A stretch of 32,000 nucleotides of DNA from Candidatus Saccharimonadota bacterium (GCF_003351905.1 NZ_CP022339.1:690001-722000), one strand, 5' to 3'. Counted from the first letter of the stretch, positions 1 through 32,000 are shown. A program made the numbers and translations. Notes: generated by a model from the sequence alone, not told the origin.

Positions 1-132
1 GCAGGTGCCTGGATTGGTACGATTGCAGCTGTGGTGGTATATATAGCTGTTATGCAGGTCAATGGGCCTAAGTGGTTGGATCGTTCTATCTATGGTTGGT
101 TATGCACGCATGGAAAAGGGATTAAAAAATAG
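1..132 (+). CDS. 3' end of a CDS entering from the left edge; hydrophobic C-terminus, product unknown
   Basis: Frame 1 is open from base 1 to TAG at 130-132 (AGAWIGTIAAVVVYIAVMQVNGPKWLDRSIYGWLCTHGKGIKK*). It begins with a helix-like hydrophobic stretch. No start codon lies in the window. Confidence 0.3.
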   Translation, partial: AGAWIGTIAAVVVYIAVMQVNGPKWLDRSIYGWLCTHGKGIKK

Positions 133-1741
133 TTGGGTTGTTTGTTCTCTAATTGGCTTTGGCGTTATTTTTGCATGGGGCATAAGCGCGGTGCATCTAT
201 TTGATTTAGATGAGCTCTATTTTGCTGAGATTACTAGAGAAATGATCCGTACGGGCTGTTATGGCCAAGTGACCTTTAATTTTGAACCACTCTACGAAAA
301 ACCGCCGCTTTTCTTTTGGCTACAAGCGGCTAGTATGCATCTTTGGGGGGTGAATGAAATCGGTGCACGTTTTCCTAATTGGATTTGCGGACTGTTGACA
401 CTTGCAACGGTATATTACATTGGTAGACATTACAAGGGGAGGTGGTTTGGTTTTGTATGGATGTGTTTGTATGCAACTGCTTTTTTGCCTCATTTTTACT
501 TTAAATCAGCTATTATAGATCCTTTTTTTAACTATTTTTTGCTGCTGGCTATCTATTGTTTATCACGCGCAGCTACCTTATCTAAAAGAGGGTGGTATAG
601 TTGTGCAGGGTTATCGATAGGCTGTGCGCTGTTGGCCAAAGGCCCTATGGCTTTGATGATACCGTTGGCTACTTTATCATTATCGTATACCTGGTTTAAG
701 GAAAGCGTTGTGCAGTTGAAGTTACTGGTTTTAACTATATGGGTTGCGACAGTAGTCCTATCCTGTTGGTTGATTCCAGAAATTTGGGCGCATGGATGGA
801 CTTTTATTAAAGAATTCTGGGCCTATCATTTATTGCTCTACCATAAACCTGTTGCTACCCATGCGCAACCTTGGTACTATCACTATCTAGTACTTTTCTT
901 TGGCTGCTTTCCCAGTTCCCTATTTGCTATCTGCTTTTTGAAAGCAAATAGATGGTTGCAAAACCATTACTTTGCAGCGAATATGCAAGCTTTACTAGCA
1001 GTGGTTTTACTTATTTTTACACTAGTAGGTACTAAGATTGTGCATTATAGTTCTATGGCCTATTTCCCTATAACTTTTTTTGCTGCTGATTTTTTCTATC
1101 AGCAGGCTAGAAAATATAGCTATCCAGGCTATTGGTTTGTAGCCATTGGTTTAGCCATAGGGGGTACTTTGGTGTTTATGCCTTGGATGATGCGTCATAA
1201 ACATTTATGGGTTACGCTTATTAAAAATCAAGCGATCAAGGATGCATTGACGCTATCTGTTCTATGGAACTACTGGGATAGTTTGCCGGGTTTGGTCTAT
1301 ATTATAGGCATAGGCATAGCCTACTATTTCCTTTTGCAGCTTCGTTTGGTTCCTTTTATGGGCACCTTTATGGGCACCAATATGTGCGCGTTGGCATTAT
1401 TTTTGATCCGTGTTGCGCCTAAGATAGAAGCTTATACGCAAAAAGAAATGGTTGATTTTTGTAAAGCATGTAAAGGTAAATCGTTATACCTGCGTACCGT
1501 TGGTTTTAAATCAGCTGCACCTTTGTTCTATGCGGACCAATCAAAAACCTTGCAACAACCGGATATAGTTTGGCTATTAGAAGGGGCTATTGATAAACCT
1601 TGTTTGTTTATTCTATATAAAAGCGATAAAGCACTTTTAGCAGCCTATCCGTCGATCAAGCATATAAAAGATGCCGGCTGTTTCTCTTTTTATAAACGGT
1701 TGCCTAAAAGCTTCGTACCCATTCAACCTATAGTGGACTGA
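110..1741 (+). CDS. Glycosyltransferase family 39/83 (ArnT/PMT-like GT-C polyprenyl-phosphate sugar transferase), polytopic membrane protein
   Basis: The ORF track gives 62..1741 with many hydrophobic helices. The N-terminal loop block DELYFAEITREMIRTGCYGQVTFNFEPLYEKPPLFFWLQA is the ArnT/PMT-type signature. I placed the start at ATG 110 (MEKGLKNS...) because the upstream frame stays open to 132; ATG 62 is the alternative. Confidence 0.75.
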   Translation: MEKGLKNSWVVCSLIGFGVIFAWGISAVHLFDLDELYFAEITREMIRTGCYGQVTFNFEPLYEKPPLFFWLQAASMHLWGVNEIGARFPNWICGLLTLATVYYIGRHYKGRWFGFVWMCLYATAFLPHFYFKSAIIDPFFNYFLLLAIYCLSRAATLSKRGWYSCAGLSIGCALLAKGPMALMIPLATLSLSYTWFKESVVQLKLLVLTIWVATVVLSCWLIPEIWAHGWTFIKEFWAYHLLLYHKPVATHAQPWYYHYLVLFFGCFPSSLFAICFLKANRWLQNHYFAANMQALLAVVLLIFTLVGTKIVHYSSMAYFPITFFAADFFYQQARKYSYPGYWFVAIGLAIGGTLVFMPWMMRHKHLWVTLIKNQAIKDALTLSVLWNYWDSLPGLVYIIGIGIAYYFLLQLRLVPFMGTFMGTNMCALALFLIRVAPKIEAYTQKEMVDFCKACKGKSLYLRTVGFKSAAPLFYADQSKTLQQPDIVWLLEGAIDKPCLFILYKSDKALLAAYPSIKHIKDAGCFSFYKRLPKSFVPIQPIVD

Positions 1742-2110
1742 TTTTTGGGGACAGATTTTTGTGCTTGGCTCAATAGACTGGCAGAAAATTCGTTTTTTTT
1801 TCTAGTTTCTTACTAATTTTTGGATTAAAATAGAGAACATTTCTCCTCATTTTCTTTTTTTCTATTGAATCTTCGCTTTTTGAATCAAATTTTATTTTCT
1901 AATTGTTTTATTTATAATATTAGATGAATACTTTGTTTAATATTATTAGTTTATATGTATATCACTGGTTGGTATCTTATAAACTTAATATTCTGATCTT
2001 GTGTTTATTTTTTCAGATACAATTTATTAACATAGCTAGATCATCAATTCTATTGAGCTAGTGTGTTAACGAAAAACTTTCTGATGGTCATCATGTAATA
2101 ATTATTAGGG

Positions 2111-3103
2111 ATGCGTATAGCCATTGTAGGAGGAGGACTTGCAGGGCTTGCTACTTGTTATCATCTTTTATCTATAGACCGTAATTTAAAAATACAATTG
2201 TTTGAAAAACAAGGTATAGGATCAGGCGCTTCAGGAGCTGCTGCAGGGTTATTGCATCCATATACAGGTTCTCTTGCACAACTTAACTGGCGTTCCCAGC
2301 CAGGTATAGCAGCCACCATACAATTATTAGATGCAGCAGCAGAGTCCATAGGGAAAGCAACCTATAAACCAAGTGGTATTGTTCGTTGCGCTATTAACAG
2401 AGAAGATCAACAATATTTTTCTAAAATAGTCAAAACACAACATGATGTGTCCTTATGGGACCCACAGTATACCTATAATCAGACAGAAATATACAGGCCA
2501 GCTCTATTTATTCCAGGAGGATTGAGTGTGTATACAAATCTTTATTTAAAAGGAATTTGGAATTTATGTGCGCATTATGGTGCTGAGTTAGTATTACAAA
2601 CTTTTACGCTCAATGATCGTGCTTATTTTGATAAGGTAATTCTAGCTTGTGGTTCTAATCTTGCTGACTTATATCCTGCATTAAACTTAGTACTCAAGAG
2701 AGGCGAGGTACTAATATGTGAAAAACGATTGACTTATGGACTTATTGGTAACGGCTATTTAAGCCTAACGGATCGAAGTAACATATGTTATATGGGTACA
2801 ACGTCGAGAACAGACTTAACAGATCTTACCCTAGATGGGGCTACAAAACTTATTCGATCTAAAGTAGACTCATGGTTTAAAAGTGATATTCAAGTGCTAG
2901 GCTACAAGTCTGGAATTAGAGTCTATCGTTCCTTATCATCCTCTTATCCAGTTATTGATCAATTGGATAGCAAAACTTGGTGTTTTACAGGATTAGGATC
3001 TCGTGGTTTAATGTACCACGCTTACCTTGGCTCAATTTTGGCAAAAGCCATCCTAAGACAATCTGCTAAACTTATTCCACAAGCATGCAAAATAACTAGA
3101 TAA
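2111..3103 (+). CDS. FAD-dependent oxidoreductase (DAO family / MnmC C-terminal-domain-like)
   Basis: 330-aa ORF. It has an N-terminal Rossmann motif IAIVGGGLAGLATCYHL...FEK followed by GSGASGAAAGLLHP. ATG start, with a hairpin terminator immediately downstream. Confidence 0.7.
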   Translation: MRIAIVGGGLAGLATCYHLLSIDRNLKIQLFEKQGIGSGASGAAAGLLHPYTGSLAQLNWRSQPGIAATIQLLDAAAESIGKATYKPSGIVRCAINREDQQYFSKIVKTQHDVSLWDPQYTYNQTEIYRPALFIPGGLSVYTNLYLKGIWNLCAHYGAELVLQTFTLNDRAYFDKVILACGSNLADLYPALNLVLKRGEVLICEKRLTYGLIGNGYLSLTDRSNICYMGTTSRTDLTDLTLDGATKLIRSKVDSWFKSDIQVLGYKSGIRVYRSLSSSYPVIDQLDSKTWCFTGLGSRGLMYHAYLGSILAKAILRQSAKLIPQACKITR

Positions 3104-3105
3104 CT

Positions 3106-3142
3106 TACTTAAGTTCATTAATGTACTTAAGTATTATTTTTC
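3106..3142 (+). terminator. Rho-independent terminator candidate after the FAD oxidoreductase gene
   Basis: A 9-bp perfect stem, tacttaagt (3106-3114) paired with acttaagta (3125-3133), closes a 10-nt loop and is followed by ttatttttc. It starts 3 nt after the TAA stop. Confidence 0.5.
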
Positions 3143-3235
3143 ATTATATTATGATCAGGTATGCATGACTCCTGAATAGATCCAAATACCTATTCCATAT
3201 CGGATCTAAATATAGAAAACGTATATTCAAATCTT

Positions 3236-4762
3236 ATGTCCCTTATGCTTAATCTTCCTTTTACTATGGTAGTAATATTTTTACTACTTACCTTAGCTAC
3301 TGGCATTTACTATAGTTATAATAAAAAATCAACCACCATTCAATAATATGCAATAGGAAATAAAACTTTTTCTACAACTACTTTAGTAGCTACGGTATTA
3401 GCTACAACTTATGGAGGTGGAACTTTAGTACGTGCTGTAGAACAGGTATATAGTAGTGGATTATACTGGGTCATTCTTATGATTTTAGCAGGACTTAATC
3501 TTTGGATCATTAGTCTAATGGCCATACGAATGGGCCCATTTATGGGACATTTATCCCTTCCAGAAACAATGGGTACCATATATGGACCATATGCCCGTAT
3601 TATTACAGGAATATCTTCTGTTTGTAGTGCTATAGCGGTTATTGCTATTCAAATCAGTGTTATATCAGTAACCATCAGTACTATCTTTCCATATCACTCA
3701 TATATTATTACGGTATTAGCTACTTTAATACTTATTTTCTATTCCACACTAGGTGGTATTCGTTCAGTTACATTCACTGATGTATTACAGTTTATAACAT
3801 TTACTATTATTATACCACTAGTGGCTTGGTTTATGTTTCTCAACACTGAAAAATCTATCTTTGAAATTATATACTTTCTCAAAGATCAAGAAAAGTTTCA
3901 GTTTAATAAGTTATTTCAGTGTAATACTAAGTTAATAAGTTTAATTTTTCTTTCACTTAGTTATTTAATAGGGTATACGAAAGAGCCTACCATTATGCAG
4001 AGGATCTATATGTCTTCAGGTCCTACTCAGGCTTACAATGTTTTTAAGATATCTACTATTTTCCATTACCTTATAAAAGTATTTATCATCTTAATAAGCC
4101 TATTTGTATTTGTAAAAGAACCAAATCTGCCAGTAAATAAAGTTTGGAATTATATACCAACTCATGTACCTCCTGTTTTTAACGGCTTTATTGCTATCAG
4201 CCTATTAGCCATGACAATGTCTACGGCTGATTCACATATAAATAATTCTGCAATCATAGCTAGTTACGATATTTTAGAGAAAATTATACCAAGGAAACTA
4301 CATCCTATTAATCATCTTAAACTAGTTAAATGGAGTAGCCTAATAATAGGTTTACTAGCTATGGTGTTAACTTTTTTTTGTAATAGCCTATTAACTCTCC
4401 TAAAGTACAGCTTAAATTTTTCTATACCTATAACTGTTGCTCCATTTGTATTAGCTGTTTTTGGTTTTCGCGGCACCTCCCGTACCGCTTTGATCGGTAT
4501 GGCTACAGGTGTATTAACTATTTTAGCCTGGAACAAATGGGTTGAGCCTTACATAGGAATAGATGGTTCTTTCATTTCTATGTTGGCCAATGGTTTAGCT
4601 ATGATGGCCGCTCACTATTTTCTAAAACAGCCAAAAGGTGCAGGTTGGGTGGGTCCAGATGATACGCTTAAACAAATTCAACAAGAAAGTTTCCGTAAGA
4701 AGGCAGAACGAGAAGAAAGGATTAAAAATTCTTGGATGAATAAAAAAAAACACTTTAGCTAA
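3236..4762 (+). pseudogene. Sodium:solute symporter family (SSF) transporter interrupted by one in-frame TAA (3344-3346)
   Basis: ATG 3236 is in the same frame as ORF 3479..4762. Translation gives MSLMLNLPFTMVVIFLLLTLATGIYYSYNKKSTTIQ*YAIGNKTFSTTTLVATVLATTYGGG..., which aligns co-linearly with the intact paralogue at 30013..31524 (...GRKATTFREYAVDNKRLST...). The stop sits where the paralogue has GAA (Glu). The SSF motif LGGIRSVTFTDVLQF is present. Confidence 0.7.
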
Positions 4763-4820
4763 GCTTCAACCCAATCGTTCTACACTAACATGTATTGGAT
4801 CCTATATTATCATTAGTAAT

Positions 4821-6839
4821 TTGCTGACTTATTTTATAGCCTCTATTTCAGCTCATAGCTATTGGCTTATATTCCAAATTTTGTTAGGTGCTTGTTTTTT
4901 AGGGTATAGTACATTTCTATCAGACAAGATACAACCTATTCCGGGTTGGGTGGTTGGCCTATTTTTTGTCATAGGTCTAGCTTTTTGCCTTCCTATCAAT
5001 GTACTTTGGCACTGGTGGCACCGCACTAACCTTTTCTTAACCTTAGGCCTATCCTTAACGCATCTGTTGGTAACCTTGTTGGTACTACCTTTATATCTTG
5101 GTGTAAGTTTTGTAATGGCCACCCTGTTAATCGCCATATTCCTTAGTTCAATCTATTGTACAAATCCATTCGTTCTGGTGTTATCGTCATCCACTATTGC
5201 ATTGCTATTATTACTTTGTTTGGGCTTAGGCTTACTTATTTTTGGCATATTTGTTTACCTAAAATCCAAAACTCAGCGTTTCTATGACCAAATAACTTAC
5301 CTAAAGGGTAGAGAGGAGCTTAAGGAAGCACGCAAATTAAAATCATGCCTATATAACGCATCGCTGGTTCCATCTAATAGTGATACTTCCTCTAGTTCTA
5401 GAGGTTATGGATTTATTTTAAACCAAGTAGTTGGTAAGATTGAGGAATCTATCTCTTTCTTAGATAGTAATGCTCCCCTTTACAAGGAAGACTTCCAAAG
5501 TATTATCAATAAATTTTATGATTGGATTACCTATTTTAATAGAAAAGAAAGATATAAAAATCATACCCTACTGCAGCCTACTAAAATTATCTTCGATAAG
5601 CTGATTCGTAATGTGGAAGTGGCATTATCCCAAGAAATAGATAATCCGCCTAGAATATTGTTAGAAAAAATAAACGATTCTAGAGGAACCCTATGTTCCT
5701 ATATTGTATGCGATATGAATCAAATCGTCTATCTACTTGTTCAGGCTATTCTACGCGTTGGTAATCTAGAGCACGCTAGTACAAAAATTGTTCGTATCCA
5801 ACTGCATGCTACTTCTTTGCAATTTGCACAACCTGATCCTATTGATAACAGTTATCCTACTTGTATGGATTTTTTAGCTACTGCTTTGGTTATAAGTCAG
5901 TCTACTGCTTTTGCTGAGTGCCTTCCTAAGGTAAAGGAGGTCTATAATGATCTAATAGATAGTATGGGTCCTAAAGGTCAACAGGAAGCGCCTCCATCAA
6001 TAGATCTTCAGATGCAAACTATATCCACTATTATTGGGGCCCACTATGGATATTTGGAGGCTTCTACTGATCGTAAGCAACCTAGTATGCTACTGGTACT
6101 GCCTAATAATGTCACAGTCATTCGTGATAAGATGACTGCTAAACTGCCTATAGATTGTTTAACCTCACAGACCCCTGTTACACCTAAGGAACAAGCCAAT
6201 TCAATGATGGTATTAATGAAATTCCATGATTATGTCTGCAAAGTTTCTTATCAAGAAGACGCTATTGATATAAAGACCATTTCTGGTTTGCTTTTATTAT
6301 TACGCCAACATTTTGGCTTTAAACGGCATGCTTCAGGTCAACTGTTTTATATACGTGCGGTAGGGATTGCTGAATTAGTAACAGATTGGGTGTTTCATTC
6401 CCCTAAGGTGATTTATGCCGCTTTGCTTTATGAATTGGTACGTCATACCTGTTTGCCGCTTTCTTATATTAAAGCACATTATAATTTAGGGGTTTATGCT
6501 TTTGTATTGAATGTGGTTGGTATAGATAAACGGCAAGCCTTAGATCATCCTTCCTTATTGTATGTACAGAATCGTTTGAAGGAGGCGATCAAGGAAGATC
6601 ATGTGCAGCTCTCTGTTCTTTTTATTAAATTGGCCGAACGGCTCTATGACCTGCGTCATGCCTCAGGCTATATACATCTATCAGAAGTAGTGCATATGGC
6701 CCAAGAGACCTTAGCCATAGATGTGAAGATAGCCAATAGATACTTAGGTAGAGAGATAGGAGCCTCTTTAGCAAAGGCTGCTAAAGAGGCATTAGAGGTG
6801 TGTACAAATACAAATAAAGAAAAAAATAAAAGTAGTTAG
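4821..6839 (+). CDS. Polytopic membrane protein with a degenerate histidine-kinase-ATPase-like middle region and a degenerate RelA/SpoT-type HD C-terminal domain
   Basis: 672-aa ORF. The only start candidate ahead of the hydrophobic N-terminus is TTG 4821; the first ATG is codon 99. Residues 1-150 form about five hydrophobic helices. Residues ~485-650 align to the SpoT hydrolase domain (VLFIKLAERLYDLR vs SpoT VILIKLADRTHNMR; AALLYELVRHT vs AALLHDVIEDT). The product name is tentative. Confidence 0.6.
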   Translation: MLTYFIASISAHSYWLIFQILLGACFLGYSTFLSDKIQPIPGWVVGLFFVIGLAFCLPINVLWHWWHRTNLFLTLGLSLTHLLVTLLVLPLYLGVSFVMATLLIAIFLSSIYCTNPFVLVLSSSTIALLLLLCLGLGLLIFGIFVYLKSKTQRFYDQITYLKGREELKEARKLKSCLYNASLVPSNSDTSSSSRGYGFILNQVVGKIEESISFLDSNAPLYKEDFQSIINKFYDWITYFNRKERYKNHTLLQPTKIIFDKLIRNVEVALSQEIDNPPRILLEKINDSRGTLCSYIVCDMNQIVYLLVQAILRVGNLEHASTKIVRIQLHATSLQFAQPDPIDNSYPTCMDFLATALVISQSTAFAECLPKVKEVYNDLIDSMGPKGQQEAPPSIDLQMQTISTIIGAHYGYLEASTDRKQPSMLLVLPNNVTVIRDKMTAKLPIDCLTSQTPVTPKEQANSMMVLMKFHDYVCKVSYQEDAIDIKTISGLLLLLRQHFGFKRHASGQLFYIRAVGIAELVTDWVFHSPKVIYAALLYELVRHTCLPLSYIKAHYNLGVYAFVLNVVGIDKRQALDHPSLLYVQNRLKEAIKEDHVQLSVLFIKLAERLYDLRHASGYIHLSEVVHMAQETLAIDVKIANRYLGREIGASLAKAAKEALEVCTNTNKEKNKSS

Positions 6840-7068
6840 TTGAATCATTAGAGATATAAAATCTTGTGTAAAGGATACTAGGAACAATCATTTAGAAAGA
6901 CTAAATATGTATTATATCTGATGTTACTTTATCGCTTCTCTGATCCTTGATAAACATCAAACTCAAAATTTAACTATTTACCTGTTTTTAAAAAGTCTGG
7001 TACAACATAGCTATCTTTTAAAGATTTAACTCACACTTGAAGCAATGCCATCGATATATGTAGATGGG

Positions 7069-9546
7069 TTATCCACATAGATTTGCTTTTTTAGGTTCTA
7101 TAAAATCCATTAACACTTTGGCAGCTGCATCTATTTCTACTTTACTAGATTTTGCGTCAGCCTTTAATTGGATCCATGTTTTATAGGCTTGCTCAAAGGT
7201 TTCCATATCTTCAAAATCTAACCATAAAATATTGGTAAATATGTGGGCTGGGCCTTCCATAATCACCATTTCTTCTACTGCATGCCTAAACGAAGATTGT
7301 TGAAACCTGGCTGGCCATGAAGGGAAAACCATAGTCATGATAAATGAGTAGGGGTCTTGTTCTGTGGTTAATGTGTCTTCACTTCTAAGCAAGATATGTT
7401 CTATTAAGTGAAAGCCTTCACATGCTTGGTTTAGGGTTCTTAATAACTCTACACTTTGCTGGACCATAGCCTCTGCTTGCTCGATCTGCATAAGGGGTTC
7501 AGTTACCAGCTCAATGGTTTGCTTTTTGACTTTATCCACATATAGTAGAATAGTATAGGTGCCATTTGCTTTTTTGACAATATGGTAATGTTGTTCATTG
7601 ATGCCATAGGATATTACTAGAGACTGCATGTTTGCATATTTCCCTCTAAACATAAAAATATCATTATAGGCTTCCTGGTCGTTTTTACCTAAAAAAATAT
7701 CCAAATTATATTGCGTGGACTTTTTTTCTACATACATGCTATCCTTTACTATTTGGTGAAAAAGTTTTTTCTCTAAATTTTTAATACCTAAGTTACGGTA
7801 AATACGTCGCTTAAAACCAGATGGCACATGGTGGATCCAATTGTTCATCTCATTAACTGTTATATGAGCTGCCCGGTTTCTATTTTTACTGATATCAATG
7901 TAATCCTTTAAAAAAAGTGCTTTATTCGTGTTAAACTCGTCCAATTGTGTTTCTTCATTTTTAGGATAGAGGTGCAGTGAGTAGATGGTAAATCGTTCCG
8001 AAAAATAAGCCAATAAATGGTCTAACACCCTGGATCTTTTGTCTAAGCTTCGAATGTCGCTTTCTAATGTTCTATTGATGTAGGAAAAGTAGATTTGCCT
8101 GGCTGCATCACCCTGCTGCTGGCCGTTAGTAGGCCTATTCACTATTTCTTTTTTTACATCTAAATACTTTCTTTGTATCACAAATTCAAGGTCATTACCT
8201 GGGTCAGTCCCTTGCGTAGGTTGCTTAATAATGGTATCCATTCTTGGTACGTCTAAGGGCAAACGGCTACTAGGCTTGTTATACGCTTCGCTATAGATGG
8301 CCATGGTGTGTTTGATATTAGACAATTGCCCCAAATAATTGGCAAAAAGCTGGTCAAAAAACATTAAATAACTTTTTAACTGACTTGCTTTAGCCTGATT
8401 TTCAATTGTTTCAGATGGGCTGCATCCTTCGTCTCCTACGTTATAGAGTAGGGGAAAGTCTTGTTGTATCGAGACATGGTCTTCTAGGTTCCTATAATTT
8501 CCTTCTAATACAAAGACACTTTCTTCTTGTAGATAGGCTTTCGTTAAAGTACCCCTTCCTTTCATATCTTCAAGCATATCCACAACCTTCCCCCAATTTG
8601 TATTGATGGGTAGCCCATTATAATAGAGGACAATTTCACTTTGTGGAATATCAAGGACTAAAGACCGATCTGGTAAGATCGGTATCATTACGCTACTTGT
8701 TCTTGTATGTTCTTCATGAATAAAGAGTTCAAAGTTTAGCACATTTTTAATATTAGCCACTTTAGTAGCTTGCTCTAAGAGTTCAACTACGTAAATCCTA
8801 GATTTGTTTTTTAGATAAACTAATTCCTCTTCATCTATAAAACCTTGTGTTAAAAGTGGCCCTGTAAAGATTTGGTCTATGGTTCTACCTTTGTCTAGCA
8901 ATTGACTGATGCTGTAAAAAGGAACACGTGGTGAGAGAAACTCCTGAAAAGCAAATAATATCTGAGCAATAATGGTCTCTCCTTCTTCATAAGCCAAACA
9001 ATTTGCTACCTCAAAAGTACCTTTTACACTGATAGGTAGTGTTTCCATAGTTTGAATTAGGAAGAAGTCTTCACATAGATTCCTTTGTGCATATAATTTT
9101 TGCTGTACTAAATCTAACACCTCTTTTTCTTGTGGGGTGTGGCTGATCCGTTCTTCTACATCTATAAAAATCTTATACCCCCCTTTGATTTCTTTTGGCC
9201 CATCACTTAAAAAGATATTCGCATTTTTTACGCCTGGTACATCCAATACAATTTTTAAAAAATCCCATTGGGTTAATGGATTACAAGGAAGAATTTCTTC
9301 CGCTTTGTAAAAGGGTTGCTCATTGGGATGCGCTGTTGCATCAGGATCTTTCGCCCATATATCTTCTATATAGAAGTTGGTTCTATATTCTAGATCCATG
9401 ATGGCAAAAGAAAGTACTTCTAAAATGGTAATACCAGGGTCATGCTCCCCATAGTCTGTCCATTTCTTTCCTGCTAATTGGTGGATGTAGGCTATTCCCT
9501 GCTCCTTTAAAAAAGGATAATCAAGTTCTAATGGGGTGTTTTCCAT
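7069..9546 (-). CDS. Contractile-injection-system baseplate wedge protein (gp6 / gpJ / Afp11-like), 825 aa
   Basis: ATG at 9546. The N-terminal block KWTDYGEHDPGITILEVLSFAIMDLEYRTN matches, from my recall, the WTD.N.SDPG..L.E..A...D.L.YR motif of baseplate-J-like assembly proteins of phage-tail-like systems. It is the last gene of a vgrG-PAAR-gp25 string. I cannot assign its C-terminal ~400 aa. Confidence 0.6.
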   Translation of the reverse strand: MENTPLELDYPFLKEQGIAYIHQLAGKKWTDYGEHDPGITILEVLSFAIMDLEYRTNFYIEDIWAKDPDATAHPNEQPFYKAEEILPCNPLTQWDFLKIVLDVPGVKNANIFLSDGPKEIKGGYKIFIDVEERISHTPQEKEVLDLVQQKLYAQRNLCEDFFLIQTMETLPISVKGTFEVANCLAYEEGETIIAQILFAFQEFLSPRVPFYSISQLLDKGRTIDQIFTGPLLTQGFIDEEELVYLKNKSRIYVVELLEQATKVANIKNVLNFELFIHEEHTRTSSVMIPILPDRSLVLDIPQSEIVLYYNGLPINTNWGKVVDMLEDMKGRGTLTKAYLQEESVFVLEGNYRNLEDHVSIQQDFPLLYNVGDEGCSPSETIENQAKASQLKSYLMFFDQLFANYLGQLSNIKHTMAIYSEAYNKPSSRLPLDVPRMDTIIKQPTQGTDPGNDLEFVIQRKYLDVKKEIVNRPTNGQQQGDAARQIYFSYINRTLESDIRSLDKRSRVLDHLLAYFSERFTIYSLHLYPKNEETQLDEFNTNKALFLKDYIDISKNRNRAAHITVNEMNNWIHHVPSGFKRRIYRNLGIKNLEKKLFHQIVKDSMYVEKKSTQYNLDIFLGKNDQEAYNDIFMFRGKYANMQSLVISYGINEQHYHIVKKANGTYTILLYVDKVKKQTIELVTEPLMQIEQAEAMVQQSVELLRTLNQACEGFHLIEHILLRSEDTLTTEQDPYSFIMTMVFPSWPARFQQSSFRHAVEEMVIMEGPAHIFTNILWLDFEDMETFEQAYKTWIQLKADAKSSKVEIDAAAKVLMDFIEPKKANLCG

Positions 9547-9699
9547 AGTCTATATCTATAAATAATGATGATCTTGAGGTTATAATGAATAAATTATAAA
9601 TAGAGAGATGGTGACCTTGAGGCTATAGCTATCTGAGCATGTTGCGTTTTATATATCTATTGTTCCTAATTATAATGGTTGGTCACTATTGCTAAGGTG

Positions 9700-10104
9700 T
9701 TATTTGTTAAAAATAGGATGGTAGCCATATTGAATCGTTTCTTCTATATCTAATTTTTTAACCTTATAACTTACATTAATATCGATGGCCCCTTCTCCAT
9801 CGTTTGGCGTGGTCAGTTGGACATCTAGGGCTTCTACTCTGGGTTCATGTTCTGTAATGGTTTGCTTGATGTTATTCACCATAAAAGTTTCTAGGTTCAG
9901 ATCTAATTGTTGAAAGGCAAGGGGTGTCAGATCACAACCATATTGCTGTTCTACAATGCGTTCACCCACTCTAGTACGCATTAAGATGATTAAACTTTCT
10001 CGGATATCGCTCAATCCGTTGACCATTTCTACTGTGCTGCTATGGTGATTAAAAGAAGGTGGAAACTTCCATCCTATACCCAAGAAATTGTTGTCATCTT
10101 CCAT
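9700..10104 (-). CDS. Baseplate wedge protein, gp25/GPW family (Afp9 / TssE-like)
   Basis: 134 aa. The pattern GIGWKFPPSF...SDIRESLIILMRTRVGERIVEQQYGCDLTPLAFQ is the characteristic gp25 pattern (G.G..FP ... T..GER...P.fG). Size and position beside PAAR and VgrG fit. Confidence 0.8.
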   Translation of the reverse strand: MEDDNNFLGIGWKFPPSFNHHSSTVEMVNGLSDIRESLIILMRTRVGERIVEQQYGCDLTPLAFQQLDLNLETFMVNNIKQTITEHEPRVEALDVQLTTPNDGEGAIDINVSYKVKKLDIEETIQYGYHPIFNK

Positions 10105-10137
10105 ATGTGCATTTTCTATTGGTTGATTAGTATACTT

Positions 10138-10455
10138 TTACCCACTAATTATTACGGTAGCGCACCCTTGTACTATCATGCCACCCATACTGGTTGTATC
10201 GCCTAAGCGTGCCGCTGGTTTTTTATCTATTAGAACGTTGGAAGATCCTTTTACAATGGTATCCTGATGGGGTGGGGGGCCACTACAAATCAACTTGTCT
10301 CCCACTCTTGCTGCAGGAAGGTTATTTATAAAAACATTAGGACAACCCAATATAATTATAATTATTCCTCCATTCACATGAGGTGCAGGTGGAGTACCTG
10401 GCGTTACCATAGGGCACATATGCTTATTTGATAATACAGCTGCAGGTTGTTTCAT
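10138..10455 (-). CDS. PAAR-repeat spike-tip protein (Afp10-like)
   Basis: 105 aa with explicit motifs LPAARVGD and KPAARLGD, plus a degenerate first copy QPAAVLSN. It has the Gly/Pro/Cys-rich small cone-protein composition. Confidence 0.85.
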   Translation of the reverse strand: MKQPAAVLSNKHMCPMVTPGTPPAPHVNGGIIIIILGCPNVFINNLPAARVGDKLICSGPPPHQDTIVKGSSNVLIDKKPAARLGDTTSMGGMIVQGCATVIISG

Positions 10456-10512
10456 AGTGTGCTCTATTAATTATATATGATGTAAGTATTAAGAATCTAC
10501 AAAATAATTCTA

Positions 10513-12306
10513 TTAATTAATTAATACGGTTGTACCTTTAATAATCGTAACCATATCAGATTTGACTTCTGTACTGGCATTGCCATTTAAAACAGCCTTC
10601 ATAGAAGCTTTTGCATTGATATTCAGGCTCTTCAAGTTTATATTTTGTGTACCATTGACCACCACATCTTTGCCTGACTTTATGGTGATACTAGCCCTTG
10701 CATTCAAGTTAATATCTTTACTGCTGGTTAGGTTGATGCCATCGTTGCTTAACACTACTTTGTTGCCATTCTGGTCTACCATTTCAATGCTTTTTTTCTT
10801 ATCTGATATTTGTATCAGCCCTCCTTTGGGTGTTTTAATAATGATTTCAGGACCTTCTTTATCATCATGGAAACTAAACTCTAATTTTTCTTTAGAAATA
10901 AATGATTTAAAAGAATTTTTAGGGTCTACTGTTTTAGGTGGTACATGCTTGTTACTATGCAGGGAGCCTAGAATAATAGGAAATCGAATGTCGTCGTTTA
11001 CGAAGCCTACTACCACTTCATCTTCCAATTCCGGGATAAAAAAAGCACCTGATGCTTGTGTAGCATAAAATGAAGCTAGACGACACCAAATGCCCTCTTT
11101 GGGTTTATCTTGTACTAAAGGCAAATGTACCAAAATCCGATTCTGTTTTTGAGGATCTTGTGTAATCTGTTTGACGATACCAAGCTGTAACCCATATATA
11201 GGGGGCATCATACCTGCTGCTGGCAGTGCACCGATGTCACGGTATTGGTACATATAGCGTTGTGCCTCTAACCCTAAGGTTAATATGGTTTGCCAGTTGC
11301 CATCTGATATAATATGTTGCACACCCGATACATACGCATTGCCTGCAAAGTGACTGGCTCCTTTTTCAATGGTGATCAGTCCATCATGGCGCAATGCAGC
11401 ATTGCCTGAAACGGTAACGCGTCCTTTGATTTTAGCGATTCTACTTCGGTTTAGTAAGCCAGTGGCCAACGTTTTGATTTCCGAAGGATCTAGTACCCCA
11501 CCGTGGGATATGGCCACGCTACCTGGTTGGGCAGCAGCAGTTAATTTTTTATAGGAAAGGTCTCCCATAGACTGTTCTCCTGGATCATTGGCTTGTTCAA
11601 TAATTTTATTTTGCTTATTACTATCCCAGGAGAGGGCAGTAACAGCTGACCATGGGTTTTTTGCATCTATTTCAGCATCGAAGTCAATAAAGTCGGCTCC
11701 ATAGGTATAGGTAAAAGCACCTTTGCCAGTTGCTTTTGGTTTTTTGACTGTAAGGGTTCCATCATTTACTACTACGATTTGTCCATTTGCCTCGGCGCGA
11801 ATATTGAGGAAGTCCCAATCTGATATTTCGTGCTGTGCAATATTTTCATGTACAATAGTGGTCGCTTCAATTTTATGGCTTAGGCCACTATAACTACCCA
11901 AAATCTTTTTTAAAAGATCACTATCCTTACTTTTTACAAAATGTTTCGTTTTAGGCGCAAGAGTGGTTTTATAGGCCGCATCTCTACAAGTTACAGTCAA
12001 GGTAGACCATCCCGTTGACCTAGACTGAATGGCTAATTTGGCCACTACGCCCTCGAATAACTGCTCTAATCCATCTCCATGACCGGCGTGTATGGTAACC
12101 GTAGTACCAATGGTAAAGGTTTTATCATTGGCTATAGAAAAAGTTTGTGACTGCATGCTGCCATCATGCAAAACTATTTTTGCATAAGGGATTTTGTTGA
12201 TTCTTTTATCCACCATGATGGATTGTATAGGGTAATTGGCATCTAGGTTTTTAGAACCTACCTTGATGGCGTACTTAATAAAATCACCTGAAAAAGCTGT
12301 TGCCAT
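10513..12306 (-). CDS. vgrG: VgrG-like spike protein (gp27-gp5 fusion type, Afp8-like)
   Basis: There is a gp5 OB-fold/gpV block GIWCRLASFYATQASGAFFIPELEDEVVVGFVNDDIRFPIILGSLHS. C-terminal beta-helix-like repeats follow (NGNKVVLSNDGINLTSSKDINLNARASITIKSGKDVVVNGTQNINLKSLNINAKASM...). The N-terminus MATAFSGDFIKYAIKVGSKNLDANYPIQSIMVDKRINKIPYAKIVLHDGS is typical of the gp27/gpD domain. I placed the start at ATG 12306 (597 aa); the ORF track reaches 12387 through an implausible 27-aa leader. Confidence 0.8.
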   Translation of the reverse strand: MATAFSGDFIKYAIKVGSKNLDANYPIQSIMVDKRINKIPYAKIVLHDGSMQSQTFSIANDKTFTIGTTVTIHAGHGDGLEQLFEGVVAKLAIQSRSTGWSTLTVTCRDAAYKTTLAPKTKHFVKSKDSDLLKKILGSYSGLSHKIEATTIVHENIAQHEISDWDFLNIRAEANGQIVVVNDGTLTVKKPKATGKGAFTYTYGADFIDFDAEIDAKNPWSAVTALSWDSNKQNKIIEQANDPGEQSMGDLSYKKLTAAAQPGSVAISHGGVLDPSEIKTLATGLLNRSRIAKIKGRVTVSGNAALRHDGLITIEKGASHFAGNAYVSGVQHIISDGNWQTILTLGLEAQRYMYQYRDIGALPAAGMMPPIYGLQLGIVKQITQDPQKQNRILVHLPLVQDKPKEGIWCRLASFYATQASGAFFIPELEDEVVVGFVNDDIRFPIILGSLHSNKHVPPKTVDPKNSFKSFISKEKLEFSFHDDKEGPEIIIKTPKGGLIQISDKKKSIEMVDQNGNKVVLSNDGINLTSSKDINLNARASITIKSGKDVVVNGTQNINLKSLNINAKASMKAVLNGNASTEVKSDMVTIIKGTTVLIN

Positions 12307-12682
12307 GGAGATAAAGGAATAAAGCAAAGAAAAATATGGTTTAGATTGTGCCCACTTAAAATAAAAATATACCACTGGTGGTTCCAATCATTTCTACACC
12401 TTGTATATGTCTACTGACTTATTGCTCAGATAACCTAGCCGAATAGATAAGGTAGGATCAATAAAACAAAATAGACTGTACCAGATTAGTTCTGTGACCA
12501 AAGTTTAAAGGTGTTAGATCCCTCAACAGTAGCAATAAAATAAATAAAGGATAAAATTCCAAAAAGATGGACCAATAAACGTTGGTTTGGAATGTAAAGC
12601 ACAGATGTATAAGTGCTCATGTAAACGCTTTGTATTTTATTTGCTGCTGCAAGATTTATCCCTTTCAAGCCCACTGGCTCTG

Positions 12683-14086
12683 CTAACAGGGCACGTGGCC
12701 TGGGGTACGTGGAAATGGAATGACATCACGTATGTTTTCCATTCCTGTTACAAACAATACAAATCGGTCCAGACCTAAACCAAATCCGCTATGGGGTATC
12801 GTTCCAAAGCGTCTGGTGTCCAGATACCAGTTCAAATTTTGAATACCGGTACGTTGCATTACGGCTGTCAAGTAATCCATGCGTTCTTCTCTTTGGGAGC
12901 CTCCAATAATTTCGCCTACGCCAGGGAAAAGTATATCCATAGCGGCTACCGTTTTTCCATCATCATTTTGGCGCATATAAAAGGCCTTGATAGCTTTTGG
13001 ATAATCGGTTACTACTACAGGTCTTTTAAAATGATGCTCTACTAAATAACGCTCATGTTCCGATTGGAGGTCCATGCCCCAACCGGTAATAGGATAGACA
13101 AATTGACTATGCTTATTGGATGCCGTTAAAATAGCAATGGCTTCTGTATAGGTAATATGGGCGAAAGGTTGTTCTAGTACGAACTGCAACCGTTCCAATA
13201 GTGTCATGGTTGCCTCTTCTGCATTGCTATGGCTCAGCAAGCGTTGGTTTAAAAAATCAAGCTCGTCTGGGCATGTTTTAAGTACATAGTCTAATAAAAA
13301 TTTTAACAACGCTTCTGCAAGCGCAATCGTATCGTCCAGCGTATGAAAGGCTACCTCTGGTTCAACCATCCAGAACTCTGCTAGGTGTCTGGTTGTATTC
13401 GAATTTTCTGCTCTGAAAGTGGGGCCAAAAGTATAGACCGCTCCTAGTCCCATGGCAGCTGCTTCTGCCGCAAGCTGGCCAGAAACGGTTAAGTTGGTAG
13501 CGGTATGAAAAAAGTCTGCGCTATAATCCATACTACCATCTGGATGTTTAGGTGGTGTCTCTAAGGTGGTTACACGGAACAATTCCCCTGCACCTTCTGC
13601 ATCTGCTGCAGTAATAATAGGCGTATGGAGGTAAAAGAAACCACGTTCGTGAAAAAAATGGTGAATGGCATAACTAATGGCATGCCTGATGCGAAACACG
13701 GCACCAAAAGTATTGGTGCGAAATCGAAGGTGTGCCCATGTACGTAGAAATTCCAGTGAATGCGCCTTGGGTTGCAATGGGTAGTCTAGCGCATTACCCA
13801 GTAGGGTTAGGTGATGACCATCTAATTCTACCGATTGGTTGGCACCTTTTGAAGCTACCAAACGGCCAGAGACCGCAACACTAGACCCTGTAACCAGCTG
13901 GCTTAGCAGCTCTTTGGGGAGTTCAGAAGGGGACATTACTACCTGTAAACTTTGCTGACAAGAACCATCATTAAGCGTAAGAAACACAACCTGTTTATTG
14001 ATCCGTTTGGTGCGGATCCAGCCCTTGGCTTCAACTTGTGCACCTACTGTGCCAAATTGTAAAAGTTCTTTAATTTTGGTATGCAA
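12683..14086 (-). CDS. asnS: Asparagine--tRNA ligase
   Basis: 467 aa. It has an N-terminal OB anticodon-binding region (VEAKGWIRTKR) and class II motifs including FRAENSNTTRHLAEFWMVEPEVAF and GFGLGLDRFV. The start codon at 14086 is TTG. Confidence 0.9.
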   Translation of the reverse strand: MHTKIKELLQFGTVGAQVEAKGWIRTKRINKQVVFLTLNDGSCQQSLQVVMSPSELPKELLSQLVTGSSVAVSGRLVASKGANQSVELDGHHLTLLGNALDYPLQPKAHSLEFLRTWAHLRFRTNTFGAVFRIRHAISYAIHHFFHERGFFYLHTPIITAADAEGAGELFRVTTLETPPKHPDGSMDYSADFFHTATNLTVSGQLAAEAAAMGLGAVYTFGPTFRAENSNTTRHLAEFWMVEPEVAFHTLDDTIALAEALLKFLLDYVLKTCPDELDFLNQRLLSHSNAEEATMTLLERLQFVLEQPFAHITYTEAIAILTASNKHSQFVYPITGWGMDLQSEHERYLVEHHFKRPVVVTDYPKAIKAFYMRQNDDGKTVAAMDILFPGVGEIIGGSQREERMDYLTAVMQRTGIQNLNWYLDTRRFGTIPHSGFGLGLDRFVLFVTGMENIRDVIPFPRTPGHVPC

Positions 14087-14186
14087 TGTATTCTTTTTTT
14101 AGATTAAAAATTAATGCTTGTATAGCTATGTGTCTAGCAGGGCCTAATCTATAAATAGTTTTTATTTAATCCAACTGAACGCACAG

Positions 14187-15599
14187 ATGCAAAAGTTACA
14201 ATTAGAGCAAAAGTTAACGCAGCGGTTATCTGGACAACAAATTCAATTTATTAAGCTATTGCAAGTGCCTACTATTGCACTCAATGACTACATCTCAAAA
14301 GAGGTCACCGCTAACCCTTTGCTAGATGAAGAAAGAGAGGGAGAAGATCAAGATGCAGCAGCTACTGTATCAGAATCATTGGTTCAGGATCTTCCTGACT
14401 ATCGTTCAACGGATGTAAAGCTATACAAAACACAAACTACTCGGGACCTTTGGACCCCAGCTGTCGTTTCACTTCAAGAAAAGTTAAAAGAGCAACTGCA
14501 TTTACTCCATTTAAATCCAGTAGGCTATATCATAGGCGAGCATCTGATTGGTAGTTTGGATCAAGATGGTTACCTACAATGTGATCTAGAAATTGTTGTA
14601 CAAGATCTTCATGTAATCCATTATTTAGAACTTTCTCTACAAGAGGTAGCGGCAGTATTAACTGCTATTCAGCATTTCGATCCACCTGGTATTGCAGCTA
14701 GGAATCTGCAGGAATGTTTGTGCATACAGCTGCAAGGACAAGACCAGCAAGATCCAATTATTCAATTGGCACAGCGTGTGGTCAGTAGTTGTTTTGAAGC
14801 CCTTACTAAGAAGCATTATGAGACCATAGTGAAAAAATTAGGTGTGACAGATAGGCCGCTCTTGAAAGAGGCCCTAGCCCATATTGCTCGATTGAATCCC
14901 AGACCAGGGCGCCATCATAATGGAATAGATGATACCAGTGATTACCTTACACCAGACTTTATAATCGTAGAAAATCAAGGGAAACTTACTGCTGAATTGA
15001 TCCATTATCCGGTATACAAGCCGCGCTTTAATAAAAAATATCTTGCGTTGTTAGAAAGTTATGAGCAAAACAAACAACAGGATGTAGCAAGCCAAGAGAT
15101 GATTGCTTTTTTGAAAAAAAAACTAGAGCATGCTAAGTGGTTTATGGAGGCGCTTGGTCAACGGAGCCAAACCCTTTTAAAGGCCATGAACGCAATTTTA
15201 GCATTGCAATATGCTTTCTTTTTAGAAGGGGAAGAAACAGATCGATTAAAGCCAATGGTTTTGCAGCATGTAGCTGATAAGGTTGGTATGGATGCTTCTA
15301 CTATTTCAAGGATTGTTAACCAAAAATCAGTCCAAGGCAAATTTGGTGTGTATCCACTAAAATTTTTCTTTTCTGAAGGCATCAGTAAAGCTACCGGAGA
15401 GGATATCAGCAATAAAGTGGTAAAAAATAGAATTTTAGAATTAATTGATAGTGAAGATAAACAAAACCCTTATTCAGATGAACAGATCGTAGCTATATTG
15501 ATAGGTGAGGGCTATAATGTGGCACGCCGTACCGTAACGAAGTATAGAAAACAGTTGGATCTACCTGTTGCTAGGTTGCGGAAGGCATTGCTAACATGA
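14187..15599 (+). CDS. rpoN: RNA polymerase sigma-54 factor
   Basis: 470 aa. The N-terminal Gln/Leu-rich region I is MQKLQLEQKLTQRLSGQQIQFIKLLQ. The C-terminal RpoN box is ARRTVTKYR. Confidence 0.9.
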   Translation: MQKLQLEQKLTQRLSGQQIQFIKLLQVPTIALNDYISKEVTANPLLDEEREGEDQDAAATVSESLVQDLPDYRSTDVKLYKTQTTRDLWTPAVVSLQEKLKEQLHLLHLNPVGYIIGEHLIGSLDQDGYLQCDLEIVVQDLHVIHYLELSLQEVAAVLTAIQHFDPPGIAARNLQECLCIQLQGQDQQDPIIQLAQRVVSSCFEALTKKHYETIVKKLGVTDRPLLKEALAHIARLNPRPGRHHNGIDDTSDYLTPDFIIVENQGKLTAELIHYPVYKPRFNKKYLALLESYEQNKQQDVASQEMIAFLKKKLEHAKWFMEALGQRSQTLLKAMNAILALQYAFFLEGEETDRLKPMVLQHVADKVGMDASTISRIVNQKSVQGKFGVYPLKFFFSEGISKATGEDISNKVVKNRILELIDSEDKQNPYSDEQIVAILIGEGYNVARRTVTKYRKQLDLPVARLRKALLT

Positions 15600-15672
15600 A
15601 ATCTGTTATGATGCTAGTGTGCTGAAGACATATCTATGGTCGTTTATGGGCCATCTGTATAGGTTTAAATGG

Positions 15673-16293
15673 TTAGCCCAGTAAGTTGCACCCGATTCTT
15701 AATGTAATTTGCTGAGGTCTATAGGGCTTATCTCCACCCGATAGCGCAGCACTTATAAACTTTCTAGCTACTGATAAGTGCGCAAATTCCCAAGAGCCAT
15801 CTATTAAAAGAGGGCCTAGGTCTATACCCAAACCTAAGAGGTAGCCATTGATCTTTTTTCTATAGCTTTCTATAAGGTGATTACCTCTAAGGTCTCCATC
15901 ATCTAAACCAGTCAAAGGTATCCGAAAAATAAAGCCAATATGAGGGCGCAGGAGACCAAACAAAGGAACGCCAATCGTCAAGGGTAGGGTAATATGTTTG
16001 AAATGGTTTCGATCAAGCTTATGGGGCAGCTTATGCCAATCTAATACAAACAAGCCATCTAACTTGGCATATAGGAGCCAAAAGTCTAGACTTGCAAATC
16101 CTCCCATCTGCAATGCGAAGTTGTGGATAGTTGTTTTTTGGGTGGTCTGTTTTGAGCCAAAGCTACTATAAAATCCAGTTATACCCAGAGATGGCCCTAT
16201 AGCCCATCCAATAGCGTTAGAGGGATGGGCCACAAGCATATAGACTAGCGCGCAAAGGCCCAGGATGTATTTTTTTATGTTGGTTACTTTCAT
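15673..16293 (-). CDS. Putative outer-membrane beta-barrel protein with signal peptide
   Basis: From ATG 16293 the signal-like N-terminus is MKVTNIKKYILGLCALVYMLVAHPSNA. An alternating Gly/aromatic-rich sequence follows. The ORF-track GTG at 16305 adds 4 aa. I recognise no specific family. Confidence 0.4.
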   Translation of the reverse strand: MKVTNIKKYILGLCALVYMLVAHPSNAIGWAIGPSLGITGFYSSFGSKQTTQKTTIHNFALQMGGFASLDFWLLYAKLDGLFVLDWHKLPHKLDRNHFKHITLPLTIGVPLFGLLRPHIGFIFRIPLTGLDDGDLRGNHLIESYRKKINGYLLGLGIDLGPLLIDGSWEFAHLSVARKFISAALSGGDKPYRPQQITLRIGCNLLG

Positions 16294-16315
16294 GCCAATG
16301 ATCACTGTTGTGTTG

Positions 16316-16370
16316 AAAAAAACTACCGACCTCTGTTCGCTTTAAAGTTACCTTTTAGCGATGGAGGTCG
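16316..16370 (-). terminator. Rho-independent terminator after secG
   Basis: An extended imperfect hairpin spans 16327-16370. Its outer stem is cgacctc/gaggtcg, with inner stems tcgct/agcga and aaag/cttt. On the minus strand it is followed 4 nt later by a T7 run (A-run 16316-16322 on plus). Confidence 0.55.
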
Positions 16371-16389
16371 CTGCATTAGCGATAGCTAG

Positions 16390-16722
16390 CTAATCCTTTA
16401 TCGTGTCATTATTGGTAGTGTTTGGTGGGACTGTGGTCTGTAAGGTTTGCTGCGCTTGAGCCAGATTGGGACTTATATTTGACTGTGATGCACCTTTAAG
16501 AAAAATAGAAGACAAGAGGGTTAAGAAGAGCAATAACCCTACTAGTACCCAGGTGGTTTTTTCTAGAAAATCTGCTTTTTGATTAATGCCAATACGTTGT
16601 ATAGAAGCTGCACCTCCACCTGAAGGCGTAATCCGCTCCTTAGGCTCCTGCAGTAAGATGGTGCCAATCAAGAGAATGGCTACAATAATAATAAGTACAG
16701 TAAGTAAATTGAATACAGACAT
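16390..16722 (-). CDS. secG: Preprotein translocase subunit SecG
   Basis: 110 aa with two TM helices: MSVFNLLTVLIIIVAILLIGTILLQ...GGGAAS...KTTWVLVGLLLFLTLLSSIF. This is the typical SecG layout, and it sits downstream of lptE as is usual in Bacteroidota. Confidence 0.8.
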   Translation of the reverse strand: MSVFNLLTVLIIIVAILLIGTILLQEPKERITPSGGGAASIQRIGINQKADFLEKTTWVLVGLLLFLTLLSSIFLKGASQSNISPNLAQAQQTLQTTVPPNTTNNDTIKD

Positions 16723-16724
16723 AA

Positions 16725-17360
16725 CTATAGATCACGATTTAGGCTAGAGATAATACCTTGAATATACGATTTTTTTTCAGGATATTTGGACATTAGGTGT
16801 GTATAAATTTCAATCGCACGTTTGTATTTTTTTTGTTGGATCATGATTCTAGCTAATGTTTCAGTAGCAAAGCGATCATGTAAAGTAGTACCTTGCTCGG
16901 ACAGATCTATAGATACTTCTTCTGTTAATGGCACTACTTCGACAAAGGGATCAAACTGCAAATTTCTATTTAAAATAGTGTCTATAACAGAAAACTGTTT
17001 GATACTATTTTCATTTGTACTCTTTTTAAGTGACTTTTTAGCAATTATTTCTAAATAATTATTAACGGCACTAGATGTTTCCTGTGTGGATTTAGTATGC
17101 GCGTTTCGGACTATGGGTGGTATAGCAAGTTTGTTTTCCAACCATTTACGCAAATGGGTGCGATCAATGGCGTAGGTAGCAGCTCTTTGCACTACATGTT
17201 TTTCTATATCTTGCTCTTGCCTATAGACTGCTTTGGCAAGGAGTCCATGGGCTAAGTAAAAATAGGGGTATTTCTGTATAAGCGCCTCTAGATCGCGTAG
17301 ATCTGCTGGCGAAAGCGTTTCAGGTTGCTCCAGTAATTTTAATAGTTTTTGAACATGCAT
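16725..17360 (-). CDS. Conserved hypothetical protein with C-terminal TPR-like helix pair
   Basis: 211 aa. The C-terminus ETLARIMIQQKKYKRAIEIYTHLMSKYPEKKSYIQ looks like a single TPR motif. It is tightly packed, 2 nt from secG. Confidence 0.5.
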   Translation of the reverse strand: MHVQKLLKLLEQPETLSPADLRDLEALIQKYPYFYLAHGLLAKAVYRQEQDIEKHVVQRAATYAIDRTHLRKWLENKLAIPPIVRNAHTKSTQETSSAVNNYLEIIAKKSLKKSTNENSIKQFSVIDTILNRNLQFDPFVEVVPLTEEVSIDLSEQGTTLHDRFATETLARIMIQQKKYKRAIEIYTHLMSKYPEKKSYIQGIISSLNRDL

Positions 17361-17528
17361 GGTAGAAACAATTTCAATAGACTTCTTTTATGCAACGCGT
17401 TGATACAGAGGAATTTGTAGCAGACACAGTACGCAAAACCGCAGCATACCAGCTGTATGTGAGGCTGTTAGTACCGGATCAGTGTGCAAAATTACCAGTA
17501 AAAGTAGCGTTTTGAACAAAGCCTCATC

Positions 17529-18062
17529 TTACCAGTTATCTATGGACTTGCTACAAATATCATCCACTAGTTTATTAAAAATTTCTTTAATCAATTCAGG
17601 TTCTTTTTCTAATTTATTTTCAGTTGAAAGCATATCAGCGCTAGCTGAAAATTGTTTTTTCTTAAATGAAGATTCCTCATCAATAAGATTCAAGTAAGCA
17701 ACTTCTATAGTTATGGTTAAACGCTGTACTTCTTTTAGGTTATTACCTTGCTCATTTTTTGTACTGAAGGCTGTAGTATATGAAAATGATTTAATAATGC
17801 CTTCGTATTGTATGTTACCATCTTTTTCTTCTCGGGTTAGCGATGTGGTACGTGATATTTTGGTTATAAGTGCTTCAGTAAGTTTTTGGGGCATATCTAT
17901 TGGACCCTCTGTCACCTCTGTATAAAACGCCTGAACAGAAAAGGTCTTTATATCGCGAGAAAGCGAAGTGTCTAAGAAAGTAAAAAGACCACAACTGTGT
18001 AACCCTAGTAAACTAAAAACAAGGTATAGACTATTGGTTAAAATCGGACGCTTCAATTTCAT
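17529..18062 (-). CDS. lptE: LptE-like LPS-assembly lipoprotein
   Basis: 177 aa. The lipobox is LLGLHSCG and the C-terminus is IFNKLVDDICSKSIDNW. It occupies the conserved Bacteroidota position between the sigma-54 activator and secG. It overlaps the upstream gene by 32 nt. Confidence 0.6.
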   Translation of the reverse strand: MKLKRPILTNSLYLVFSLLGLHSCGLFTFLDTSLSRDIKTFSVQAFYTEVTEGPIDMPQKLTEALITKISRTTSLTREEKDGNIQYEGIIKSFSYTTAFSTKNEQGNNLKEVQRLTITIEVAYLNLIDEESSFKKKQFSASADMLSTENKLEKEPELIKEIFNKLVDDICSKSIDNW

Positions 18063-19248
18063 ATTGTTTAATTTTTCGATAAAGTGTTCTTTCAGAAATC
18101 CCTAAATCATCCGCTGCATTTTTACGGTTCCCATGGTTTTTTTGCAGCGACCTACGAATTAATACTTGTTCTTGAGCTTCAATAGAAAGGTTCTCTGTTG
18201 TATAGGACATGTCATGTAGGTTCGCTTCTTTAAAGGATTGTGTGGTATCTAGAAAATGAATCTGCTTGTTGTCTGCATCACTATAGGCACCGAGTTGCGC
18301 TTGTTCCTTTATAATCGGACTTTTCCCAGACTCTATAAAATTAAACATTAATGCTTTTAGTTCTGCGATATCTCTTTTTAAATCAAAGAGGATAGGATAT
18401 ATATATTCTTGCATGCCATGATCCTGCCATTTCTTATAAAGCACTGGTAACGTATGGCTTTGTGCTTTCGGTAAATATTGCTCTAGTACTTTGGGTGTAA
18501 TCATAACTACTTTTTCAAGTAGTGCCATTTGCTCAACAATATTTTTTAATTGTCGGATGTTCCCAGGAAATGCATAAGTGCGCAAAATATCTTTTGAATC
18601 TGAACTGATTTCTAGGGGTTTAACGCGGTATTTAGCAGCAAAGTCACTAGAGAATTTATGAAACAACTGGATAATATCTACGCCTCGTTCACGTAGGGGG
18701 GGGATATGAATGGGTACTGTATTGAGCCTGTAATACAAATCTTCTCGGAATTTTCCTTGTTTAATGGCATAGAGTAAGTCTACATGCGTAGCTGCTACTA
18801 CACGCACTTTGGTTTTTTGTACGTTAGAGCCACCTACTTTTAGATATTCTCCATATTCTAACACACGCAAAAGTCTAGTTTGTGTCCCCAAGGGCATTTC
18901 ACCTATTTCATCTAGAAAGATGGTTCCACCATTGGCTTCTTCAAAGTAGCCCTTTCGGCTTTCTAAAGCACCCGTAAAGGCGCCTTTTTCGTGACCAAAA
19001 AGTTCAGCGTCTATGGTTCCTTCTGGAATGGCCCCACAGTTAATAGCTATAAAATTACCATGTCGGTAGGGGCTTAGTGCATGGATAATTTTGGAAAAAG
19101 ATTCCTTTCCCGTGCCACTTTCACCTGTAATTAAAACGGATAGATCGGTGGCAGCGACCTGCATCGCTACCTCAATAGCTCGATTCAACAATGGCGCATT
19201 GCCAATAATGTTAAACCGTTGTTTGATGTATTGAAGATCTTCTTTCAT
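18031..19248 (-). CDS. Sigma-54-dependent transcriptional activator (AAA+ EBP with Fis-type HTH, no receiver or sensor domain)
   Basis: Walker A is GESGTGKE and the sigma-54 contact loop is GAFTGA (HEKGAFTGA). The C-terminal HTH is AADDLGISERTLYRKIKQY. The protein starts directly with the AAA+ domain. Confidence 0.9.
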   Translation of the reverse strand: MKEDLQYIKQRFNIIGNAPLLNRAIEVAMQVAATDLSVLITGESGTGKESFSKIIHALSPYRHGNFIAINCGAIPEGTIDAELFGHEKGAFTGALESRKGYFEEANGGTIFLDEIGEMPLGTQTRLLRVLEYGEYLKVGGSNVQKTKVRVVAATHVDLLYAIKQGKFREDLYYRLNTVPIHIPPLRERGVDIIQLFHKFSSDFAAKYRVKPLEISSDSKDILRTYAFPGNIRQLKNIVEQMALLEKVVMITPKVLEQYLPKAQSHTLPVLYKKWQDHGMQEYIYPILFDLKRDIAELKALMFNFIESGKSPIIKEQAQLGAYSDADNKQIHFLDTTQSFKEANLHDMSYTTENLSIEAQEQVLIRRSLQKNHGNRKNAADDLGISERTLYRKIKQYEIEASDFNQ

Positions 19249-19260
19249 AGCCTGATATGC

Positions 19261-20706
19261 TTAAGATACGACGGTTCCAAACAGCGTGGCTGCATTGCAA
19301 TGGGTAATATGTACCGCTACATAATCGCCTATTGTATAGCTCCCTTTGGGAAATACAACAATCTTGTTTTGACTGGTTCTACCTTGAAAAAATGCGTCTG
19401 ATTTTTTGGAGTATTTTTCAATTAATACTTCATAGACTTGATCTATACTTTTTTGATTGTGCATCAAGGCATGTGCACGTTGTTTGGCTATAATTTCGCT
19501 TAATCTACGTTTTTTAACTGTTTCTGGCACGTCATCGGGATATTTTCTAGCCGCTAATGTGCCTGGACGTTCGGAGTAATAAAACATAAAGGAAAAATCA
19601 TATTGCACGTAATCCATGAGTGAGAGGGTATCTGCATGTTCTGCTTCTGTTTCGGAGCAGAAGCCTGCAATCATATCGGAAGAAATGGCGCAAGATGGAC
19701 CTAAGATATTTCTAATGGCATGAATTCTTTCTATATACCATGCGCGATCGTAGGTACGGTTCATTAGTTTTAGGACGCGGCTATTGCCACTTTGTACGGG
19801 AAGGTGAATGTGTTTACAGATGTTGTGGTAGGCTTTCATCGTATGCAACACCTCATCCGTCATATCTTTAGGGTGGGAGGTGGAAAAACGCACCCTTAAC
19901 TTCGGATCAATCTCAGCCACCATGGCCAGCAATTGAGCAAAGCGAATGTCTGCGTTGGATCCATGATGTAGCGGCGTAGCAGCTTCGGTCTTAGCAGGAT
20001 GCCAGCTATAAGAATCTACATTTTGTCCTAAAAGGGTAACCTCCTTGTATCCTGATTTAAATAATTTGGTAGCTTCTTGGACAATAGAATAAGGATCTCT
20101 GCTCCGTTCACGTCCCCGGGTAAAAGGGACAATACAAAACGAACACATATTATTACACCCCCTCATAATTGAGATAAAAGCGGTTACACCACTTGAATGC
20201 AAGCGAATGGGCGCAATATCGGCATAGGTTTCTTCTTTAGACAAAAAAGTATTGACCGCCTTATATCCTTTATCTACTTGACTAATTAATCTGGGAAGGT
20301 CTCTATAGGCATCTGGTCCCGCTACTAAATCCACTACTTTTTCCTCTTCTAGTAATTGCGTTTTAAGCCGTTCTGCCATACAGCCTAATATACCTACAAT
20401 CAGGTCAGGCTGTTGTATCTTTTGTTGATTAAACACCAATAATCTATTGCGAATCGTCTGTTCGGCTTTATCCCGAATGGCACATGTGTTGATGAGAATA
20501 AGGTCTGCCTCATGGTAGTGATCTGTAAATACAAAACCTTGCTGGTCCATAATAGACGCTACTATTTCACTATCAGAAAAATTCATTTGGCAGCCGTAGC
20601 TTTCTATATATAGTTTTCTATACAACGGAGGGTGGTTGGGTGGTCTGTTTACGGTAGCATCATCTGCAGCAATAAATGTTTTTTGTTCCATATTGGATAT
20701 GATCAT
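19261..20706 (-). CDS. miaB: tRNA-2-methylthio-N6-dimethylallyladenosine synthase
   Basis: 481 aa. It has the N-terminal UPF0004 block [10 protein letters not shown], a radical-SAM CxxxCxxC motif ([12 protein letters not shown]) and a C-terminal TRAM-like end. Confidence 0.9.
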
Positions 20707-20790
20707 GTTACGGCTATATAGCCTGGCGATAGCCTAAGGAAACTAGGCTATATAAAGGTACAAAATAGGTGGGACTGCCCCATATGCTCT

Positions 20791-22794
20791 TTACAAAATC
20801 TTTACCTTATTAAGGGTAACTGCGCGCAACTGGTCAATGATATGTTGATTCACTAGTGTGGAGGTGTCACCCAAATGGGTTTCTTGTTGCACTATTTTTT
20901 TGAGTAGTCGACGCATGATTTTCCCAGCGCCTACTTTAGGTAGTGCAGATACAGGGTGCAATAGGTCTGGAACGGCAAAGGCGCCCAACTTATTTCGAAT
21001 GATTGTTTTAATCTCAGATGCAATGATGTGATTATATACCCATCTATTTTTTAATACAATAAAACAATGAATGGCTTCGCCTTTTATGGCATGTGGTGCA
21101 GAGACAGCAGCCGCTTCAGCCACGGATGGGTGTTGCATCAATACGGACTCAATTTCAGCAGTTGATATCAAATGACCGGAGCTATTCAACATATCGTCTG
21201 TTCGGCCTATGATCCAATAATAACCATCTGCATCACGTTTTGCGGCGTCGCCTGTGTAGTAGTAGCCATGGTCAAAATAGGTAGCTTGAAACCGCTGATG
21301 GTGGCCATCAATGGTCCGTGCCATGCCTGGCCAGGGTGTTTTTAGCACGAGATGGCCCTTCCCTTCGCCTATAATTTCAACGCCATGGTCATCAACTATG
21401 GCTGGCACAATACCAAAAAAAGGAAGTGTAGCAGATCCAGGTTTTAGTGGTGTAGCGCCAGGAAGTGGACAAATGATCGGTGCGCCTGTTTCGGTCTGCC
21501 AAAAGGTGTCAATGATGGGGCATCGTTTGGCACCCACTGTTTCGTAAAACCAGGTCCAGGTTGAAGGGTCAATTGGTTCACCCACTGAACCGAGTATACG
21601 TAGGGAGGCTCTGCTGTATGCCGTAACATAGGACGTATTGAGTTGCATCAGGGTTCGAAGCGCAGTGGGCGCTGTATAAAAGGTGGTTACTTGATACCTA
21701 TCAATCAAATCCCAGAAGCGCCCTCCATCTGGGTAGGTGGGAATGCCGTCAAAAATCAAAGTGGTACTTCTACAAGCCAGTGCACCATATACATTAAACG
21801 TATGGCCTGTAATCCAGCCTAAATCTCCAGAGCAGAAAAATATATCTTCTGGATGGTAGTCAAATGCATATTTAAATAGGGTAGCTGCATACAACAGGTA
21901 TCCACCGTTTGTATGGCATATCCCTTTGGGCTTTCCAGTTGAACCGCTTGTATAAAGTATAAATAGCAGATCTTCTGCATCTACCCACTCAGGCGGGCAG
22001 ACATCTGATGCCGTTGCCATCAATGTTTCCCATGCGTGATCTATGGCATCGTCCCATGGGATCTTGGGTATATTTTCCGTTTGTGTAATGGTTTGTAGGC
22101 GATGAAAAACAATACAATGGTTGATGGGATGGTTGGCGGCTTTACATTGCAACAATGCTTGGGTGGCAATCGATTTGAGTGGGATAAACTTTGTACCACG
22201 AAATGTGCCGTCGGCTGTTACCAAGAGTTTTGCTTTTCCAGTTATCATGCGTTCTGCTAGTGCATCTGCTGAAAATCCTGCAAAGATGACCATATGAATG
22301 GCACCAATCCGTGCACAACTGAGCATCGCTACGATAGCCTCTATAGTGGTCGGCATGTAGATGGCCACGCGATCTCCCTTTTTGATGCCCAGCGATTTGA
22401 ATACATTGGCACATTTACAAATGGCTTTGAGCAGTGCTTGGTAGGTGATTTGTTTTTGGTCATGTGGCTCATTCCCTTCCCAATAATAGGCGATCTTATC
22501 GCCATACCCATTTTGCACATGTCTATCCACTAGGTTGTAACAAATATTGGTTAGCGCACCTTCCATCCATTTTGTAAAAATAGGTCCTTTTTGGAGGTCG
22601 AAGTTATAGCGTAAAAATGGACGCGTTGGGTTTTTTTTCCAGAAAAATTCTGTAGCTATTTTTTCCCAAAATTGAATTGGATCCTCAATAGAGGCGTTAT
22701 ATATTTTTAGGTATGCATCCAATGATGTAATATAGGCGCTTTGTTGAATGGCGCCAGAAGGAGGGTATGTTGTGCGTAGGTCAGGTTTTTTCAT
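20791..22794 (-). CDS. acs: Acetyl-CoA synthetase (AMP-forming)
   Basis: Motifs YTSGSTGKPKG, DTFWQTETG, YYTGD and GAGKIMRR are present. I placed the start at ATG 22794 (MKKPDL..., 667 aa). The ORF-track start at 22833 is TTG and adds 13 aa. Confidence 0.9.
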   Translation of the reverse strand: MKKPDLRTTYPPSGAIQQSAYITSLDAYLKIYNASIEDPIQFWEKIATEFFWKKNPTRPFLRYNFDLQKGPIFTKWMEGALTNICYNLVDRHVQNGYGDKIAYYWEGNEPHDQKQITYQALLKAICKCANVFKSLGIKKGDRVAIYMPTTIEAIVAMLSCARIGAIHMVIFAGFSADALAERMITGKAKLLVTADGTFRGTKFIPLKSIATQALLQCKAANHPINHCIVFHRLQTITQTENIPKIPWDDAIDHAWETLMATASDVCPPEWVDAEDLLFILYTSGSTGKPKGICHTNGGYLLYAATLFKYAFDYHPEDIFFCSGDLGWITGHTFNVYGALACRSTTLIFDGIPTYPDGGRFWDLIDRYQVTTFYTAPTALRTLMQLNTSYVTAYSRASLRILGSVGEPIDPSTWTWFYETVGAKRCPIIDTFWQTETGAPIICPLPGATPLKPGSATLPFFGIVPAIVDDHGVEIIGEGKGHLVLKTPWPGMARTIDGHHQRFQATYFDHGYYYTGDAAKRDADGYYWIIGRTDDMLNSSGHLISTAEIESVLMQHPSVAEAAAVSAPHAIKGEAIHCFIVLKNRWVYNHIIASEIKTIIRNKLGAFAVPDLLHPVSALPKVGAGKIMRRLLKKIVQQETHLGDTSTLVNQHIIDQLRAVTLNKVKIL

Positions 22795-23045
22795 ACTTTC
22801 AAAATTCTTGTATCCATGTTTTAGGCCAAGCAATTAATATGTACGCATCTAGCCAATCCTCTAAATAATTGTAGGTATAGGCAAATTGAACGATGCATAG
22901 GGATATGCCTATAAGCCTCATCAATTAGATACAGCTGCTTAATTTAAGTAAAAACTTATACTTTACCCAAATGTATGATAGACTTGTATCTAGGGTGAGA
23001 CTGTAATAGTCGAGACTTAATCTTATCTATCTATTGTAACCACCT

Positions 23046-24338
23046 TTACGCATCGCACAGATCAGTTTTATCTATGAGTTGTTGATCCAACACTTTACTG
23101 GTACGTGCACCTAATAACTTCATTTTTTGTGCCCTGGAGACCAAACTACCTTTGCCCTCATATAGTTTTTTAGTGGCTTCTAAATAGTTTTTTTGTGTGA
23201 GCTCTAATTGGCGGCCTATACTTTTAATATCCTCTACAAAGGCAACAAATTTGTCATATAAGGCACCACCTTGTGTGGCAATCTCTAAAGCATTTTGGTT
23301 TTGGTGGGCTTGTCTCCATAAATTGGCAATGGTGCGTAGGGTGGCGATTAGATTCGAAGGGGATACGATTACAATATTGCGTGCATAGGCCTCATTAAAA
23401 AGCATGCCTTCTTCTTGCACAGCTAGTGCAAAGGCTGGTTCAATGGGTATAAACATTAAAACAAAATCCAAGCCTTGCAGGTTGTAGAGCGCTTGATACC
23501 GCTTTTCGCTGAGCGTTTTAATATGGCGTCTAATTGAAAGAATATGCTGTTTGAGGTGAAAGGTTCGTTCAAGCCTATCTGGGTGGTTAAAAAATTGTTC
23601 GTAATGATTTAAAGATACCTTTGCATCGATCACAATATTCCGTCCTTCTGGTAGGTTAATGACTACATCTGGTTGTAATCTTTGCCCATCTTCTGTGGGA
23701 ATAGAGGGTTGTATGACATATTCTCTATTTTTAACGAGTCCAGACTGGTCTAGAATATTTTCTAAGATAAACTCACCCCATCCTCCTTGTAGTTTTGAAT
23801 CTCCTTTTAATGCTTTGGTAAGCCCTTCTGCTTCTTGTGTGATTTTTAGGTTAAGGTCATGGAGTTGTTTTAACTCTGTCCGTAACGCTACATTTCTTTC
23901 CAAGCTTTCTTGGTTATACTGCGTGACCTGTTGTGCAAAGGTTTTAATTTTATCGCTGAGTGGGGTTAACAACCGCTCCATTTGGAGCTGACTATGGTCT
24001 GAAAACTTTTTGCTTTTTTCTTCTAAAAGTTCATGGGCTAAATTTTTAAAATGGATGGTGAGTTGGCTTTGGAGTTGCTCAACCGACTGGCCTTGTTCGG
24101 CTATTTTTTTTTCTAAATAGCTATTATGTGCCAGGGCAGTAGCTAGTTCTTTACTGACCTGTAGGTGTTGCGCTTGTAGAGTGTGGGATTGATGTTGGCT
24201 TTCAGCTAAATCCTTTTCTAGTCCAGCAACGCTATTTTGTAAGGTGGCAATGGGTACTTTATGCAAGATTTTTGTAATGAACCAGCCGATGGTAAAGCCA
24301 ATAAGCAATACAAGGAGTAGATAGATGGTAAAAGCCAT
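23046..24338 (-). CDS. rmuC: DNA recombination protein RmuC
   Basis: 430 aa. It has an N-terminal TM helix, a long coiled-coil region, and a C-terminal nuclease-like region with DFVLMFIPIEPAF and IVIVSPSNLIATLR, as in RmuC. Confidence 0.85.
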   Translation of the reverse strand: MAFTIYLLLVLLIGFTIGWFITKILHKVPIATLQNSVAGLEKDLAESQHQSHTLQAQHLQVSKELATALAHNSYLEKKIAEQGQSVEQLQSQLTIHFKNLAHELLEEKSKKFSDHSQLQMERLLTPLSDKIKTFAQQVTQYNQESLERNVALRTELKQLHDLNLKITQEAEGLTKALKGDSKLQGGWGEFILENILDQSGLVKNREYVIQPSIPTEDGQRLQPDVVINLPEGRNIVIDAKVSLNHYEQFFNHPDRLERTFHLKQHILSIRRHIKTLSEKRYQALYNLQGLDFVLMFIPIEPAFALAVQEEGMLFNEAYARNIVIVSPSNLIATLRTIANLWRQAHQNQNALEIATQGGALYDKFVAFVEDIKSIGRQLELTQKNYLEATKKLYEGKGSLVSRAQKMKLLGARTSKVLDQQLIDKTDLCDA

Positions 24339-24449
24339 AACGTACTGTTTACTGGCCCTATTTATGAAATAGAGTGCCAGTTGCGATGAGAAAATATACC
24401 ATTAAAGACACAAAACAATATACTATCTTTCCGTCTGCATATTACTTCT

Positions 24450-24737
24450 GTGTTAACTACGTCCTCAAATGATCGTGCTGAGCATGCCATGATTGAAACT
24501 ATTATTGCTTGTTCCATGTTTGCAAATAAGCAAAAAATGATACACAAGCGTTATGCCCCTGCTCAATTATTTCGTGTACATCTTGAAGGTGTACTGAATC
24601 CTGGGAAGATTGACTTAGTAGATAGTAAGCATATTCAGAGTTTATTTAGTTGTATTGATGTTAAGGACGATAAAGGTGCGCAGGAGTGTGCTAAAGCTAT
24701 AGTTGATATAATGTTTAACCCTAAAAAAAATAGTTAA
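24450..24737 (+). CDS. Orphan ORF, hypothetical (doubtful)
   Basis: 95-aa ORF with a GTG start (first ATG is codon 14) and no recognisable motif. It lies on the opposite strand to both neighbours. Its only support is the large hairpin 80 nt downstream, which could act as a bidirectional terminator. Confidence 0.2.
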   Translation: MLTTSSNDRAEHAMIETIIACSMFANKQKMIHKRYAPAQLFRVHLEGVLNPGKIDLVDSKHIQSLFSCIDVKDDKGAQECAKAIVDIMFNPKKNS

Positions 24738-24815
24738 TTAGTTTTGTTCTCCTGAAGTTTTATACCCCATAGCAATAAAAAAACGCCCCTCGCGAAAAAT
24801 TGCGATCAGAAAGCG

Positions 24816-24895
24816 TAGCTTACAGATGATTAAGAAAAACAGCTTCCTTTGAAGCCCATGAAGCGGGCGACTTCTGTTTTTCCATCTGTAAGCTA
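24816..24895. terminator. 80-nt extended stem-loop, possible bidirectional terminator downstream of rpsJ
   Basis: A 13-bp perfect outer stem pairs tagcttacagatg (24816-24828) with catctgtaagcta (24883-24895). A 9-bp second stem pairs gaaaaacag (24834-24842) with ctgtttttc (24874-24882). An apical gccc/gggc pairing closes it. T-rich tracts follow on both strands. Confidence 0.45.
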
Positions 24896-24907
24896 GGGCT
24901 TTCAGCA

Positions 24908-24938
24908 ATTTTTTGCACAGGGCTTGATTTTTTGCACA
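24908..24938. repeat. Perfect 12-nt direct repeat attttttgcaca x2 with 19-nt period
   Basis: The copies lie at 24908-24919 and 24927-24938 in the gene-free spacer downstream of rpsJ. Confidence 0.8.
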
Positions 24939-24980
24939 CTTTTTTATCAAGGAAAAAGTGCGATAAAATTCCTTTTTCTT

Positions 24981-25286
24981 TCAAACCTTAATCTCTACCT
25001 CTACACCACTAGGCAGCTCCAGTTTGGTGAGTGCATCTACTGCTTTTGAGCTACTGGAGTAAATATCTATCAACCTTTTATGGGTGCAAAGTTGAAACTG
25101 TTCTCGTGACTTTTTATTCACGTGCGGAGAACGCAGCACCGTATAGATTTCTTTTTTACCTGGTAGCGGAATGGGACCATTAACCACTGTTTTGGTAGCT
25201 TTTACAGCCTTAACGATGCTATCTGCCGACTTATCTAAGAGGGCAGCATCGAATGATTTCAGTTTAATGCGAATTTTTTGATTCAT
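24981..25286 (-). CDS. rpsJ: 30S ribosomal protein S10
   Basis: 101 aa: [13 protein letters not shown]...[15 protein letters not shown]...HKRLIDI, the canonical S10 sequence. Confidence 0.95.
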
Positions 25287-25301
25287 ATGCTTGGTTTCTT
25301 A

Positions 25302-27443
25302 CTATACCGTTATGCCTTTTGCTTTGTTAATAATGGCTTCTGCTAAGTTTTTAGGAACGGGCTCGTAATGCGAAAATGTTAAGGAAGCAGAAGCCCTACC
25401 TGAGGTAATGGTTCTTAAATCAGTCACATATCCAAATAGTTCTGCCAACGGCACATCTGCTTTAACAATTTGTGCGCCACCTTTACCAGTCATTCCTTTC
25501 ATAATCCCTCTTCGTCTATTGAGATCTCCTGTAACGGGACCTGTAAACTCATTAGGGGTAGCTACTTCTACAGCCATAATAGGCTCTAAAAGTACAGGCG
25601 TGGCTTTCTGTGCAGCAGCCCTGAATCCCGCTCTAGCAGCTAATTCAAAAGATAAAGAGTCTGAGTCTACATCATGATAGGAACCATGAAAGATTTTTAC
25701 CCGCATCGATTCTACAGGATACCCTCCTAATGGACCATTCTCCATAGCTGCGGTAAACCCTTTTTGAATGGCTGGGATATATTCTTTAGGAATCACTCCG
25801 CCGACAATCTTATTCACAAACTCCAACCCTGGCTGAACAGGCTCCCCTTCAACGACTGCTCTAGGCCCTATCTCAAAAACAATATCGGCAAATTTACCTC
25901 TACCACCTGTTTGCTTTTTATAGACTTCTTTGTGCTCGACCGTAGCAGTGAGGGTTTCTTTGTAGGCCACTTGTGGGGCACCTTGGTTGATTTCAAGTTT
26001 AAACTCGCGCTTTAACCGGTCAATAATAATTTCTAGATGGAGTTCTCCCATTCCTTTTAGAATGGTTTGCCCTGTCTCATGATTGGTTTCCATCCGTAAA
26101 GTTGGATCCTCTTCCATAAGCTTGGCAATAGATAGGGTTAGCTTATCTTGGTCTGCTTGCTTTTTAGGCTCAATAGAGTAACCGATTACCGGTTCCGGAA
26201 ATGTGATGGCCTCTAATATCGCTTTATCTTTTTCACTGGTTAGTGTATCGCCTGTTTTAATCTCTTTAAAACCTACTACGGCACAGATATCTCCTGCTTG
26301 TACTGCGTTGATTGGATTTTGTTTATTGGCATGCATTTGCATCAGACGGGCAATCCTTTCTTTTTTACCGGTTCTATTGTTGTGCACGTAGGATCCAGCC
26401 TCTAGCATACCCGAATAGACGCGCAAAAAAGCAAGCCTACCCACAAAAGGATCAGTCGCAATTTTAAAAGCTAATGCAGTAAATGGTTCACTATGCGCTG
26501 GCTTTCTTACCATGACAGCGCCCGTGTCTGGATGGGTACATGCTACTGGAGGCAAGTCTAATGGAGAGGGGAGGTAAGCACACGCCGCATCCAATAAGGC
26601 CTGAACACCTTTGTTTTTAAAAGCAGAACCGCAGAGAACAGGAGAAAAAGAGAGATCAATAACCGCCTTGCGAATGGCTGCCCTGATTTCATCTGGTGTA
26701 ATCGCATCTGGACGATCAAAGAATTTTTCCATTAATGCTTCATCATAACTGGCTACACTTTCAATCAGGTTTTGACGCCACTCCCCAACGGTCTCTACTA
26801 AATCGTCGGGAATAGGTATCACCTGGTAGGTCATGCCTAAGTCATGCTCATTCCAAACGATGGCTTCATGGGTAATCAAATCTACAACGCCCTTAAACGA
26901 AGCTTCACTGCCAATAGGAATTTGCAAGGGAACAGGGTTGGCACCTAGTTTTTCTTTGATCTCATTGAGCGCATTGAAAAAATTGGCACCGGCCCTATCC
27001 ATTTTATTTACAAAACAGATGCGGGGCACGCGGTATTTATCGGCTTGACGCCAAACTGTTTCAGATTGAGGCTCCACACCAGATACGGCGCAAAATAAAG
27101 CAACGGCGCCATCCAACACACGCAAGGAACGCTCTACTTCTACTGTAAAGTCGACGTGGCCAGGGGTGTCGATGATGTTTACTTTGTAGGTTTGGGTCTG
27201 ATCATTTGCTTTGCCTTGTATGGTAGGATATTTCCAAAATGTAGTAGTAGCTGCAGAGGTAATGGTAATGCCGCGCTCTTGCTCTTGAGCCATCCAATCC
27301 ATAACCGCTCCTCCATCGTGTACCTCCCCTATTTTGTGGGTGAGACCTGTGTAATAAAGAATGCGTTCAGTGGTGGTCGTTTTACCCGCATCAATATGGG
27401 CCATGATGCCTATGTTTCTTAGAAAGGTTAGTTCGTTTGCCAT
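25302..27443 (-). CDS. fusA: Elongation factor G
   Basis: 713 aa with GTPase motifs [17 protein letters not shown] and NKMDR. Its ATG abuts the rpsG stop codon. Confidence 0.95.
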
Positions 27444-27914
27444 TTATCTCAAGTTAAAGTGTGAGAACGCTCTATTTGAACTGGCCATCTTATGGGTATC
27501 TACTTTGCGTTTGAAAGCAGCGCCTTCTTCTTTGGCAGCTGCAATAATTTCATTGGTAAGCCTTTCTTGCATCGTCTTTTCTCCACGGGATCTTGCATAA
27601 TCAATCAGCCACTTTATACCTAAAAATATTCTTCTATCTGGCCGTATTTCAATAGGCACTTGAAGGGTAGCCCCCCCAACTCGTCTACGTTTGACCTCTA
27701 ATGTAGGGGTTACATTATGAAGTGCTTTACGCCATACTTCTAATCCTTCTTCTTTTGTTTTCTGCGAAACGGAGGCAATGGTGCCATAAAAAATGCTAAA
27801 CGCAAGGCTTTTCTTACCTCGTTGCATTAATCCGTTTACAAATCTGGTTACAAGCGGATCACCATATTTATAGTCTGGTGCTAATACCCTCTTTATAGCT
27901 TGTTTTCTTCTCAT
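27444..27914 (-). CDS. rpsG: 30S ribosomal protein S7
   Basis: 156 aa: MRRKQAIKRVLAPDYKYGDPLVTRFVN...VEVKRRRVGGATLQVP, the canonical S7 sequence. Confidence 0.95.
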   Translation of the reverse strand: MRRKQAIKRVLAPDYKYGDPLVTRFVNGLMQRGKKSLAFSIFYGTIASVSQKTKEEGLEVWRKALHNVTPTLEVKRRRVGGATLQVPIEIRPDRRIFLGIKWLIDYARSRGEKTMQERLTNEIIAAAKEEGAAFKRKVDTHKMASSNRAFSHFNLR

Positions 27915-27996
27915 AGTATTCCTAAAGTTAATTCTTACTGCTTACATCTGCACGGCACCTCATCGCCCCAGTAGGGTGGCCATAGAAGATGTATGG

Positions 27997-32000: not shown

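What the first reader, a model, noticed from the sequence alone, without database searches (positions are those of the whole stretch)
7069..12306. Orphan spike-plus-baseplate module of a phage-tail-like contractile injection system (Afp / T6SS-iv class) set among housekeeping genes
Seen in the sequence: four co-directional, tightly spaced minus-strand genes.
- A VgrG-like spike with gp5 OB block GIWCRLASFYATQASGAFFIPELEDEVVVGFVNDDIRFPIILGSL plus a C-terminal beta-helix.
- A PAAR tip (LPAARVGD, KPAARLGD).
- A gp25-like wedge (GIGWKFPP...RTRVGERIVEQQYGCDL).
- An 825-aa gp6/gpJ-like wedge (WTDYGEHDPGITILEVLSFAIMDLEYR).
Nothing in the 32 kb resembles a sheath, inner tube, tape measure, tube cap, LysM/Afp7, gp7/Afp12-like wedge, fibre or AAA+ ATPase. 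The neighbours are asnS (same strand, directly upstream) and a convergent membrane-protein gene.
Established knowledge: Afp, PVC, MAC and the Amoebophilus T6SS-iv are normally encoded as one contiguous 15-25 kb cluster. Afp-like genes are a hallmark of Amoebophilaceae endosymbionts.
Inference: this is a physically separated hub sub-assembly locus. It could complement a sheath/tube locus elsewhere, supply an alternative spike for different cargo, or be a relic. Its regulation and stoichiometric coupling to the rest of the machine would be unexplained.
Basis: partly seen in the sequence, partly recalled or inferred. Interest (0 to 1): 0.85.

Follow-up and report, generated by a model that had tools for sequence, protein, structure and literature searches.

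The report
Known split injection-system locus in Cardinium
These four genes encode the spike, its tip and two baseplate parts of the phage-tail-like injection system of the insect symbiont Cardinium, and their separation from the sheath and tube genes has been described in the literature since 2012, so the finding is real but ordinary.

Summary
The window comes from the Cardinium endosymbiont of Sogatella furcifera (cSfur). The four minus-strand genes are real and intact:
- VgrG/Cis8, 10513-12306
- PAAR, 10138-10455
- gp25/Cis9, 9700-10104
- an 825-aa wedge protein, 7069-9546

It has no Baseplate_J domain, and its solved relatives are all Cis12/Afp12/Pvc12/Alg12. The gp6/Afp11-like gene is the one encoded elsewhere.

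The block is not an orphan or a relic.
- It is orthologous, in the same gene order, to Aasi_1080-1083 of the Amoebophilus T6SSiv cluster.
- It is under strong purifying selection (dN/dS 0.03-0.1 for three of the genes).
- A sheath gene lies on the same cSfur chromosome.
- In two complete Cardinium chromosomes the sheath/tube block lies at least 289 kb and 476 kb from this block.

The split is published. Penz et al. 2012 report 16 Afp-like genes in five regions, with CAHE_0760-0763 as this same block. Brown 2018 and Siozios 2019 extend the comparison. Mann 2017 found all 15 genes transcribed in strain cEper1.

The one small addition is a conserved, promoter-like element of about 55 nt upstream of vgrG. 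It moves with the block even though the neighbouring genes differ between strains.

Verdict: already known, low interest.

The parts
10513..12306 (-). vgrG / Cis8 (Afp8-like) central spike: gp27-like hub, gp5 OB domain and C-terminal beta-helix
   Evidence: Pfam Phage_base_V 1.6e-19 and Phage_GPD 4.4e-06. NCBIfam TIGR01646 1.3e-41, above cut-off. Full-length matches to All3320 (4.9e-122), SalCis VgrG (1.1e-116), Afp8 (2.6e-37) and Pvc8 (9.3e-31). 44% identical to the Amoebophilus VgrG. The ATG at 12306 is supported by the N-termini of homologues. The mechanical ORF extends to a TTG at 12387.
10138..10455 (-). PAAR (Cis10-like) spike tip
   Evidence: Pfam PAAR_motif 9.2e-20. 60% identical to the Amoebophilus PAAR. 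The alignment keeps both PAAR motifs and the His/Cys columns. This copy is more diverged than in other Cardinium: it has a 2-aa insertion and dN/dS 0.35 against the Nabis strain.
9700..10104 (-). gp25 / Cis9 (Afp9, TssE-like) inner baseplate wedge protein
   Evidence: Pfam GPW_gp25 8.1e-16. TssE model 4.6e-06, below its cut-off. 95% identical to the Nabis-strain orthologue, dN/dS 0.03.
7069..9546 (-). Cis12 / Afp12-like baseplate wedge protein (T4 gp7 position), not gp6/Afp11
   Evidence: No Pfam or NCBIfam hit. Single-sequence PDB hits are all Cis12-type: All3315 5e-81, Algo12 8e-74, SalCis12 2e-36, Pvc12 2e-18, Afp12 5e-16. Profile A1 gives 8.5e-244 to 5e-49. NCBI names the identical protein 'Putative afp12-like protein [Cardinium endosymbiont of Sogatella furcifera]'. 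It is the orthologue of CAHE_0760/Aasi_1083 (PMC3486910 Table S5).
12508..12562 (-). Conserved element upstream of vgrG (TTGGAATTTTATCCTTTATTTATTTTATTGCT...TCTAACA); candidate promoter of the four-gene unit (inference)
   Evidence: The 19-mer core occurs once in the window, against 0.01 expected. The same element sits 84-256 nt upstream of vgrG in four other Cardinium-type loci whose upstream genes differ: L025, L026 and L028 match exactly, and L029 has one change. The pattern TTG-N17-TAnTTTAT has 7 hits in 510 kb, 4 of them at this position. It is absent upstream of the sheath block and from the Amoebophilus Afp7-vgrG spacers.

Best explanation
This is the spike-and-wedge block of the Cardinium T6SSiv, the Afp-like, phage-tail-derived contractile injection system of the Amoebophilaceae.

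Proposed roles of the four products, inferred from the solved homologous machines (Afp, PVC, AlgoCIS, the Anabaena tCIS):
- A VgrG trimer forms the central hub and spike.
- The PAAR protein caps and sharpens the spike.
- gp25/Cis9 and Cis12 are two of the wedge subunits. Together with the gp6-like Cis11, which is encoded elsewhere, they build the hexagonal baseplate around the spike.

The tube and sheath, encoded in a separate eight-gene block of the same chromosome, then polymerise on this baseplate. Sheath contraction drives the tube and spike out of the bacterium into the host cell.

The ancestral contiguous cluster, still intact in Amoebophilus, was broken between the Afp7-like gene and vgrG in the Cardinium lineage during genome rearrangement. 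The four genes have stayed together as a unit, probably an operon with its own promoter.

Shown here: gene identities, orthology, the break point, purifying selection, and a sheath gene on the same chromosome. Inferred: the assembly roles, operon status and promoter.
For: Organism and annotation:
- The identical protein is annotated in cSfur on a 1,103,593-bp contig.

Family assignments:
-.

Orthology and the break point:
- Amoebophilus contigs L001 and L030 carry the sheath, the tube, DUF5908, the Afp7-like gene, VgrG, PAAR, gp25 and Cis12, followed by a further large gene, all contiguously; L001 also shows the cap gene upstream and identifies the last gene as the tape measure.
- Proteins of that cluster hit the window only at the last four genes before the tape measure, in the same order, at 44-60% identity.
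- Cardinium sheath loci L006-L012 stop after the Afp7-like gene and have no vgrG.

Separation in complete chromosomes:
- Nabis-strain OZ239769: sheath at about 88-89.5 kb, spike block at about 952-957.6 kb. That is at least 289 kb apart on a 1.158-Mb circle.
- Tipula-strain OZ026476: sheath at about 1,057.5-1,059 kb, spike block at about 160.5-165.8 kb. That is at least 476 kb apart.

The block stays together while its neighbours change:
- It is kept intact with different neighbours in five further Cardinium-type loci.

Constraint and expression:
- dN/dS is 0.03-0.10 for vgrG, gp25 and cis12 and 0.06-0.35 for PAAR.
- The cSfur sheath protein AXI24300.1 lies on the same 1,103,593-bp contig.

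Literature:
- 16 Afp-like genes in five regions, with CAHE_0763/0762/0761/0760 = VgrG/PAAR/gp25/Afp12-like (PMC3486910, text and Table S5).
- Blocks broken into up to six in Cardinium, with a relA/spoT-type neighbour (PMC6232779).
- Afp-like clusters compared in seven Amoebophilaceae genomes (PMC6387759).
- All 15 genes transcribed at moderate to high level in cEper1 (PMC5698495).
- All sequenced Cardinium have T6SSiv homologues (PMC12342168).
Against: - No direct data exist for cSfur itself: no transcript, protein or structure.
- Only the sheath was shown here to be on the cSfur chromosome. The presence of the tube, Cis11, tape measure, cap and ATPase in cSfur rests on the literature and on relatives.
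- The distance between the two blocks in cSfur could not be measured, because cSfur genes are not in the position index.
- The cSfur PAAR is unusually diverged. This is compatible with function but unexplained.
- Operon and promoter status are inference. The generic sigma-70 scan found nothing above chance.
Confidence: 0.93

Rival explanations
1. The block is a decaying relic: a leftover fragment of a contractile injection system that no longer contributes to any machine.
For: It is detached from the sheath and tube genes and sits among housekeeping genes in a reduced, rearranged genome. A neighbouring symporter paralogue shows an in-frame stop, so gene decay does occur nearby. The PAAR gene is more diverged in this strain.
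Against: All four ORFs are full length and align end to end with their homologues. dN/dS is 0.03-0.10 for three of the genes. The block is conserved in every Cardinium-type lineage examined, down to 56% identity. The sheath is on the same chromosome. The orthologues are transcribed in cEper1 (PMC5698495).
Confidence: 0.03
2. The block is an additional, alternative spike/hub module that supplies a second VgrG-PAAR for a different cargo, alongside a complete cluster elsewhere.
For: Canonical T6SS genomes often carry orphan vgrG-PAAR islands. The cSfur PAAR is diverged.
Against: The Cardinium sheath/tube loci end after the Afp7-like gene, with no vgrG, PAAR, gp25 or cis12 in the 10-kb flanks. This block is therefore the only such copy found, not an extra one. 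Only one cSfur Afp12-like protein was returned. The literature counts 15-16 single-copy genes, with duplication only in strain cPpe (PMC6232779, PMC6387759). No effector-like gene is attached to the block.
Confidence: 0.03
3. The block is a fragment of an unrelated prophage tail or a recent horizontal acquisition, not part of the lineage's own secretion system.
For: The gene families are shared with contractile phage tails.
Against: GC content is like the surroundings. No other phage genes lie in the window. The block is orthologous, in the same order, with the Amoebophilus T6SSiv cluster, and identity to these homologues falls from 86% in the closest Cardinium strain examined to 44% in Amoebophilus.
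Confidence: 0.01

Closest known systems
Cardinium hertigii cEper1 Afp-like genes CAHE_0763-CAHE_0760 (Penz et al. 2012, PMC3486910)
   Same: The same four genes in the same order (VgrG, PAAR, gp25, Afp12-like), detached from the sheath/tube block CAHE_0456-0463. They are one of five published regions. The window's Cis12-type protein is 72-78% identical to several proteins named C. hertigii.
   Different: A different strain (cSfur) and different flanking genes: asnS upstream here. Nothing differs functionally.
Amoebophilus asiaticus T6SSiv, Aasi_1072-1083 (Bock et al. 2017, as cited in PMC8831229 and PMC12342168)
   Same: Orthologous proteins at 44-60% identity and the same internal gene order. 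It is a phage-tail-like contractile system; from my own recollection of Bock et al. 2017 (not held in the library), it is anchored inside the cell.
   Different: In Amoebophilus the four genes follow directly after the Afp7-like gene in one cluster with the sheath and tube. In some Amoebophilus contigs the tape measure follows directly. In Cardinium the link is broken.
Extracellular CIS: Serratia Afp, Photorhabdus PVC, AlgoCIS, Anabaena tCIS, Salmonella CIS (PDB 6RAO/6RBK, 6J0M/6J0N, 7AEB/7AEF, 7B5H, 9RCE)
   Same: VgrG/Cis8 and Cis12 match the solved chains of these machines at E values from 5e-16 to 5e-122. gp25 and PAAR belong to the same Pfam families.
   Different: Those systems are encoded as contiguous clusters, with Cis11 placed between Cis10 and Cis12. 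Here Cis11 is elsewhere. Many distant relatives of this Cis12 carry a YegP (PF07411) domain in the precomputed annotation; none of the Cardinium or Amoebophilus homologues is listed with one, and Pfam found no domain in the window protein.
Canonical T6SS orphan vgrG-PAAR islands
   Same: A vgrG-PAAR pair located away from the sheath genes.
   Different: Those islands are extra copies linked to effector, immunity and adaptor genes. This block is the only copy found, it includes two wedge genes, and it carries no effector. The TssE and T6SS-PAAR equivalog models score below their cut-offs.

Membership tests
Amoebophilaceae T6SSiv / Afp-like contractile injection system | VgrG/Cis8 spike with gp27-like hub, gp5 OB fold and C-terminal beta-helix | tested here: met
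   Phage_base_V 1.6e-19 and TIGR01646 1.3e-41, above cut-off. Full-length alignment to solved Cis8 chains.
Amoebophilaceae T6SSiv / Afp-like contractile injection system | PAAR tip and gp25-like wedge protein | tested here: met
   PAAR_motif 9.2e-20 and GPW_gp25 8.1e-16, both above Pfam's gathering scores.
Amoebophilaceae T6SSiv / Afp-like contractile injection system | Cis12/Afp12-like wedge protein | tested here: met
   PDB hits are exclusively Cis12-type chains, 5e-81 to 5e-16 with the single sequence and 8.5e-244 to 5e-49 with the profile.
Amoebophilaceae T6SSiv / Afp-like contractile injection system | Orthology and conserved gene order with Aasi_1080-1083 / CAHE_0763-0760 | tested here: met
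   tblastn of the Amoebophilus cluster proteins gives 44-60% identity in the same order. See also PMC3486910 Table S5.
Amoebophilaceae T6SSiv / Afp-like contractile injection system | Sheath gene in the same genome | tested here: met
   AXI24300.1 'Phage tail sheath protein [Cardinium endosymbiont of Sogatella furcifera]' lies on the 1,103,593-bp contig.
Amoebophilaceae T6SSiv / Afp-like contractile injection system | Tube, Afp7-like, cap, Cis11 (Baseplate_J), tape measure and AAA+ ATPase in the same genome | not tested
   Not searched in cSfur itself. In six other Cardinium genomes the cap, tube and Afp7-like genes flank the sheath. The literature reports the full set for Cardinium genomes including cSfur (PMC6387759, PMC12342168).
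Amoebophilaceae T6SSiv / Afp-like contractile injection system | Assembly into membrane-anchored contractile arrays that fire into the host | not testable with these tools
   This needs cryo-ET or functional assays. Only electron-micrograph 'microfilament-like' arrays are reported for Cardinium (PMC3486910, PMC12342168).
   There is no Pfam hit at E <= 0.01. No chain named as a Cis11/Afp11/Pvc11 protein was returned from the PDB. Only a weak profile hit (E 0.0089) of the N-terminal 50 residues to one J-like chain was found. The N-terminal WTDY..HDPG motif is a shared feature, not evidence of orthology.
Canonical T6SS (subtypes i-iii) | Equivalog-level TssE and T6SS PAAR matches; TssB/C, TssJ/L/M and ClpV nearby | tested here: not met
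   TssE scores 26.3 bits against a cut-off of 53.2. T6SS_PAAR_dom scores 60.3 against 124. No Tss genes lie in the window.

The most novel reading that the evidence does not exclude
The four-gene block is an autonomous transcription unit. Its own promoter-like element of about 55 nt is conserved across Cardinium lineages and has moved with the block through repeated genome rearrangements. It is unrelated to the conserved element upstream of the sheath/tube block. If so, spike and baseplate-hub supply would be regulated separately from sheath and tube supply. That could set the number of injection machines started per cell.
Probability: 0.4. Interest if true: 0.25.

Novelty: already known. Interest (0 to 1): 0.1.

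Why it matters
The T6SSiv is thought to be Cardinium's main route for delivering effectors into host cells. It may include the factors behind reproductive manipulation, and it probably forms the tube arrays that give the genus its name. So the genes matter biologically.

The dispersed layout, this exact four-gene block and its expression are already documented. Re-finding them in strain cSfur adds nothing new.

The practical gains here are two. The fourth gene's identity is corrected from gp6-like to Afp12-like. A candidate promoter element is noted that could be used to study how the dispersed loci are coordinated.

Tried and rejected
- The generic sigma-70 promoter and intrinsic-terminator scan of 6700-12800 found no more sites than shuffled sequence. 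It is not informative for a Bacteroidota genome.
- I looked for a cis-element shared by the spike block and the sheath block that could explain co-regulation. None was found. The vgrG-upstream element is absent from all the sheath loci, which carry a different conserved upstream element.
- I checked the vgrG upstream region by eye for a sigma-54 promoter, because rpoN and a sigma-54 activator lie nearby. There was no convincing -24/-12 match, and the rpoN adjacency is not conserved in other strains. No pattern search was run for this.
- I tried to place both loci on the cSfur chromosome. cSfur proteins are not in the gene-position index, and cSfur is not a species representative in the genome collection. 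Distances were therefore measured in the Nabis and Tipula strains instead.
- Bock et al. 2017 is not held in the library, so it is cited only through papers that describe it.
- The cSfur genome paper does not discuss the Afp-like system.
- Structure prediction was judged unnecessary, because the sequence matches to solved Cis8 and Cis12 structures are already decisive.

Full report
**Source of the window**

The 825-aa ORF at 7069-9546(-) is 100% identical to a protein that NCBI names 'Putative afp12-like protein [Cardinium endosymbiont of Sogatella furcifera]'. It lies on a contig of 1,103,593 bp. The window is therefore part of the cSfur chromosome. GC content is even, at about 35-45%, across the block and its neighbours.

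**Checking the observation**

The ORF list shows four co-directional minus-strand ORFs:
- 10513-12387 (624 aa from a TTG; 597 aa from the ATG at 12306)
- 10138-10455 (105 aa)
- 9700-10104 (134 aa)
- 7069-9546 (825 aa)

Gaps between them are 57, 33 and 153 nt.

Three of the family assignments hold.
- The first ORF matches Pfam Phage_base_V (1.6e-19) with a weak Phage_GPD hit. NCBIfam TIGR01646 VgrG scores 1.3e-41, above its cut-off.
- The second ORF is PAAR_motif (9.2e-20).
- The third ORF is GPW_gp25 (8.1e-16).
- The VgrG aligns over its whole length to solved CIS spikes: All3320 4.9e-122, SalCis VgrG 1.1e-116, Afp8 2.6e-37, Pvc8 9.3e-31.
- Homologue N-termini (MATPIPG..., MSSTLG...) support the ATG at 12306 as the start.

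**The fourth gene is mislabelled**

- The 825-aa protein has no Pfam or NCBIfam hit at all, so it has no Baseplate_J domain.
- Against all PDB sequences it hits only Cis12-type chains: All3315 5.1e-81, Algo12 8e-74, Alg12 2.1e-73, SalCis12 2.3e-36, Pvc12 1.8e-18 and Afp12 5.2e-16.
- A 36-sequence family profile raises these to 8.5e-244, 3.4e-206, 1.7e-89, 1.4e-58 and 5.3e-49.
- No chain named as a Cis11, Afp11 or Pvc11 protein was returned.

So this is the Afp12-like wedge protein, which occupies the T4 gp7 position in solved CIS baseplates (my own knowledge of those structures). The gp6/Afp11-like gene is the one missing from the window.

**The rest of the window**

- A tblastn of 13 proteins from a contiguous Amoebophilus cluster against the window hits only these four genes. 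The query set comprised the cap, sheath, tube, DUF5908, Afp7-like, VgrG, PAAR, gp25, Cis12 and tape-measure proteins plus three unknowns.
- Pfam on the other ORFs gives housekeeping families:
  - PMT_2
  - DAO
  - two SSF symporters
  - an HD_4 protein
  - asnS
  - rpoN
  - SecG
  - LptE
  - a sigma-54 activator
  - RmuC
  - a rhomboid
  - a small Holin-X-family (Phage_holin_3_6) protein
- Five further ORFs were identified only by eye from their translations, as probable miaB, acs, fusA and ribosomal-protein genes.
- The sigma-54 activator is an AAA+ protein but unrelated to the Afp15-type ATPase.

**What the block is**

- Amoebophilus contig L001 carries, contiguously: Pvc16_N cap, unknown, sheath, two unknowns, gp19 tube, DUF5908, CIS_tube (Afp7-like), VgrG, PAAR, gp25, the Cis12 homologue and CIS_TMP.
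- L030, whose Cis12 is 45% identical to the window's, has the same contiguous order from the tube onward.
- The window holds exactly the VgrG-to-Cis12 part, in the same order, at 44-60% identity.
- Sheath loci from six Cardinium genomes (L006-L012) run from the cap to the Afp7-like gene and stop. There is no vgrG in the following 7 kb or more.
- The break point is therefore between the Afp7-like gene and vgrG.

**Separation in complete chromosomes**

| Strain (record) | Sheath position | Spike block position | Minimum separation |
|---|---|---|---|
| Nabis limbatus (OZ239769, 1,158,289 bp) | about 88.0-89.5 kb | about 952.4-957.6 kb | 289 kb |
| Tipula unca (OZ026476, 1,374,024 bp) | about 1,057.5-1,059.0 kb | about 160.6-165.8 kb | 476 kb |

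**The block keeps together while its neighbours change**

| Locus | Upstream | Downstream |
|---|---|---|
| cSfur (window) | asnS | convergent HD_4 gene |
| Nabis strain | ATP-synthase operon and a PqqF-like gene | PMT_2 |
| Tipula strain | AAA genes | transposase copies on both sides of the block |
| cCpun-like contig | VapE-like gene | ExbBD |
| Deeper lineage, 56% identical (L028) | EamA | an ABC transporter |
| A C. hertigii contig (L027) | contig starts at the Cis12 gene | HD_4 gene, as in cSfur |

**Not a relic, not an orphan**

- Nei-Gojobori dN/dS between cSfur and the Nabis and Tipula strains is 0.08-0.09 for vgrG, 0.03-0.05 for gp25 and 0.10 for cis12. dS is 0.7-1.8.
- A sheath query returned a 90% cluster whose members include AXI24300.1, 'Phage tail sheath protein [Cardinium endosymbiont of Sogatella furcifera]', on the same 1,103,593-bp contig.
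- In cEper1, transcripts of all 15 Afp-like genes were found at moderate to high level (PMC5698495).
- Only one cSfur Afp12-like protein was returned, and no second spike set lies in the flanks of the sheath blocks examined. This argues against an 'alternative spike'.

**Already in the literature**

- Penz et al. [quoted passage not shown] Their Table S5 lists:
  - CAHE_0763 (VgrG/Afp8), CAHE_0762 (PAAR), CAHE_0761 (gp25/Afp9) and CAHE_0760 (Afp12-like) as homologues of Aasi_1080-1083
  - the sheath/tube block as CAHE_0456-0463
  - Afp11 (Baseplate_J) as CAHE_0037, next to the Afp13-like CAHE_0036
  - the ATPase as CAHE_0409
  - Afp14 as CAHE_0118
- The same table shows that even A. asiaticus encodes Aasi_0232, 0556/0557 and 1806 away from the main cluster.
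- Brown et al. [quoted passage not shown] They also note a flanking relA/spoT-type gene, which is probably the HD_4 neighbour seen here.
- Siozios et al. 2019 (PMC6387759) compare the Afp-like clusters of seven Amoebophilaceae genomes. The strains the paper names, cSfur among them, add up to seven.
- A 2025 review states that all sequenced Cardinium carry T6SSiv homologues and that the arrays are probably the columns the genus is named for (PMC12342168).

**Mechanism**

This is inferred from the solved homologues and from the T6SSiv literature.
- A VgrG trimer capped by PAAR forms the hub and spike.
- gp25/Cis9 and Cis12, together with Cis11 encoded elsewhere, form the six wedges around it.
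- The tube, initiated by the Afp7-like adaptor, and the sheath polymerise on this baseplate.
- Contraction expels the tube and spike into the host.

None of these assembly steps was tested here.

**One small addition**

The 377-nt spacer between asnS and vgrG contains an element of about 55 nt at window 12562-12508(-): TTGGAATTTTATCCTTTATTTATTTTATTGCT...TCTAACA.
- It is conserved upstream of vgrG in the Nabis, Tipula, cCpun-like and L028 loci, although the upstream genes differ and the rest of the spacers do not align.
- The 19-mer core occurs once in the window, against 0.01 expected.
- The derived pattern TTG-N17-TAnTTTAT has 7 hits in 510 kb of Cardinium-type sequence, 4 of them at this position.
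- It lies 84-256 nt from the ATG.
- It is absent from the Amoebophilus Afp7-vgrG spacers and from the sheath-block upstream regions, which have their own different conserved element.

I read it as the block's own promoter. That is inference only.

**Verdict**

The genes are real, and three of the four labels are right. The 'separate hub locus' description is correct, but it is a published, lineage-wide feature of Cardinium. The orphan, relic and alternative-spike readings are not supported. Novelty: already known. Interest: low.

Noticed in passing
window 12508-12562 (-); also L025 7206, L026 6920, L028 7198, L029 about 2893: A conserved element of about 55 nt lies upstream of vgrG and travels with the four-gene block across Cardinium lineages whose neighbours differ. 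It is a candidate promoter. It differs from the conserved element upstream of the sheath block (TTTTGAGTAAAAA..AATCTAAAAATGTAATATA in L006-L012).
   Followed up: partly
window 3236-4762 (+): A sodium:solute symporter paralogue. Its homology to the 513-aa paralogue at 29983-31524 continues upstream of the 427-aa ORF (3479-4762), across an in-frame TAA at 3344. The gene is either N-terminally truncated or pseudogenised, or the sequence has an error.
   Followed up: partly
window 10138-10455 (-): The cSfur PAAR is more diverged than its neighbours. It is 74% identical to the Nabis strain, whereas the Nabis and Tipula PAARs are 91% identical to each other. It has a 2-residue Ile-Ile insertion. dN/dS is 0.35, against 0.03-0.10 for the other three genes. 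The PAAR motifs and the His/Cys columns are kept.
   Followed up: partly
window 14187-15599 (+) and 18031-19248 (-): rpoN (sigma-54) and a sigma-54-dependent AAA+ activator lie within 6 kb of the block. The adjacency is not seen in the Nabis, Tipula, cCpun-like or L028 loci, and reading the vgrG upstream region by eye showed no convincing -24/-12 promoter. It is probably coincidental.
   Followed up: partly
window 4821-6839 (+): A 672-aa protein, convergent with the Afp12-like gene, with a visibly hydrophobic N-terminal part and a C-terminal HD_4 (RelA/SpoT-type) domain. The same neighbour follows the Afp12-like gene in a C. hertigii contig (L027), and a relA/spoT-type neighbour is mentioned in PMC6232779. 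The C. hertigii copy is only 219 aa.
   Followed up: no
P0051: A 916-aa protein from a eukaryote protein set (EukProt), 44% identical to the Afp12-like protein and carrying a gp25 domain. It is probably a symbiont contig inside a eukaryote assembly, with gp25 and cis12 called as one gene.
   Followed up: no
window 29565-29939 (+): A small 124-aa membrane protein matching Pfam Phage_holin_3_6 (2.9e-08). It lies between a rhomboid gene and a symporter gene, with no phage context.
   Followed up: no
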